Notes: generated by a model not told the origin, from the letters alone. A DNA stretch of 64,000 bases from Polyangiales bacterium (GCA_044229975.1 JBGARZ010000014.1:64001-128000), one strand, 5' to 3'; shown: positions 1-64,000, counted from the first letter of the stretch. Made by a program: numbers and translations.

Positions 1-21
1 CTTCCGTTAGGCTCCTGCGCC

Positions 22-1683
22 ATGTCGACCACGCTCCGTCCCATCCACGACGTCGCCAACGACCTGGGCCTCTCTGCGGGCGATGTGATCCCGTGGGGTC
101 GCCATCGCGCGAAGATCTCCCTCGACGCGCTCACCCGCCGCGAGGGCTCTCCGCAGGGTCGGCTGGTGCTGGTGTCGGCCATCAACCCGACGCCCGCGGG
201 CGAGGGGAAGACCACCACCTCCGTCGCCCTCGCCATGGGCATGAACAAGCGCGGTCGTCGCGCCGTTGCCGCGCTGCGTGAGCCGTCGCTCGGCCCGGTG
301 TTCGGCATGAAGGGCGGCGGCACGGGCGGCGGCCTCGCGACGCTCGAACCGTCGGCTGACATCAACCTGCACTTCACGGGCGACATCCACGCCATCACGT
401 CGGCGCACAACCTCCTCGCGGCCATCGCGGACAACGCGCTCCACTTCCGCGACCCCGTCGACCTCGACCCGCGCGGCATGCGCTGGCGCCGCGCCCTCGA
501 CATGAACGACCGCGCCCTCCGCTCGGTCATGGTCTCCATGGGCAAGAGCAACGGCCCCGTCCGCGAGACCTCCTTCGACATCACCGCGGCCAGCGAGGTC
601 ATGGCCATCCTCTGCCTCGCCACCTCGGTGAAGGACCTCGAAGCCCGCCTCGGCCGCATCGTCGTCGGCACCACCCCCGCGGGCAAGCCGGTGCGCGCGA
701 GCGACCTCGGCGCCTCGGCCGCCATGACCGCGCTGCTCCTCGACGCGATCATGCCCAACCTGGTGCAGACCCGCGAAGGCACACCCGCGGTGGTGCACGG
801 CGGTCCATTCGCCAACATCGCGCACGGGTGCAACTCCATCCTTGGCACGCGCATGGCGCTCGCCTACGGGCAGGACGTCATCACCGAGGCGGGCTTCGGC
901 TTCGATCTTGGGGCGGAGAAGTTCCTCGACATCAAGTGCCGCGTCGGGGGCCTCTGGCCGCACGGTGTGGTGCTGGTGGCGACGCACCGCGCGCTGAAGA
1001 TGCACGGCGGGGTGCCCGTGGCGAAGGCAGGCGAGGCCAACACGGCGGCGCTCTCCAAGGGCCTCGAACACCTCGAAAAGCACCTCGAAACGCTGCGCTT
1101 CTACGGGCTGCCCGCGGTGGTCGCCGTCAACGGCTTCCCCAACGACACACACGAGGAGCAGACGGTGCTCAAGGAGTTCGCGGCGAAGAACCACGTCGCT
1201 GTCGCCCGCCACGAGGGCTTCTCCAAGGGAGGCGAAGGCTCGCTGGAGCTGGCCGACGCGGTGAGCGACATGCTCGATCGTTCGGACGCCGTACGACCTG
1301 TCGCCCGGTACACCTACGAGCTGAGCGATTCGCCGCAGGAGAAGATCCGCAAGATCGCGCGCACCGTGTACGGCGCCGACGACGTGGTCTTCACGCCCGC
1401 CGCGGTGAAGGACCTCGACGCCGCCGTGGCGCTCGGCGGCGGAGAGCTGCCGGTGTGCATGGCCAAGACGCACCTGTCGCTCACCGACGACCCGACGAAG
1501 CCAGGGCGGCCGTCGGGCTTCACCATCACGGTGAAGGAGGCGCGGCTCAGCGCGGGAGCGGGCTTCGTCGTGGCGCTCACGGGCGAGATCATGACGATGC
1601 CGGGGCTGCCCAAGGTGCCCGCGGCGGCGCGCGTCGTGGTGCACGACGACGGCCGGGTCACCGGTCTCATGCAGGGCGAGTAG
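22..1683 (+). CDS. fhs: Formate--tetrahydrofolate ligase
   Basis: 553 aa; family motifs INPTPAGEGKTTT, LREPSLGP, KGGGTGGG, INLHFTGDIHAI, HGGPFANIAHGCNS, TEAGFG, MAKTHLS, IMTMPGLP. Confidence 0.97.
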   Translation: MSTTLRPIHDVANDLGLSAGDVIPWGRHRAKISLDALTRREGSPQGRLVLVSAINPTPAGEGKTTTSVALAMGMNKRGRRAVAALREPSLGPVFGMKGGGTGGGLATLEPSADINLHFTGDIHAITSAHNLLAAIADNALHFRDPVDLDPRGMRWRRALDMNDRALRSVMVSMGKSNGPVRETSFDITAASEVMAILCLATSVKDLEARLGRIVVGTTPAGKPVRASDLGASAAMTALLLDAIMPNLVQTREGTPAVVHGGPFANIAHGCNSILGTRMALAYGQDVITEAGFGFDLGAEKFLDIKCRVGGLWPHGVVLVATHRALKMHGGVPVAKAGEANTAALSKGLEHLEKHLETLRFYGLPAVVAVNGFPNDTHEEQTVLKEFAAKNHVAVARHEGFSKGGEGSLELADAVSDMLDRSDAVRPVARYTYELSDSPQEKIRKIARTVYGADDVVFTPAAVKDLDAAVALGGGELPVCMAKTHLSLTDDPTKPGRPSGFTITVKEARLSAGAGFVVALTGEIMTMPGLPKVPAAARVVVHDDGRVTGLMQGE

Positions 1684-3684
1684 TCAGCGCGCGGCGAGGG
1701 CGGCGTCGATGCGGCGCTGAAACTCCTCGAAGGGGAGGGCCCCCGCAAAGAAGCGGCCGTTGATGAAGAACGCGGGCGTCCCGATGGAGGCGCCCGTGGC
1801 GTCGGCCGCGGCCATGTCGGCGCGGATGCCCCGCTGGTGGGTGTGCTGGTCGAGCGCCGAGCGGAAGCGCGCGAGGTCGAGCTGCACGTCGGCGGCGTAG
1901 CGTTCGAGGTCGACGCGATCGAGGTGCTGCTGGTTCTCGAAGAGCAGGGTGTTGAAGCGCCAGAAGCCCTCGTTGCCGCGCTGGGCATACGCCTCACGAG
2001 CGGCCTCGGCGGCGAGCATGGCGTGGTCATGGAAGGGCAGCGGGTAGTCGCGCCACACGAAGCGGATGCGGCTGCCGTAGGTCTCGCGCAGGCGTTGGAG
2101 GGTGGGGCCCACGCGCGAGCAGAAGGGGCACTGGAAGTCCGAGAAGTGCTCGACGACGACCCGCGCGTTGGCGGGCCCCCACGACGGCGCGTTGGGCGCG
2201 GCGGCCAGGACGTAGACGTGGTTCTCGTCCTCCTGTGGCGCGGGTGCGGCGGCGGCGGGGGCAGCGGCACGGCGGCGGATGACCGTGGCGGCCTCGCCCA
2301 TCATGCGCGCGTAGAGGTTGGCGCGCGTGGTGCCCGGGTGCGTTCGCATGAAGTTCTGGGCGTTGGTGCGCGCCTCGTCGACGAGCCGCACGAAGGTCTC
2401 CACGGGCTGGGCGCCCACGAGCCGTCGGCCGTTGATGAAGAAGTGCGGCGTGCCGTTGGCTTCGAGCTGCTGCGCGAGCGCGTGGTCGGCGCGGATGGTC
2501 GCGAGGTGCGTGTGACGGTCGAGCGCCGCGCGGAAGCGGGGGAGGTTGAGCTGCATCCGCTCGGCGTAGCGTTCGAGGTCGGCGCGTTCGAGGTGCTGCT
2601 GGTTCTCGAAGAGCAGGTCGTGCATCTGCCAGAAGCCCGTGGGGCCGAGCTGGGCCTTCGCTTCGAGCGCCGCCTCGGCGGCGAGCTGGGCGTGGTCGTG
2701 GAAGGGCAAGGGCTCGTTGCGCCAGACGACGCGGAGGTCGTTGCCGTAGCGGCGGCGCAGGTCGGCGAGGGTGCTCTCCACGCGCGAGCAGAACGGGCAC
2801 TGGAAGTCCGAGAAGACCACCACGGTGACCAGGGCCGAGGCGGGCCCGCGGCTGGCGCCCGTCCCGACGGGCACGCGCAGCACCTGGGTGGGATCGGGCT
2901 CCTCCCGGCTCGGGCTCGGACTCGGCCGCGGCGGGTCGGGGTTGGCCACCGGGGAGGTGACCATGAGCGCGTACGCCTGGCTGCGCGGCGTGATGGTGCG
3001 GGCGCGGGCGAGCACCTGGCGCACGACGCCGTCGAAGCGCTCCATCGGCTGCGCGCCCACCAGCTCGGTGCCGTTGATGAAGAACGTCGGCGTCCCGTTG
3101 GCGCCGAGGGTCCGCGCGAGGGCCTCGTCGCGGGCGATGGCCGCCTCGTGGGTGTGCTGGTCGAGCGCCGCGGCGAAGCGACCCTCGTCGAGCCCCATCT
3201 GGCGCGCGAGCCCATCGAGGGTGGCGCGCGTGAGCTCGTGCTGGTTGTCGAAGAGCAGGTCGTGCATCTGCCAGAAGCCAGCGTCGCCTCGCTGGGCGAA
3301 GGCCTCGCGCGCCGCCTCGGCCGCGGGCCGCGCGTTGGTGTGAAACGGGAGCGGATGGTCCTTCCACACCACCCGGAGGTCGTTGCCGTACTGCTCACGG
3401 AGCTGCCGCAGCGTGGGCTCCACGCGCGAGCAGAACGGGCACTGGAAGTCGCTGAAGACCACCACCGTGACGAGCGCATCGGCGGGCCCGAGCGAGGGCG
3501 AACCCGCCACCGGGATGCGCGCGGCGTCGCTCATCGGGCCGCGGTTCTGCCCCTCACGGTGCACCACCCGCGCTGGTTCGGGACTGAGCTCGGTCCGCGA
3601 CGCGGGCCGCTGCCCCGCGACCACCAACGACGCCATCGCCGCGCCGACGAGCGGCAGCGCCCAGAGCCTCCGCGAGAGCCTCAT
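1684..3684 (-). CDS. Exported DsbA/thioredoxin-family protein with three tandem thioredoxin domains
   Basis: N-terminal signal/TM segment; three copies of FSDFQCPFC...PLPFH...GTPxFFING; ATGA overlap with the rny stop. Confidence 0.9.
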   Translation of the reverse strand: MRLSRRLWALPLVGAAMASLVVAGQRPASRTELSPEPARVVHREGQNRGPMSDAARIPVAGSPSLGPADALVTVVVFSDFQCPFCSRVEPTLRQLREQYGNDLRVVWKDHPLPFHTNARPAAEAAREAFAQRGDAGFWQMHDLLFDNQHELTRATLDGLARQMGLDEGRFAAALDQHTHEAAIARDEALARTLGANGTPTFFINGTELVGAQPMERFDGVVRQVLARARTITPRSQAYALMVTSPVANPDPPRPSPSPSREEPDPTQVLRVPVGTGASRGPASALVTVVVFSDFQCPFCSRVESTLADLRRRYGNDLRVVWRNEPLPFHDHAQLAAEAALEAKAQLGPTGFWQMHDLLFENQQHLERADLERYAERMQLNLPRFRAALDRHTHLATIRADHALAQQLEANGTPHFFINGRRLVGAQPVETFVRLVDEARTNAQNFMRTHPGTTRANLYARMMGEAATVIRRRAAAPAAAAPAPQEDENHVYVLAAAPNAPSWGPANARVVVEHFSDFQCPFCSRVGPTLQRLRETYGSRIRFVWRDYPLPFHDHAMLAAEAAREAYAQRGNEGFWRFNTLLFENQQHLDRVDLERYAADVQLDLARFRSALDQHTHQRGIRADMAAADATGASIGTPAFFINGRFFAGALPFEEFQRRIDAALAAR

Positions 3685-5435
3685 CGCGCGTAGTCCACCG
3701 CGCGTGTCTCACGCACCACGGTCACCTTCACCTGGCCGGGGTAGGCCAGCTCGCTCTCGATCTTGCGCGCGATGTCCCGCGACAGCGCCAGCGCCCCCGC
3801 GTCGTCGACCTCGCCCGGCTCGACCAGCACCCGCACCTCGCGCCCCGCCTGAATCGCAAACGACCGCTCCACGCCCTTGAACGCCGTGCAGATCCGCTCC
3901 AGGTCTTCGAGCCGCCGCATGTAGCCTTCCAGCATCTCGCGCCGCGCCCCGGGTCGCGCCCCGCTGATGGCATCCGCCGCCGCCGTGAGGTGCGCCAGCA
4001 CATGCCGCGCGGGCTCGTCGTCGTGGTGCGCCGCGATGGCGTTGACCACCGCGTCGTCCTCGCCGGCCTTGCGCGCCATCTGGGCGCCGATGACGGCGTG
4101 GCCGCCCTCGACCTCGTGGGTCACCGCCTTGCCGATGTCGTGCAGGAGCCCCGCGCGCTTGGCCAGCTTGGGGTTGACGCCCATCTCCTGCGCGAGCAGC
4201 CCGCACATGTGCGCGACCTCCACCGAGTGCCGCAGGATGTTCTGCGCGTACGAGTAGCGGTACCGCAGCTGCCCCACGATGCGCGTGAGGTCGGGGTGCA
4301 GCCGCCCGATGCCGAGCTCCATGGCGGCCGCGTCGCCCGACTCCTTGATGGTGCGCTCGACCTCCTCCTTCGACTTGAGGAAGAACTCCTCGATCTTCGA
4401 CGGGTGGATGCGCCCGTCCTGGATGAGCCGCTCCAACGTGAGCCGCGCCATCTCGCGCCGCACCGGATCGAAGCTGCTCACGATGATGGTCTCGGGCGTA
4501 TCGTCGATCACCAGGTCGCAGCCGGTGACCTCCTGAAACGTGCGGATGTTGCGGCCCTCGCGGCCGATGATGCGGCCCTTGAGCTCGTCGCTCGGCAGGT
4601 GCACCGACGTCACCGCCCGCTCGCCCGCGTACTCGCCCGCGTAGCGCTGCACCGCGATGCCGATGAGCCGCTTGGCCCGCTTCTCGGCCTCCTCCTTGGC
4701 GATGTCCTCGATCTGCTTGGCCTCGCGCGCGCCCGTCCGCCGCGCGTCGTCCAAGATCTCGTCGATCACCCGGCTGCGCGCCTCCTCGCCGGTGAGCCCC
4801 GCCACGCGCTCCAGCGTCTCGCGCTCGGTCGTCTTCACCGCCTCCAGCGCCGTCGACCGCTCAGCCACCAGCCGCTCGGCCACCGCCTCCCGCTGCGCCG
4901 CGGCCCGCTCCCGCTCGGTCACCGCGCGGTCGCGACCCGACAGCTCCGTCTCGCGCAGCGACAACCGCTGATCCTTCTGGGTGACGGCGTTTTCCAGCAG
5001 GGCCATGCGCTCGTCGCGCGCCTTCAGGTCGCGCGTCAGCGACTCCGCCTGCGACCGCGCGTCGTCGATGATCCGCTGCGCCCGGTCCTTCGCGTCGCGC
5101 TCGACCTGCGCGCGAACCTGCTCCTTCGCGCGCGTCGTCGCCTCTTCCAGCGTCACGGCCGCCGCCCGGCGGTGAACCTCCGCCTGGTCCATCGCCGCCC
5201 GGGTCTCACCGCGCGCGGCCTCGACGACCTCCTGCAACAGCGCCACCTGCGCTTCCAGCGCCTGGAGCTTCGCGCGCGCCTCGACGAGCGATCGTTCGTG
5301 CTCCGTACCATCGGCGCGGGCCGCTTCGAGCTCGCGGCGCACGGCCTCGACCTCGGACTCGGCGCTCTTCGACCGGAGCGACCACGAAGCGGCGGCACCG
5401 GCGGCGGCGCCGGCGAGGAAGGAGATCGGTGTCAT
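3681..5435 (-). CDS. rny: Ribonuclease Y
   Basis: N-terminal anchor, long coiled coil, KH motif KGRIIGREGRNIR, HD motif LLHDIGK, ADAISGARPGAR, AIQAGREVRV, YPGQVKVTVVRE. Confidence 0.96.
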   Translation of the reverse strand: MTPISFLAGAAAGAAASWSLRSKSAESEVEAVRRELEAARADGTEHERSLVEARAKLQALEAQVALLQEVVEAARGETRAAMDQAEVHRRAAAVTLEEATTRAKEQVRAQVERDAKDRAQRIIDDARSQAESLTRDLKARDERMALLENAVTQKDQRLSLRETELSGRDRAVTERERAAAQREAVAERLVAERSTALEAVKTTERETLERVAGLTGEEARSRVIDEILDDARRTGAREAKQIEDIAKEEAEKRAKRLIGIAVQRYAGEYAGERAVTSVHLPSDELKGRIIGREGRNIRTFQEVTGCDLVIDDTPETIIVSSFDPVRREMARLTLERLIQDGRIHPSKIEEFFLKSKEEVERTIKESGDAAAMELGIGRLHPDLTRIVGQLRYRYSYAQNILRHSVEVAHMCGLLAQEMGVNPKLAKRAGLLHDIGKAVTHEVEGGHAVIGAQMARKAGEDDAVVNAIAAHHDDEPARHVLAHLTAAADAISGARPGARREMLEGYMRRLEDLERICTAFKGVERSFAIQAGREVRVLVEPGEVDDAGALALSRDIARKIESELAYPGQVKVTVVRETRAVDYAR

Positions 5436-5445
5436 GGGTTGAGCC

Positions 5446-6072
5446 TCACGGAGCGTCTTCGACGCGATAGGTTTGTTCGTCGGTCACGACGTAGTGCACG
5501 CGCTGGTCGTGCGGCTCGTCGGGCACTTCTGCGATCATCTGAAACGCAAACACCGTCGCCACGCGCGTCGCCTTCGGCAGCAGCGCGAGGGTGTTGTCAT
5601 AGAGCGCCCGGCCGAAGCCCAGGCGGTGCCCCCGCGGGTCCATGGCCAGCGCCGGGACGATGACCACGTCGATGCGGTCGAGGTCGGCCGCGGGCGCCTC
5701 GGGCGTGGGCTCGTCGATGCCGTAGTCGGACATCGCCGTGGGGAAGCGCTGCCCGTCCCGCGCCAGCCACCGGAACGTCAGCACACGACCCTCCTCGACG
5801 ACCGGGAGCGCCACGTCGAGGCCGCGGCCGAGGGCGTCTTGCAGCAACGCCGTGGTGTCGAACTCGTCGCCCATCGAGGCGTAGAGCGCGACGGCCCGCG
5901 CGTCCCGCCACTCAGGGAGGCTGAGCACCCGGGCCGACACGGCCTCCGAGCGCACCCGGCGGGCTTCGGGGGGCAGCGACGACCGGAGCTGGCGCATGCG
6001 CTTGCGGAGCAGGGCCTTGGCGCGCGGGCGCAGCAGGCGGAGGGCTTCGTCGGACCAGGGGAGTTCGGCCAT
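5446..6072 (-). CDS. ygfA: 5-formyltetrahydrofolate cyclo-ligase
   Basis: [12 protein letters not shown] start, [40 protein letters not shown]; start re-chosen at ATG 6072; upstream of rny as is common. Confidence 0.9.
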
Positions 6073-6220
6073 GGCAGCGTCGCAGGACCCGCGGAGGCAT
6101 ACCACGGTCGTCGCACGTCTTGCCCGGAGGGCGTGGGTTGCACTACACGGTGCGGCGTACGTTGGCGCCCCGTCGATCGACGGCGGCGGCGCGGCACCGG
6201 TGAGAGTCCAAGGAGCGACC

Positions 6221-7627
6221 ATGCGAAGCGAATGGGTGGCCCGGCGGTCGAATGATCGCGTGAAGACGCAGATGCTGTACGCCCGGCAGGGCCTGGTGAC
6301 CGAGGAGATCGCCTACGTGGCGAACCGGGAGAGCGTCTCTCCCGAGCTGGTTCGTGACGAGGTGGCGCGGGGGCGGCTGGTGATTCCGGCCAACGTGGCC
6401 CACACCAACCTGGAGCCCATGGGCATCGGCATCGCGCTGGCCTGCAAGGTCAACGCGAACATCGGCAACAGCGCCGTCACGAGCAAGGTCGAGGAGGAGA
6501 TCGCCAAGCTCAACGTGTCGCTGAAGTACGGCGCCGACACGGTGATGGACCTCTCCACCGGCGGCAACATCGACGGCATCCGCGCGGAGATCATCAAGGC
6601 GTCGCCGGTGCCCATCGGCACCGTGCCGATCTACCAGATCGTGCAGAACGTGAAGTCCATCTCGAAGATGACCGTGGACGACCTCCTCGGCATGATCGAG
6701 CACCAGGCCCAGCAGGGCGTCGATTACATGACGCTCCACGCGGGCGTGCTGCGGCACCTGCTGCCGACGGTGCAGCACCGCATCACCGGCATCGTGTCGC
6801 GCGGCGGCTCGCTCATGGCCCAGTGGATGATCGAAAACGACGCCGAGAACCCGCTGTACACGCACTGGGACGCGGTGCTCGACATCTGCGCCCGCTACGA
6901 CGTGACCATCTCCGCGGGCGACGGGCTGCGCCCCGGCTGCCTCGCCGACGCCTCCGACGACGCCCAGTTCGGCGAGCTCAAGGTGCTCGGCGAGCTCACC
7001 AAGAGGGCGTGGGAGAAGAACGTCCAGGTGATGATCGAGGGTCCCGGCCACGTGCCCTTCGACCAGATCGCCATGAACGTCGAGAAGCAGCGCGAGATCT
7101 GCTTCGAGGCGCCGTTCTATGTGCTCGGCCCGCTGGTGACGGACATCGCGCCTGGCTACGACCACATCACCAGCGCCATCGGCGCCACCATGGCGGGCTA
7201 CGCGGGCGCCTCGATGCTCTGCTACGTCACGCCGAAGGAGCACCTCGGCCTGCCCAACGCCGAGGACGTTCGCAATGGTCTGGTCGCGTACAAGATCGCC
7301 GCCCACGCCGCCGACGTCGCCCGCCACCGCCCCGGCGCGCGCGACCGCGACGACGCCCTCTCGCGCGCCCGCTACGCCTTCGACTGGAACGAACAGTTTC
7401 GCCTCTCGCTCGACCCCGAGCGGGCGCGCGAGTACCACGACGAGACGCTCCCCGACGCGTACTTCAAGAGCGCGGAGTTCTGCGCGATGTGCGGGCCGAA
7501 GTTCTGCTCGATGAAGATCAACCGCGTGGTCGAGGACTACAACAAGAGCCAGGTGCAGAAGTCGCGGCTCCCGATGGCGCCGACGACGGCCCAGGTCCGC
7601 GCCGCCGGCGACGCCCCGGTCGGTTGA
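6221..7627 (+). CDS. thiC: Phosphomethylpyrimidine synthase ThiC
   Basis: [59 protein letters not shown], Fe-S motif [18 protein letters not shown] before ATG 6221. Confidence 0.97.
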
Positions 7628-8037
7628 TGATCGTCCGGGGCCGTACCATCGCCCTCGCGCTCCCGCTGCTGCTCGCCACGGCGTGCGGTCGGCCGGGCCT
7701 GCGCGAGTGGCGCCCCGAAGACCACGACAGCGGCGTCACCAGCAACAGCGCCGTGTCAGCCGCGCCCGTCAACGACGACCCCCACGCCAGCGCTCGCGCC
7801 CTCTTCGCCGCCCAGTGTGCCTCGTGCCACGGCAGCGCGGGGCGCGGCGACGGCCCCATGGCGGCGGTGTTTCGCCCGGCCGACCTCACCTCGTCGGCGC
7901 TCCAATCGGGCCACACCGACGCCGAGCTCGCGTCCGCCATCACCAGCGGCCGCGGTCGCATGCCCGCCTTCGGCCAGACCCTCCGGCCCGAAGCGGTCAC
8001 CGCGCTCGTTCAGCTCATCCGCTCCTGGCGGCGCTGA
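7627..8037 (+). CDS. Monoheme c-type cytochrome lipoprotein
   Basis: TGATG overlap with thiC; lipobox LLATAC; heme motif CASCH; distal GRMPAF Met-ligand motif. Confidence 0.85.
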   Translation: MIVRGRTIALALPLLLATACGRPGLREWRPEDHDSGVTSNSAVSAAPVNDDPHASARALFAAQCASCHGSAGRGDGPMAAVFRPADLTSSALQSGHTDAELASAITSGRGRMPAFGQTLRPEAVTALVQLIRSWRR

Positions 8038-8061
8038 CCTACTCCCCCACGACTTCCGCGG

Positions 8062-8367
8062 TCACTCGACGATAGGAACGCCCTTCGCGGCGCTCTCGTT
8101 GACCATCTCCTTCAGGTCCTTGCCGACCTTGAAGAAGGGCAGCTTCTTGGCCGACACCTTCACCGGGCGTCGCGTGCGCGGGTTGCGACCGAGGTACGGC
8201 TCGTACTCGCGGATGGAGAAGCTCCCGAACCCGCGGATCTCGATGCCCTCGTCCTGCGCCAGCGCGCTGGCCATGGACTCGAAGACCGCGTTGACCACGA
8301 GCTCGGCGCGCGTCTTCGAGATGCCCTGGCGCGCCGCAATGACCTCGATGAGCTCCGACTTCGTCAT
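8062..8367 (-). CDS. ihfB: Integration host factor beta / HU family DNA-binding protein
   Basis: MTKSELI, IEIRGFGSF, GRNPRT, PFFKVGKDLKE. Confidence 0.9.
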   Translation of the reverse strand: MTKSELIEVIAARQGISKTRAELVVNAVFESMASALAQDEGIEIRGFGSFSIREYEPYLGRNPRTRRPVKVSAKKLPFFKVGKDLKEMVNESAAKGVPIVE

Positions 8368-8445
8368 GTGCCCTCACTACCCATCGTCGCTGGAGTTCCC
8401 GCCGGTTCGCTCCGCCAGCGACCGCGCGATACTACTGTCCGACCC

Positions 8446-9570
8446 ATGACTGTCAAACACACCCGCGGGCTTCTCCTCCTCGCGTTGGCGCTCGTCGCCT
8501 GTCGTCCTCGCCCCGCCGTCGCTCCCGCTGACGCGGCTGTCAGTCCGAGGGTCGTGCCCTTCACCCGCGCGGCGTATCCAGCCGTCGACGTGCACACGCA
8601 CTTCGACCCCGAGGCCACCGCGCGCGAGCTCGCGCTCATGGACGCGCAGAACATCCGCTACGCCATCAACCTCTCCGCGGGCTGGCAGGGCCACGGGCTC
8701 ACCGAGGCGCTCGCCCAGGAGCGCGAGTCCCACGGTCGCATCATCCCCTTCTGCATGATCGACTGGCGCGGCGTCGGCCGCCCGGACTGGGTCGCGTCGT
8801 CCATCGCCATCCTCGAGCAGTGCGCCGCGGCGGGCGTGCGCGGGTGGAAGATCCCGAAGGTGCTCGGCCTCGGCGCGGGCAACGCGCGCGGCGAGCGACT
8901 GCGCGTCGACGACCCGCTGCTCGACCCGATCTTCGAGCGGGCGGCCGCGCTGCACCTCGTGGTGCTCATCCACTCCGGGGACCCGCGCGCCTTCTTCGAG
9001 CCCATGAGCCCCGCCAACGAGCGCTGGGACGAGCTGCGCGTGCACCCCTCGTGGAGCTTCGCCGACCCGCGCTACCCGCGGTGGACGGAGATCCTCGGGG
9101 AGTTCGAGACGCGCGTGCTGCGCCACCCGACGCTGCGCTTCATCGGCGCGCACTTCGGCAACGCGGCCGAAGACCCCGACCGCGTGGAGTCGCTGTTGGT
9201 ACGCGCGCCCAACTACTACATCGACACGTCCGCGCGTGTGCCGGAGTTCGGGCGGCACGACCCGGCGCGCATGCGAGCGTTCTTCCTGCGCTGGCAAGAT
9301 CGGGTGCTCTTCGGAACCGACCTCGGCATGGGCACCGACCCCAATGACCTCATGCTCGGCTCCACCGGCGAGAACCCCCCCACACCCGAAGAAATCACCC
9401 GCTTCTGGCGCTCGACCTGGCGCTACTTCGAGTCCAACGACCGCAACTTCGAGCACCCGACGCCCATCCAGGGGCGGTGGACCATCTCGGGCGTGGGGCT
9501 ACCGTCCGCGGTGCTCCGCAAGATCTACGGCGGCAACGCGGCGCGCCTGCTGGGACTGCCCTGGAGCTGA
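8446..9570 (+). CDS. Amidohydrolase-family (TIM barrel) lipoprotein
   Basis: Lipobox LALVAC; metal motifs DVHTH, LIHSGD, GAHFG, YYIDTS, LFGTD, KIYGGNAARLL; start re-chosen at 8446. Confidence 0.82.
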   Translation: MTVKHTRGLLLLALALVACRPRPAVAPADAAVSPRVVPFTRAAYPAVDVHTHFDPEATARELALMDAQNIRYAINLSAGWQGHGLTEALAQERESHGRIIPFCMIDWRGVGRPDWVASSIAILEQCAAAGVRGWKIPKVLGLGAGNARGERLRVDDPLLDPIFERAAALHLVVLIHSGDPRAFFEPMSPANERWDELRVHPSWSFADPRYPRWTEILGEFETRVLRHPTLRFIGAHFGNAAEDPDRVESLLVRAPNYYIDTSARVPEFGRHDPARMRAFFLRWQDRVLFGTDLGMGTDPNDLMLGSTGENPPTPEEITRFWRSTWRYFESNDRNFEHPTPIQGRWTISGVGLPSAVLRKIYGGNAARLLGLPWS

Positions 9571-9574
9571 CGGG

Positions 9575-10903
<1,329 letters not shown>

Positions 10904-11524
10904 TCAGACGTCGGGGTCGCCCGCGTCGTCGCCCGCGTCCTTGGTCCCGGTGTCTTCGGGTCCCGTGTCTTCGGGTCCCGTGTCTTCGGGTCCCGTGTCC
11001 GCCGGTCCGGTGTCGGGGAAGCCTGCGTCGGGTGTGCCCACATCCGGGAAGCCAACGTCCGGCGTGCCCACGTCGGGGAAGCCTGCGTCAGGCGTTCCCA
11101 CATCCGGGAAGCCGACGTCCGGCGTGCCCACGTCGGGGAAGCCCGCGTCGGGATGCCCGGTGTCGGGTGTGCCCGTGTCCATCGTCCCCGTGTCGGGCGC
11201 ACCCGCGTCGACCACGTCCATGCCCACCACGTCGGGTGCGCCCGCGTCGACCACGTCCGGCGCGCCCGCGTCGACGACGTCCATGCCCACCACATCCGGT
11301 GCGCCCGTATCCGGCGTGCCCGTGTCGACCGAGCCCGCGTCGGGGCGATCGCTGCCGACATCCGCCGGGACGTCCGTGCCCGTGTCGTCGGGCACATCGA
11401 TGACCGCCGCGTCGGTGCCGCCGTCGAGTCGGGTCTCGTCGAAGCTCGCGATGAGCTGGCAGCCCGCCGCAAACACCACCCCGGCCAGGCCCACTACCAG
11501 TGAGAATCGTCGTCGCAGGTCCAC
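10904..11524 (-). CDS. Asp/Gly/Pro/Thr-rich low-complexity repeat lipoprotein
   Basis: Lipobox FAAGC; mature part almost entirely 5-10 aa repeats (GTPDAGFPDV, DTGPE, DAGAPDVV); GTG start just after the PEGA gene. Confidence 0.7.
   Translation of the reverse strand: MDLRRRFSLVVGLAGVVFAAGCQLIASFDETRLDGGTDAAVIDVPDDTGTDVPADVGSDRPDAGSVDTGTPDTGAPDVVGMDVVDAGAPDVVDAGAPDVVGMDVVDAGAPDTGTMDTGTPDTGHPDAGFPDVGTPDVGFPDVGTPDAGFPDVGTPDVGFPDVGTPDAGFPDTGPADTGPEDTGPEDTGPEDTGTKDAGDDAGDPDV
10940..11340. repeat. Coding tandem repeats (15-nt and 30/60-nt units)
   Basis: TCCCGTGTCTTCGGG-type units near 10945-11000; repeated CCCAC(A/G)TC(C/G)GGGAAGCC units near 11030-11145. Confidence 0.85.
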
Positions 11525-11534
11525 AGCGCCTCCG

Positions 11535-12539
11535 TCAGAACGTCACGCGGACGCCGTTGCCTGCGAGCTGCACCCGCGGGCCGCTTGTCGCCTGCGCGGG
11601 CGGTGTCGAGTCTCCGCCGCGACCGGCGAAGTACACCACCACCGCCACACCCGCAGACAAGATCGACACCCCGAAGCCCACGTCCGACAGCAACGCGTTG
11701 CGCTGCCCGCGATCGAGCGTCTCCTGCGACGGCGTCGCTTCGTAGTCGTTGGCGTCGGACAGCGCCATCACGCCGAAGACCGTCCCCGCCACCGCAGCGG
11801 CCCCCGCCACGGCCGTCGCCACCCAGACCGCGGGGCTCACCCGACGGCCCGGCGTGGTCACCGGCGGCGTCACCGCCGACGCTCCGCCCGCCTCGCGCTC
11901 CAACGTCACGTCGACCGAAGCGGGTGCGCCGGGGGCCGTGTCGATCTCGCGCTCGGTCGCGCGGTAGCCCGTGAGCGTCGCGCTGATGCGGTGGTGTCCC
12001 GGCGCGACGTCGACCGCCGATGGCGTGCGCTGCGGTCGCCCTTCGCCGTCGACGGTGATCTGCGCGCCGTCGGGCGTGCTGGTCACGCTCACCCGCGCGG
12101 GCCGTTGCTGGAGCGTCGCGAGCCGCGCTTCGAGCTGAGCGTGGTCGGGAGCAGTGGGCAGCTCGCGGAGGTACCGCTCCAGCGCCGCGATGGCCTGCGG
12201 AACATTCCCCAGCCGCTCGTGACACTCCGCGATGGGCTTGAGCACCACCGGGTTGGAGCGCATCGCAAACGCCCGCTCGAACGACGCGAGCGCCTCGGCG
12301 TACCGACCGGCGTTGAAGTGCTCGGTGCCTTCCGTGTAAGCGCGCCGCGCGTCGGCCAGCGTCGGGTCGACCAACGCCTCCTGCGCCGCGGGTTGCGCCG
12401 CAGCGGCCGGTGTCGCGGCGGGGGGCGTCTGCCGGGCGGGCTGGGCCCGTCGCGGCTGCGCGCCTGCGAGGGAGGGCGCACCCATCGCCGCCATCACGCC
12501 AGGGAGCATCCAGATCCATCGCGCGCGTCGGGTCGACAT
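11535..12539 (-). CDS. Exported TPR + PEGA domain protein
   Basis: Signal peptide; TPR helices (ARRAY.EG...F.AGRY.EAL..FERA); PEGA motif VTSTPDGAQITVDG...TP...V.PG.H; hydrophobic C-terminus ending in VTF; start uncertain. Confidence 0.85.
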   Translation of the reverse strand: MSTRRARWIWMLPGVMAAMGAPSLAGAQPRRAQPARQTPPAATPAAAAQPAAQEALVDPTLADARRAYTEGTEHFNAGRYAEALASFERAFAMRSNPVVLKPIAECHERLGNVPQAIAALERYLRELPTAPDHAQLEARLATLQQRPARVSVTSTPDGAQITVDGEGRPQRTPSAVDVAPGHHRISATLTGYRATEREIDTAPGAPASVDVTLEREAGGASAVTPPVTTPGRRVSPAVWVATAVAGAAAVAGTVFGVMALSDANDYEATPSQETLDRGQRNALLSDVGFGVSILSAGVAVVVYFAGRGGDSTPPAQATSGPRVQLAGNGVRVTF

Positions 12540-12573
12540 CGGCGACGACCCTACCTCAGCAACCGAGCGCGAT

Positions 12574-14433
12574 TCAACGGTTCGACGTCTGTGCACTGAC
12601 GAGTGCGTCGAGATCGTGGGCGTCGGCGCGCAGCGCGGTGTCGAGGGAGTCGATGGACTCCAGCGCCACGCTCAGCTCGCGGATGAGCGCGTCGAGCTCC
12701 ACGGCGAGCGCCTGCTCCTCGTGGGTGAGCTGCGACTCGATGGCGTGGAGCTTCGCCTCCAGGGCCTCGCACGCCGCCACCTGCTCGCGGAAGGTCTCCT
12801 CGCAGGCCGCCAGCTCCCACAAGATCGCGTCGGAGGCACCGAGGCCCGCCGCCCCGCGGCCCTTGGTGCGCTGGATCTCCTCGCGTCGTCGCAGGAGGGT
12901 CGTGCGCCGCTCGGCCGACTCGTCGCGCTCGCGGCTGTGCTGCGTCAGCGTCGCCGCCAGGGCGTCGACGGCGTTGCCGTGGTCGATGCGCAGCTCGCGT
13001 CCGCGCGCCTCGACGCCGAGCGCTCTCACCCGGTCGATTTCGAGCTGGGTCACGGCGACCTCCATGGCCGTCACGCGCACGGTCATGGCTCCGAGCCGGG
13101 TCTTCACGCTCGCCGGAGGATCGCCCCAGAACACCCCCTCCAGCCGCGTCGTGACGGAGTCGATAAAGGCTCGCCACGCCCGCGGTCGCTCCACCGGGTC
13201 GACCCGCTCGGGGGCCGACACGTCGAGCACGCCGCCGATGCCCGCTCCGCCGCGGCGGATGTTGAGCAGGTCGGTGGGTGAGCTCTCGCGCGCCCGGTTG
13301 GGCATCGTCGGGGTCTCTTCCACTGGTGCCAGTGAGCTGCGGACCCGCGTGGGCCCCTCGTCGATGAAGTCCAGGTCGAGGCCCTGCACCTCGATGGGCG
13401 GCGTCCACCCCATCACCGCGGCGGGCTGGGTGCGGGGCGGTAGCGTGTCCATCACCGGGTCGTCGGCGAGCTCGCGTCGAAGCGCGTCGATGTGCTCGAT
13501 GAGGCTGTGGGCGTTTTCGAAGCGCCGCTCGGGCTGCTTCTCCAGGCAGCGCAGCACGAAGCGCTCGACCGCCTCGGGGATGGACGGCACCCGCTTCCGC
13601 GGCGGGACGGGCGCCTCCATGACGTGCTTGAGCATCAGCTCGCCGAGGTGCTCGACGTCGAAGGGCAGCGCCCCCGTGACCATCTCGTAGAGAACGACCC
13701 CGAGCGAGTAGAGGTCGGTGCGCGGGGTGATGGCCCCGCCGGTCGCGTACTCCGGGGCGATGTACCCGGGCGTCCCGAAGACCTTGTTGCTGAGCGTGAG
13801 GGCCGGCTGGTCGAGGAGCTTCGCGATGCCGAAGTCGAGGAGCTTCACCTGGTCGCGGCGGTCGTCGCGGGGGATGAGCAGCACGTTGTCGGGCTTGAGG
13901 TCGCGGTGGATGACCTCCATCTGGTGGGCGCGCCCGAGGCCCGAGGCGACCTGCCGCGTGATGTCGAGCGCCCGCCGCAGCGCGAGCGGGCCGCGCGCGA
14001 TGGCCGCGAGCAGGCTCTCACCGGGGACGTACTCCATCACGAGGTAGACGAGCCCCTCGGAGGTCTCGCCGTAGTCGGTGATGTCGATGACGTTCTCGTG
14101 CTGGATGCGGTTGACCGCGCGGGCCTCGCGCAGGAAGCGGTCGCGGTGCACGGGGTCGCGGGAGAGGTCGGAGCGCAGGACCTTCACCGCGGCAAGGCGG
14201 TCGATCATCAGGTGGCGCGCGAGGTAGACGCTCGACATGCCGCCGCGGCCGAGGCGCGCGATGACCCGGTAGCGGCCCGCGAGGGTGGCGCCCACGAAGG
14301 GGTCGAGCACGTCGCTGAAGAGCCAGCCATCACGGTCACAACGGAACGACCCCGCTGCGAGGAGGTCGCCGCAATTGGGACAACGTGCGCCGCGGGGTAG
14401 CCGCGGTGCGGTGGCCTCGTCGCGGGAGATCAC
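12574..14433 (-). CDS. Hanks-type Ser/Thr protein kinase with N-terminal zinc ribbon and C-terminal coiled coil
   Basis: CPNC...CDRDG; LGRGGMSSVY, AAVKVL, HRDLKPDN, DFGIAK, GTPGYIAPE, DLYSLG; GTG start 14433 gives a GTGA overlap with the upstream stop. Confidence 0.93.
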   Translation of the reverse strand: MISRDEATAPRLPRGARCPNCGDLLAAGSFRCDRDGWLFSDVLDPFVGATLAGRYRVIARLGRGGMSSVYLARHLMIDRLAAVKVLRSDLSRDPVHRDRFLREARAVNRIQHENVIDITDYGETSEGLVYLVMEYVPGESLLAAIARGPLALRRALDITRQVASGLGRAHQMEVIHRDLKPDNVLLIPRDDRRDQVKLLDFGIAKLLDQPALTLSNKVFGTPGYIAPEYATGGAITPRTDLYSLGVVLYEMVTGALPFDVEHLGELMLKHVMEAPVPPRKRVPSIPEAVERFVLRCLEKQPERRFENAHSLIEHIDALRRELADDPVMDTLPPRTQPAAVMGWTPPIEVQGLDLDFIDEGPTRVRSSLAPVEETPTMPNRARESSPTDLLNIRRGGAGIGGVLDVSAPERVDPVERPRAWRAFIDSVTTRLEGVFWGDPPASVKTRLGAMTVRVTAMEVAVTQLEIDRVRALGVEARGRELRIDHGNAVDALAATLTQHSRERDESAERRTTLLRRREEIQRTKGRGAAGLGASDAILWELAACEETFREQVAACEALEAKLHAIESQLTHEEQALAVELDALIRELSVALESIDSLDTALRADAHDLDALVSAQTSNR

Positions 14434-15314
14434 CGCTCCATCGGGGCGTTGGGATCGGACGACCACTCGGCGAGCGAGCCGTCGTAGTTGCGCACCAGCC
14501 CGACGCCCCGCGAGGCGAGCACCACCGCGGCCATGGCACTGCGCACGCCACAGGTGCAGCAGGTGACGATCTCGCGGCTCGGGTCGAGTCCCGCATCGGC
14601 CAGCAGGCGCTGCACCTGCGAGGCCGGAACGATGCGCCCGCGGTCATCGATCAGACTGCGCCAGTCGATGTGCCGCGCGCCCGTGATGTGCCCACCGCGC
14701 GCCTCACCCGACGGCGTGGCGCCGCGAAACTCCGCGGCGCTGCGCACGTCGAGCACCTGGGTCTTGGCGGGGTCGAGGTCGGCCTTTCGCACCACGAGGT
14801 CGTCGCGCCAGCGCGCATCGAAGCGACCCACCGCGGCGCGTGCGTGGGAGGTCACCACCGGTCTGCCCGCGGACTTCCACGCGGTGAATCCGCCATCGAG
14901 CAATGCCACGTCGGGGTGTCCGAGCAGCACGAGCAGCCACGCCGCGTGCCCTTCTTCTCCCCATCCATTGGCGCTTCCGCCATAGACCAGCGCGGGGCGA
15001 CCTCCGTCGACGCCGAGGGCCGCGACCGCCTGTGCCATCACCCTCGCGTCGGACTTCAAACGCCCGCGCGAGGAGCCTTCGCCCGTGAAGGTCTGCCACG
15101 CGTACATCTGTGCGCCGGGCAGATGCCCCTGCGCGAAGGACGCGGCGTCGCGCGCGTCGAGCACGGCCGCGCCGCGCGAGAGGATCGACGCCGCGCCGCG
15201 CACGTCGACGATCTTCACCGGCATGCGGACCGGTGGCACACCCGCGCCCCCTGCCACACCCGAGAACAACGTCAACGCCACAAACGTGAGCGGTGCGAGC
15301 CATCGCAGGAGCAT
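14430..15314 (-). CDS. Exported tandem-rhodanese sulfurtransferase
   Basis: Signal peptide; LDAR...GHLPGA, LLDGGFTAW, LDVRS..EF.G, GGHITGA, active loop CTCGVRS, YDGSLAEW. Confidence 0.88.
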   Translation of the reverse strand: MLLRWLAPLTFVALTLFSGVAGGAGVPPVRMPVKIVDVRGAASILSRGAAVLDARDAASFAQGHLPGAQMYAWQTFTGEGSSRGRLKSDARVMAQAVAALGVDGGRPALVYGGSANGWGEEGHAAWLLVLLGHPDVALLDGGFTAWKSAGRPVVTSHARAAVGRFDARWRDDLVVRKADLDPAKTQVLDVRSAAEFRGATPSGEARGGHITGARHIDWRSLIDDRGRIVPASQVQRLLADAGLDPSREIVTCCTCGVRSAMAAVVLASRGVGLVRNYDGSLAEWSSDPNAPMER

Positions 15315-15367
15315 TGGTCGACTCTCGACCAGCGCCGTGGGGCCGTCAATCACGCGGCGGGGAAATT

Positions 15368-16138
15368 TCAGCCGATGTCGGGAGGTTGTGCCGACACTGT
15401 GCCGGTCGAGTGAGACGCCTGGTCGATGCCTGCGACCGGGTAAGGCTCATTCGCGTCGACTGTGCCCGGCTGTGCCTCATCGCCTTCGGGAGCGACCATG
15501 GCGCGGATACGTTGCAGAAGCTCTTCGCGGCCGAGGCCGGTCTCGCCCGACACCGCGAGCACGGGCACGCCGAGGGCGCGGTGTGCGGCGGCGACGGCGG
15601 AGTGGGCCTCGGCGCGCGACAGCTTGTCGATCTTGGTGAGCACCACGATGGGGTGGCGGTTGATGAACTTGAGCCAGTCGAGGAGCTGGAGGTCATCGGG
15701 CTGCGGCCCGCGTCGCACGTCGATGAGGACGATGACGGCGCGGAGCGAGGCGCGGCGGGCGACGTAGTCCTCCAGGTGGCGACCCCAGGCGGCGCGCTCG
15801 GTCTTGGAGCGGTCGGCGAAGCCGTAGCCGGGGAGGTCGGCGATGTGGAGCGAGGTGCCGTCGCGCAGGTGCAGCTCGAAGAGCACCACGCCGCGGGTGC
15901 AGCCGGGGGTCTTGGAGGTGCGGGCGAGCGAGCGGCGCTGGGCGAGGCGGTTGAGCAGCGTGGACTTGCCCACGTTGCTGCGCCCCGCGAAGGCCACCTC
16001 GGGCTGCGTGGGCGATGGGAGCGCGTGCCCGGGTCGTGCCTCGGCGAGGTACGCGGCCTCAAGGCAGTCTAGCGGCCCCGGACCTTCCTTCGGACGATCG
16101 CGATGACCCGGGCGGTTTCCTCGATTCGGAGCAGCCAT
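15368..16138 (-). CDS. engB: Ribosome biogenesis GTPase EngB/YihA/YsxC
   Basis: EVAFAGRSNVGKS, LARTSKTPGCT, DLPGYGFA, TKIDK; start uncertain (nearest ATG 16138 overlaps murJ). Confidence 0.9.
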   Translation of the reverse strand: MAAPNRGNRPGHRDRPKEGPGPLDCLEAAYLAEARPGHALPSPTQPEVAFAGRSNVGKSTLLNRLAQRRSLARTSKTPGCTRGVVLFELHLRDGTSLHIADLPGYGFADRSKTERAAWGRHLEDYVARRASLRAVIVLIDVRRGPQPDDLQLLDWLKFINRHPIVVLTKIDKLSRAEAHSAVAAAHRALGVPVLAVSGETGLGREELLQRIRAMVAPEGDEAQPGTVDANEPYPVAGIDQASHSTGTVSAQPPDIG

Positions 16139-17715
16139 GCGAACAGCACATACACCGCCGCGAGCGCGGTGCCACCTGCGATCGCCGCGAAACGCGAGGC
16201 GGGTCCGGGCGCGGAGAAGTCCGCGTGGGCGACGAGGAAGCGGGCCAGCAGTCCCACCGGCACCGACGCTGCGAGGACGCGGAGGAGCGCGGAAGCAAGG
16301 GAGTTCCAGGGGATGGAGAGGTGTCGACGGACGCCGAAGGCGAGGAAGGCGAGCTGCACCAGGGTCGAGCCGGCGATGGCCGCGGCGACCCCGGCGTGAC
16401 CCATCGGGCCGCGCAGCCACAGGGCGAGGCCGATGAACGCGAACAGGTCGATGAAGGACACGAGCACGGGGAAACGTGGGTTCTGCGCGGCGGAGAAGGC
16501 GGCGGTGAACTGCCGCACGAGGGCGAGGAGCGCGACGTTGGTGGCCTGCCAGCGGAGCGAGCGGACGACCTCGGTGACGTTGTGGATGCCGCCTGAGCGG
16601 AAGCGCCCGTAGCCGTAGATGAGCGGCACGATGGCCTCGCCGTAGGTCGCGAGGATGACCGCGACGGGGATGGCGACGAAGGCCGCGAGGCGGATCATCT
16701 GGCCGAGCAGGCGCTCGCCCTCGACGCGGTCTTCGCGGGCCATGGCGCGCGAGAGTTCGGGGAGAAACGAGCCCGACACCGCGAGGATGAACACCCCCTG
16801 CGGGATGTCGGCGAGCCGCTGGGCGTAGTTGAAGTAGCTGGCCGATCCGCGCGGCAGACCCGCGAGAAAGCGGCTGGAGAGCACCACGTCGACCTGGTAG
16901 ATGGCGAGGCCGAAGACCACCGGGGCGAGGAGCGCTCCGACGCGGCGCACGCCGGGGTGCTGGAGGTCGATGATGGGGCGCTGGAGCAGGCCCGCGCGGC
17001 GCAGGGCCGGGGCGATGGCGACGAGCTGAAGCGCACCGCCGAGGAGGGCGCCGAGGGCGAGGCCGTGGACCGGCGGGAGGCCGATGCGCACGCAGAGCGG
17101 GACGAAGAGCGCGGGCGACAGCAGGAACGCGACGTTGAGCAGCGCGGGCGCGAAGGCGAGCTCGCGGAAGCGCCCGATGGTCTGGAGCGCCGCGACGCCG
17201 ACGGCGGCCGAGCCCATGAAGAAGATGTACGGAAACAGCCAGCGGAGCAGCGAGGTGGCGAGGGCGAACTGCGCCGGGTCGCCACCGAAGTCACCGGCGG
17301 TCAGGCGCAGCACGGGCCGGGCGAAGATCACCCCGAGGGCCGAGAGGGGGATGAGCACGAGGAGGCTGAGCGCGCGAACGCGGGCTACGACGGCCTGGAG
17401 TTCGGCGTGGTGGGTGGCCTCGGGGTCGGCCTCGGCCGGCGGGTCGACCGGGGTGAAGGCGCGCGGCCCGCGGGTGAGCGCCTCGGTAAACACCGGAACA
17501 AACGCTGATGACAACGCCCCCTCGGCGAGCAGCGCGCGGAGGGCGTTGGGGATGCGCCACGCGATGAAGAAGGCGTCCGTGGCGCCCAGCGAGAAGGTCG
17601 CGGCGATGAGGGTCTCGCGCACCATGCCGAGCAGCCGGGACAGCATCGTCCCCGCGGACAGGAGGAGCACGCGTCGACCGATCGTCGCGGATTCCTGTGG
17701 CTTCGCCGACGGCAT
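16069..17715 (-). CDS. murJ: Lipid II flippase MurJ (MviN)
   Basis: SRLLGMVRE, DAFFIAWRIPNALRALLAEGALSSAFVPVF, YAQRLADIPQGVF; many TM segments; start re-chosen at 17715. Confidence 0.93.
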   Translation of the reverse strand: MPSAKPQESATIGRRVLLLSAGTMLSRLLGMVRETLIAATFSLGATDAFFIAWRIPNALRALLAEGALSSAFVPVFTEALTRGPRAFTPVDPPAEADPEATHHAELQAVVARVRALSLLVLIPLSALGVIFARPVLRLTAGDFGGDPAQFALATSLLRWLFPYIFFMGSAAVGVAALQTIGRFRELAFAPALLNVAFLLSPALFVPLCVRIGLPPVHGLALGALLGGALQLVAIAPALRRAGLLQRPIIDLQHPGVRRVGALLAPVVFGLAIYQVDVVLSSRFLAGLPRGSASYFNYAQRLADIPQGVFILAVSGSFLPELSRAMAREDRVEGERLLGQMIRLAAFVAIPVAVILATYGEAIVPLIYGYGRFRSGGIHNVTEVVRSLRWQATNVALLALVRQFTAAFSAAQNPRFPVLVSFIDLFAFIGLALWLRGPMGHAGVAAAIAGSTLVQLAFLAFGVRRHLSIPWNSLASALLRVLAASVPVGLLARFLVAHADFSAPGPASRFAAIAGGTALAAVYVLFAWLLRIEETARVIAIVRRKVRGR

Positions 17716-17808
17716 CGGCGCGGCGAGTAACACCCGTCGAGACGCGCTCGCAACCTTCGCGCGCGGCGCTTCGGGCCCGATGGTCGACGTGGTAAGCGTC
17801 GGTGGTCC

Positions 17809-20370
17809 ATGGGCCTCGTCGACCGGTTCGAACGCCTCCTCGACCGCATCATGCCCCCGCCCGACGAGGCGGTGCGCTCCCTCCGCCGGGGGCAGGCGCT
17901 CCTCGACCGCGGCGACATCCGCGCAGCCCTCTCCCTCGCCGACGAGGCACGTCGCGTCGCACCCGCGTGGCTGCCCGCGTGGGTGCTCCAAGCCGACGCG
18001 CTCGCGGCCGACGGTCGCGCCCCCGAAGCGCTCGCCGCGCTCGATGGCGCCGCGCTGGAGCGCGAGCTGCCCGCCGAGGTGCTCGGCCGGGTGATGGAGC
18101 TGTCCGTCGTCGTTGGCGACGTGTCCCGCGCCCGCGAGGTCGACCGCGCGTTGCAGGGCAGGGCGGTGCTCGACTCGCCGGGCCTCGCGGCGCGCTACCT
18201 GTCCGCGGCCCATCGCCTGGAGGCGCTCGGCGAGCCCGAGATGGCCAGTCGCTTCGCCCGCGCGGCCACGGTGCTCGACCCGGCGCGCACGGGTGCGTGG
18301 CTCGTGCTGGCTCGCGCGGCTGCGGCGTCCGACGACGGTCCGCGGGCGCGACGTCTGCTGGCGCGCGCGGTGTCGACGCTGGCCCCGAGCGACGGGCCGT
18401 CCAACCACGCCGCGGGCGCCCTCGCGTGGCGCCTCGACGACCGACCGCTCGCGGTGCGCTGCCTTCGCCGCGCGTGGGTCTGTGGCGAGGAGGGGGCCGC
18501 AGCGCTGCTCGTGGTGGCGCTCGCCGCCGCCGACGACGCTGCGGCCATGGAGCGCGTGACCCGCAGCCTCGACCTCGGCCTCGCGCGGGTGGTCGCGGTG
18601 CTCGGCGGGCTCGCTCGCGGTGCCCCCGGACCGAGCGCGGACGTGGCGGCGTGGGACGTTCCCGAGGCGCTCTGGCCCTACGCCATCGAGCTCGCCGTGA
18701 AGGCAGACATCGCGCTCGCGGCGCGCTGGGCGGGCGAGGCGCCCACCCGGATGCACAGCGCGGAGGTGCTCGCGCTGGAGTCGGCCGGCGAGGCCGCGGA
18801 ACGCGGCGAGGTCGAGCGCGTGGAGGCGTCACTCTCGTCGGCGCTGTCGTCGTCGGTCACCCGATCGCGCGCGGCGGCGACGCTCGCGCGGGCCTTCGCG
18901 GTGGCCTGGGGTGCCTCGGTCGACGCGCTGCTCGCGGGCCTCGCGGCGTGGCTTCAACCCTCCGACGTGCGCGAGACCGACGCGCTCGCGACCGCGGCCC
19001 GTGCGTTGAGGCGCTCGCTCGACGAGCCGCTGCGGGTCGCGCTGCTGGGGGAGTTCAGCGCGGGCAAGAGCAGCGTGGTCAACGCGTGGGTGGGGACGAC
19101 CATCTCCGCGGTCGGGGTGCTGCCCACCACGGCGCGGGTGTACTGGCTGCGGCAGGGCGCGGCGCGTCAGCGGGTCATCGACGCCCGCGGGGGACTGCGC
19201 GAAGGGCCGCTCGCTGCCCTGCCCGATGCGCTGCGCGCGGTCGAGGCGGAGGGCGGAGCCGTCGCGCACGTCGAGGTGTTTCATCCGGGCGAGGCGCTCG
19301 CGCACCTGGAGCTGCTCGACACGCCGGGCAGCAACGCCACCGACGGGGTCGACCCGGCCGTGACCCGTCACGCGCTCGACCTCGCCGACCTCGCGCTCTG
19401 GATCTTCGACGCGCGTCAGGCCGGCAAGCAGAGCGAGCTCGACGCGCTGCGAGCGGTCGGCGCCGCCGGGGTTCCGGTGCTGGGGGCCGTCAACAAGTCC
19501 GACGCGGTGGGTGAGGCGGGCGTGCGCGAAGTCACCGCCGCGCTCGGCGTCGCGCTGGGAGACGAGGCGCCGCTGCTCGGTGCCTTCAGCGCCCGCGCCG
19601 CGCTGGCCGACCGCGATACGCCCGAGTGGTCGCGCTTTCGCGACGCGATCGACGATCGGGTGATCGCGCGCGCCCCCGAGTGGAAGCGCCTGCGGGCGGC
19701 GGTGCGCCTCGTCTCGCTGCTGTCCACCGCGCGGCGTGCGCTGCGGTCCGCCGAAGCCGTCGAGACCACCCGGCGGGCGCGTGAGGCCCAGCTCGTAGAC
19801 GCCCTGCGCGCGCTGCGCGATGAGCTCGCCCTGCGCGCGGCGGCGGTGCGACGTGAGGTGGCCGTGCGGTTGCGCGAGCAGTGGATGGCGCTGCGCGGCG
19901 GCGCGTCGCTGTCCGACGAGGTGTTGCGTGACGTGGTGGCCGAGCTGGTGCACCTCAGCATCGGCCGCGAGCGCGCGGCGATGGACGAGCGCCGACGCGA
20001 GGTGGAGTCGCTCGCAGTGGAGGCGGGCGCCGTGCGCGCCGGCTTCGGGGCGGCGCTGACGGCGCCCATCGACGGGGTCATTCGCGCGGCGGTGGCGGAG
20101 GGCGTGCGCGACGCGCTCGACCAGGTGCTGCGGCCCTCGACGCTCGGTCAGGCGCCGGTCCTCGACCATCACGGCGGGGTTGACGTCGGGGACCCGTGGC
20201 GCGAGGTGACCGCCGCGCTCGACGCGGGGCGTTCGCCCAACGATCTCTCCCGCGTCACGCTCGGCGTCGCGTTGGAGGCCGCGCTCGCATGCGCGCTGAG
20301 GGCGTGCGGCGACCTCGCGCGGCGTGTCGGGGTCAAAGTTCCTGATGCAACGGTGGAGCCGACGGTCTAA
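17809..20370 (+). CDS. TPR-like helical domain fused to a dynamin-like GTPase
   Basis: ~400-aa Ala/Leu helical repeats, then G1 GEFSAGKS, G2 GVLPTT, G3 DTPG, G4 NKSD, SAR motif and helical stalk. Confidence 0.8.
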   Translation: MGLVDRFERLLDRIMPPPDEAVRSLRRGQALLDRGDIRAALSLADEARRVAPAWLPAWVLQADALAADGRAPEALAALDGAALERELPAEVLGRVMELSVVVGDVSRAREVDRALQGRAVLDSPGLAARYLSAAHRLEALGEPEMASRFARAATVLDPARTGAWLVLARAAAASDDGPRARRLLARAVSTLAPSDGPSNHAAGALAWRLDDRPLAVRCLRRAWVCGEEGAAALLVVALAAADDAAAMERVTRSLDLGLARVVAVLGGLARGAPGPSADVAAWDVPEALWPYAIELAVKADIALAARWAGEAPTRMHSAEVLALESAGEAAERGEVERVEASLSSALSSSVTRSRAAATLARAFAVAWGASVDALLAGLAAWLQPSDVRETDALATAARALRRSLDEPLRVALLGEFSAGKSSVVNAWVGTTISAVGVLPTTARVYWLRQGAARQRVIDARGGLREGPLAALPDALRAVEAEGGAVAHVEVFHPGEALAHLELLDTPGSNATDGVDPAVTRHALDLADLALWIFDARQAGKQSELDALRAVGAAGVPVLGAVNKSDAVGEAGVREVTAALGVALGDEAPLLGAFSARAALADRDTPEWSRFRDAIDDRVIARAPEWKRLRAAVRLVSLLSTARRALRSAEAVETTRRAREAQLVDALRALRDELALRAAAVRREVAVRLREQWMALRGGASLSDEVLRDVVAELVHLSIGRERAAMDERRREVESLAVEAGAVRAGFGAALTAPIDGVIRAAVAEGVRDALDQVLRPSTLGQAPVLDHHGGVDVGDPWREVTAALDAGRSPNDLSRVTLGVALEAALACALRACGDLARRVGVKVPDATVEPTV

Positions 20371-20445
20371 GATCGGCCGCCGCGCGGAGGTTGACCGAGC
20401 TCAGAGCCGGTTAGGGTCCAAGGTTCGCGTAAGGAGACACGGCGG

Positions 20446-21999
20446 ATGGAGATCAAGCTCGTTCAGGGATTGCAGCAGAAGCTGGTGATGACACCGCAGC
20501 TTCAGATGGCGATCAAGCTGCTGCAGCTCTCCCGCCTCGAGCTCATCGACGCGGTCCGCGAAGAGATGATGGGCAACCCCATCCTGGAGGACGGGGCCGA
20601 CGGCGGTGACCCGACCGAGCGCGCCGCCGAGCGGGCCGAGACGCCGACGGTCGATCAGGTGCAGGCCCTCGACGACCAGCGGCAACACCTTCCGACGAGT
20701 CAGGAAGACCGCGCCGCCATCTCCGAGACGTCGCAGGAGGACTACTGGGAGAAGTTCCTCGACGCGTACTCCAACCAGGCGCCGCTGCCGACGACGACCC
20801 GCGGGTCGAGCGAGGAGATGCCCTCCCTCGAAGCGACGCTCACCCGCCGCACCACCCTCAGCGATCACCTCGAACAGCAGATCAGGCTGTCGTCGTTTCG
20901 CGAACACGAGATCAAGTTCGCGATGCTCATCGTCCACAACCTGGACGACAGCGGGTACCTCAACCTCAGCGGCATCATGGTCGACGACGACGTCGAGGGC
21001 GAGGCGCCCAAGATTCGCGCCGCCGCCGAGACCGAGGCCGCTGGCCGCGCGCTCACCATCGAAGACCTCGCCGTGGAGGTCGGCCTCGACCCCGAAGACG
21101 CCGAGGAGGTGCTGCGGCTCATCCAGAGCCTCGACCCGGTGGGCGTGGCCGCGCGCGACCTGCGCGAGTGCCTGCTCCGTCAGGCCGAGCACTTCGGCTA
21201 CGACGCCGACAACGTGCTCTGGCAGGTGATCGACAAGCACCTCACCAACGTCGAGCGGCGTAACTTCCAGGCCATCGCCCGCGACCTGCACTGCGAGCTC
21301 ACGGACGTCTACGACGCGGCGAAGTTCATCAGCACGATGGAGCCTCGGCCGGGTCGCAACTTCTCCGCCGAGGAGCCGTCGTACATCACGCCCGACGTCT
21401 ACGTGCACAAGGTCGGCGACGACTACGTGGTGAGCACCAACGACGACGGCATGCCCAAGCTCAAGATCAACGAGCAGCAGGCCCGCTCGCTGATGAAAGA
21501 CCCGAAGGCCCGCGAGTTCGTGCAGGGCAAGCTGGCGTCGGCGAAGTGGTTCGTGCGCTCGCTCGACCAGCGGCAGAAGACCATCGTCAAGGTCACGCAG
21601 AGCATCGTCGAGAAGCAGCACGACTTCTTCGAGAAGGGCATCGAGTTCCTGAAGCCGATGATCCTGCGCGACGTGGCCGACGCGGTGGGCATGCACGAGA
21701 GCACCATCTCGCGCGTCACCACCAACAAGTACGTGCACACCCCGCGGGGCATCTTCGAGCTCAAGTACTTCTTCAACAGCTCCATCCGCCGCATCGCCGA
21801 AGAGGACATCGCGAGCGAGAGCGTGAAGCAGGCGATCAAGAAGATCGTGTCCGTCGAAGACCCGAAGGCCCCGTTCTCCGACGAGCAGATCGTCAAGGAA
21901 CTGGTCGGCCAGAAGATCGTCATCGCCCGCCGCACCGTGGCCAAGTACCGGGAGATGCTCGGCATCCTCTCCAGCGCCAAGCGCAAGCAGTACTACTGA
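20446..21999 (+). CDS. rpoN: RNA polymerase sigma-54 factor
   Basis: Region I LVMTPQLQMAIKLLQLS, DPVGVAARDLRECL, MHESTISRVT, RpoN box ARRTVAKYRE. Confidence 0.98.
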   Translation: MEIKLVQGLQQKLVMTPQLQMAIKLLQLSRLELIDAVREEMMGNPILEDGADGGDPTERAAERAETPTVDQVQALDDQRQHLPTSQEDRAAISETSQEDYWEKFLDAYSNQAPLPTTTRGSSEEMPSLEATLTRRTTLSDHLEQQIRLSSFREHEIKFAMLIVHNLDDSGYLNLSGIMVDDDVEGEAPKIRAAAETEAAGRALTIEDLAVEVGLDPEDAEEVLRLIQSLDPVGVAARDLRECLLRQAEHFGYDADNVLWQVIDKHLTNVERRNFQAIARDLHCELTDVYDAAKFISTMEPRPGRNFSAEEPSYITPDVYVHKVGDDYVVSTNDDGMPKLKINEQQARSLMKDPKAREFVQGKLASAKWFVRSLDQRQKTIVKVTQSIVEKQHDFFEKGIEFLKPMILRDVADAVGMHESTISRVTTNKYVHTPRGIFELKYFFNSSIRRIAEEDIASESVKQAIKKIVSVEDPKAPFSDEQIVKELVGQKIVIARRTVAKYREMLGILSSAKRKQYY

Positions 22000-22190
22000 A
22001 ACCGCCGCGAGGCGGCCGTGTGCATTCGGTGAAAACAGGCACTACCCACGGCGGGCCGAAGGGAGTAAGTGTTGAGTGCCGTCGGCGGTTGCTCGCCCGC
22101 GCCGACGAATAGGCACTTTGGGGCTGAGCGTGGCGCAGGTTCGACGCAGCGGCCCATTGGCCCCTCGTCGCCTCGCCGATGGAGGACGTG

Positions 22191-22538
22191 ATGGGCATTG
22201 CGATCACCTTCAGGCATCTCTCGCCGAGCGATCCGCTCAAGGGGTACGTCCACGAGAAGCTCGAGCGGGTGCAGAAGTACCTGCGCCAGCCGCTCGATGC
22301 GCACGTGACGCTGTTCACCGAGCGACACCTGCACGTTGCCGAGGTCTCCCTCTCGTCGGAGGGCCGCCACTACCAGGCGCGCCACGACAGCGACGACATG
22401 TACAAGTCCATCGACCTCATGCTCGACAAGGTCGAGCACCAGATCTCGCGCCACCACGACTCGGCCACGCGCCACAAGAAGGGCAGCGAGGGCCTCCGCG
22501 CCGTCCCCCTCCCGGCCGAACCCGACGACGCCGACTGA
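22191..22538 (+). CDS. hpf: Ribosome hibernation factor HPF/RaiA
   Basis: ITFRHL.PSDPLKGYV.EKL, DMYKSIDLMLDKVEHQI; canonical position after rpoN; GGAGGA RBS. Confidence 0.92.
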   Translation: MGIAITFRHLSPSDPLKGYVHEKLERVQKYLRQPLDAHVTLFTERHLHVAEVSLSSEGRHYQARHDSDDMYKSIDLMLDKVEHQISRHHDSATRHKKGSEGLRAVPLPAEPDDAD

Positions 22539-22604
22539 TCGGCCGCGGCGCGTCACAGACGCTTTACACTGCTGACCCATTGGGGTTAATCCCGCGCATC
22601 CGTG

Positions 22605-23069
22605 ATGCGGTTCAGCGATCTCCTCACCCCCGCGCGCATCTCGACGACCCTCCGGGTCTCGTCGAAGGACGATGCCATCGAGGCGCTCGGCAAGCTGCTC
22701 ATCCAGGACTCTGAGCTCACCGACGAGTCGGTCGTCGTGCAGGTGCTGCGCGATCGCGAGAGCCTCGCCTCGACGGGCGTCGGCGATGAGGTCGCCATCC
22801 CCCACGGGCGGCTCCCCACCCTCACGCAAATCGTCGCGGCCATCGCCATCGCGCCCGACGGGGTCGACTTCGACTCCATCGACCGTCGGCCCGTTCGCAT
22901 CTTCGTCGCCGTGCTTGCGCCCGATCGCGCGCCGGGCGACCACCTCCGGGTGCTCGCGCGGGTCTCGCGCCTGCTCCGCGACGTGCGGGTGAGGGCCGAG
23001 CTCATCGCCGCCACAGACCCCGCGCAGGTGCTCGCGATCCTGCACGCCGAGGAGGCGCAGCTCCGCTGA
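22605..23069 (+). CDS. ptsN: PTS EIIA-Ntr
   Basis: RESLASTGVGDEVAIPHGR phospho-His motif, GVDFDSID, HLRVLARVSRLL; rpoN operon context. Confidence 0.92.
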   Translation: MRFSDLLTPARISTTLRVSSKDDAIEALGKLLIQDSELTDESVVVQVLRDRESLASTGVGDEVAIPHGRLPTLTQIVAAIAIAPDGVDFDSIDRRPVRIFVAVLAPDRAPGDHLRVLARVSRLLRDVRVRAELIAATDPAQVLAILHAEEAQLR

Positions 23070-23089
23070 GAGTGTGCTAGCCGTAGGGC

Positions 23090-24367
23090 ATGCAACCTCG
23101 TTGGGAGACGTTGGTCGCGGCCCTCGCCCTACAGGGGTCCGCGTGCTCCATGCAGCAGGCGCAGCAGACCATCGTGGTGGTCCAGGTCGAACCACCCGCG
23201 GCCCCGCGACAGGGAGCCGTGGTCTCCCTCGGCGAGGGGCCCGGTGACCTCACCGCCGTGCAGATCAACGCCGCGCTCGCGGGTCACGGCACCTGGAGCG
23301 ACTCGCCCACCTACGGTCGCGTGTGGCGCCCCGACGAGCGGCTCCTCAGCATCGGCGGGGTCGGCTTCAGCCCGTACGTGACGGGCGGGCAGTGGCTCGC
23401 CACCGACGGCGGCTGGTACTGGCAGAGCGACTACTCGTGGGGCCGCGTCGCGTTCCACTACGGTCGCTGGGTGCTCGACGGCGCTACGTGGTGGTGGGTG
23501 CCGGGGTCACGCTTCGCCCCCGCGTGGGTCGACTGGCGCGCCGGCAACGGCTGGGTCGCTTGGTCGCCCATGACGCCTCAGCGCGCGCGCGTCTGGTCTC
23601 CCTTCGTCTACTGCCCGCAGGCTGGTCTCGCGGGTGCTGGGTTGTTGGGGCGCGTCGTGCGGGGCGCCGCGGCGAGCTCCCTCTACGCGCGCACGACCGC
23701 GGTCGAGGCCGACGCTGGCACGCCACGCGGTCCCGCCGTCGATGCGCGATCGTTCGCCGTTGTGTCGATGAACCTGGCGTGGCGGGGCAACGGGTCCGAC
23801 CTGCGCTCCGCCCACTCCCCGCTCGTGGCCGCGACCGAGGCTGGCGTCGAACTCGTGTCGCCCATCCCCGAGGCGCTCGTCGACGATCCCGCGCCGGCGC
23901 CCTTCGAGGCAGCCAACAACGGCCCGGTGGCGCGCATCACCGACCGCGACCTCGTCGGCATGTCCGCAGGGCCCAGCGTTCGGCGGAGCGTCGCGCCCGC
24001 GTCGGCTTTACCCGATCGGGTATCCGAGTCCCGCGCGACGACCGTGGTCCTCCAGGCGCCCGCGCAGCCTCCGCGCGTCGCCGTCTCGACGCCGCCGCCG
24101 CTCCCGCCGCCGCCTGATGGCGTCGCGACGGGGCCGTGGTTCGGTGGGTACACCATGCGCGGTCCCGCGGCCTTTGCGTCGCGTCGCGGCGGCGCGATGC
24201 CCACCGGGGGAGGCGCGTCGGCCGTCGTCGTAGCGCCCTCGCAGGCGCCCGCTCTGCCCGTCGCGGCGACGTCCTCTGCGGTCGTCACGGGCGGCAGTGC
24301 CTGGCGCGGCGGCTCGCCTTCCGCAGCGTCCAGCGGCGTCGGCTCCATCGGGTTCACGCAGCGGTAG
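23090..24367 (+). CDS. Exported Trp/Gly-rich (DUF6600-like) protein with low-complexity tail
   Basis: GTW...YGRVWRP, PYVTGGQW, GWYWQSDYSWGRVAFHYGRW, WWWVPG..FAPAWV.WR; Pro/Ala-rich C-terminus. Confidence 0.7.
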   Translation: MQPRWETLVAALALQGSACSMQQAQQTIVVVQVEPPAAPRQGAVVSLGEGPGDLTAVQINAALAGHGTWSDSPTYGRVWRPDERLLSIGGVGFSPYVTGGQWLATDGGWYWQSDYSWGRVAFHYGRWVLDGATWWWVPGSRFAPAWVDWRAGNGWVAWSPMTPQRARVWSPFVYCPQAGLAGAGLLGRVVRGAAASSLYARTTAVEADAGTPRGPAVDARSFAVVSMNLAWRGNGSDLRSAHSPLVAATEAGVELVSPIPEALVDDPAPAPFEAANNGPVARITDRDLVGMSAGPSVRRSVAPASALPDRVSESRATTVVLQAPAQPPRVAVSTPPPLPPPPDGVATGPWFGGYTMRGPAAFASRRGGAMPTGGGASAVVVAPSQAPALPVAATSSAVVTGGSAWRGGSPSAASSGVGSIGFTQR

Positions 24368-24500
24368 CGCTGGTCACTGGAGCCCCACGAGGCGCGGGTC
24401 ATCGCTGAGGCTTGCGCGCGATCGAGCGTCAACGGTACCTATGGGTGCGCGTCGGCAGTGGTCGGCGCAGCGACGATTCTTCTCTTCTGCGAGGCGTGCG

Positions 24501-26330
24501 ATGAAGCGCAGGTACGGTCGACTCCCATGGCTCGCGGTGGTGGTGGCGGCGTGTTCGCCCACCGAAAACAACACCGTCATCATCGGGCCCGACGCGGGCG
24601 TTCGGCGTGACACGGGTGTCGGGCGCGACGGCGCTCCGCTGCGTCCCGATGGCTCGACCATCGTGTGTACGGCTGACACCGACGGCGACGGTCTCTCCGA
24701 CGCCATCGAGGGCGCGCCCACGCAGGACACCGACCGCGACGGCACGCCGGACTTCCGCGACAACGACTCGGACGGCGACGGCTTCACCGACGCGGACGAG
24801 GCGCGCCGTCAGTACCCCCGCTACGACAGCATGGTGCGAACGCTCACCTGCGGCGGCGCGGGCGACAACTGCGACGGCACCGATAGCGTTCCCAACCAGC
24901 GCGACTCCGACTCCGACGACGACGGGCTCACCGACCGCGAGGAGTTCATGGCGGGCACCAACCCGTGCAACCCCGACACGGACGGCGATGGCGCCACCGA
25001 CCTCATCGAGAGCGCGGCGATGTCCGACGGTCGCAACGCCGACATGCGCCCGCCGGAAAACTCCCTCTACGTCGTGCTGCCCCACTACCCGGCGCCGATG
25101 ATGGGGCCGCACGAGTTCCGCGAGTTCGGCTTCTCGACGCGCATCCGCCTGGCCGACGTGTTCTTCCTCGTCGACAACTCGGCCTCGATGCAGCCCATCA
25201 TCAACACGCTGCGCACCAACCTCGCCACCATCGTGCGGGGCGTGCAGATGGAGATCCCCGACGTGCGCGTGGGCGTCGGCTCCTTCGACAGCATGCCCTT
25301 CCTCCCCTGCGGACAACCCGGGATGCCCGGCGACTACACGCTCTGGATCCGCCAGGCGATCTCCCCCGACGTCTCGGCCTCGCAGCGCGCCTTCGACAAC
25401 ATGCGCACCATCGACACCGACACGGCGTCGCCGCTGCGTCCGCCCTTCGTCGGCGGCGACGGGCCCGAAAACCAGACCGAGGCCATCTACGAGGTCATCG
25501 CCGGCGGCGGATCACCCGGGCACGAGACCGACCCCGCGGCGCTCCGCTCCGTCCGCAACGCGCTCGACCCGATGGGCAATGGGTGGGTGCCCACCGTCGA
25601 CCCGGTGCGCGACTGCGGCGCCACCGCCGCCAACCCCCGCTACGGGTGGGGCTGCTTCGCCGAGGGCCGCGTCCCCATCGTCGTGCTCGCCTCCGACGCG
25701 CCCTGGTACGACGGGTGTTTCGCCAGCGACGCGGCGTCGTTCAACTCCGGCGGCCGCGGGCACAACTGCAACGATGTGGTCACCGCGCTCAACGCGCGCG
25801 GCGGGTTCTTCGTCGGCATCGACGTGGGCCCGAGCGGGTTCACGTATACCAACGCCCGCATCCTCGCGATGCGCACCAACACCATCGACGGCAGCGGCGC
25901 GCCCGTGGTGTTCAACCCCGGCGGATCGGTGGGCGCGGCCTCGGGGCAGATCGTCGACGCGGTCACCCGCCTCGCGGGCAGCTCGCGGCAGGACATCACC
26001 ACGCGCACCGTCGCCGACGCCTCGGCCACGGGCCTTCCCGCGGGGCGCACCACGGCGGAGTTCATCCGTGCGGTGGTTCCGCTGCGCGGCGAGCCCGACA
26101 TGCCCGAAGGGTATGCGCGCCGCGACACCACCACCTTCTACGGCGTGTCACCCACCACGCGCGTGATCTTCAACGTCGACTTCTATAACGACTTCGTGGA
26201 AGGCGGCGCGACGGCGACGCTCTTCCGGGCGACCATCGAGGTGCTCGGCCGCGGCGGAACGGTCGTCGACACGCGCCCGGTGTTCATCGTGGTGCCCGCG
26301 CGCGGCAGCGGCATCGGCGCGCCGGGCTGA
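24501..26330 (+). CDS. Lipoprotein with TSP3-like Ca-binding repeats and a VWA domain (CglD-like adhesin)
   Basis: Lipobox VVAAC; multiple DxDGDG/DxDxDG repeats; MIDAS DVFFLVDNSASM; VGVGSFD; GGDGPENQTEAIY. Confidence 0.8.
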   Translation: MKRRYGRLPWLAVVVAACSPTENNTVIIGPDAGVRRDTGVGRDGAPLRPDGSTIVCTADTDGDGLSDAIEGAPTQDTDRDGTPDFRDNDSDGDGFTDADEARRQYPRYDSMVRTLTCGGAGDNCDGTDSVPNQRDSDSDDDGLTDREEFMAGTNPCNPDTDGDGATDLIESAAMSDGRNADMRPPENSLYVVLPHYPAPMMGPHEFREFGFSTRIRLADVFFLVDNSASMQPIINTLRTNLATIVRGVQMEIPDVRVGVGSFDSMPFLPCGQPGMPGDYTLWIRQAISPDVSASQRAFDNMRTIDTDTASPLRPPFVGGDGPENQTEAIYEVIAGGGSPGHETDPAALRSVRNALDPMGNGWVPTVDPVRDCGATAANPRYGWGCFAEGRVPIVVLASDAPWYDGCFASDAASFNSGGRGHNCNDVVTALNARGGFFVGIDVGPSGFTYTNARILAMRTNTIDGSGAPVVFNPGGSVGAASGQIVDAVTRLAGSSRQDITTRTVADASATGLPAGRTTAEFIRAVVPLRGEPDMPEGYARRDTTTFYGVSPTTRVIFNVDFYNDFVEGGATATLFRATIEVLGRGGTVVDTRPVFIVVPARGSGIGAPG

Positions 26331-26353
26331 CGCTCGGACCGACGAAGCGGGCT

Positions 26354-27265
26354 TCAGCCGTGGACGCGGTTGCGGCCCGCTCTTTTGGCGGTGAACACGA
26401 GCTCGTCGGCGCGGCGGTAGACCTCCATCGGGTCGGTGTCGGCGGGCAGCCGCGTGGACACTCCGAGGGAGATGGTGAGGGGCATCACGGCGCCCTCGAA
26501 CTCGAAGCGGTGCTTGGCCGTGAGCGAGCGGATCTTCTCCGCCGTCAGCCGCGCGCCCACGCCGTCGATCTCGGGGAGCAACACCGCGAACTCTTCGCCG
26601 CCCATGCGCCCGGCGACGTCGTCGCGGCGGAGGTTGACCTTGAGCAGCGAGGCGAACTGCCGGAGCGCCGCGTCGCCGGCGAGGTGGCCGTGGACGTCGT
26701 TGATCTTCTTGAAGTGGTCGATGTCGATGACCAGCAGCGAGAGCGGGCGCGTGTAGCGGGTGGAGCGGGAGAACTCCCGGTGCATCGCGTCTTCGAAGGC
26801 GCGGCGGTTGGGGAGGTTGGTGAGGCCGTCGGTGGTGACGAGGCGATAGATCTCCTCGTGGTAGGCCGACTCGATGTGCCCGCTCACCAGGAACTTCAGG
26901 ATGTTGCGACCGATCTGGATGTGGTCGCCGTGCTTGAGCTCGGAGGTCTCCACCGAGCGATCGTTGACGTAGGTGCCGTTGGTGCTGCCAAGGTCGGTGA
27001 TGCGCCAGGCCTCGGGCACGCCGTCGGCGAGCGTCGGGTCGATGCGACAGTGGCTGCGCGAGACGCTCTCCTCCTCGAACTGGAGATCGCTCTCCGCCGA
27101 GCGGCCGACGCCGAGGGGCATGGGGCCGAGGGAGATGCGGCGGCCGATGGACTCGCCGTACATCACCACCAGACACGCTTCACGCACCGCGGGCTCGCGG
27201 CTCGGGCGATCCCGCGAGCTGCTTACCTTGAACCTGCTGGTGTCGTTCAGGTCCGACGCCGCCAC
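26354..27265 (-). CDS. FHA-GGDEF diguanylate cyclase
   Basis: FHA motifs GR, VSRSH, DLGSTNGTYVN; DGLTNLPNRR, DIDHFKKIND.HGH, I-site RRDD, GGEEF. Confidence 0.92.
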   Translation of the reverse strand: MAASDLNDTSRFKVSSSRDRPSREPAVREACLVVMYGESIGRRISLGPMPLGVGRSAESDLQFEEESVSRSHCRIDPTLADGVPEAWRITDLGSTNGTYVNDRSVETSELKHGDHIQIGRNILKFLVSGHIESAYHEEIYRLVTTDGLTNLPNRRAFEDAMHREFSRSTRYTRPLSLLVIDIDHFKKINDVHGHLAGDAALRQFASLLKVNLRRDDVAGRMGGEEFAVLLPEIDGVGARLTAEKIRSLTAKHRFEFEGAVMPLTISLGVSTRLPADTDPMEVYRRADELVFTAKRAGRNRVHG

Positions 27266-27428
27266 GATGCCGCAGTGTACCCATGATCCCGTTTGGGTAG
27301 CGAACTTCCCAACGATTCCATGGCGATCGCCCGTCGCCTCGCCCTGGAGGGCCTCGGACGCCTTCTGCGGGAGGCATGCCGCGAAGTTGACCGGGCTCCC
27401 CCGTCCTGGCTAACGGCCTCGACCCACG

Positions 27429-28670
27429 ATGGTAGATCGAGCGCGCGCGCTGGCGTTGGTGGGTGTAGTCGGGGCCGCGGTTCCGTTCGTCGTGTTGAGG
27501 CACAGCGCCTCGGCCCAGCGCGCCAACATCCCAGCAGGAACCTCCCGCGTGGCCGACGGCGGGGTCGCGCGCTTTCGTGGGACGCCCGCGGCCATCACGG
27601 CCGTCGTCGCCGGGCTCGACCCGTCCCGTGGGCGGGTTGAGCGGGGGAGCAACGAGTACGTGGTCGATCTGCCCGATGGTCGGCGGGCGGCCCTCACGCT
27701 CGAACCCGCGTGGCAGCGCGCGACGGCGGCCCTGCTGGAGCGCCATGTGCTGCCCATGGCCAGCGTGGTGGTGCTCGACACTGCGACCGGTCGGGTGCTG
27801 GTCTGGGCGTCGCGCGGAAGTAGCAACGACCTGGCGCGGGCGGCCGAGGCGCCCGCGGCGAGCGTGTTCAAGATCGTGACGTCGTCGGCGTTGTTGGAGG
27901 AGGGGCTGTCGGAGCGGGAGCCCACCTGCTGGTCGGGCGGGTTTCACGCGCTGACCCTGCGCGACCTGATGAGCGACCCACGGCGCGACCGGGAGTGCAG
28001 CACGCTGCCCGAGGCGTTTGCGCGCTCGACCAACACGGTCTTCGCGCGGCGGGCGTTGGAGCTCTTGAACCCGCCCCGCCTCCAGGTGACGGCGCGGCAG
28101 TGGGGCTTTGGCGAGGCGATCCCCTTCGATGCGCCCGTGGCGATCAGCGAGCTCACGGTCCCGTCGGAGACGCTGGCCTTCGCGCGCACCGCCGCGGGCT
28201 TCTGGAACAGCACGCTCTCGCCGCTCCACGGCGCGCTCCTGGCGCAGGGCATCGCGCGGGGCGGAGAGATGACGAGGCCGTGGGTCGTCTCGTCGATTCG
28301 CAACGCGCAGGGCGACACGGTGGCGGTGGGTGGAGAGCACGCGTGGCGCCGCGCGGTGAGCCCTGGGGTGGCCGCGACGCTGGGCCGCGCGATGGCGCGA
28401 ACGGTGAGCGAGGGCACGGGGTTTCACGGCTTCCACGACGAGGCCGGCCGGGCCTACCTGGAGGGCGTGACCGTCGGCGGGAAGACCGGAACGCTCACGG
28501 GCTCGGAGCCGTTCAGGGCGTTTACGTGGTTCGTGGGCAACGCCGAGGGGGCGGGGCGTCGGCTGTCGATCGCGGTGATGGTGGCCAATGGCCCGCTCTG
28601 GCGGGTGAAGGCGCCGACGCTCGCGCGGCAGGTGCTCCAGCTCGCCCTCCGCGGCCGCGCGACGGACTGA
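27429..28670 (+). CDS. Penicillin-binding transpeptidase-domain protein
   Basis: N-terminal anchor; SxxK (ASVFK), SxN (STN), KTG (GKTGT); little or no pedestal domain. Confidence 0.88.
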   Translation: MVDRARALALVGVVGAAVPFVVLRHSASAQRANIPAGTSRVADGGVARFRGTPAAITAVVAGLDPSRGRVERGSNEYVVDLPDGRRAALTLEPAWQRATAALLERHVLPMASVVVLDTATGRVLVWASRGSSNDLARAAEAPAASVFKIVTSSALLEEGLSEREPTCWSGGFHALTLRDLMSDPRRDRECSTLPEAFARSTNTVFARRALELLNPPRLQVTARQWGFGEAIPFDAPVAISELTVPSETLAFARTAAGFWNSTLSPLHGALLAQGIARGGEMTRPWVVSSIRNAQGDTVAVGGEHAWRRAVSPGVAATLGRAMARTVSEGTGFHGFHDEAGRAYLEGVTVGGKTGTLTGSEPFRAFTWFVGNAEGAGRRLSIAVMVANGPLWRVKAPTLARQVLQLALRGRATD

Positions 28671-28680
28671 GCGGCTTCGG

Positions 28681-28715
28681 GGACCCACGCCGCGCCGACG
28701 CCTCGGCGTGGGTCC
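28681..28715. terminator. GC-rich hairpin between convergent genes
   Basis: GGACCCACGCCG (28681-28692) pairs perfectly with CGGCGTGGGTCC (28704-28715); no poly-U tail. Confidence 0.5.
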
Positions 28716-28722
28716 TACCTGG

Positions 28723-28874
28723 GAGCTCGACCCCGTAGCGGTGGAGTCCCACCCGGGTTGGGGTTGAGCTCGACCCCGCAGTGGTCGGGTGCCACCCGGA
28801 CAGGCGACGAGCCCGACCCTGGTGGACGTTGAGTCCCACCGGGGTCGGGGTTGAGTCTGGGGGAGGGGAGGGTC
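28723..28874. repeat. Degenerate 21-22 bp periodic intergenic repeat array
   Basis: Units start at 28723, 28744, 28766, 28787, 28809, 28831, 28853; two unit types, GAGCTCGACCCCG and GAGTCCCACC.GGGT.GGGGTT. Confidence 0.7.
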
Positions 28875-28925
28875 GACCTTGAGTCGACTGGAGGACGAGA
28901 AGCGTAAGGAAGGCTGAGCCGAGGC

Positions 28926-29714
28926 TCAGTGCTGCGGGCGGGCCACGATGGCGGCGGCCGGGGGCTCGCGGCGCACGACGATGGCCGGCATGCGCTCGCG
29001 GTTCTCGAAGTCGGCGCGGTAGGCGGCCGCCTCGCGAGCGTTGTTGAACGGACCGACCCTCACGCGGTGCCACACCACGTTGTTGGGGTCCGTCGCGGGC
29101 TGGGCGACGTAGGCGCGGTGGCCACGGTCACGCAGCCGTTGCGCGAAGGTCTGCGCATGGCCCACCGCGCGAAACGAGCTCACCTGCACGGTGAACGGCC
29201 CGTCGCTCCCGGCAGCCACGGGTGCACCGCGCGGGATCGTCGCCGCCGCGCTGACCGTGCCCGCGTTGACGAGGGCGCTCTCGTTGAGCCGCACGCCGAA
29301 GCCACCGAGGGGAGAGGCGCTCTGCGGCAGCAGCACCGGGCGCTGCGTGGGGTCAGCCAGCGAGGGCCCCGTGGCCAGCGTCGGCGTGGCGCCCGCTGCG
29401 GTGGTCGCCGCCGTCGTCGCTCCACCGGCCGCTGCGACCGCCGGGGCGTTGCCCGTGAGGCGCTCGGCGTAGGTGAGGTTGGCGCTCGTCGACCCTTCGG
29501 TGCGCGCCGCGAGGCGGTCGAGCTGCGCGAGCGGATCTTCTCGTGGCGCCGGTCGGGTGTCCCCCGCCTCGCGGCCCACCATCACGCCCACGGCAAAGAG
29601 CACGCAGGCCGTGGCGATGGCGCCGAGGGCGACGGACATCAACCGCGACGAGTGGCTGACATCATCGCGTTCCTGGATCTGATCGAGGTCACGCATGGAA
29701 CCCATTGCGTCCAT
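28926..29714 (-). CDS. SPOR domain membrane protein (FtsN/DedD-like)
   Basis: One N-terminal TM, low-complexity linker, SPOR motifs FTVQVSSF and WHRVRVGPF. Confidence 0.88.
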   Translation of the reverse strand: MDAMGSMRDLDQIQERDDVSHSSRLMSVALGAIATACVLFAVGVMVGREAGDTRPAPREDPLAQLDRLAARTEGSTSANLTYAERLTGNAPAVAAAGGATTAATTAAGATPTLATGPSLADPTQRPVLLPQSASPLGGFGVRLNESALVNAGTVSAAATIPRGAPVAAGSDGPFTVQVSSFRAVGHAQTFAQRLRDRGHRAYVAQPATDPNNVVWHRVRVGPFNNAREAAAYRADFENRERMPAIVVRREPPAAAIVARPQH

Positions 29715-29819
29715 GGCCAAGGGCTTCGCTCCTGTTGCCCGCGGATCGGATTGACCCGCTGCATGGGCGAACGTTTCGACGATGCGCGACGCCGCGTCAC
29801 CTTTTCAGCAACGCTCCGC

Positions 29820-30254
29820 TCAGCGCGGCGCGAGCACGGTGATGATGCGCGACGACGACACCTCGTTGTCGGGCGGAGCGATCTGGAAGAGGTTGAGCGC
29901 GTCGCCCACCTGCGGCGCGAGCACCGTCGTCGTCCCTCGCACGGGCACCGGCCCCATCACGAGGCGCCACAGGCCCGTCGCATCGGCAGTCGTACCCACG
30001 AAGAGCGACTCGCCCGTCGCGACGCTCGCCCGCTGGTTGGTGTCCTGCAGCAGCACCACGGAGTTGGGGAGCGAAGTGCCTGACAGCTCCACGATCACCC
30101 CGCCGCCGGGGCACTCCGTCGGAGCGCAGACGGTAAACGCCTGCGCCGTCACGCTGGGCGGCGGGAGCGGGAGGCCGCGCGTCAAGCACCCCGCGGTCGT
30201 GACGCATGCGGCGATCAGGAGGAGGGTGTTCAGGCGACGTCGGAGGGGGCTCAC
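29820..30254 (-). CDS. Hypothetical lipoprotein (single Ig-like beta domain)
   Basis: Hydrophobic leader ending TAGC, then LPLPPP and a beta-rich body; start uncertain (GTG 30254, ORF open to 30332). Confidence 0.55.
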   Translation of the reverse strand: MSPLRRRLNTLLLIAACVTTAGCLTRGLPLPPPSVTAQAFTVCAPTECPGGGVIVELSGTSLPNSVVLLQDTNQRASVATGESLFVGTTADATGLWRLVMGPVPVRGTTTVLAPQVGDALNLFQIAPPDNEVSSSRIITVLAPR

Positions 30255-30453
30255 GAAGAGGTCGAGCGTAGCAGTTGGTGTTCCGCGCGGTGATTCGCGG
30301 GCGTCTCCATCAGACCCATCGGGGCGCGCCATCGACGGTTGGCGATCATGGCGTCAACCATGGTTGCCGATGACATAGCCTGTCCTCGTCAATTGCCTTC
30401 TGGAACACTTCAAAATGGAGGTTCTGGCGAGGGTCTGCTAGACCGTCCGCGCG

Positions 30454-33096
<2,643 letters not shown>

Positions 33097-33108
33097 AGGA
33101 GGCTCAGC

Positions 33109-34026
33109 GTGTGGCGCGCCAGGGTGCTGGGACGGACGGCGTGGGCGGCGATGGTGCTGCACGGCGCCGCCGGTCTGGCGCAGGACGCTCCACCGCCACC
33201 GTGGTCGGGTTCGCCCACGCAGCCTGCGGGTGAGGTGACCGCGGAGGTTCCGCAGGCGCGGCGGTGGCCCACGACGGCGCCGCCGGTCGCGCGGCGCGAG
33301 ACGATCATCACGCGACGACCAGTGCAGCGCGGGTCGGAAGACCCTGGGATGACGCAGCACTTCCAGATGCCGTCGGCGGTGTTGCTGCGGTACGGCGACT
33401 TCGCGGGGATGTACCTCTCGCACCTCGGCTGGGTGGGGCTGCGCCGCGGGCTCACGCGATCGATCGACGTGGGCGTCGGGGTGCCGTTCTATTTCCTGGG
33501 GCTGTCGGTCGATGCGCGCGTGGGGTTCATCCAGCGCGACGGCGTGGCGGCGGCGTGGTGGGGTTACGCGACGATTCCCTTCGTCGGTGAAGGCGAGCGC
33601 CCGACGAGCCAGCTGGGCTTTACATGGTCCTACGCGGGGCTCGGCTGGGCCACGGGGCCGCTGCTCTCGCTCTGGAACGACCGCGTCGGCGTCCACGCCG
33701 GCGTGCATGTGGCGCAGCGCACTGGCCTCGGCGGCGCGTGGCTGCTCAGCCATGTGACTGCTGATGTGCGCATCATCGAGGGCATCAAGGTGCTGTTGCA
33801 GGGCGTGTCCTTCAACGAGCTCACGCCCGAGAAGAGCGACCTGGCGCGGCCGCTCGTGGGCAACGGATCGCTGCGCTGGCTGCCCTACGCGCTGGCTGGA
33901 GCGCGCTTCTACACGCGGCGGTTCTCGGCCGACATGGGAGTGCTCGCGCCGTTGTCGCCCGACTGCCCGCTGTGGTCGGAGCGGCTGGTGGTCATCCCGT
34001 GGGTCTCGCTGACACACCGGTTCTGA
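33109..34026 (+). CDS. Hypothetical exported protein, possible outer-membrane beta-barrel
   Basis: AAGGAGG RBS before GTG; signal peptide; alternating hydrophobic strands rich in Trp/Gly; C-terminal Phe. Confidence 0.6.
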   Translation: MWRARVLGRTAWAAMVLHGAAGLAQDAPPPPWSGSPTQPAGEVTAEVPQARRWPTTAPPVARRETIITRRPVQRGSEDPGMTQHFQMPSAVLLRYGDFAGMYLSHLGWVGLRRGLTRSIDVGVGVPFYFLGLSVDARVGFIQRDGVAAAWWGYATIPFVGEGERPTSQLGFTWSYAGLGWATGPLLSLWNDRVGVHAGVHVAQRTGLGGAWLLSHVTADVRIIEGIKVLLQGVSFNELTPEKSDLARPLVGNGSLRWLPYALAGARFYTRRFSADMGVLAPLSPDCPLWSERLVVIPWVSLTHRF

Positions 34027-34087
34027 CGATCATCGCTGACATCAATCTCGCAGCGAGCCCCGTGGCCCTGTTAGAGTCTCGGACACG

Positions 34088-36973
34088 ATGGCCGCACCTG
34101 CTGTTGGTATCGACCTTGGAACCACCAATTCCGTCGTCGCCGTCTCTGTCGGGGGTCGTCCCCAGGTACTCCCCGATGCGAGCGGCGGAACGCTGATTCC
34201 GTCGGTGGTGTCGTTCGCCGAAAACGGCGAGCGCATCGTCGGGAGGGCCGCGCGAATGCGTCGCGCCATCGACCCGCGCAACACCGTGTACTCGGTGAAG
34301 CGCCTGCTCGGTCGACCCTTCAAGAGCGAGGAGGTGCGCCGCGCCCGCTCGCGCATGCCCTTCGAGCTCAAGGAGGGCGCCGACAGCTCGGTGATCGTGT
34401 CGACCCGCGGGGGCGATCACGCGCTGCCAGAGCTCTCCGCCATGGTGCTGCGCGAGGCGCGGCGCATCGCCGAGATGGGCCTGCAGGACAAGGTCGATCG
34501 CTGCGTCATCACGGTGCCCGCCAACTTCAACGAGCTGCAACGGTCGAGCACCAAGGTGGCCGGCCGCATCGCGGAGCTCGAGGTGGTGCGCATCCTCAAC
34601 GAGCCCACGGCGGCGGCGCTGGCCTACGGCTACGGGCGCGGCACGCGCGAGAAGATCTGCATCTACGACTTCGGCGGCGGCACCTTCGACGTGACGCTGC
34701 TGGAGCTGTCGGGCAACGTCTTCGAGGTGCTCGCGACGGCGGGCGACACCTTCCTCGGCGGCGACGACATCGACATCGCCATCACCGACTCGCTGCTCCA
34801 GAACTTCCAGCGCACGACCTCGCTCGACCCGCTGCAAGACCGGGTGCTCTACGACATCCTGCGCGACGCCGCGGAGACCGCGAAGTGCGAGCTCTCGTCG
34901 CGCGACCAGAGCCGCATCGGGGTGGACATCACGCTGCCCGATGGTCGCCCGGTGAAGTTCGCGCAGGGGCTCTCCCGCCTGGAGCTCGAACGCCTCTCCG
35001 GCACCTTCATCTCCCGCACCTTCGACGTGTGCTCCGAGGCGCTCAAGCTCGCGGGGCTCCGTCCGAGCGACCTCACCGCCGTGATCCTCGTCGGCGGCAG
35101 CACGCGCATCCCGACGGTGCGCTCGCGGGTGTCGTCGTTCTTCGGCCGCGAGCCGCTCACCAACCTTCCTCCCGAGGAGGTCGTCGCGCTTGGTGCGTCC
35201 ATCCTCGCCGAGGCGCTCACGGGCGGTTCGCGCAAGGGTCCCACCACCCGTCCCATCACCGGCACTCACGGCGCGCCGCAGCGCTCCAACACGGGGCCTG
35301 GTCCTCGCCCTCCCGCGACGGCGGCGGGCGTGCCGGGTCAGCATGGTCCGGAGGTCAGTGCGCCGGGCCCGAGTCGCACGACGCTGACCGGCGTCGGAGA
35401 AGACTCCGGCGCGCACACGATGCCCAAGGCGCCCATCGTGGTGCCGCCGCCCGTTCCCAACAGCGCGCTGCGCGGGTCGACCAAGCCGCCTCCGCTCCCT
35501 GGTCGTCCGCCCCCTCCGGTGCCCACGCAGGCGAAGCCCGCGGCGCGCAACTCGATGGAGCTCGACGACCCGTTCTCCGACCTCAGCAACGCCACGATGA
35601 TGTCGCCGTCGCCGATGGAGCGAACGGTGGCGCAAGAGGCGCCCGGTGGTCTCGGTCAGCTCGACGAGCCGTCGTTCATGGGTCGCCTCAAGAACGACCC
35701 CACGGTCGCCATCTCGGTGCCGGTGCCGGCGTTCAACCTCGACGACCCGTCGGTGGTCGGCCCGCTGCCCACCTCCGACCCGCACCTGCCGTCGGTGAAG
35801 GACCACTCCAGTCCCCTCATCACCCCGCCGCCGCTCCGGCAAAACCTCCCGGTGGCCAAGCCCATCGCGGCCAGCCCGGTCGTCCCGCCGCCGCCACGGC
35901 AGCCACCCGCTCCGCCGCAGCAGTCGGCGCCCATCCATCCGCCGCCCCCGCCGCGCCCACAACCGCCGCAGAACACGGGTGGCCTGCGCCCCGAGATCGC
36001 CTCGGTGCTGCCGCCCGCCATCGCCGCGGCCATCAGCACGCCGCGCTCGACGCTGGAGTCGACGACCAACCCGGGCCGCTCGATCAACGAGCCCTCGGTC
36101 CCGTCGTTTCACCTCGACGACGCCATGTTCGGCGGCGGCGACCGCTCCAACCCTGGCGTGAAGATCGGCACCGAGGCGTCGTTTCCCGGCGTGCGGGTCG
36201 AGCCTTCGACGCCCATCGCGGGCGGCGACAAGGACGTCTCCATCCCGTCGTTCCGCATCGACACCGAGGAGATCTTCGGGTCGTCGGTCGGCAACGCCGC
36301 GACGCTCATCGCCAAGGGCCCGTCGGCGTCGTTTCCCATCGACGAGATGACCCGCGCGATGCCCACCTCGGGCAACACCACCCAGAAGGTCGCCGCCGTC
36401 GCGCCTCCGGTGATGGGTCCGGCCCCGACGTATCCGCCCCCTCCGTCGCCGTCCCAGTATCCGCCGCCTGCCTACGGCGGCGCCGGTTCGATGCCGCCGG
36501 GCTCCATGCCTCCGCCCTCGATGGCGCCGCCCAGCATGCGCCCGATGGCGGCCCCGCTGCTCCTCGACGTGACGCCCTTCAGCCTCGGGGTCGAGACCGC
36601 GGGCGGGCTCTGTGAGTCGGTGATTCGCCGCAACGCGACCATCCCGGTGGAGCAGACCCGCAACTTCGCCACCACCAACGACCAGCAGGACTCGGTCATC
36701 ATTCGCATCGCGCAGGGCGAGTCGCGGCGCTTCGCGGACAACCAGGCCCTCGGCGAGCTGGAGCTCACCAACCTCCGGCCCGCGGCCCGCGGCGAGGTCG
36801 TCGTCGCGGTCACCTTCGAGCTCGAAGCCGACGGCACGCTCCGCGTCCGCGCCAAGGACCTCGAGACCGGCTACGAGCAGGCCGTCCGGGTCAACCTCCT
36901 GACCATCCCGTCGGAGTCGTCGCAGATGGACATGGCCGCTCGCAATCGCAGCGCCGTCGTTCCGGTGCCCTGA
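34088..36973 (+). CDS. Atypical Hsp70/DnaK-family protein with a long Pro-rich NBD-SBD insert and no lid
   Basis: [76 protein letters not shown] appears ~440 aa later. Confidence 0.92.
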
Positions 36974-37488
36974 TGCTCTCCGACCGCGTCCTCGCCGAGA
37001 ACCTCGATCGCATCGACTACTACACCCTGCTGGGTGTGGCCCGTGATGCGCCGCTCGCCCAGATCCGCGACGCGTTTCACAAGTTTGCGATCAGGTTTCA
37101 CCCCGACCAGCACGTCGACGACGTCGACACCCAGCAGCGCGTCCTCAAGATCTTCAAGCGCGGCTCGGAGGGCTACCGGGTGCTCCTCGACCCGGTGCTG
37201 CGCGCTCGCTACGACGCCGCGCTCGCGCGGGGCGAGTCGCGCCTCACGCCCGACACCGAGCGCGTGAAGGTGGTCGGCGAGGCGAAGGTGAGCGCCGTCG
37301 CCGAAGAACCACTGCCCGCCGATGTGCAGCCGCTCTACCTCCAGATCTCCGAGAGCCTGCGCCGCGGCGACGTGAAGAACGCCAAGGCCTTCCTCATGCT
37401 GCTCGGCCGCAAGTCCAACCACCCGAAGGTGCAGGCGCTCGCCAAGGATGTGCTCGAAGCGGAGAAGAACCTCCTCCGCCGTCGTTAG
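36973..37488 (+). CDS. J-domain (DnaJ-type) co-chaperone
   Basis: DYYTLLGV, FHPD, EGYRVL.DP..RARYD; TGATG overlap with Hsp70. Confidence 0.9.
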   Translation: MLSDRVLAENLDRIDYYTLLGVARDAPLAQIRDAFHKFAIRFHPDQHVDDVDTQQRVLKIFKRGSEGYRVLLDPVLRARYDAALARGESRLTPDTERVKVVGEAKVSAVAEEPLPADVQPLYLQISESLRRGDVKNAKAFLMLLGRKSNHPKVQALAKDVLEAEKNLLRRR

Positions 37489-37552
37489 CCTGTGTCTGTC
37501 GGTGTTTCGGGGGATCGTATGAGGGGCATACGATCGGTGGTGCGGCGGGGAG

Positions 37553-38221
37553 CTACTTCTTGAGTCGGGCCTTCAGGGCCGCGAGCTCGTCTTCCAATCC
37601 GTCGCCGGTCTCGCCCCGCTCCAGCTTGCGGAAGCGCTCCTCCAGCGAGTGCTTCTTCGGGTCTTCGATGACGTCGTGCGCCTCGACCTCGGCCTCCATC
37701 GCGTCGATGCGCTCCTGCATCTCGCGCAGCCGACCGACCGCCCCGGCGTTGCTGCCACCGACCGGGTTGCCACCGGCGGCGCGGGCCTGGGCCACCTGCG
37801 AGGAGAGGGTGTTCTTCCGGGCCTTGAGCTCTTCGAGCTTGCGCTCCAACTGCTCGATGGTGGCGCGCAGCTCGGACACGTAGCTGGCCTGCTGCTCCTT
37901 GAGCTTGTCGGTGTCGAGCGCGTCGGTCTCGTTCTTCTTCTTGCGCTTGAGGGCCTCCTTCGCGAGCTCCTCGTCGCCCTGCTCCAGGGCCAGCATGGCG
38001 CGGCGCTCCCAGCTCGACGCCTCTTCCAACTGGTCGCGCTGCTTCTTCTCCAGGTGCTTGACCGACGCGAGCGACGAGACGACCTCCTGGCGGGCCTTCT
38101 TGAGCTCCTCGGTCATGTCATCGATGGTCTGCGCGAGCACCTTGGCGGGGTCTTCCGCCTTGTCGATGAGCGCGTTGATGTTCGACTTCACGGCGCGGCT
38201 GAAGCGGTCGACGATTCCCAT
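37553..38221 (-). CDS. pspA: PspA/IM30 family protein
   Basis: MGIVDRFSRAVKSNINALIDKAEDP, WERRAMLAL..G.EELAKEAL, EDELAALKARL. Confidence 0.93.
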   Translation of the reverse strand: MGIVDRFSRAVKSNINALIDKAEDPAKVLAQTIDDMTEELKKARQEVVSSLASVKHLEKKQRDQLEEASSWERRAMLALEQGDEELAKEALKRKKKNETDALDTDKLKEQQASYVSELRATIEQLERKLEELKARKNTLSSQVAQARAAGGNPVGGSNAGAVGRLREMQERIDAMEAEVEAHDVIEDPKKHSLEERFRKLERGETGDGLEDELAALKARLKK

Positions 38222-38311
38222 GGCGGCGTTGAACTCCCGGTCTGAACACGATGCAGACGCGACCCGATCGTTGCATCGCCCCCGTGACGTGTCCAGGGTC
38301 AGCGTCGGCCT

Positions 38312-39337
38312 TCAGTCGCGCCCGCCCTGACCGAGCGCGCTGAGCATCGCGGAGCTGCTCGACGAGGACGGCGCGGCCACGAGCACCCGGCTGTCGGCGC
38401 GGCGAGAGAGCGCGCGCATGCCCTCGGATCCCCAGGTCACCACGCCACCGCCCGCCTGCTTGGCAGCGTACATGGCCGCGTCGCTGCACTGGAGCAGCTC
38501 GTCGGCCTCGTGCCCGTGGTCGGGGAAGTACGCGACGCCGATGCTTGCGTTGACCTCCAGGTGCAGCGTGTCGCCCGCCGTCGTCGCGAAGCGCAGCGGC
38601 TCGACCAGCGCCCGCAGCAGCTTGGCCGCGACCTGGCGCGCCGAGGCGAGGTCGCCGACGTTTTCCACCACGCACACGAACTCGTCGCCGCCCCAGCGCG
38701 CGACGGTGTCCGACGAGCGCAGGGACGCGCGCATGCGACCCGCGATGGCGCAGAGCACCGCGTCGCCGACGTGGTGGCCGTAGCGATCGTTGATGGGCTT
38801 GAAGCGGTCGAGGTCGACGAAGATCACGGCGAGGCGCTCGTCGAGGCGCTGCGCGCGGCGCACGGCCGTCTGCAAGCGGTCGGCGGCGAGGAGGCGGTTG
38901 GGCAGGCCGGTGAGCTCGTCGTGCAGCGCCGCGGAGGCGACGACCTGCACGAGCTGCGACCGCGCGATGGCGTGGGCGAGGGCGCGATCGAGCATCGCGG
39001 GGCTGAACTCACCCTTCACCAGGAAGTCCTGCGCGCCCTGCTGGAGGGCCTGCATGCCGATCTGCTGATCGTCCATTCCGCTCAGCACCACGCAGGGCAG
39101 GCGCGCGGTGTGGCGGCGGGCGTTGAGGAAGGTCTGGAGCCCGTTGCTGTCAGGGACGTTGAGGTCGAGCACGACCACGTCGGGCTGTCGCGCCTCCATC
39201 GCGGCGGCGAGCTCGGCGAGGCACTCGATGGTGTGCACCTCGTAGCGGGTCGTCGTGCTCCGGCGCAGGGTGCGTAGGAACACGAGCCGGTCGACGGCGT
39301 CGTCTTCCAGCAACAGCACGCGCACCACGTTCTCCAT
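38312..39337 (-). CDS. REC-GGDEF diguanylate cyclase response regulator
   Basis: LLLEDD, LDLNVPD, GAQDFLVK receiver; HDELTGLPNR, DLDRFKPIND, I-site RSSD, GGDEF. Confidence 0.92.
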   Translation of the reverse strand: MENVVRVLLLEDDAVDRLVFLRTLRRSTTTRYEVHTIECLAELAAAMEARQPDVVVLDLNVPDSNGLQTFLNARRHTARLPCVVLSGMDDQQIGMQALQQGAQDFLVKGEFSPAMLDRALAHAIARSQLVQVVASAALHDELTGLPNRLLAADRLQTAVRRAQRLDERLAVIFVDLDRFKPINDRYGHHVGDAVLCAIAGRMRASLRSSDTVARWGGDEFVCVVENVGDLASARQVAAKLLRALVEPLRFATTAGDTLHLEVNASIGVAYFPDHGHEADELLQCSDAAMYAAKQAGGGVVTWGSEGMRALSRRADSRVLVAAPSSSSSSAMLSALGQGGRD

Positions 39338-39627
39338 GAGTCGTCACCTCCGCCTATCCCTCAACGGTTGAAAAGCTAGAGCCGGCACAGCGCAGACCGC
39401 AACCCCTCGTACGCCGACCGAAGGCGTCTGGTTGAGCCTATTTCTTCGCGGATTCAGGCGCGACACGGCCGTCACGGTGTCGACGCTGGAGACCACAGTG
39501 TCGAGTGACAGGAAGGGCGATGTGGGGCGGAGTCAGCGAGCACGAAACTTGTCCGTTGACGAGAACGCGCGGGCCGTGGTCCCTAGTTTGCGCGGCGCTG
39601 GCGGTGCCGGCGCCACGGAGGAGACGC

Positions 39628-40053
39628 ATGTCGATGTTGCAGTTCGGGAGCACGGGGAGCGCGGTTCGCCATCTTCAATCGGCGCTGGTGGCGCAGGGCT
39701 ATGAGCTCGACGTCGACGGCGACTTCGGCGATGCCACCGACGCGGCGGTGAGGCACTTTCAGGACAACAACAACCTCGACGTCGACGGTGTCGCCGGCCC
39801 CGCCACGCTGGCGGCGCTGGGCATCGCGACGCACTCACACCAGTCGTCGTCGCACCCGCAGCTCGAGCTCGGGTCGCAGGGGCGCGCAGTGCGCCAGCTC
39901 CAGGAAGCGCTCGTCGAGCAGGGATGGGAGATCGACGTCGACGGCGACTTCGGCCCGGGCACCGACGAGGCAGTGCGGGAGTTTCAGGAAGAGAACGAGC
40001 TCGACGTCGACGGCATCGTCGGCCCCGCGACCTGGGCCGCGCTCGGGTTCTAG
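39628..40053 (+). CDS. Small protein with two peptidoglycan-binding (PG_binding_1) domains
   Basis: Two copies of L.LGS.G.AV..LQ.AL...VDGDFG..TD.AV..FQ....L.VDG..GP.T..AL; GGAGGA RBS. Confidence 0.88.
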   Translation: MSMLQFGSTGSAVRHLQSALVAQGYELDVDGDFGDATDAAVRHFQDNNNLDVDGVAGPATLAALGIATHSHQSSSHPQLELGSQGRAVRQLQEALVEQGWEIDVDGDFGPGTDEAVREFQEENELDVDGIVGPATWAALGF

Positions 40054-41408
40054 CCCTTCTCCGGGGCCACCGGCGCGATCGGTGTCCCCAACGCCTCCAT
40101 CACCATCCTCGCGACCGACAACGCTCGCACGTCCTCCCAGCGAGGCGTGATGAGCTGCACGCCCACGGGCAATCCTCCGGGTTGCGGCCACACCGGGATG
40201 GTCGTCGCCGGGTGCCCGCTGGCATTGAACACCGCCGTGTACGCGCCGAGCGGAGCGGCCTCGTCGAGGAGGGTCTGCGGCGCGTCCTGCGTCCACGTGC
40301 CCACCCGCGGCGGGGCCACGGCCACGGTGGGCGTCACCCACAGGTCGGCGTCGCCAAACCACGCGTCGATGCGCGCGCGAAACATCTCGCGACGGGCCAT
40401 CGCGAAGGCGAAATCCACGGCGCCTGCCGGGTCGCGGAGGAGCTTGGTCGTCCCCTGCAAACCCGCCTCGGAGGGCACGAACATCCCGCGCGCCAGGTAT
40501 CGGAACATCGGCATGAACTCCTCGACCGTTCCGACGAAGCAGTCCGCCTCTTCGACGTCGTGACCCTGTGCGGCGAGCAGACGCACCACCTTGAGGACGG
40601 CGTCGTTGACCTCCGGGGCCGTCGCGATCACCGCGTTGTGGGTCGTGTAGCGCACGCGCAACCGGCCGGGCGGTCGACGGACTGCGGGCAGGAATTCCTC
40701 GCGTCCGATGAGCACGTCCATGAGGGCCGCGGCGTCGTCGACGCTGCGCGCGTGCGGGCCGACCACGGAGAGTTCGAGCTTCTCGAAGGGCGCGAAGGGG
40801 TTGGGCAGCAGACCGCGGGTCGGCTTGTGACCGACGAGCCCGCAGAAGGCAGCGGGGATGCGAATGGAGCCCGCGCCGTCACTCGCGACGGCGATCGGGA
40901 GCATGCCAGCGGCGATGGCGGCGGATGACCCGCCCGAGGAGCCACCCGAGTAGCGCGAGAGGTCCCACGGGTTGCGCGTCGGAGGATGGGTGTCCGTGTC
41001 GACGAAGGGGAGGATCGCGAGCTCGGAGGTGGAGAGCTTGCCGGTGAGCACCATGCCGGCGCGGCGGACGGCGGCGGTGCTCAGGTCGTCCATCGGCGTC
41101 CAGAGGTAGCGGAAGGCGCGCGAGCCGAGGCGGGTGAAGGTTCCGCGGGCCATGTGGAGGTCCTTCATCGCCGTGGGCAGACCCCAGAGGGGACTACGGC
41201 GGGCGTTGCGGTCGCGCAGGCGCTCTCGATCGAGGGCGCGAGCGGTCGCGACGGCGCGGCGGGGGATCTGTTGGACGAAGGCGTTGAGCGAACGATCGCG
41301 GCGGGCGATGCGATCGAGGTACGCGCGGGTGAGCTCCTCGACGGAGACGGCGCCGTCGCGCAGGAGCGTGGACTGGTCGAGGGCCGATCGGTCGAGGAGG
41401 TCGTTCAT
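40050..41408 (-). CDS. Amidase signature family protein
   Basis: PLWGLPTAMKD, TRNPWD, GGSSGGS, SDGAGSIRIPAAFCGLVGHKP, GLPVGVQL. Confidence 0.93.
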   Translation of the reverse strand: MNDLLDRSALDQSTLLRDGAVSVEELTRAYLDRIARRDRSLNAFVQQIPRRAVATARALDRERLRDRNARRSPLWGLPTAMKDLHMARGTFTRLGSRAFRYLWTPMDDLSTAAVRRAGMVLTGKLSTSELAILPFVDTDTHPPTRNPWDLSRYSGGSSGGSSAAIAAGMLPIAVASDGAGSIRIPAAFCGLVGHKPTRGLLPNPFAPFEKLELSVVGPHARSVDDAAALMDVLIGREEFLPAVRRPPGRLRVRYTTHNAVIATAPEVNDAVLKVVRLLAAQGHDVEEADCFVGTVEEFMPMFRYLARGMFVPSEAGLQGTTKLLRDPAGAVDFAFAMARREMFRARIDAWFGDADLWVTPTVAVAPPRVGTWTQDAPQTLLDEAAPLGAYTAVFNASGHPATTIPVWPQPGGLPVGVQLITPRWEDVRALSVARMVMEALGTPIAPVAPEKG

Positions 41409-41474
41409 GGCGGCGGGAGCGGACACTCCATCGGACCATGCGCAGACGCAACGGTGCGGGGGTAACCTGTCGCC

Positions 41475-42221
41475 ATGAGCCTCTCGGTGCGAGTCGTCGG
41501 CGTCGGCGATGCGTTTACGTCGCGGTACTACAACGCGTGCCTGCTGGTGGAGGCCGACGACACGAGGTTGCTCATCGACGCTCCGCCCGCGCTCGCCCGC
41601 GCGTTGCGTGAGCTCGGCGACCGCGGCGGCCCGGTGATCGGCCTCGACGACGTCGACCATGTGCTCATCACGCACCTGCACGGTGATCACATGGGCGGTC
41701 TGGAGCAGCTCCTCTTCTGGCGGCACTTCGTCACGCGCAAAAAAACCACGGTGCACGCCATCCCGGAGGTTCTCGCGGGGCTCTGGGAGCACCGGCTGCG
41801 CGGCGGCATGGACGTGCTGATGGACGCCGACGGCGCGCGTCATCCGCTCACGTTGGAGGACTACGCCGAGGTGCGACCGATGCCCGCGGCGGGCGAGGCG
41901 TTCGGCATCGGTGCGCTCACGGTGGAGTGGCGGCCGACGGTGCACCACATCCCCACGTCGGCGCTGCGGCTGAGCGCCAATGGCAGGTCCGTCGGATACA
42001 GCGCAGACACGGCCTTCGATCCGTCGCTCATCGCGTGGCTCGCGCGCTCCGACCTCCTCCTGCACGAGACCAACTACGGCACGCACACCCCGCTGGCGAG
42101 CCTGGTCACGGTCGAGTCCGCGGTGCGCGATCGCATGCGGCTCATCCACTACTCCGACCTCCACGACGTCGACGCCTCGCCCATCGCGTGTGCTCGCGAG
42201 GGCGACCGCTACGAACCGTAG
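41475..42221 (+). CDS. MBL-fold metallo-hydrolase (RNase Z-like)
   Basis: GVGDAF, THLHGDH, YSADT, LHE, HT. Confidence 0.88.
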   Translation: MSLSVRVVGVGDAFTSRYYNACLLVEADDTRLLIDAPPALARALRELGDRGGPVIGLDDVDHVLITHLHGDHMGGLEQLLFWRHFVTRKKTTVHAIPEVLAGLWEHRLRGGMDVLMDADGARHPLTLEDYAEVRPMPAAGEAFGIGALTVEWRPTVHHIPTSALRLSANGRSVGYSADTAFDPSLIAWLARSDLLLHETNYGTHTPLASLVTVESAVRDRMRLIHYSDLHDVDASPIACAREGDRYEP

Positions 42222-42243
42222 GAGGCGTGCGACACTGGCGCCC

Positions 42244-43953
42244 GTGAGCGCATCATTCGACTACGACGTGCTGGTCGTCGGCTCGGGCTTCGGCGGCTCG
42301 GTGTCGGCCCTGCGCCTGACGGAGAAGGGCTACCGGGTCTGCGTCATGGAGCGCGGGCCCCGCTGGAAGCCGCAGGACTTCCCCAAGACCAACTGGAACC
42401 TCCGCAAGGCCCTCTGGATGCCCGCGCTGGGGTGTTTTGGCATCTTGCGGTTGTCGTTCATGTCGGACGTGTTCGTGCTCTCGGGGGCGGGCGTCGGGGG
42501 TGGGTCGCTCGTCTACGCCAACACGCTCTACGTGCCGCCCAACGCCTTCTTCGAGGCGTCGCAGTGGGCCGCGATGCGCGACTGGAAGAGCGCGCTGATG
42601 CCGCACTACCGGGTCGCGCAGTTCATGCTGGGCGTCACGCAGAACCGCTTCGAGTCCGAGCCCGACCGCGTGTTGCAGTCGGTGGCCAAGGACCTCGGGC
42701 GCGGCGATACCTACGTGACGACGCCCGTCGCCGTGTACTTCGGCAGCGCCAACCAGACGACGCCCGACCCGTACTTCAATGGCGCCGGACCAGACCGAAC
42801 GGGCTGCAACCACTGCGGCGGCTGCATGGTCGGCTGCCGCTTCGGCGCCAAGAACACCCTCGATCGCAACTACCTCTACTTCGCCGAGAAGCTCGGCGCG
42901 GAGGTGAAGCCCATGCGAACCGTGGTCGACGTGAAGGCCCTGCCCGATGGTGGATACGCCGTCACGCACGAGGCGACGGGCGCGTGGTTTGCGCGCGATC
43001 GGCAGGTGACCACCGCGCGCCGCGTGGTGCTCTCGGCGGGCGTGCTCGGCACGGTGAAGCTGCTGCTGGAGAGCAAGGATCGCGGGTCGCTGCCCAACGT
43101 CTCGAACATGCTCGGGGGCCTGGTGCGGACCAACAGCGAGGCCATCCTCGGGGTGAGCACGCCGAAGCCGACGGAGAAGTGGTCGCGGGGCATCGCCATC
43201 ACGTCGTCGATGCACCCCGACGAGCGAACGCACATCGAGGTGGTGCGGTACAGCGAGGGGAGCGACGCGCTGGTTCCGTTGTCGACGCTGCTGACGGACG
43301 GCGGCAGCGGGGCGCCGCGGTGGCTGAAATGGATGGGCAACGTCGCGCGCCAGCCGGTGACCTTCGTGAAGAGCCTGTGGCCCTTCGGGTGGGCCAAGCG
43401 GGGCGTGTTCCTGCTGGTGATGCAGACGCTCGACAACTCCATCGCGCTGCGGCTGCGTCGCACCTGGCGCACGCTCTGGAGCCGCGCGCTCGACACCGAC
43501 CGCGGCGAAGGAGAGCCCAACCCCTCGTACATCCCGCTGGCCAATCAGCTCGCGCGGGTGTTTGCGGGGAAGGTCAACGGCGTTCCGCAGTCGTCCATCA
43601 TGGAGGTGCTGTTCAACACGCCGACGACGGCGCACATCCTCGGCGGCGCGCCCATCGGCGACTCCCCGACGACGGGCGTCATCGACGGGCGCAACGAGGT
43701 GTTCGGGCACCCGGGGCTGTACGTGTGCGACGGGTCGATGATCCCGGCGAACCTCGGCGTGAACCCGAGCCTCACCATCACCGCGCTCACCGAGCACGCG
43801 ATGAGCCAGATTCCTGCGAAGGATGGGGCGGAAGTGAGGCACGCGGTGGACCCGGAGTTTCAGGCGAAGCGCGTGGCGGAGATCGAAGCGCTGTCGGTCG
43901 AGACGGGGAGCGCGTCGCTGCAACGGCACCTGCCGATACACGCCGGGGAGTGA
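42244..43953 (+). CDS. GMC oxidoreductase, cholesterol oxidase ChoD-like
   Basis: VVGSGFGGSVSALRLTEKGY, GAGVGGGSLVYAN, CNHCGGCMVGC, TAHILGG, NLGVNPSLTITAL; GTG start 42244. Confidence 0.9.
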   Translation: MSASFDYDVLVVGSGFGGSVSALRLTEKGYRVCVMERGPRWKPQDFPKTNWNLRKALWMPALGCFGILRLSFMSDVFVLSGAGVGGGSLVYANTLYVPPNAFFEASQWAAMRDWKSALMPHYRVAQFMLGVTQNRFESEPDRVLQSVAKDLGRGDTYVTTPVAVYFGSANQTTPDPYFNGAGPDRTGCNHCGGCMVGCRFGAKNTLDRNYLYFAEKLGAEVKPMRTVVDVKALPDGGYAVTHEATGAWFARDRQVTTARRVVLSAGVLGTVKLLLESKDRGSLPNVSNMLGGLVRTNSEAILGVSTPKPTEKWSRGIAITSSMHPDERTHIEVVRYSEGSDALVPLSTLLTDGGSGAPRWLKWMGNVARQPVTFVKSLWPFGWAKRGVFLLVMQTLDNSIALRLRRTWRTLWSRALDTDRGEGEPNPSYIPLANQLARVFAGKVNGVPQSSIMEVLFNTPTTAHILGGAPIGDSPTTGVIDGRNEVFGHPGLYVCDGSMIPANLGVNPSLTITALTEHAMSQIPAKDGAEVRHAVDPEFQAKRVAEIEALSVETGSASLQRHLPIHAGE

Positions 43954-43956
43954 GAC

Positions 43957-44243
43957 TGACGTTTGGAGTAGGTGTTGGTGTCGGTTGGAAAGCGTCGGCT
44001 GCCTGTTCGCGGCCCTGCGATGTCAGAAGAAGCCGCCAGGGCGCAAGGGTCGCAAGGACGAGTTCTCATCGCAAAACGTGCCTCGGTTTCGCGAGACGGG
44101 GAGCGCGAGCGACTGGAGCCTTGTCGCGCCCATCCCACCGCCACCTTGCGACCCTTGCGTCCTGGCGGCTTCTCCCCTCGTCGCAGGGCTGCGAACGCAC
44201 AGCCGACTCTCTCGCGCACCACCGACGCCTACTCCGAGTCGCA
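43957..44243. mobile_element. Putative MITE / foldback palindromic element with 10-bp target-site duplication
   Basis: TG...CA ends; ~100-nt imperfect inverted arms (43957-44057 vs 44144-44243); flanked by identical GGAGTGAGAC at 43947-43956 and 44244-44253. Confidence 0.7.
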
Positions 44244-44294
44244 GGAGTGAGACGCTCCGCTTGACGGGAGTCGTGAGAGGGGGCGAGCGTTGAT

Positions 44295-46086
44295 GTGATG
44301 CCGTACCGCGAGCCCACGCTGAGCGGGCCTGGGGAAGGGGCGGCACGACCGCGTTTGGAGCTGGTGCTCGTTCCGTTGCTCGCGGTGTTGGGGGTGAGCG
44401 GTGGTCTCGCTGCGCGGCGTGCGTCGAGTCGGGAGCTGCACCGTCCGGGCGCGGTGGTTTCGACGGGAGACGTCGTGCGGTCGGACGCCGCAGTCTGGGC
44501 CGCGGGGCTACAGCCGGACGGAAGTCAGCAGGTCATCGCGGGTCCTGTGCGCTTCGTCGTCTCGTCGTCGAAACGAGTGGAGGTCGCAGCTATGCGGTTC
44601 GAACACGACATCGCCGTCGCCACCGAGGTGCGTGACGGATGGGTGTTCGCCACCACCAGCGGCGACGTCGCGCGAAGCGACTCCTTCCTCGGTCCGCTGC
44701 GACCGCGTGGGGCGGGTCGGCGTGCGCGTGCGCGATGTGCCGCGTAGGGCGGTCGGGTGCGCGGCCATCCTCGGGTTCAACGGCGACCTCTGGGTCACCG
44801 CGGGGAGCGGCCTTCCGGTGCGAGCAGAGCTGCCGGGGCCGGTGAGAGATGCCGTCTTCGGCGATGATCGAAGCGGCGTCGCGTGGCTCAACGACCTGCG
44901 CGTCGAGGTCACCACGGATGGAGGGTTGACCCGGTCAATGCCTGGGCTGGCAGGCGAGTTCGCGCGGGGTCTCTACCTGGGGTCATCGGGCGTGACGGTG
45001 CAGACGACAGGCGGGCATCTCGTGCTGGGCGTTGACGGCAGGCTTCACCATCGTGCGGACGCCGGGCGTCCCGAAGTTCGGCAGCCCGAGAGCGGGGCCC
45101 TCCGCAACCAACTGAACGCTACGGGAATCAGGATCAGCGCGGTGTACGTCTCGCCCACGGGCGCGATGAGCCTGGGCGGGCCGCATGAATGGCCGCACGA
45201 GCCCATCGCGGCTGCGTCCATCGCAGGTTGGTCTACATACCAGTGCCGGTATGGCGGCGACGCTGAGGCGACGTACCGATCGGTCGGTGTGACCGGTTCG
45301 GTGCGCTGGTTGGGGTGGGCGGTGACGCCACGCGGAAGGCTGACGACGCGAAGCGGTGCGGCGACCGCGCTCGCATGGGTCCGCGCTGGGGGGCAGGTCG
45401 TCCCGATTCCCGAACCCATGCTGGACGAGGCCGACGACGACAGAGTGTCGGTCGGCCAGGTCTTCGCGCTCCCGGACGGGGGCGTCGTGTTTGTGGTGAG
45501 CAGCGGGTTGAGACGCCTCAGCGATTTCCGTGACGCGGGAGTGGCTCTCGACGTTGGACCCGATGGTCGAGTCCGGGGGCGCCGGCCGTTCAAATGGGGG
45601 CGCGGCGAGGCCGTGGTCGCCATCGCGCGCCAGGGGCGATGCGCGGGGCCGGTCGTCGGAGCGCAGTACCCCGGAGTCGTACGGATGCTGCCGATCGCCG
45701 ACGCTGCACGCGCTTGCACGAGGACTGGTCCGATTGAGCTGCCTTCGCTCGATGGCTCCACGCTGCGGCCCTGCCGCCGACCGACCTCCGAGGACGCCAT
45801 CGTGATTGCGACGCACGAGCAATTCGTCAGCCTCCTGGCGGACCTCGCAGCGCAACACTCGCCCGACGACACTCTGTTTTCGCTCGTGACGCGCGCTGGG
45901 GTCGAGTCGAGTGGCACCGGGCATTGCCTCCGAGATGTGACCATCGTGGCGCCCGACAACGCACCGAACCGCGAGATCACCCTCACGGCCCGGGGCGACG
46001 GGTTGGAAGGGAGCGTCGACCTCGATGTGGTCGGCGCCCCGACCGCGTGGCGTCGCGTGCGCTGCGAGCCGCTGCACGCGCGGTAG
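44295..46086 (+). pseudogene. Probably frameshifted hypothetical exported protein
   Basis: ORF 44295-44747 has a TM and protein-like sequence up to DSFLGPLR; plausible sequence continues in the other frame (RVGRVG...) to stop 46086; atypical codon usage by eye. Confidence 0.5.
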
Positions 46087-46108
46087 TCCGTGGTAGGAGC
46101 GTCCCGCG

Positions 46109-46948
46109 ATGCCGATCCAGTGGTACCCGGGACACATGAACAAGGCCCGCCGCGTGATGGCGGAGGTGATGCCGTCGCAGGACGTCGTCATCGAGGTGCT
46201 CGACGCGCGCATGCCCGCCGCCAGCGCCAACCCCGTCGTCGCCGAGCTGCGGCGGGACAAGCCCTGCGTGAAGGTGCTCAGCAAGAGCGACCTCGCCGAC
46301 CCGGAGGCCACCGAGGCGTGGCTCAAGCACTTCGAGACCGACGCCACGGTGCTCGCCGTCGCCACGACGACCACGCGCGCGGGAGAGACGAAGTCGCGCG
46401 TCCCGGCGCTGTGCGAGCGCATCGCGAAGCGTGACCGCGGAGGGGACAAGTCGCTGCGGGCGATGATCGTGGGCATCCCCAACGTGGGGAAGTCGACGCT
46501 CATCAACACGCTCATGGGACGCGTCGTCGCGGCGGCGAGCGACAAGCCCGCCGTCACCAAGGAGCTCGAGTCGTACGCGCTGCCGAGCGGGATGACGCTC
46601 ACCGACAACCCGGGGCTGCTGTGGCCGAAGATCGAGGACGGCGACGCCACGATGCGGCTCGCGCTCGGCGGGGCGATTCCCGACACGGCCATCGAGTACC
46701 AGAGCGTCGGGCTCTTCGCGGGGCAGTACTTCCTCGCGCACTACCCGGCGCTGCTGCTCGCCCGCTACAAGCTGAAGACCCTGCCCGCGTCGGCGGGGGC
46801 GCTGCTCGAAGAGATTGGTCGGCGCCGCGGGTGCCTCCGCAGCGGCGGAACCGTCGACGTCTACAAGGCCGCCGACATCCTGGTGCACGAGTTTCGCGCC
46901 GGGACGCTCGGCCGCATCAGCCTCGAACGGCCGCCTGTTGTGGCGTGA
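46109..46948 (+). CDS. rbgA: Ribosome biogenesis GTPase RbgA/YlqF
   Basis: IQWYPGHM, EVLDARMP, circularly permuted SKSD...GIPNVGKS...DNPG, EFRAGTLGRISLE. Confidence 0.93.
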   Translation: MPIQWYPGHMNKARRVMAEVMPSQDVVIEVLDARMPAASANPVVAELRRDKPCVKVLSKSDLADPEATEAWLKHFETDATVLAVATTTTRAGETKSRVPALCERIAKRDRGGDKSLRAMIVGIPNVGKSTLINTLMGRVVAAASDKPAVTKELESYALPSGMTLTDNPGLLWPKIEDGDATMRLALGGAIPDTAIEYQSVGLFAGQYFLAHYPALLLARYKLKTLPASAGALLEEIGRRRGCLRSGGTVDVYKAADILVHEFRAGTLGRISLERPPVVA

Positions 46949-47042
46949 CCGTTGCGCGCCGCGCTGGCGCTACGGCGTGCACGCCGGGGACGTGGTCGGT
47001 GCTGGGCATGCCATTCTGTTTCTGGAACTACCGTCCGACGGC

Positions 47043-47098
47043 TTGACAGTCGTCCGTCACGCGTCTAACAGAATGCTCGTTCTTGTTTCGGTTCTGTT
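47043..47098 (+). promoter_or_regulatory. Putative sigma70 -35 box with overlapping inverted-repeat operator
   Basis: TTGACA at 47043-47048; AACAGAA (47067-47073) has inverted partners TTCTTGTT and TTCTGTT (47092-47098); a TetR gene lies in the downstream operon. Confidence 0.45.
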
Positions 47099-47122
47099 TG
47101 TTCTCGACCGGAGGTCTACGCC

Positions 47123-48007
47123 ATGTCGCTCGATCACGCGCCCGCTTCTGACACCGCGACCGCACCCGCCATCGACCCGCAGCTCCCGCGCGCCAACCGG
47201 GTCATCCACATCCCCGACTTCCGCCTCGAAGACCGGCTCACGCCCGAGCACATCGACTTCTTCGAGACCTACGGCTTCATCCGCTTCAGGCGCTTCGCCT
47301 CACGCGAGAAGGCCCGCTCGCTCTACGAAGCCTTCAACCAGCTCACCGCCGAGCTCGTCGCCAAGAAGGCCGAAAACGTCAACGGCGTCCCCCTCATCAA
47401 GGGCCAGCGCGACGACGGCACTCCCTTCTTCGGGCGCATCCCCTTCGTCTCCCTCCAGAGCCCGACCTTCGCGGAGTTTCTCCGCGACCCGCGCTTCCAG
47501 GCCATCGTCGACGACCTCGCGCCGGGCTCGCGCATCGGGCAGGACGAGCGCGACGGCCTCGTGGTCAACCGCTTCCGCAACCACGCGGGGGCCAAGTACA
47601 AAAACCTCGGCTGGCACACCGACAGCCTCCGCGACATCGCCTACTTCGAGAAGCCGCGGCGCTACCTCAACGTCGGCTTCTCCATCACCGACTCGCCCCT
47701 CCGCGTCGGCGGGCTGCGCGTGCTGCCCTGCACGCACAACCAGTCCATCTCCTCCATGCTCACGACGAAGGCCCACTTCTTCGACATGCAGCCCGACCCC
47801 AACGAGCTCGCCATCACCACCGAGGCCGGCGACCTCACCATCCACGACGGCCGCCTCTGGCACCGCACCGCGCTCGCGCAGGTGACGGGTGACGCCAGCG
47901 AGCGCGTGGTCACCTACCTCCCGATCATGGACGGGCCCATCAAGCGCAAGCACGACGGCAGCGCGACGCCCTTCTACTTCCACCTCAAGAAGCTCCTGAA
48001 CTACTGA
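47123..48007 (+). CDS. Phytanoyl-CoA dioxygenase (PhyH) family Fe/2-OG oxygenase
   Basis: FFETYGF, GWHTD (HxD), GGLRVLP.TH, AGDLTIHDGRLWH. Confidence 0.88.
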   Translation: MSLDHAPASDTATAPAIDPQLPRANRVIHIPDFRLEDRLTPEHIDFFETYGFIRFRRFASREKARSLYEAFNQLTAELVAKKAENVNGVPLIKGQRDDGTPFFGRIPFVSLQSPTFAEFLRDPRFQAIVDDLAPGSRIGQDERDGLVVNRFRNHAGAKYKNLGWHTDSLRDIAYFEKPRRYLNVGFSITDSPLRVGGLRVLPCTHNQSISSMLTTKAHFFDMQPDPNELAITTEAGDLTIHDGRLWHRTALAQVTGDASERVVTYLPIMDGPIKRKHDGSATPFYFHLKKLLNY

Positions 48008-48009
48008 CC

Positions 48010-48669
48010 GTGAAGCCCGAGACGCCGCTCCAGTGGGTCAACGCCCCGCAGCAGGCCCGCAGCCAGCGCACGATGGAGAACATCCTCGACGCGGCCGAGG
48101 CGATCCTGCTGGAGCGGGGGCTCGACGCGGTCACCATCCCCGGCGTGGTGAAGGCCGCGGGGTCGAGCGTGGGGGCGTTCTACGCGCGCTTTCCGGACAA
48201 GCGGGCGCTGTTGGAGACGGTGCATCAGCGGGCGTGTGAGCGGGCGCTCGCGCAGACCGACGCGCTGCTCGACCCGACGCGGTGGGAAGCGGCCTCGATG
48301 CGCGACATCGTGCGCGCCGGGGTGCGCCTCGCCGTCGAGGTCTTCGGCTCCCGCCAGAACATCATGAACGCCTTCGCCGCCGCCTTCGCCGGTGACGTCG
48401 GCTTCGCGGCGCGGCGGGCCACCACGGCGGTCACCATCGGCGAGCGCCTCTCGGCGCTGGTGCTCTCGCGGCGCGATCAGATCGGGCACCCGCAGCCCAG
48501 GCGCGCCGTGGAGATGGCGCTGCGCGTGGTCACGGCGACGCTGGAGCAGCGCAACGCCTTCGCGGTCAGCGGCCTGCCCGACGTCTCGGTCTCCGACGCG
48601 GTGCTGGTGCGCGAGCTCGACCGGATGGTCTGCGCGTACCTGGGCATCGCGCCCGACGACGGGTCCTGA
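48010..48669 (+). CDS. TetR/AcrR family transcriptional regulator
   Basis: PQQARSQRT..ILDAA, AGSSVGAFYARFPDKRAL helix-turn-helix. Confidence 0.92.
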   Translation: MKPETPLQWVNAPQQARSQRTMENILDAAEAILLERGLDAVTIPGVVKAAGSSVGAFYARFPDKRALLETVHQRACERALAQTDALLDPTRWEAASMRDIVRAGVRLAVEVFGSRQNIMNAFAAAFAGDVGFAARRATTAVTIGERLSALVLSRRDQIGHPQPRRAVEMALRVVTATLEQRNAFAVSGLPDVSVSDAVLVRELDRMVCAYLGIAPDDGS

Positions 48670-48678
48670 GCGGGGGAA

Positions 48679-49137
48679 TCAGGCGCCGGGGCGCGCGAAG
48701 GCGAGGTGCTCGCGGCTCACGGCCAGCACCTGGTCTTCGGTGAAGAGCGCGATGAAGCGCCGCGAGGGCTCGTTGAGGAAGTCCACGAGGCGCGGCCCTT
48801 CCGCCCGCAGCTCCGGGTAGATGGAGCCGGTCCAGACGGTTCCGTCGGAGAGGGTGAACTCCACCTCCATGCCGTTGGCTCCCTGGCTCAGCTCGTCGGA
48901 GCGCGAACGCTTCGTGGTCACCGTCACGATGTGGGACTTCTGCACGAGCGTCACGTTGCCCGAGGCCTCGACGAGCGCGAGGAAGGGCTCGTCGTTGTTG
49001 AGCGTGTCGATGGGCTCTTCAGGGCCGTCGTGAAAGCGCGCCGTCACCGGGAGGAAGATGTCGCCCACCAGGGGAATCCCGTTGGCGAGCGTGACGGCGA
49101 CGCGGTGCCGCAACTTCTCGACCCGGTAGTCGCTCAT
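48679..49137 (-). CDS. Hypothetical protein with an internally duplicated Sm/Hfq-like domain
   Basis: Two ~65-aa repeats V..TL..G....G.I......D.LN....F.AL......V...H; start ATG 49137. Confidence 0.6.
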   Translation of the reverse strand: MSDYRVEKLRHRVAVTLANGIPLVGDIFLPVTARFHDGPEEPIDTLNNDEPFLALVEASGNVTLVQKSHIVTVTTKRSRSDELSQGANGMEVEFTLSDGTVWTGSIYPELRAEGPRLVDFLNEPSRRFIALFTEDQVLAVSREHLAFARPGA

Positions 49138-49208
49138 CGCCCGCCAGAGAGTCGAGGGCATCGCCGATGACGTCAAGCGCTACGTGGGTCCGCGGTATCG
49201 TCGCGGCG

Positions 49209-50294
49209 ATGCGCACCGCCCTCGTCCCGTCGCTGTTGTGTGTGCTCGCCGCGTGCGAGCGTGAGACGCCTGTCGTTCGCGACGCCGCGGTCGATCACCC
49301 CGCCGCGGTCGTCGATGTCGCAGCCGTCGTCGATGTCGGCAAGCCCAAGGACGTACCCGTCGATGCGCCGCTGCCAGAGTGCGGCCAGGGCTCGGCGCTC
49401 GCGCTCGCGCGCTGCGTCGACGGCGCCCGCTACCAGACCGACCTCGAAGCCATCGCGCGCGAGCGCAACCTGTCGAGCGCCCACTGGATGGAGGTGCAGG
49501 ACCTCTGCGCGACCCGCCTCGCGTCGCTCGGGTTCACCGTCGAGCGCCACGCGTACGGCACCGGGGTCAACGTGGTGGGCGTTCGTGAAGGCACCGCGGA
49601 GCCCGCGCGCCGCGTGATGGTGGGGGCGCACTACGATCACATCCGCGGGTGCGCCGGCGCTGACGACAACGCGAGCGGCGTCGCGGGCGCGCTGGAGGCC
49701 GCGCGGGTGCTCGCGGCGCGGTCGTACCCGCGAACGCTGGTGGTCGCGTGCTGGGACGAGGAAGAGCGCGGGCTCATCGGGTCGCGGGCCTACGCCGCGA
49801 GGGCGATGGGGCGGTCGGAGGTCATCGACGCGTACTTCAACTTCGAGATGATCGGGTACGTCGACCACGCGCCCAGCTCGCAGCGCCTACCGCCCGGCAT
49901 CAACCTGGTGTTTCCGGCGGCGGCGCGGGAGTGGGAGGCGCGCGAGCGGCGCGGGGACTTCCTCGCGGCCATCGGCAACGAGCGCGCGTCCGCGGGACTC
50001 ATCGGACTGGAGCGCTACGCCGACCGGCTCGGGCTGCCGTTCATTCCGCTGCGCTTGAGTACGGCGCTCATGTCGTCGCCGCTCGTGGGCGACCTGCGAC
50101 GGTCCGATCACGCGTCGTTCTGGGACAACGGCTACCCCGGCATCATGCTCACGGACACGTCGGAGTTTCGCTACGACCGCTACCACTGCGCCGCGGGGCC
50201 CGACGTCACCACGGGGCTCGATCGCACCTTCTCGTCGCAGGTCGTCGCGGTCACCGTCGGCGCCGCCGCCGAGGCGCTCGGCCTCACCGACTGA
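49209..50294 (+). CDS. M28 family metallopeptidase lipoprotein
   Basis: Lipobox LAAC; GAHYDH, GADDNASG, EERGLIGS, NFEMIG, RSDHASFW, YH. Confidence 0.9.
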   Translation: MRTALVPSLLCVLAACERETPVVRDAAVDHPAAVVDVAAVVDVGKPKDVPVDAPLPECGQGSALALARCVDGARYQTDLEAIARERNLSSAHWMEVQDLCATRLASLGFTVERHAYGTGVNVVGVREGTAEPARRVMVGAHYDHIRGCAGADDNASGVAGALEAARVLAARSYPRTLVVACWDEEERGLIGSRAYAARAMGRSEVIDAYFNFEMIGYVDHAPSSQRLPPGINLVFPAAAREWEARERRGDFLAAIGNERASAGLIGLERYADRLGLPFIPLRLSTALMSSPLVGDLRRSDHASFWDNGYPGIMLTDTSEFRYDRYHCAAGPDVTTGLDRTFSSQVVAVTVGAAAEALGLTD

Positions 50295-50444
50295 CGACGC
50301 TCGGAGCCTGTCGCGCGTCGGGTCGTCTGCGACCATCGCTTGGCAGGCAATTGGGGCTCGTGAGAGGTTGCGCCCGTTCGACGAACGGCGCAGGGGCGCC
50401 GCGCGTCTGCGCTCCTCTATTCCCTCCTTCAAGGACTCCCCGCA

Positions 50445-52973
50445 ATGCCTTCATCCAGACCCATCTCTACCAACTTGTGGGCGGCGCTCATGGCCCTCGC
50501 CATCGCCCTGGGCTGTTCGCCCGACCTGAGCGTCATCGGCGGCGACGCCGCCATGGGCGACGCCGGCTCCGACCTCGGAACCGACCTCGGCCTCCGCTGC
50601 GAGGGAACCCAGACCGCGTGCGGCGCGGCCTGCGTCGACACCCAGGTGAGCCGCGAGAACTGCGGCACCTGCGGCAACTCGTGCCCGGGCTCGCAGGTGT
50701 GCGTCGCCGGGAGCTGTCAGGTGGGCTGTCCTCCCGGTCAGCAGGCGTGCGGCGGGGTCTGCGTGACCTTCGCCACCGACCGCGCCAACTGCGGCGCCTG
50801 CGGTCGCACCTGCGGCACCGGCCTCGTGTGCGCCATGGGCGCGTGCAGCCTGGAGTGCGGTCCGATGCTCGCCCTGTGCGGCGGCGCCGGGGACGCGGGC
50901 GCCCAGGACGGCGGCGCCGGGGAGCGCTACTGCGCCGACCCGCGCACCGACCGCCTCAACTGCGGCGGCTGCGGGATGGCATGCCCTTCGGGTCAGGTGT
51001 GCAACGTCGGCGCGTGCGAGGTCTCGTGCCTCGCGGGCCAGACCGCGTGCGGCGGCGTGTGCCGCGACCTCCAGACCGACCGCGCCAATTGCGGCGCGTG
51101 CGGCACGACCTGCGCGGCGGGTCAGGTGTGTTCGGCCGGGAGCTGCGAGGTGTCGTGTGGCACGTCGCTGAGCAACTGCACCGGGACCTGCCGCGACCTC
51201 CAGACCGACCGCGCCAACTGCGGCGCCTGCGGGACGACCTGCCCGTCGGGTCAGGCGTGCAACGCCGGCGTGTGCGAGGTGTCGTGCCTCGCGGGGCAGT
51301 CGAAGTGCGGCGGCGTGTGTCGCGACCTCAACAACGACCGGCTCCACTGCGGCGCGTGCGACAACGTCTGCGCGGCGGGCCGCATCTGCATCGCGGGCGC
51401 CTGCGAGGTGTCGTGCAGCAGCGGGCTCAACAGCTGCGTCGGCGTGTGCCGCGATCTCCAGACCGACCGCCTCAACTGCGGCACCTGCGGCAACGTCTGC
51501 GCGGCGGGCCAGATCTGCAACGCGGGCGCCTGCGAGCTGTCGTGCACGGCGGGGCTCAATAGCTGCGCCGGGTCGTGCCGCGACCTCCAGACCGACCGCG
51601 CCAACTGCGGCGCGTGTGGCAACGTCTGCGCGGCGGGCACGGCGTGTACCGCGGGGATGTGCGTGGCCTCGTGCAGCACGGGCCTGACCGCGTGCTCGGG
51701 CGTGTGCCGCGACCTCCAGACCGACCGCGCCAACTGCGGGACCTGCGGCGGGACCTGCGCCGCGGGCCAGGTCTGCGCGGCGGGCGTGTGCGTGGTGTCG
51801 TGCGGCCCGGGCCTCAACGCGTGTTCGGGCGTGTGCCGCGACCTCCAGACCGACCGCGCCAACTGCGGCGTCTGCGGGACGGCGTGCGGCGCCGGGCGGG
51901 TGTGCACGGCGGGCGTGTGCGCCGCGGCGTGCAGCGTGACCCAGGTGGTGTGCGGCGGCGAGTGCACCACGCTGGCGATCGATCCGGACAACTGCGGGAT
52001 GTGCGGGCGCGTCTGCCCGTCGCCCGCCAACGCCTTCGGGGCCTGCGGGGTGAGCACCTGCTCGTTCGTGTGCGCGACGGGCTTCGGAGACTGCAACCGC
52101 GTGAGCACGGACGGCTGCGAGGTGAACACGCAGACCTCGGCCGCCAACTGCGGCGCGTGCGGGACGGCGTGCGCCCCGCCCAACGCGACCGGCGCGTGCG
52201 TGACCGGGACCTGCCGCGTGGCGACGTGCGCCGCGGGCTTCGCGGACTGCGATGGCCTGCCGGGCAACGGCTGCGAGGTCAACACCAACACCAGCGGGAC
52301 CAACTGCGGCGCGTGCGGCGTGACGTGTCCGACGGGCGTGTGTTCCGGCGCCGTCTGCGGGCTGCGCTGCAACGGCGCCACGACGCGGGTGCTGGTGATC
52401 GGGACGACCCCGGCGACGCTGACGGCGGCCCTGCCGAGCGGCGCGACGGTCACGTCGGTCACCGACGCGCAGTGGCGCGCGATGACGGCGGCGCAGTTCG
52501 CGACGTACCAGCTCATCGTGCTGCCCGAGGGGGCCACGTCGACCAACTACCAGAGCACCGTCGACACGCGCGCCACCTGGAACCCCGCGGTCAACGGTCG
52601 CGTCGCCCTCACCGGCCTGCACATGATGGGTCACTCCCAGGGCACGACGGTGTTTCGCGCCATCGTGGGCTGGCTGCTCGCGGGGCCGGGCACGGCGCTG
52701 TACGTCGACGGCCAGTTCGGCGGGAGCTTCCTCGGGTACAGCGAGCTCCTGGGGCTCGGGACGTTCGCGGGCACGGGGGGCCTGTCCCTGGACTCGGTGG
52801 TCATCACCAACCCGGCGCACCCGACCATGACCGGGTCGACCAACAGCTCGCTCTCCAGCTGGGCCCAGGCGGTGCACAACCAGATCACGTCGGCCCCGGC
52901 GGGCTACGAGACCATCGCCACCGCGGACGGCGTGAGCGTGCTCACCGTGCGCTCGACCGGCTGCACTCCGTAG
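50445..52973 (+). CDS. Cys-rich repeat surface lipoprotein (MXAN_6577/Stigma1-like repeats) with a globular C-terminal domain
   Basis: Lipobox ALGC; more than 10 repeats CRDLQTDRANCGACG..C..G..C..G.C; Cys-poor ~200-aa C-terminal domain. Confidence 0.88.
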   Translation: MPSSRPISTNLWAALMALAIALGCSPDLSVIGGDAAMGDAGSDLGTDLGLRCEGTQTACGAACVDTQVSRENCGTCGNSCPGSQVCVAGSCQVGCPPGQQACGGVCVTFATDRANCGACGRTCGTGLVCAMGACSLECGPMLALCGGAGDAGAQDGGAGERYCADPRTDRLNCGGCGMACPSGQVCNVGACEVSCLAGQTACGGVCRDLQTDRANCGACGTTCAAGQVCSAGSCEVSCGTSLSNCTGTCRDLQTDRANCGACGTTCPSGQACNAGVCEVSCLAGQSKCGGVCRDLNNDRLHCGACDNVCAAGRICIAGACEVSCSSGLNSCVGVCRDLQTDRLNCGTCGNVCAAGQICNAGACELSCTAGLNSCAGSCRDLQTDRANCGACGNVCAAGTACTAGMCVASCSTGLTACSGVCRDLQTDRANCGTCGGTCAAGQVCAAGVCVVSCGPGLNACSGVCRDLQTDRANCGVCGTACGAGRVCTAGVCAAACSVTQVVCGGECTTLAIDPDNCGMCGRVCPSPANAFGACGVSTCSFVCATGFGDCNRVSTDGCEVNTQTSAANCGACGTACAPPNATGACVTGTCRVATCAAGFADCDGLPGNGCEVNTNTSGTNCGACGVTCPTGVCSGAVCGLRCNGATTRVLVIGTTPATLTAALPSGATVTSVTDAQWRAMTAAQFATYQLIVLPEGATSTNYQSTVDTRATWNPAVNGRVALTGLHMMGHSQGTTVFRAIVGWLLAGPGTALYVDGQFGGSFLGYSELLGLGTFAGTGGLSLDSVVITNPAHPTMTGSTNSSLSSWAQAVHNQITSAPAGYETIATADGVSVLTVRSTGCTP
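50600..52360 (+). repeat. ~129-nt coding tandem repeat array
   Basis: Recurrent TGCCGCGACCTCCAGACCGACCGCGCCAACTGCGG at ~129-nt spacing. Confidence 0.85.
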
Positions 52974-52993
52974 CTCGACCCATCCCACCTGAT

Positions 52994-53015
52994 CCGGCGT
53001 TCGCGCGAACGCCGG
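52994..53015. terminator. Perfect 22-bp palindrome between convergent genes
   Basis: CCGGCGTTCGCGCGAACGCCGG is its own reverse complement; lies 20 nt after a stop codon. Confidence 0.5.
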
Positions 53016-53107
53016 TCCCCCCCCAAGCACCCTGAGTCATCGGGCGTCCTCTTGACGCGGCGCCGTCGCACGTTGGCGCGGTGCAGGCACTCGTGGATGG
53101 GTGACGG

Positions 53108-53845
53108 TCAGCCCCCCGTCCGCAGCTCCGCAAGCACCCCTAGCAGCGCGTCGATCTCCCCCTGGTGTTGCAGGTAGTGCGACGCCCGCGACGCGCGCCA
53201 CTGCCCGACGCGCACCGAGACCACGCGCGCCGGGTCGGTCGTCGCGAAGACGTCCTCGTCGGTGACGTCGTCGCCCACGAAGAGCGCCACGTCCGCGCCC
53301 TCGGCCGCGCACAGCGTCGCCAGCGCGTCGCCCTTGTGGGCCGCCCCCTCGGGTACGACGTTGAACACCATCTTCCCTGACACCACCCGCGCCCCGTCGA
53401 GGCCCGCGACCAGCGCCGCGAGCTCCGACCAGCGCTCGGGCGCGCGGCGGTAGTGCACCGAGAGCGAGTAGCCCTTGTCCTCGACCTCCACCCCCGCGAT
53501 GCCCGCCAGCCGCCCTTCGAGCGCGCGCCGCCAGCCCTGCACCAGCCCGAGGTAGCGCGCCGAGCCCTCCGCCGTCTCCACGCCGTGGTTGCCCACCATG
53601 ACCTGCACCGCGCTGCCTTCCAGCCGTCCGCGCAGGTCTGGCAGCGCGCGGCCCGACACCACCGCCACGGGATAACGCGCCGCGACCCGCGAGAGCGCCG
53701 CACGCGTGGTCTCTCGCATCTGCGCCGCGTCGGGGAGGCTCACGATGGGCGCGAGCGTTCCGTCGAAGTCGAAGCCCAGCAGCGACCGCGACCGCGCGAG
53801 GCCCTCCAGCACCGGCCGCTCGCTCTCCGCCAGGATGTGCCTCAT
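53108..53845 (-). CDS. otsB: Trehalose-6-phosphate phosphatase
   Basis: HAD motifs DFDGTLAP, VVSGR, GNHG, EDKG..LSVHYR, GDDVTDED; ATGA overlap with otsA. Confidence 0.92.
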   Translation of the reverse strand: MRHILAESERPVLEGLARSRSLLGFDFDGTLAPIVSLPDAAQMRETTRAALSRVAARYPVAVVSGRALPDLRGRLEGSAVQVMVGNHGVETAEGSARYLGLVQGWRRALEGRLAGIAGVEVEDKGYSLSVHYRRAPERWSELAALVAGLDGARVVSGKMVFNVVPEGAAHKGDALATLCAAEGADVALFVGDDVTDEDVFATTDPARVVSVRVGQWRASRASHYLQHQGEIDALLGVLAELRTGG

Positions 53846-56097
53846 CGCGATGGTTGACCGCGGGACCACCCGCTCAGCCGTCCGGTCACCCGCTCCTTGC
53901 GACGCAGGCCCGCCGCGTCGGTGAGCATCCGCCCCGCCCATCGGTACACGTTGAACTCCGCCAGCAGCGCCCGCATCGAGCGCATCCGCTCGCGCTGCTC
54001 TTCGGGGGGCATCCGCAGCGCCGCGGCCAGCGCCGAGCTCGCCTCCTCCAGGTCGTAGGGGTTCACGATGAGCGCCTCGGTGAGCTCGCGCGCCGCGCCC
54101 GTGAAGCAGCTCAACACCAGCACCCCGAGCTCGTCACCGCGCGCCGACACGAACTCCTTGGCCACGAGGTTCATCCCGTCGTGGAGGCTGCTCACGTAGC
54201 AGAGGTCGGCCGCGCGGTAGTAGCGGTACACCGTCGGCGGCTCGTGGTGCGACCGCAGCAGCTTGATGGGCTGGTAGCCCTCGCGGCCGAAGCGCTCGTT
54301 GATGCGCGCCGCCACCGCCTCGACGGTCTCGTTGAGCGCGCGGTACGCCGGGATGGTCGTTCGGCTCGGCGCCGCGAGCTGCGCGAAGACGAAGCGCCCG
54401 ACGAACTCCGGGAAGCGCTCCAGCAGGCGCTCGACGGCGAGCAGGCGCTCTTCGATCCCCTTGGTGTAGTCGAGGCGGTCGATGCCCACGCCCAGCAGCG
54501 CGTCGGGCGCGAGGCCCAGCTCGGCACGCACCGCGGCGCGACACTCCGCGGCGGAGGGGAGGTCGTCGAGCCAGTGCACCGGCCACTCGATGGAGATGGG
54601 GTACGGGCGAACCAGCGTGCTGCGGCGGGCGCGGACCACGGCGTTCTGCTCGCGGTCGATGCGGCACTCGACGAAGGCGTCGACCGAGTCGAGGTAGTTG
54701 TTGCAGTGCTGCTGCGTGTGGAAGCCCACGACGCTCGACCCGAGCACGCCCTCGATGAGCTCCTCGCGCCAGGGGCAGATGCCGAAGCGCTCCGAGCTCG
54801 GCCAGGGGATGTGCCAGAACGTGATGATCGTCGCCTTCGGCAGCCGCTCGCGGATCATCCTGGGCGCCAGCGCGAAGTGATAGTCCTGCACCAGTACGAT
54901 CGGGTCGTCGACCTCGACCTCCTCGCACACGGCGTCGGCGAACTTCTGGTTCACGGCGCGGTAGTGCTCCCAGTCCGACGCGCGAAAGTCCGGGCGCGTG
55001 TGGGCCACGTGGCAGAGCGCCCAGAGCCCCTCGTTGGCGAAGCCGTAGTAGTAGCCCTTCTCCTCCTCCGGGGTCAGCCACACGCGCCGCAGCGAGTACG
55101 ACTCCTCCCCGGGCGGAACCATCACGTGATCGTTTGCGTCGACGGTCTCGCGGTCGGCGCTCCCGCTGCCGTGCGCGACCCACACGCCCGAGCACGCGCG
55201 CATCACCGGCTCCAGCGCCGTGACCAGCCCGCTCGCGGGGTGCTGCACCGTCACCCCGCCGTCGTCCGCGCGCTGGTGGATGTACGGCTCGCGGTTGGCC
55301 ACGATCACCACGCGCTCGCCGTGGAGGTTCTCGTTGAGCACGGCCTTCAGGCGACCGGGGCTCCAGCGGCCGCCCCGCGCGTCGGGGTCGCTCTCTCTCG
55401 CGAGCTCCGCCGCCAGCTCGCGGACGTCGCGCATCAGCGCCTGGTACTCCGGCGCGCGGTCGCCCTCGCGCAACGAGCGACGAACCTCCAGCAGCCAGTC
55501 GCGCCGCGCCAGCTTCGCGGCCACCACCGTGAGCAGCGCGGCCCCGAGCGCCAACGAGAAGAGGGCGCCCAGCAGGAGGTGCGTCGCCTCGGCCTCGCGC
55601 CGCCCGACGAAGCCGAGGTCGTGCACGAGCACCACGAAGCCGAGCTCGCGGTCGTCGTCCATCACCGGGAGCGCGCTCACGTGGAGGCTGCCCGACCCGA
55701 TCGAGCGAACGAAGAACCACGGCTCCCCGGGCGGATCGGACGGCCGCGGCCCACGTCGGCTCGCCACTGCCTGGCAGGTGATCCCCCGCGGGAACTCCGC
55801 CGTCATCGCGAGGGCGTCGCCTCCCTCCACGCACGCGCCCGCCGCCAGGATGCGCTCGTCGCGGGTCACGTTGCGCAGGAGCGTGGCGATGCCGTCGCGG
55901 TCGTTGGCGTTCCAGAAGTCGACGAGGCTGCGGCGCCCCGTGTTGAGCACCAGCCGCGAGCGCAGGACGATGTCCCGCTCGAACCACCGACGCGTGGTGC
56001 TCAGGGCGATCTGGTAGGCGCCCGTGCTCAGCACGGCGAGCCCAAGCCCCAGAATGACCAAGAACCGAAGACGCTGTCCCATGTCGCGCTGCTGCAT
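53842..56097 (-). CDS. otsA: Trehalose-6-phosphate synthase with an N-terminal TM-periplasmic-TM domain
   Basis: GT20 motifs [48 protein letters not shown]; two TM helices in the first ~200 aa; start 56097 or 56082. Confidence 0.9.
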
Positions 56098-56378
56098 GGT
56101 CCCTGTCGGGTAGCTCGTCCACGGGTTGCGGTCGTGTGGTCGGTGCTCAAGTACCGCGCCGTCACGGGCTGCGACGCCGCAGGGTGCGGTGTCGCGCGAT
56201 GGTCTACCGCGCGCGGGGATTGGCGCCGGAGGGATGGGCCGCAAGGATCGGAGTACGTGTTGGCGTCGTGGGTGAGGATCGACCACGGCCGCCTCGCGTC
56301 GCCCAGACGCCTCATCCGAACCCCAGGTACCAGGTCGGTCCTTGACAGGGTGTCGCGGAGGGGTCGACAGAGGCACCC

Positions 56379-57323
56379 ATGCACCCCCGCCTCCGCGCCG
56401 AATCGTCACGGCCGTGGTCGTCGCACCGCGTTCTGGCGCTCGTCCTCGCGGCCGCGAGCTGTTCGCCGCGCGGCACGTCGCTCCCCTCGTCGACGGACGC
56501 CGCCGCGCAAGACGTCGCTCCGGTCGACGCCGCCGCGCCCGACGCCACACCGCCGGACACCGCGGCGACGGCGGACCTTCCGGCCGCGGACATCCCCGCT
56601 GTCGACGTCGGCACCCCCGACGTTCCATCGCACGTTGATACGCCCATGGTCGATGTCCCCGCGGTCGATGTCCCCGCGGTCGATGTTTCCGCGGCCGATG
56701 TCTCGACCGTCGACAGCGCCGCGCCGGACGTGACCTCGCGCGACGACGTCGCCGCGGACGTGGTCGACGCCCCCGACGCGCCGACGGTCGACGCTCCCGC
56801 GAGCGACGTGGTGAGCCGGTGTCCCGAGGTCCCCTGTGGGCCTGGGCTCGCGTGCTACGCGGGTGTCTGCACCCCGTACACGACCCGCTACGACTGCACG
56901 CGGTCGTTCTCGTCAGGGTACTGCTCGCGCTGGGCCGTGAGCGGCGAAGGGCGAAGCTGGAGCTGCACGCAGTCGTTCTCGTCGGGGTACTGCTCGCGCT
57001 GGTCGGTCAGCGCGGACGGGTCGACGTGGAGCTGCACGCAGTCGTTCTCGTCGGGGTACTGCTCGCGCTGGTCTCTCAGCGGCACCACCTGGAACTGCAC
57101 GCAGTCGTTCTCGTCGGGGTACTGCTCGCGCTGGTCCGTCGGCGCCGATGGGTCGACGTGGAACTGCACGCAGTCGTTCTCGTCGGGGTACTGCTCGCGC
57201 TGGTCGGTCAGCGCCGACGGCGCGACATGGAACTGCGTCCTCTCCTTTTCGGCCGGCTATTGCAGCGAGTGGATGCGGCCCGCGGCGCCGCCCCAGGCGT
57301 TCTCGCCGGTCATCGCGTTGTAG
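56379..57323 (+). CDS. Lipoprotein with Asp/Pro stalk and six CTQSFSSGYCSRW repeats
   Basis: Lipobox AASC; D/P/A/V-rich linker; small Cys knot; repeats starting 56895, 56964, 57033, 57096, 57165, 57234. Confidence 0.72.
   Translation: MHPRLRAESSRPWSSHRVLALVLAAASCSPRGTSLPSSTDAAAQDVAPVDAAAPDATPPDTAATADLPAADIPAVDVGTPDVPSHVDTPMVDVPAVDVPAVDVSAADVSTVDSAAPDVTSRDDVAADVVDAPDAPTVDAPASDVVSRCPEVPCGPGLACYAGVCTPYTTRYDCTRSFSSGYCSRWAVSGEGRSWSCTQSFSSGYCSRWSVSADGSTWSCTQSFSSGYCSRWSLSGTTWNCTQSFSSGYCSRWSVGADGSTWNCTQSFSSGYCSRWSVSADGATWNCVLSFSAGYCSEWMRPAAPPQAFSPVIAL
56889..57272 (+). repeat. Coding 63-69-nt tandem repeat (6 units)
   Basis: Core TGCACGCAGTCGTTCTCGTCGGGGTACTGCTCGCGCTGGTC identical in four units, degenerate in the first and last. 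Confidence 0.9.
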
Positions 57324-57381
57324 GGGCCTCCGTCGACGGGTTGCGGTCGAGCTGCGACGGCCCAACAAACTCATATCCGAC

Positions 57382-59148
57382 ATGCGACTCGAAGACCTCG
57401 CCGTCATCGGCAACTGCCAGTACTCCGCCCTCGTCGATCGCCACGGCTCCGTGGTGTGGTGCTGCCTCCCGCGCTTCGACAGCGAGCCCGTCTTCGGCGC
57501 GCTGCTCGACCCTGACGGAGGGACGTTCACCATCGGCGCCGCCGACGGCACGGCGGGCGTGCAGCGTTACCTCGAGAACACCAACATCATCGAGACCCGC
57601 TTCGAGACGCCCGATGGGGCCTTCCGCGTCCTCGACTTCGCGCCGCGGTTCGCCGTCCACGAACGGATGTTTCGCCCCACGAAGATCGTTCGCATCGTGG
57701 AGCCGATCTCGGGCACGCCCCGCGTCGTGGTGCGCTGCGATCCGCGCCTCGGCTGGTCGCGCGAGGTACCGCGCCGCGAGCTCGGATCGCACCACATCCG
57801 CTACCAGGGCTTCGACGCCTCCGCGCGCCTCACGACGGACGTCCCGCTCTCGTACGTCGAGCAGGGGAGCCCCTTCGCGCTCACGGCGCGGAAGCACTTC
57901 GTCTTCGCGTGGGGGGAGCCCGTCGAGGAGCCGCTGCCGCCTCTCTGCGATCGCTTCCTGCGCGAGACCGAGCGCTACTGGCGGGGCTGGGTGAAGCACT
58001 GCAACGTGCCCGCGGCGTACCAGCGCGAGGTGATCCGCTCGGCGCTCGCGCTGAAGCTCCACTGCTTCGAGGACACCGGCGCCATCGTCGCGGCCATGAC
58101 CACCTCCATCCCGGAGTCGCACGGGACGGTGCGCAACTGGGACTATCGCTACTGCTGGCTGCGCGACGGCTACTACGCCCTCGACGCCTTCCGACTCCTC
58201 GGCCACTTCGAGGAGCGCGAGCAGTTTCTGGAGTACCTCCTCAACGTCGCGGGGTCGTCGACGGACCTCAACCTCGCGCCCCTCTACCGGGTCGACGGGC
58301 GGACCGACCTCGACGAGCGCGAGCTCACCCACTGGGCGGGCTTCGAGGGTCACGGTCCGGTGCGCGTGGGCAACGGAGCGGCGACGCACCTCCAGCACGA
58401 CGTCTTCGGCGAGATGGTGCTCGCGCTGTCACCGGTGTTCCTCGACGAGCGCTTCCGCCACGAGCAGACGGCGGGCACGCTCGACCTGCTCAAGGGCCTC
58501 GCGCGCAAGGCCGTCAGCGTGGTGGGCCAGCCCGACGCCTCCATCTGGGAGCTGCGCACCGAGTGGACGCCGCAGACCTTCTCCAGCCTGATGTGCTGGG
58601 CCGCGGCCGACCGCGTGGGCCGCATCGCCGAGCGCCACGCGCCGTCCCTGGTCACGGAGTTTCGCGGAGCGGCCGACCGCATCCGCGAGGAGATCTTCGC
58701 GCAGGCGTGGAGCGGCGACCTCGGCTCGCTGGTGTCGTCGTACGGCGGCCTGGAGTTCGACGCGTCGCTGTTGCAGGCCGTGACGCTGCGGTTTCTGCCG
58801 CCGGGCGACGCGCGCACGCACTCGACGCTCGACGCGATCGTGAAGCACCTGGGGCAGGGGACGTGGCTGCGGCGCTACCGCACCGACGACGGCTTCGGCG
58901 TGCCGTCGGTGGCGTTCATCATCTGCACGTTCTGGTTGGTGGAGGCGCTCGCGCTGTCGGGCCGCGTCGACGAGGCTCGGGCGGCCCTCGCGCGCACGAC
59001 GGAGGCGCTCTCGCCGGTGGGCCTCCTCGCGGAGGACTGGGACCCGGTGGGGCGTCGGCTGTGGGGCAACTTCCCGCAGGCGTACTCGCACGTCGGGCTC
59101 ATCCACGCGGCCTTCGCGGCGTCACCGAGCTGGTACGACGTGTTGTGA
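57382..59148 (+). CDS. Glycoside hydrolase family 15 (trehalase/glucoamylase-like)
   Basis: WCCLPRFDS, TGAIVAA.TTSIPE, RNWDYRYCWLRD, IWE, AFIICTFW, GNFPQAYSH. Confidence 0.93.
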   Translation: MRLEDLAVIGNCQYSALVDRHGSVVWCCLPRFDSEPVFGALLDPDGGTFTIGAADGTAGVQRYLENTNIIETRFETPDGAFRVLDFAPRFAVHERMFRPTKIVRIVEPISGTPRVVVRCDPRLGWSREVPRRELGSHHIRYQGFDASARLTTDVPLSYVEQGSPFALTARKHFVFAWGEPVEEPLPPLCDRFLRETERYWRGWVKHCNVPAAYQREVIRSALALKLHCFEDTGAIVAAMTTSIPESHGTVRNWDYRYCWLRDGYYALDAFRLLGHFEEREQFLEYLLNVAGSSTDLNLAPLYRVDGRTDLDERELTHWAGFEGHGPVRVGNGAATHLQHDVFGEMVLALSPVFLDERFRHEQTAGTLDLLKGLARKAVSVVGQPDASIWELRTEWTPQTFSSLMCWAAADRVGRIAERHAPSLVTEFRGAADRIREEIFAQAWSGDLGSLVSSYGGLEFDASLLQAVTLRFLPPGDARTHSTLDAIVKHLGQGTWLRRYRTDDGFGVPSVAFIICTFWLVEALALSGRVDEARAALARTTEALSPVGLLAEDWDPVGRRLWGNFPQAYSHVGLIHAAFAASPSWYDVL

Positions 59149-59207
59149 GGGCCGACGCCCGAACCCCGGTCATGAGCACCGCGACATCCTGAGGGGGACT
59201 GCAACGC

Positions 59208-60392
59208 TCACCCGCAGGTCGGGTTGGGCCCGCCCCGCGCGTCGCCGAGCACCTCCATCTGCTCGCGCAGGATCTCCACCTCCGATCGCAGCAGCGGCGC
59301 GCAACCGTCGATGTGTCGCGCAGCTTCCAGCTCCGCTCTCGCGTCACCGTCCATCGCCGCGAACAGACGCCCGGGCATCGCCAGCAAGAGCAGCGTCACC
59401 ACCTCGGGCGTCGCGTCCTGGCGCCCGTCCAGCGCGCGCCGCACGTCGCCGTAGAGGGCGGTCGCCCGTAGCGCGTCGAGCAGTCCGTCGACCTCGGCGC
59501 GGTGCTCCGGCGCGAGGCGTTCGGGCGTCGGGATCGCCTCCACCAACGCGCACACCGGACCCGGCAGCGCGTCGACGAAGGCCGCCACCGCGCCTCCTTG
59601 CGGAGGTCGCACCCGGGCCATCGCGGCGGGCAGCTCGACCAGCAGTCGCCGCGCGGCCTCGGCCCACGGGAGTCGCGTGTCGGTCAGGCGGAAGAGCACC
59701 GCCGCGCCCGAGGTGCGTCGTCGCAGCATCACCCAGCCGCGCGAGCGCCCGGTCGCCGCGTCGTGGGGCTTCATCGCCTCCCACAACAGCGGCACCGGAA
59801 CCCAGTGCGGCGGGTACTTGAAGCGCGCCACGTCGAGCACCAGCGCGAGGTCGCGTCCGGCGTGAACGCCCGCGATGGGAGAGAAGTGCCCGTCGCCCGT
59901 CTGGCCGAGGGCCTTGCGCGAGTAGGCGACGGCGAGCACCGGTCCGTCGGGCGAGGTGGCGGCCGTGAGCAGGTCGGTGCGGAAGGCGTCGAGGGTGGTG
60001 TCGTCGGGGCGGTTGGTGTCGGCGCGCGCGCCGTTGCAGCGGGCGAGGCAGGCGAACTGCTCCAGCGTGACGCCGCGCTGGCGGACGGCGTCGAGGGGGA
60101 GACAGCAATCGAGGAGTTCTTCGCTGTACCAGCGCCACGGCCCGCGCCAGAGGCGACCGGGGTCGACGCCCAGCGCGTTGAGCGCCACCACCAGCGTTCC
60201 GAGCGCGCAGAACGCCGGGTCGGCCTGCGTGTGAAACTGCTCGGCCAGCGCGAACCACCCCTCCAGGTGACCCTCGGCGAGGGCCTCGCGGAAGAGCCGC
60301 CGCCCCTCGGCGCTCGCGAAGGGGACGAGGTGCCCCGGTAGCGGCCGACGGTAGAAGCCTTCATCCAACGAGGGGGAGCGGGGCGTGTCCAT
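59208..60392 (-). CDS. Phytochelatin synthase (eukaryote-type N-terminal domain plus C-terminal extension)
   Basis: FYRRPLP, TQADPAFC (catalytic Cys), DPGRLWRGPWRW, LDCC, QTGDGHFSP (His), LDVARFKYPPHWV (Asp). Confidence 0.92.
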   Translation of the reverse strand: MDTPRSPSLDEGFYRRPLPGHLVPFASAEGRRLFREALAEGHLEGWFALAEQFHTQADPAFCALGTLVVALNALGVDPGRLWRGPWRWYSEELLDCCLPLDAVRQRGVTLEQFACLARCNGARADTNRPDDTTLDAFRTDLLTAATSPDGPVLAVAYSRKALGQTGDGHFSPIAGVHAGRDLALVLDVARFKYPPHWVPVPLLWEAMKPHDAATGRSRGWVMLRRRTSGAAVLFRLTDTRLPWAEAARRLLVELPAAMARVRPPQGGAVAAFVDALPGPVCALVEAIPTPERLAPEHRAEVDGLLDALRATALYGDVRRALDGRQDATPEVVTLLLLAMPGRLFAAMDGDARAELEAARHIDGCAPLLRSEVEILREQMEVLGDARGGPNPTCG

Positions 60393-60502
60393 GGCGTGAC
60401 CTCGATGCTGGAGTACGCCCGGCGACGGCTGCGCGGGAAGAGCCACCTTCGGGGTACTGCGGGTTCGACGGGCGCCGGTTGCGATGGGTTGGGGAAGCGC
60501 TG

Positions 60503-61360
60503 CTACAAACGCTCCTGGCAGTGGCCCTCGCCGTTGAAGTGGCCGACCGTCGCCGAGATCGCCGTGATGAAGTCGCGGAGGTTGCGCACGCGCGCCATGT
60601 CGCCGCCGCCGTACTGCGTCGACGGGAGCGTGGTGAGGTCGACCATCGCGAGCTCCTCCAGGGTGACGGTGCCGTCGGCGTCGCGGTCGGCGCCCGCGAT
60701 GGCGTCGAAGCGCAGGCGCGCGTCTTCGGACTGGAGGTCGTCGTAGAAGAAGTGGTCGCCGTGGATGGTCATCTGCGCGTCGACGTTGCCGCCCGACGGA
60801 ATCGCGAGGCCCACCTGGTTGTCCGCGTTGGTGCAGGTCTCGAAGTTGATCGTCTGCGTGAAGCCCCAGCGGAAGCGCACCGTGGTGCCCATGCGCGTGC
60901 CCTCGCCCTCAACGTAGAGGCCGTAGCCGTTGGTCTGCATCAGCGTCACGTCGGCGGCCGTGGCGTTGCCCGCGGTCGACGCCGCGGTGGCAGGGGCGAT
61001 GCGGTAGGACACGCGGTCCATGCGGCGCGAGGGGACGCCCGTGATGCGGCCAACACTGAAGGGCGTGGTGATGGTCTTCAGGTCGTAGACGCGCATGGCG
61101 GCGAGGGCGCCACCCGGGGTGCCGTCCGCGGACGCGACGGTGAAGTTGCCGATGTTGAGGAGGAAGCGGGTGTAGCGAATGGTCCAGCCGTTTTCGAAGC
61201 CGGGCTCGGTGCCCATGAGCGGAGGAATGCTGTCGGCGATGTAGTCCTCACCCCAGATGGTGACGGAGACGGTGCCGGGGGAGGTGCCAGCGCTGTCGGA
61301 GCCGCAGCCAAAGGCCGCGAGGGTGAGGAGAGCGAGGGATGGCATCATCGTGAACTTCAT
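60503..61360 (-). CDS. Lipoprotein with His motifs and an EF-hand-like loop (possible MbnP-like metal-binding protein)
   Basis: Lipobox AFGC; GWTIRY, TIHGDHFF, DRDADGTVTLEE, GHFNGEGHC. Confidence 0.65.
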   Translation of the reverse strand: MKFTMMPSLALLTLAAFGCGSDSAGTSPGTVSVTIWGEDYIADSIPPLMGTEPGFENGWTIRYTRFLLNIGNFTVASADGTPGGALAAMRVYDLKTITTPFSVGRITGVPSRRMDRVSYRIAPATAASTAGNATAADVTLMQTNGYGLYVEGEGTRMGTTVRFRWGFTQTINFETCTNADNQVGLAIPSGGNVDAQMTIHGDHFFYDDLQSEDARLRFDAIAGADRDADGTVTLEELAMVDLTTLPSTQYGGGDMARVRNLRDFITAISATVGHFNGEGHCQERL

Positions 61361-61438
61361 GGCACTGCCTTTCGAGAGAGGGGCGTTCGTTGTTGTTCAA
61401 TGGACAACGAAGTCGGTTGTGGATTGTCGGGTGTGGGG

Positions 61439-62230
61439 CTAGCGGGCGCCGCCGTCGGCGGAGGCGCCGGCGGGGACCCAGGTGAAGCGGAAGCCGCTCG
61501 CCGCGGGCGCGGTGCGGGTGACGGCGTTGAGGGGTTGGCCCTCGCCGAGGGTGACCACGGCGCCAGGCGTCGCGGGGTCGGGGACCATCGAGAAGTCCGA
61601 GCGGTCGATCCAGGCGCCGACGTCGACGACGATGTCCCAACGGCCTGACTGGTTCATGTCGCCGATGGCCGGGATGCCCTGGACGAGGTGCCGGATGGCA
61701 GGGGCGCAGTCGAAGCGCACGGTGCGGCCGTCCCTGGTGGCGGTGGCGCGGAGGTAGAGCGATCCGCCGTGGAGGGTCGCGGCGTCGGCCGTGGCAGCGT
61801 CGGCGGGGCGCAACTCGATGGCGGCGGACTGGGCGAGCCCGGTGACGCCGTTGCCACGGGTGAGCGAGACCCCGCCCGGTGCGAGCAGGTCGACGACGCG
61901 CTGGTTGGTGATGTCGGCGAGCGCCTCGCCCGCGACGTAGTGACCGGGGTGCGCGTAGGCGACCGAGATGCCGAGCGCGCGCTCGAAGAAGGTGCGACCG
62001 AAGAGCGCGGTGCCCTCGTACCAGCGCAGCGGGCCAACAGCGATGCGCGCCTCCTCGATCTGCACCGCCCACCCGGTGGACGTGGTGAGCATGGCGTCGG
62101 TGCCGCGCACCACGGCGTCGACGTTGATGCGGGAGCGGCCGGTGCTGTCGTCACCGCAATGGGCGACGCCGAGACAGGCGAGAGCGCCGAGGAGGGGCAG
62201 GACGACGGCGGGGTGGCGGAGGTGGTACAT
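61439..62230 (-). CDS. Lipoprotein with an AHPGH motif, apparently related to the downstream lipoprotein
   Basis: Lipobox-like VAHC; GWAVQI..A, AYAHPGHY, SLYLRATATRDGRTVRF resembles GLYVEGEGTRMGTTVRF in the neighbour. Confidence 0.65.
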   Translation of the reverse strand: MYHLRHPAVVLPLLGALACLGVAHCGDDSTGRSRINVDAVVRGTDAMLTTSTGWAVQIEEARIAVGPLRWYEGTALFGRTFFERALGISVAYAHPGHYVAGEALADITNQRVVDLLAPGGVSLTRGNGVTGLAQSAAIELRPADAATADAATLHGGSLYLRATATRDGRTVRFDCAPAIRHLVQGIPAIGDMNQSGRWDIVVDVGAWIDRSDFSMVPDPATPGAVVTLGEGQPLNAVTRTAPAASGFRFTWVPAGASADGGAR

Positions 62231-62400
62231 CGTGGCCTTCAGGGCGGGACGAGTCGGGCGGAACACGCGGCGGATACGGCGTGCCACTCGAATTGGATGA
62301 GTAACACCGTCGGATGGTCGCAGGCCAGCGGGCGGAAAGAGGTGCGTCAAATGGTCGCGAATCGGTGACGCGGACGACGGGTCGCGCCCACCCAACGCCC

Positions 62401-64000
62401 ATGCGCTTGCTCCGCTCGTCCTTCGTTGTGTCCGTCGTGCTCGTCCTGATTCTCCCCGCTTGTGGCGCGCGCACCCCGTTGAGCGACGAGTCTCGCGATG
62501 CAGCCGTCGCAGTCGATGTGCAGCCCGATGTCCCACCCGTCGTCGACGTGCCCGTGGTCCCCATCGATGTGCCCGTCGTGCGCGATGTCCCACCGCCACC
62601 CATCGACCGCTTCGTCCCCATCGACGTTCCGGTCCCCGTCGACCGCTTCGTCCCCATTGATCGCTTCGTTCCGGTCGACAACCCGCGCCCCGTTGATGTG
62701 CCCGTCGTCGTGACCGCCCTCTGCCCGGCGTCGCAGCGCGCCGTCGAGACCCTCTCCGTCCCCCTTGCCGGCAGCGGAACCCACTCCCTCGGCCTCCCCC
62801 TCCGCTTCGCCTGGAGCCTCGACTCCGGCCCCGGTCGCGCGACCGCCATCGCCAACCCCGCGCTCGCCTCGACCACGCTCGCCCTCACCGCACCCGGAAC
62901 CTGGCGCCTCCGCCTCACCGTCACCGACGCCGCTGGCCGCTCCGACGATTGCACCACCGTCGTCGAGGCCGACCCCGCCATCGACCTCGTCTGCCCCGCC
63001 GACCAGTCGCGCTACCAGTCCGACGTCGCCTCGCTGACAGCCCGCGCGCTCTCTCGCCTCGGGCGGCCGCTCACCTACGCGTGGAGCGTCGCCCGCCGAC
63101 CGCCGGGCAGCACGTCATCCCCGGTGCCCGCGACGGGTAGCCTCGACACGCGCCTGCTCTGCGACGCGCTCGGCGACTACACCGTGCAGCTCACCGTCAC
63201 GGACAACGCGATGCTCACGCGCACCTGCCAGGCCAACGTTCACGTCGACCCCGACGTGCTCGTGACGTGCCCGCCGGACATCACATCGCTGCCATTCAGT
63301 TCGGTGCGCCTCGAAGGCAGCGCGATGTCTCGCCTCGGGCTGCCGCTCACCTATCGGTGGAGCATCGTCGAGGCGCCGCCCACCAGCACGGCGTCGCTCA
63401 CGACGCCCGACACCCGCGTCGCGGGCTACACCTTCGACGTGGCGGGCAATTGGGTGTGGCGGCTCACGGCGTCCAACAACCGCGGCAACACGGCGTCGTG
63501 CACCACGCGCGCCTTCGCCCGCTCCGAAGAGGCCGTGCGCGTCGAGCTCGTCTGGAACGTCGATCGCTCCTGCCGCACCTGCAACGCCCAGGGCGGTGGC
63601 ATCGACCTCGACCTCCACCTCACCGACCTCACTCGCTCGGGCGGCCACTGGTTTGGCGAGGCCCCGGACAACTCCGACTGCTACTTCGGCAACTGCCGCT
63701 GCGACCGCTCCGTCGGGATGCTCTGCCCCGAAGGCGTGCTCATGTGGCCGCCGCTCGGCGCCGCCAACAACCCGCAGCTCGACGTCGACCACACGGGCGA
63801 TCTGCCCGGCCCCGAGAACATCAACATCTCCCAGGCCCAGGTGGGCGCGCGCTTCTCGGTGGGCGTTCATTACTTCAGTGGGGGTGAGCCGACGCCCGCG
63901 ATCGTGCGGGTCTACTGCGGCGGCGTGGTGGTCTTCGAGAGCGAGCGCGTGGTGCTCGCCAACAGCACCCCGAGCGGCGGGGGCAGTCCCCTCTGGCGCG
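62401..64000 (+). CDS. Large surface lipoprotein: Pro/Val/Asp stalk, three PKD/Ig-like repeats and a DLDLH domain; 3'-truncated by the window end
   Basis: Absent from the ORF track because there is no stop; ATG 62401, lipobox ILPAC, three G.PL.Y/F.WS...G.(Y/W)...LTVT/AS repeats, VRVELVW...IDLDLHL...GPENINI. Confidence 0.8.
   Translation, partial: MRLLRSSFVVSVVLVLILPACGARTPLSDESRDAAVAVDVQPDVPPVVDVPVVPIDVPVVRDVPPPPIDRFVPIDVPVPVDRFVPIDRFVPVDNPRPVDVPVVVTALCPASQRAVETLSVPLAGSGTHSLGLPLRFAWSLDSGPGRATAIANPALASTTLALTAPGTWRLRLTVTDAAGRSDDCTTVVEADPAIDLVCPADQSRYQSDVASLTARALSRLGRPLTYAWSVARRPPGSTSSPVPATGSLDTRLLCDALGDYTVQLTVTDNAMLTRTCQANVHVDPDVLVTCPPDITSLPFSSVRLEGSAMSRLGLPLTYRWSIVEAPPTSTASLTTPDTRVAGYTFDVAGNWVWRLTASNNRGNTASCTTRAFARSEEAVRVELVWNVDRSCRTCNAQGGGIDLDLHLTDLTRSGGHWFGEAPDNSDCYFGNCRCDRSVGMLCPEGVLMWPPLGAANNPQLDVDHTGDLPGPENINISQAQVGARFSVGVHYFSGGEPTPAIVRVYCGGVVVFESERVVLANSTPSGGGSPLWR

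Follow-up and report, generated by a model that had tools for sequence, protein, structure and literature searches.

Insertion sequences of the IS4 family are defined by a D(60-110)D(100-150)E triad, the signature Y(2)R(3)E(6)K, C or CT ends, and a target-site duplication of 7-13 bp (PMC2266710, accessible text). The word "promoter" is absent from the main text of that survey, and in the literature searched, fixed promoter targeting is described only for Mutator-like elements. The accessible text of PMC3942029 describes Mutator-like TnGBS/ISLre2 (p-MULT3) and ISKra4 (p-MULT4) elements, which insert 15-17 bp upstream of the -35 element and generate a duplication of 8-9 bp; a contact with the RNA polymerase initiation complex was proposed by its authors as a model. 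Long inverted arms around a Y1 tyrosine transposase characterize the TIRtrons/TIRYT (PMC3733652, accessible text), while REPIN/RAYT systems consist of extragenic inverted doublets with a variable spacer, at about 100 per genome, and a RAYT gene (bioRxiv 10.1101/2021.07.10.451892, accessible text). For the GxxExxY family (TIGR04256, PF13366 PDDEXK_3), no link to repeats was found in the accessible literature searched under these names. Neither promoter homing by an IS4-like enzyme nor nesting of hairpins of the kinds described below was found in the accessible literature searched. ISfinder or the supplements of PMC3942029 and PMC2266710 may already list element ends belonging to the IS4-like family reported here.

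The locus examined lies within a 64,000-nucleotide stretch of a Polyangiales genome (the window; the genome is termed G000), where the gene upstream encodes a GMC oxidoreductase. It contains a gene-less element of 289 bp, CTG...CAG, at window positions 43956-44244, flanked by the 8-bp target-site duplication GAGTGAGA and composed of three nested layers (Table 1), rather than the single homogeneous element of the initial annotation. In contrast to TIRtrons and REPIN/RAYT systems, as their accessible texts describe them, a Y1-derived arm and an inner hairpin core are here passengers inside the ends of a DDE transposon. The element is probably a mini-transposon with IS4-like ends, pasted 8 bp upstream of a -35 box by a DDE transposase supplied in trans. 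Direct support comes from the ends, the duplication, a fixed spacing seen family-wide, a complete copy that carries the transposase, and the make-up in three layers. What appears to be new, within the literature searched, is the parent family and the nesting; the 289-bp copy itself is an old MITE.

Table 1. Features of the 289-bp element and its flanks (coordinates in the window)
Feature	Position	Strand	Remarks
Left target-site duplication GAGTGAGA	43948..43955	+	overlaps the GMC oxidoreductase stop codon (43951-43953)
Left terminal inverted repeat, IS4-like family	43956..43974	+	PWM score 31.9; slightly decayed
Left mid-arm, start of Y1 (IS200-like TnpA) foldback cassette arm with internal deletion	43988..44018	+	approximate limits
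Left GxxExxY-family core, CGCAAGG-periodic 30-mer	44028..44057	+	meets the Y1 arm at the common GAAGCCG
Spacer, 86 nt	44058..44143	.	44085-44097 matches the GxxExxY cassette leader motif at 12/13
Right GxxExxY-family core	44144..44173	-	
Right mid-arm, Y1-cassette arm start	44183..44213	-	approximate limits
Right terminal inverted repeat, IS4-like family	44226..44244	-	PWM score 26.9
Right 8-bp duplication copy	44245..44252	+	junction also in one 151-nt contig, run X3, no mismatch
TTGACG, -35-like box	44261..44266	+	separated by 16 nt from the element and by 8 nt from the duplication

The initial annotation had placed a 287-bp TG...CA foldback element between two copies of the 10-mer GGAGTGAGAC, taken as a 10-bp duplication. 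The foldback element is real, the 10-mer is indeed present at 43947-43956 and 44244-44253, and its left copy does contain the TGA stop codon of the GMC oxidoreductase gene. However, the boundaries are fixed at CTG...CAG by the ends of the IS4-like family, and the duplication is 8 bp long: its two further letters, C (43956) and G (44244), belong to the element as terminal bases, and each is matched by chance on the opposite side. At fixed ends, an exact 8-mer is expected by chance with a probability of about 6e-5. An orthologue of the GMC gene (L010) terminates with the same letters, GGGGAGTGAG, indicating that the left copy is the native gene end. As originally described, the arms are about 100 nt long, and on either side of the spacer the inner 30-mers can pair at 29 of 30 positions; over their whole length, the arms have 79 matches in 103 columns. 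The element appears to have no coding capacity, being crossed by short ORFs only (83-120 aa), and its 19-bp ends fall within the 15-30 bp typical of MITE terminal inverted repeats. An exact 16-nt repeat connects the coding tail of the GMC gene (43899-43914) with the spacer (44092-44107). Since the GMC side of this repeat is conserved in orthologues, part of the spacer may stem from conversion by nearby DNA.

Fourteen orthologous GMC loci were fetched, one of which is cut by a contig end. All of the 13 informative loci lack the element, and the downstream gene differs in every one. No true empty allele was found among these 13 loci, in eight congeners searched for the downstream gene, or in sparsely covering sequencing runs, because the orthologous loci have other downstream genes and the one present here was not found in the eight congeners. 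Nor did the sequencing runs yield a joint across the element (sparse cover; all shares ≤0.17). A whole-element search of G000 finds a single copy, with no second copy of the exact 289-bp composite, which may have arrived whole or been assembled in place. The copy looks old and is probably inactive: its two arms agree at 77%, and a matching transposase was not detected in G000.

Neighboring genes have features of their own. Directly upstream of the GMC gene (41475-42221) is a metallo-beta-lactamase-fold gene that passes the Pfam cut-off for anti-Pycsar Apyc1. The downstream gene (44295-46086) has no Pfam match; it probably starts at MPYREP (ORF 44295-44747), whereas a 561-aa ORF (44401-46086) is read in another frame, and a frameshift is possible.

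On each side, the outer 19 bp form a terminal inverted repeat typical of one unclassified family of IS4-like insertion sequences, with the end consensus CTG[GA]GATTCGGAGTA[GC]G. Position 1 is C in 90 of 91 family ends, and at a score of at least 20 there are 38 matches to the end motif in G000 versus 2 in the control. G000 has 14 pairs of such ends; the 8-bp duplication is exact in 4 of them, and in 10 the flanks agree at k-1 or more of k positions (k = 7 or 8); when the flanks of these pairs are swapped, the corresponding counts are 0 and 2 of 182. Duplications of 7-9 bp, each a different 7- to 9-mer, surround 22 of 54 two-ended elements when duplication length is chosen blind to the TTG motif discussed below, versus 12 of 2862 swapped combinations, flanks from related genomes being not fully independent. 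Their length is 8 bp in 12 elements, 7 bp in 8, and 9 bp in 2. These sister elements bear out the original idea that the element is mobile but non-autonomous (a MITE) and that its target-site duplication is real. The rate is 17 of 22 for elements from genome assemblies and 5 of 32 for those from metagenomes. Collapsed assembly is our interpretation of the low metagenome rate: TTG stands on both sides in 7 of the remaining 27 metagenome elements, and for 3 of 5 left ends in one assembly, 7-8-bp duplications identify a partner right end on another contig.

Other arrangements of these ends were also observed. A second, decayed element of about 85 bp lies in the window at 56242-56326; it has IS4-like ends and no core, and TTGACA is found 16 nt past its right end. 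In G000 at C32:170641-170948, two tandem IS4-like shells, separated by 7 nt that resemble the duplication, stand upstream of one TTGACA, a case of repeated insertion at one promoter. At C20:448460, an element has kept one IS4-like end and lost the other, and its flanking duplication is near-perfect over about 30 bp.

A complete autonomous copy is present in a congener (L145:702-3016). It is 2315 bp long, with the same ends and an 8-bp duplication, GTAGTAGT, and has a single ORF of 565 aa that matches Pfam DDE_Tnp_1. Its product, an IS4-like DDE transposase, is likely the mobilizing enzyme, which the initial annotation had left unnamed. Residues D191, D288, and E441 are conserved in 84, 85, and 86 of 87 sequences, respectively; with Y434, R437, and K449 included, the range is 83-87 (K449, 85). 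By sequence, no relative with a solved structure was found for the transposase. Structure prediction gives a model (pLDDT 89) whose closest match is Tn5 transposase, with an E of 1e-10, a Z of 19.6, and an rmsd of 4.9 over 335; the Z for ISCth4 is 9.1. Of 7998 candidates scored, 878 are homologues, with 145 representatives at E 1e-30. The transposase is found in 1 of 61 relatives and in 5 of 401 genomes of a phylum sample, and it was not found in G000, a 93%-complete genome. At 85 loci encoding relatives of the transposase, many of them truncated, the end motif occurs within 900 nt on the 5' side in 58 and on the 3' side in 33, and an unbiased inverted-repeat search returns the family end as the best pair in 17 of the 85. 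Some family elements carry passenger genes (L085, 2142 bp; L149, 6.2 kb).

The family shares with the IS10 and IS50 subgroups of IS4 and with their MITEs (PMC2266710, accessible text) a single ORF, the DDE triad, the Y..R...E motif, CT ends, a 7-9-bp duplication, and a Tn5-like fold, which here is predicted. In contrast to the definition given there, the D-E spacing of 153 lies just outside the range of 100-150 (the D-D spacing is 97), and the lysine is 7 rather than 6 residues after the glutamate, so that Y434, R437, and E441 are kept and K449 gives E(7)K. The elements, at 2.1-3.1 kb, are also larger than the 1.2-1.55 kb of these subgroups. No NCBIfam cut-off is passed (NF033592, 28 bits versus 115; distant homologues, at most 79). 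The absence of a passed cut-off, together with the departures in E-K spacing and size, is the reason that the family is called IS4-like rather than IS4. There is no match to the NCBIfam models of ISKra4, ISLre2, or IS256 at E 0.1, and hhalign against the ISKra4-type protein of G000 gives no profile match (probability 0.3%).

Candidate parents within other families were rejected. A Mutator-like parent has no PF00872 match in G000 (a PF06782 search gave no signal in any control). The ends of an ISKra4-like gene on C8 are GGG and not those of the element. A CGCCTACTCCG stretch follows an IS701 gene on C8, but no matching end is present there or at five related loci. An ISAs1 gene (L087) is bounded, inside the end motif, by CAGGGC ends of its own. 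This last locus (L087, about 600-2230) consists of an IS4-like end, 24 nt, and then a whole ISAs1 element, beside an apparent CRISPR array. On C8 (L026:94-2798), a 5'-truncated IS701-family gene precedes an ISKra4-like element that looks intact and has GGG ends and a duplication of 8 bp.

The ends and their parent bear on two quite different accounts of the hairpin. It is most improbable that the hairpin owes its origin to selection for a terminator or structured RNA downstream of the GMC stop codon, with a duplication that arose by chance. A very stable fold does follow directly after the GMC stop codon, and mismatches between the arms lean toward G-U pairs on the + strand (9, versus 4 on the - strand, with 8 others and 3 gaps); the initial annotation had described single stem mismatches as G-U compatible on the + strand. 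However, this lean gives p = 0.27 and thus fails to establish selection at the RNA level or a bias to one strand, and the two strands and DNA fold about equally well (z versus shuffles of -10.8 for + strand RNA, -10.3 for - strand RNA, and -9.8 for DNA), which leaves the claim that folding was selected as RNA unsupported. Rfam returns only look-alikes of microRNA-precursor hairpins and no family near threshold (the best, MIR918, is a generic hairpin at 59 bits versus a gathering score of 268), and no terminator-like site was found at the locus. The 13 orthologous loci without the element and the small chance of an exact 8-mer at fixed ends also argue against this origin, which is largely refuted; a secondary effect on transcript stability is possible. 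Less probable still is a REPIN/BIME, in which a RAYT would move outer ends that are REP sequences tagged with GTAG, even though the IS4-like ends contain GTAG, a short palindrome follows some of them, and a Y1 cassette is indeed the source of the mid-arm. These ends delimit DDE transposase genes (at the loci counted above) and carry 7-9-bp duplications; no such end is seen in the flanks of the L002 Y1 gene, and the best inverted repeats surrounding other Y1 genes are different sequences. For the outer ends, this account is refuted.

The insertion sites of the IS4-like family share a feature outside the element. In G000, 17 of 40 ends have a TTG[AC] that starts 14-16 nt outside them (background 1.4%), and across the family TTG[ACT] begins 14-17 nt outside 30 of 77 unique flanks, on either gene side (background 2.4%). 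TTG is exactly 8 nt beyond the duplication in 20 of the 22 elements that have one, just as at the locus described here. For other end types, the enrichment is small (4/58, 0/13, 1/26, and 0/11). When 82 flanks are selected on TTG alone, the unselected motif TAnnnT is found at a spacer of 16-18 in 20 of them, versus 0-2 at non-overlapping offsets, and thus many family sites look like real σ70 promoters. The initial annotation had placed the insertion at a gene end; the target feature is instead the downstream -35 box. At the element's own site, the TTGACG box presumably served as the targeting landmark, and a good -10 box was not found after it. A paralogue of the downstream gene, on C34 of G000, has the same upstream TTGACGGG and the same first codons, with no element present. 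Taken as a whole, the family appears to home to promoters, likely guided by the transcription machinery. Like TnGBS/ISLre2 and ISKra4 (PMC3942029, accessible text), it combines a set insertion distance upstream of the -35 element with a similar duplication length and a terminal C, and it inserts in both orientations when the two ends are near-identical. The enzyme, however, is unrelated and Tn5-like, so that the family works similarly but is not a member of that group.

The inner layer belongs to a much more numerous repeat. Its 26-mer has 208 copies (≤5 mismatches) at 116 loci in G000 and none in the reversed genome; these loci comprise 89 inverted pairs, 1 double pair, and 26 single copies, and 11 of the 116 are inside called ORFs. 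The spacers of the pairs are 38-119 nt long, with the exception of one of 602 nt, which encloses the only GxxExxY gene of the genome (C2:61612-62265). There and in relatives, the core 30-mers are the arms that enclose the gene; the 289-bp element differs from such cassettes in having no gene. Cores differ less within a doublet (1.48) than between doublets (2.47). Across 31 genomes, 7 strong GxxExxY genes occur in 6, with the core upstream of 5 of the 7. Thus, a GxxExxY nuclease, which the initial annotation had suggested as one possible partner, is the right guess for the inner core and the wrong one for the outer ends, which belong with a DDE transposase. In GxxExxY cassettes the leader motif lies between core and gene. 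Its match in the spacer is placed at roughly the expected distance and is likely a deletion remnant, as judged from sequence, but it is a weak hint because just 1 of 88 spacers carries it (the background is 0.00065 per 76 nt). With its extragenic inverted doublets, conserved units, variable spacer, and high copy number (about 100 per genome), the core resembles REPINs. In contrast to REPIN/RAYT (accessible text of the source cited above), its units are not palindromic, and the gene that it flanks is of the PD-(D/E)xK type, GxxExxY, not a RAYT. A direct-repeat search around the 89 doublets stayed at chance level because wrong boundaries were used.

Between end and core, the middle layer aligns with the starts of the arms around a Y1 (IS200-like) transposase gene in L002 and also with L280, L288, and L285, the best match being L280. 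This origin from long inverted arms around a Y1 tyrosine transposase is the point of likeness to the TIRtrons. L280 itself is 372 bp long; it shares the ends, contains a complete Y1 hairpin, and is flanked by an 8-bp duplication, with TTGACA at 16. In the 289-bp element, the Y1 arm stops at GAAGCCG, a 7-bp sequence common to the GxxExxY core. Core matches are absent from the four Y1 loci. The core is present between two IS4-like ends at 7 loci, beside IS630 ends at 21, and beside a third ("B") end type at 8, and 68 of the 116 core loci are without any of these three shell types; of 12 gene-less Y1 hairpins, 3 are inside IS4-like shells. Two 215-bp copies consisting of shell plus core are 94% alike and occupy different sites, and therefore composites can move whole.

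Shells of other types were noted as well. An intact IS630 element (C32:623276-624808, L274), which by eye has an apparent short MarR-like passenger ORF, has ends that are the shell of the 21 IS630-type core hairpins; several of these are 100% identical, indicating recent mobility. A fourth shell type, starting GCAGGTTGAAACCC, has both ends around Y1 hairpins at C23:258710, C34:360175, and C39:140205. On C26 (L005), a 53-bp unit forms two long inverted arrays with a short Y1_Tnp match between them, an arrangement that is REPtron-like.

Alternatives also bear on how the transposase finds its site and on how the layers came to be nested. The transposase might itself read TTGAC as a distal target motif, with no host factor and with the same ends and duplication. 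A fixed 8-bp offset fits such a direct read-out equally well, and a clear -10 box is missing here and at many other sites (62 of the 82 flanks are without TAnnnT). On the other hand, the -10 box is enriched 17 nt past the hexamer even though the flanks were chosen on TTG only, and the -35 hexamer is degenerate (TTGA, TTGC, TTGT). The -10 enrichment is not decisive, because TTGAC is itself enriched in promoters of GC-rich genomes. From the sequence patterns, direct read-out seems unlikely, and docking on RNA polymerase would be the more probable route. Regarding the interior, it is possible, though less likely than not, that the core invaded the MITE by active homing, with the GxxExxY nuclease and the Y1 HUH enzyme inserting hairpins into existing hairpin loops. 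The core is equidistant from both ends in all three shell types, core doublets favor gene 3' ends (46 of 102 are at convergent ends versus 268 of 1153, by a crude ORF call), and the core precedes most of the GxxExxY genes, as noted above. However, the activity of GxxExxY is given as "Unknown" in the accessible text of PMC3424549, a GxxExxY gene was not detected in two relatives that each contain about 100 core matches, and the junction of Y1 arm and core falls on the common GAAGCCG, which suggests recombination or template switching. We lean slightly toward an interior swap by recombination and template switching rather than nuclease-driven homing into hairpins.

Together, promoter docking and interior swapping would give the following course of events. 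A DDE transposase supplied in trans would paste the IS4-like ends, presumably by cut-and-paste transposition as in Tn5, and leave an 8-bp duplication. The transposase likely docks on promoter-bound RNA polymerase, and the strand cut nearest the -35 box would be fixed 8 bp away, while the far cut floats; the duplication could then be 7, 8, or 9 bp long, and the distance from end to TTG 15, 16, or 17. The order of nesting, as we infer it, begins with a short MITE whose interior was a Y1-cassette hairpin. Exchange between hairpin families would then have replaced this interior with a GxxExxY hairpin at the common 7-bp sequence, and copying from arm to arm may keep the two arms alike.

As a tentative generalization, a Tn5-fold family may have evolved homing to σ70 promoters independently of ISLre2/ISKra4, through docking on RNA polymerase, with shells that swap HUH and GxxExxY interiors. 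Promoter-finding transposases are rare in the literature searched. Here, a Tn5-fold enzyme, a sharp geometric rule, and 878 homologues make the question testable against the best-studied bacterial transposase structure, and the family might also provide a tool for insertion beside genes without breaking them. If this generalization is correct, three unrelated enzyme systems would share one mosaic replicator, in which shells are both vehicles and landing pads. The nesting shows an overlap of populations among bacterial MITEs, the arms of TIRtrons, and GxxExxY hairpins, and it offers REP-like hairpins a route of spreading without an enzyme of their own.
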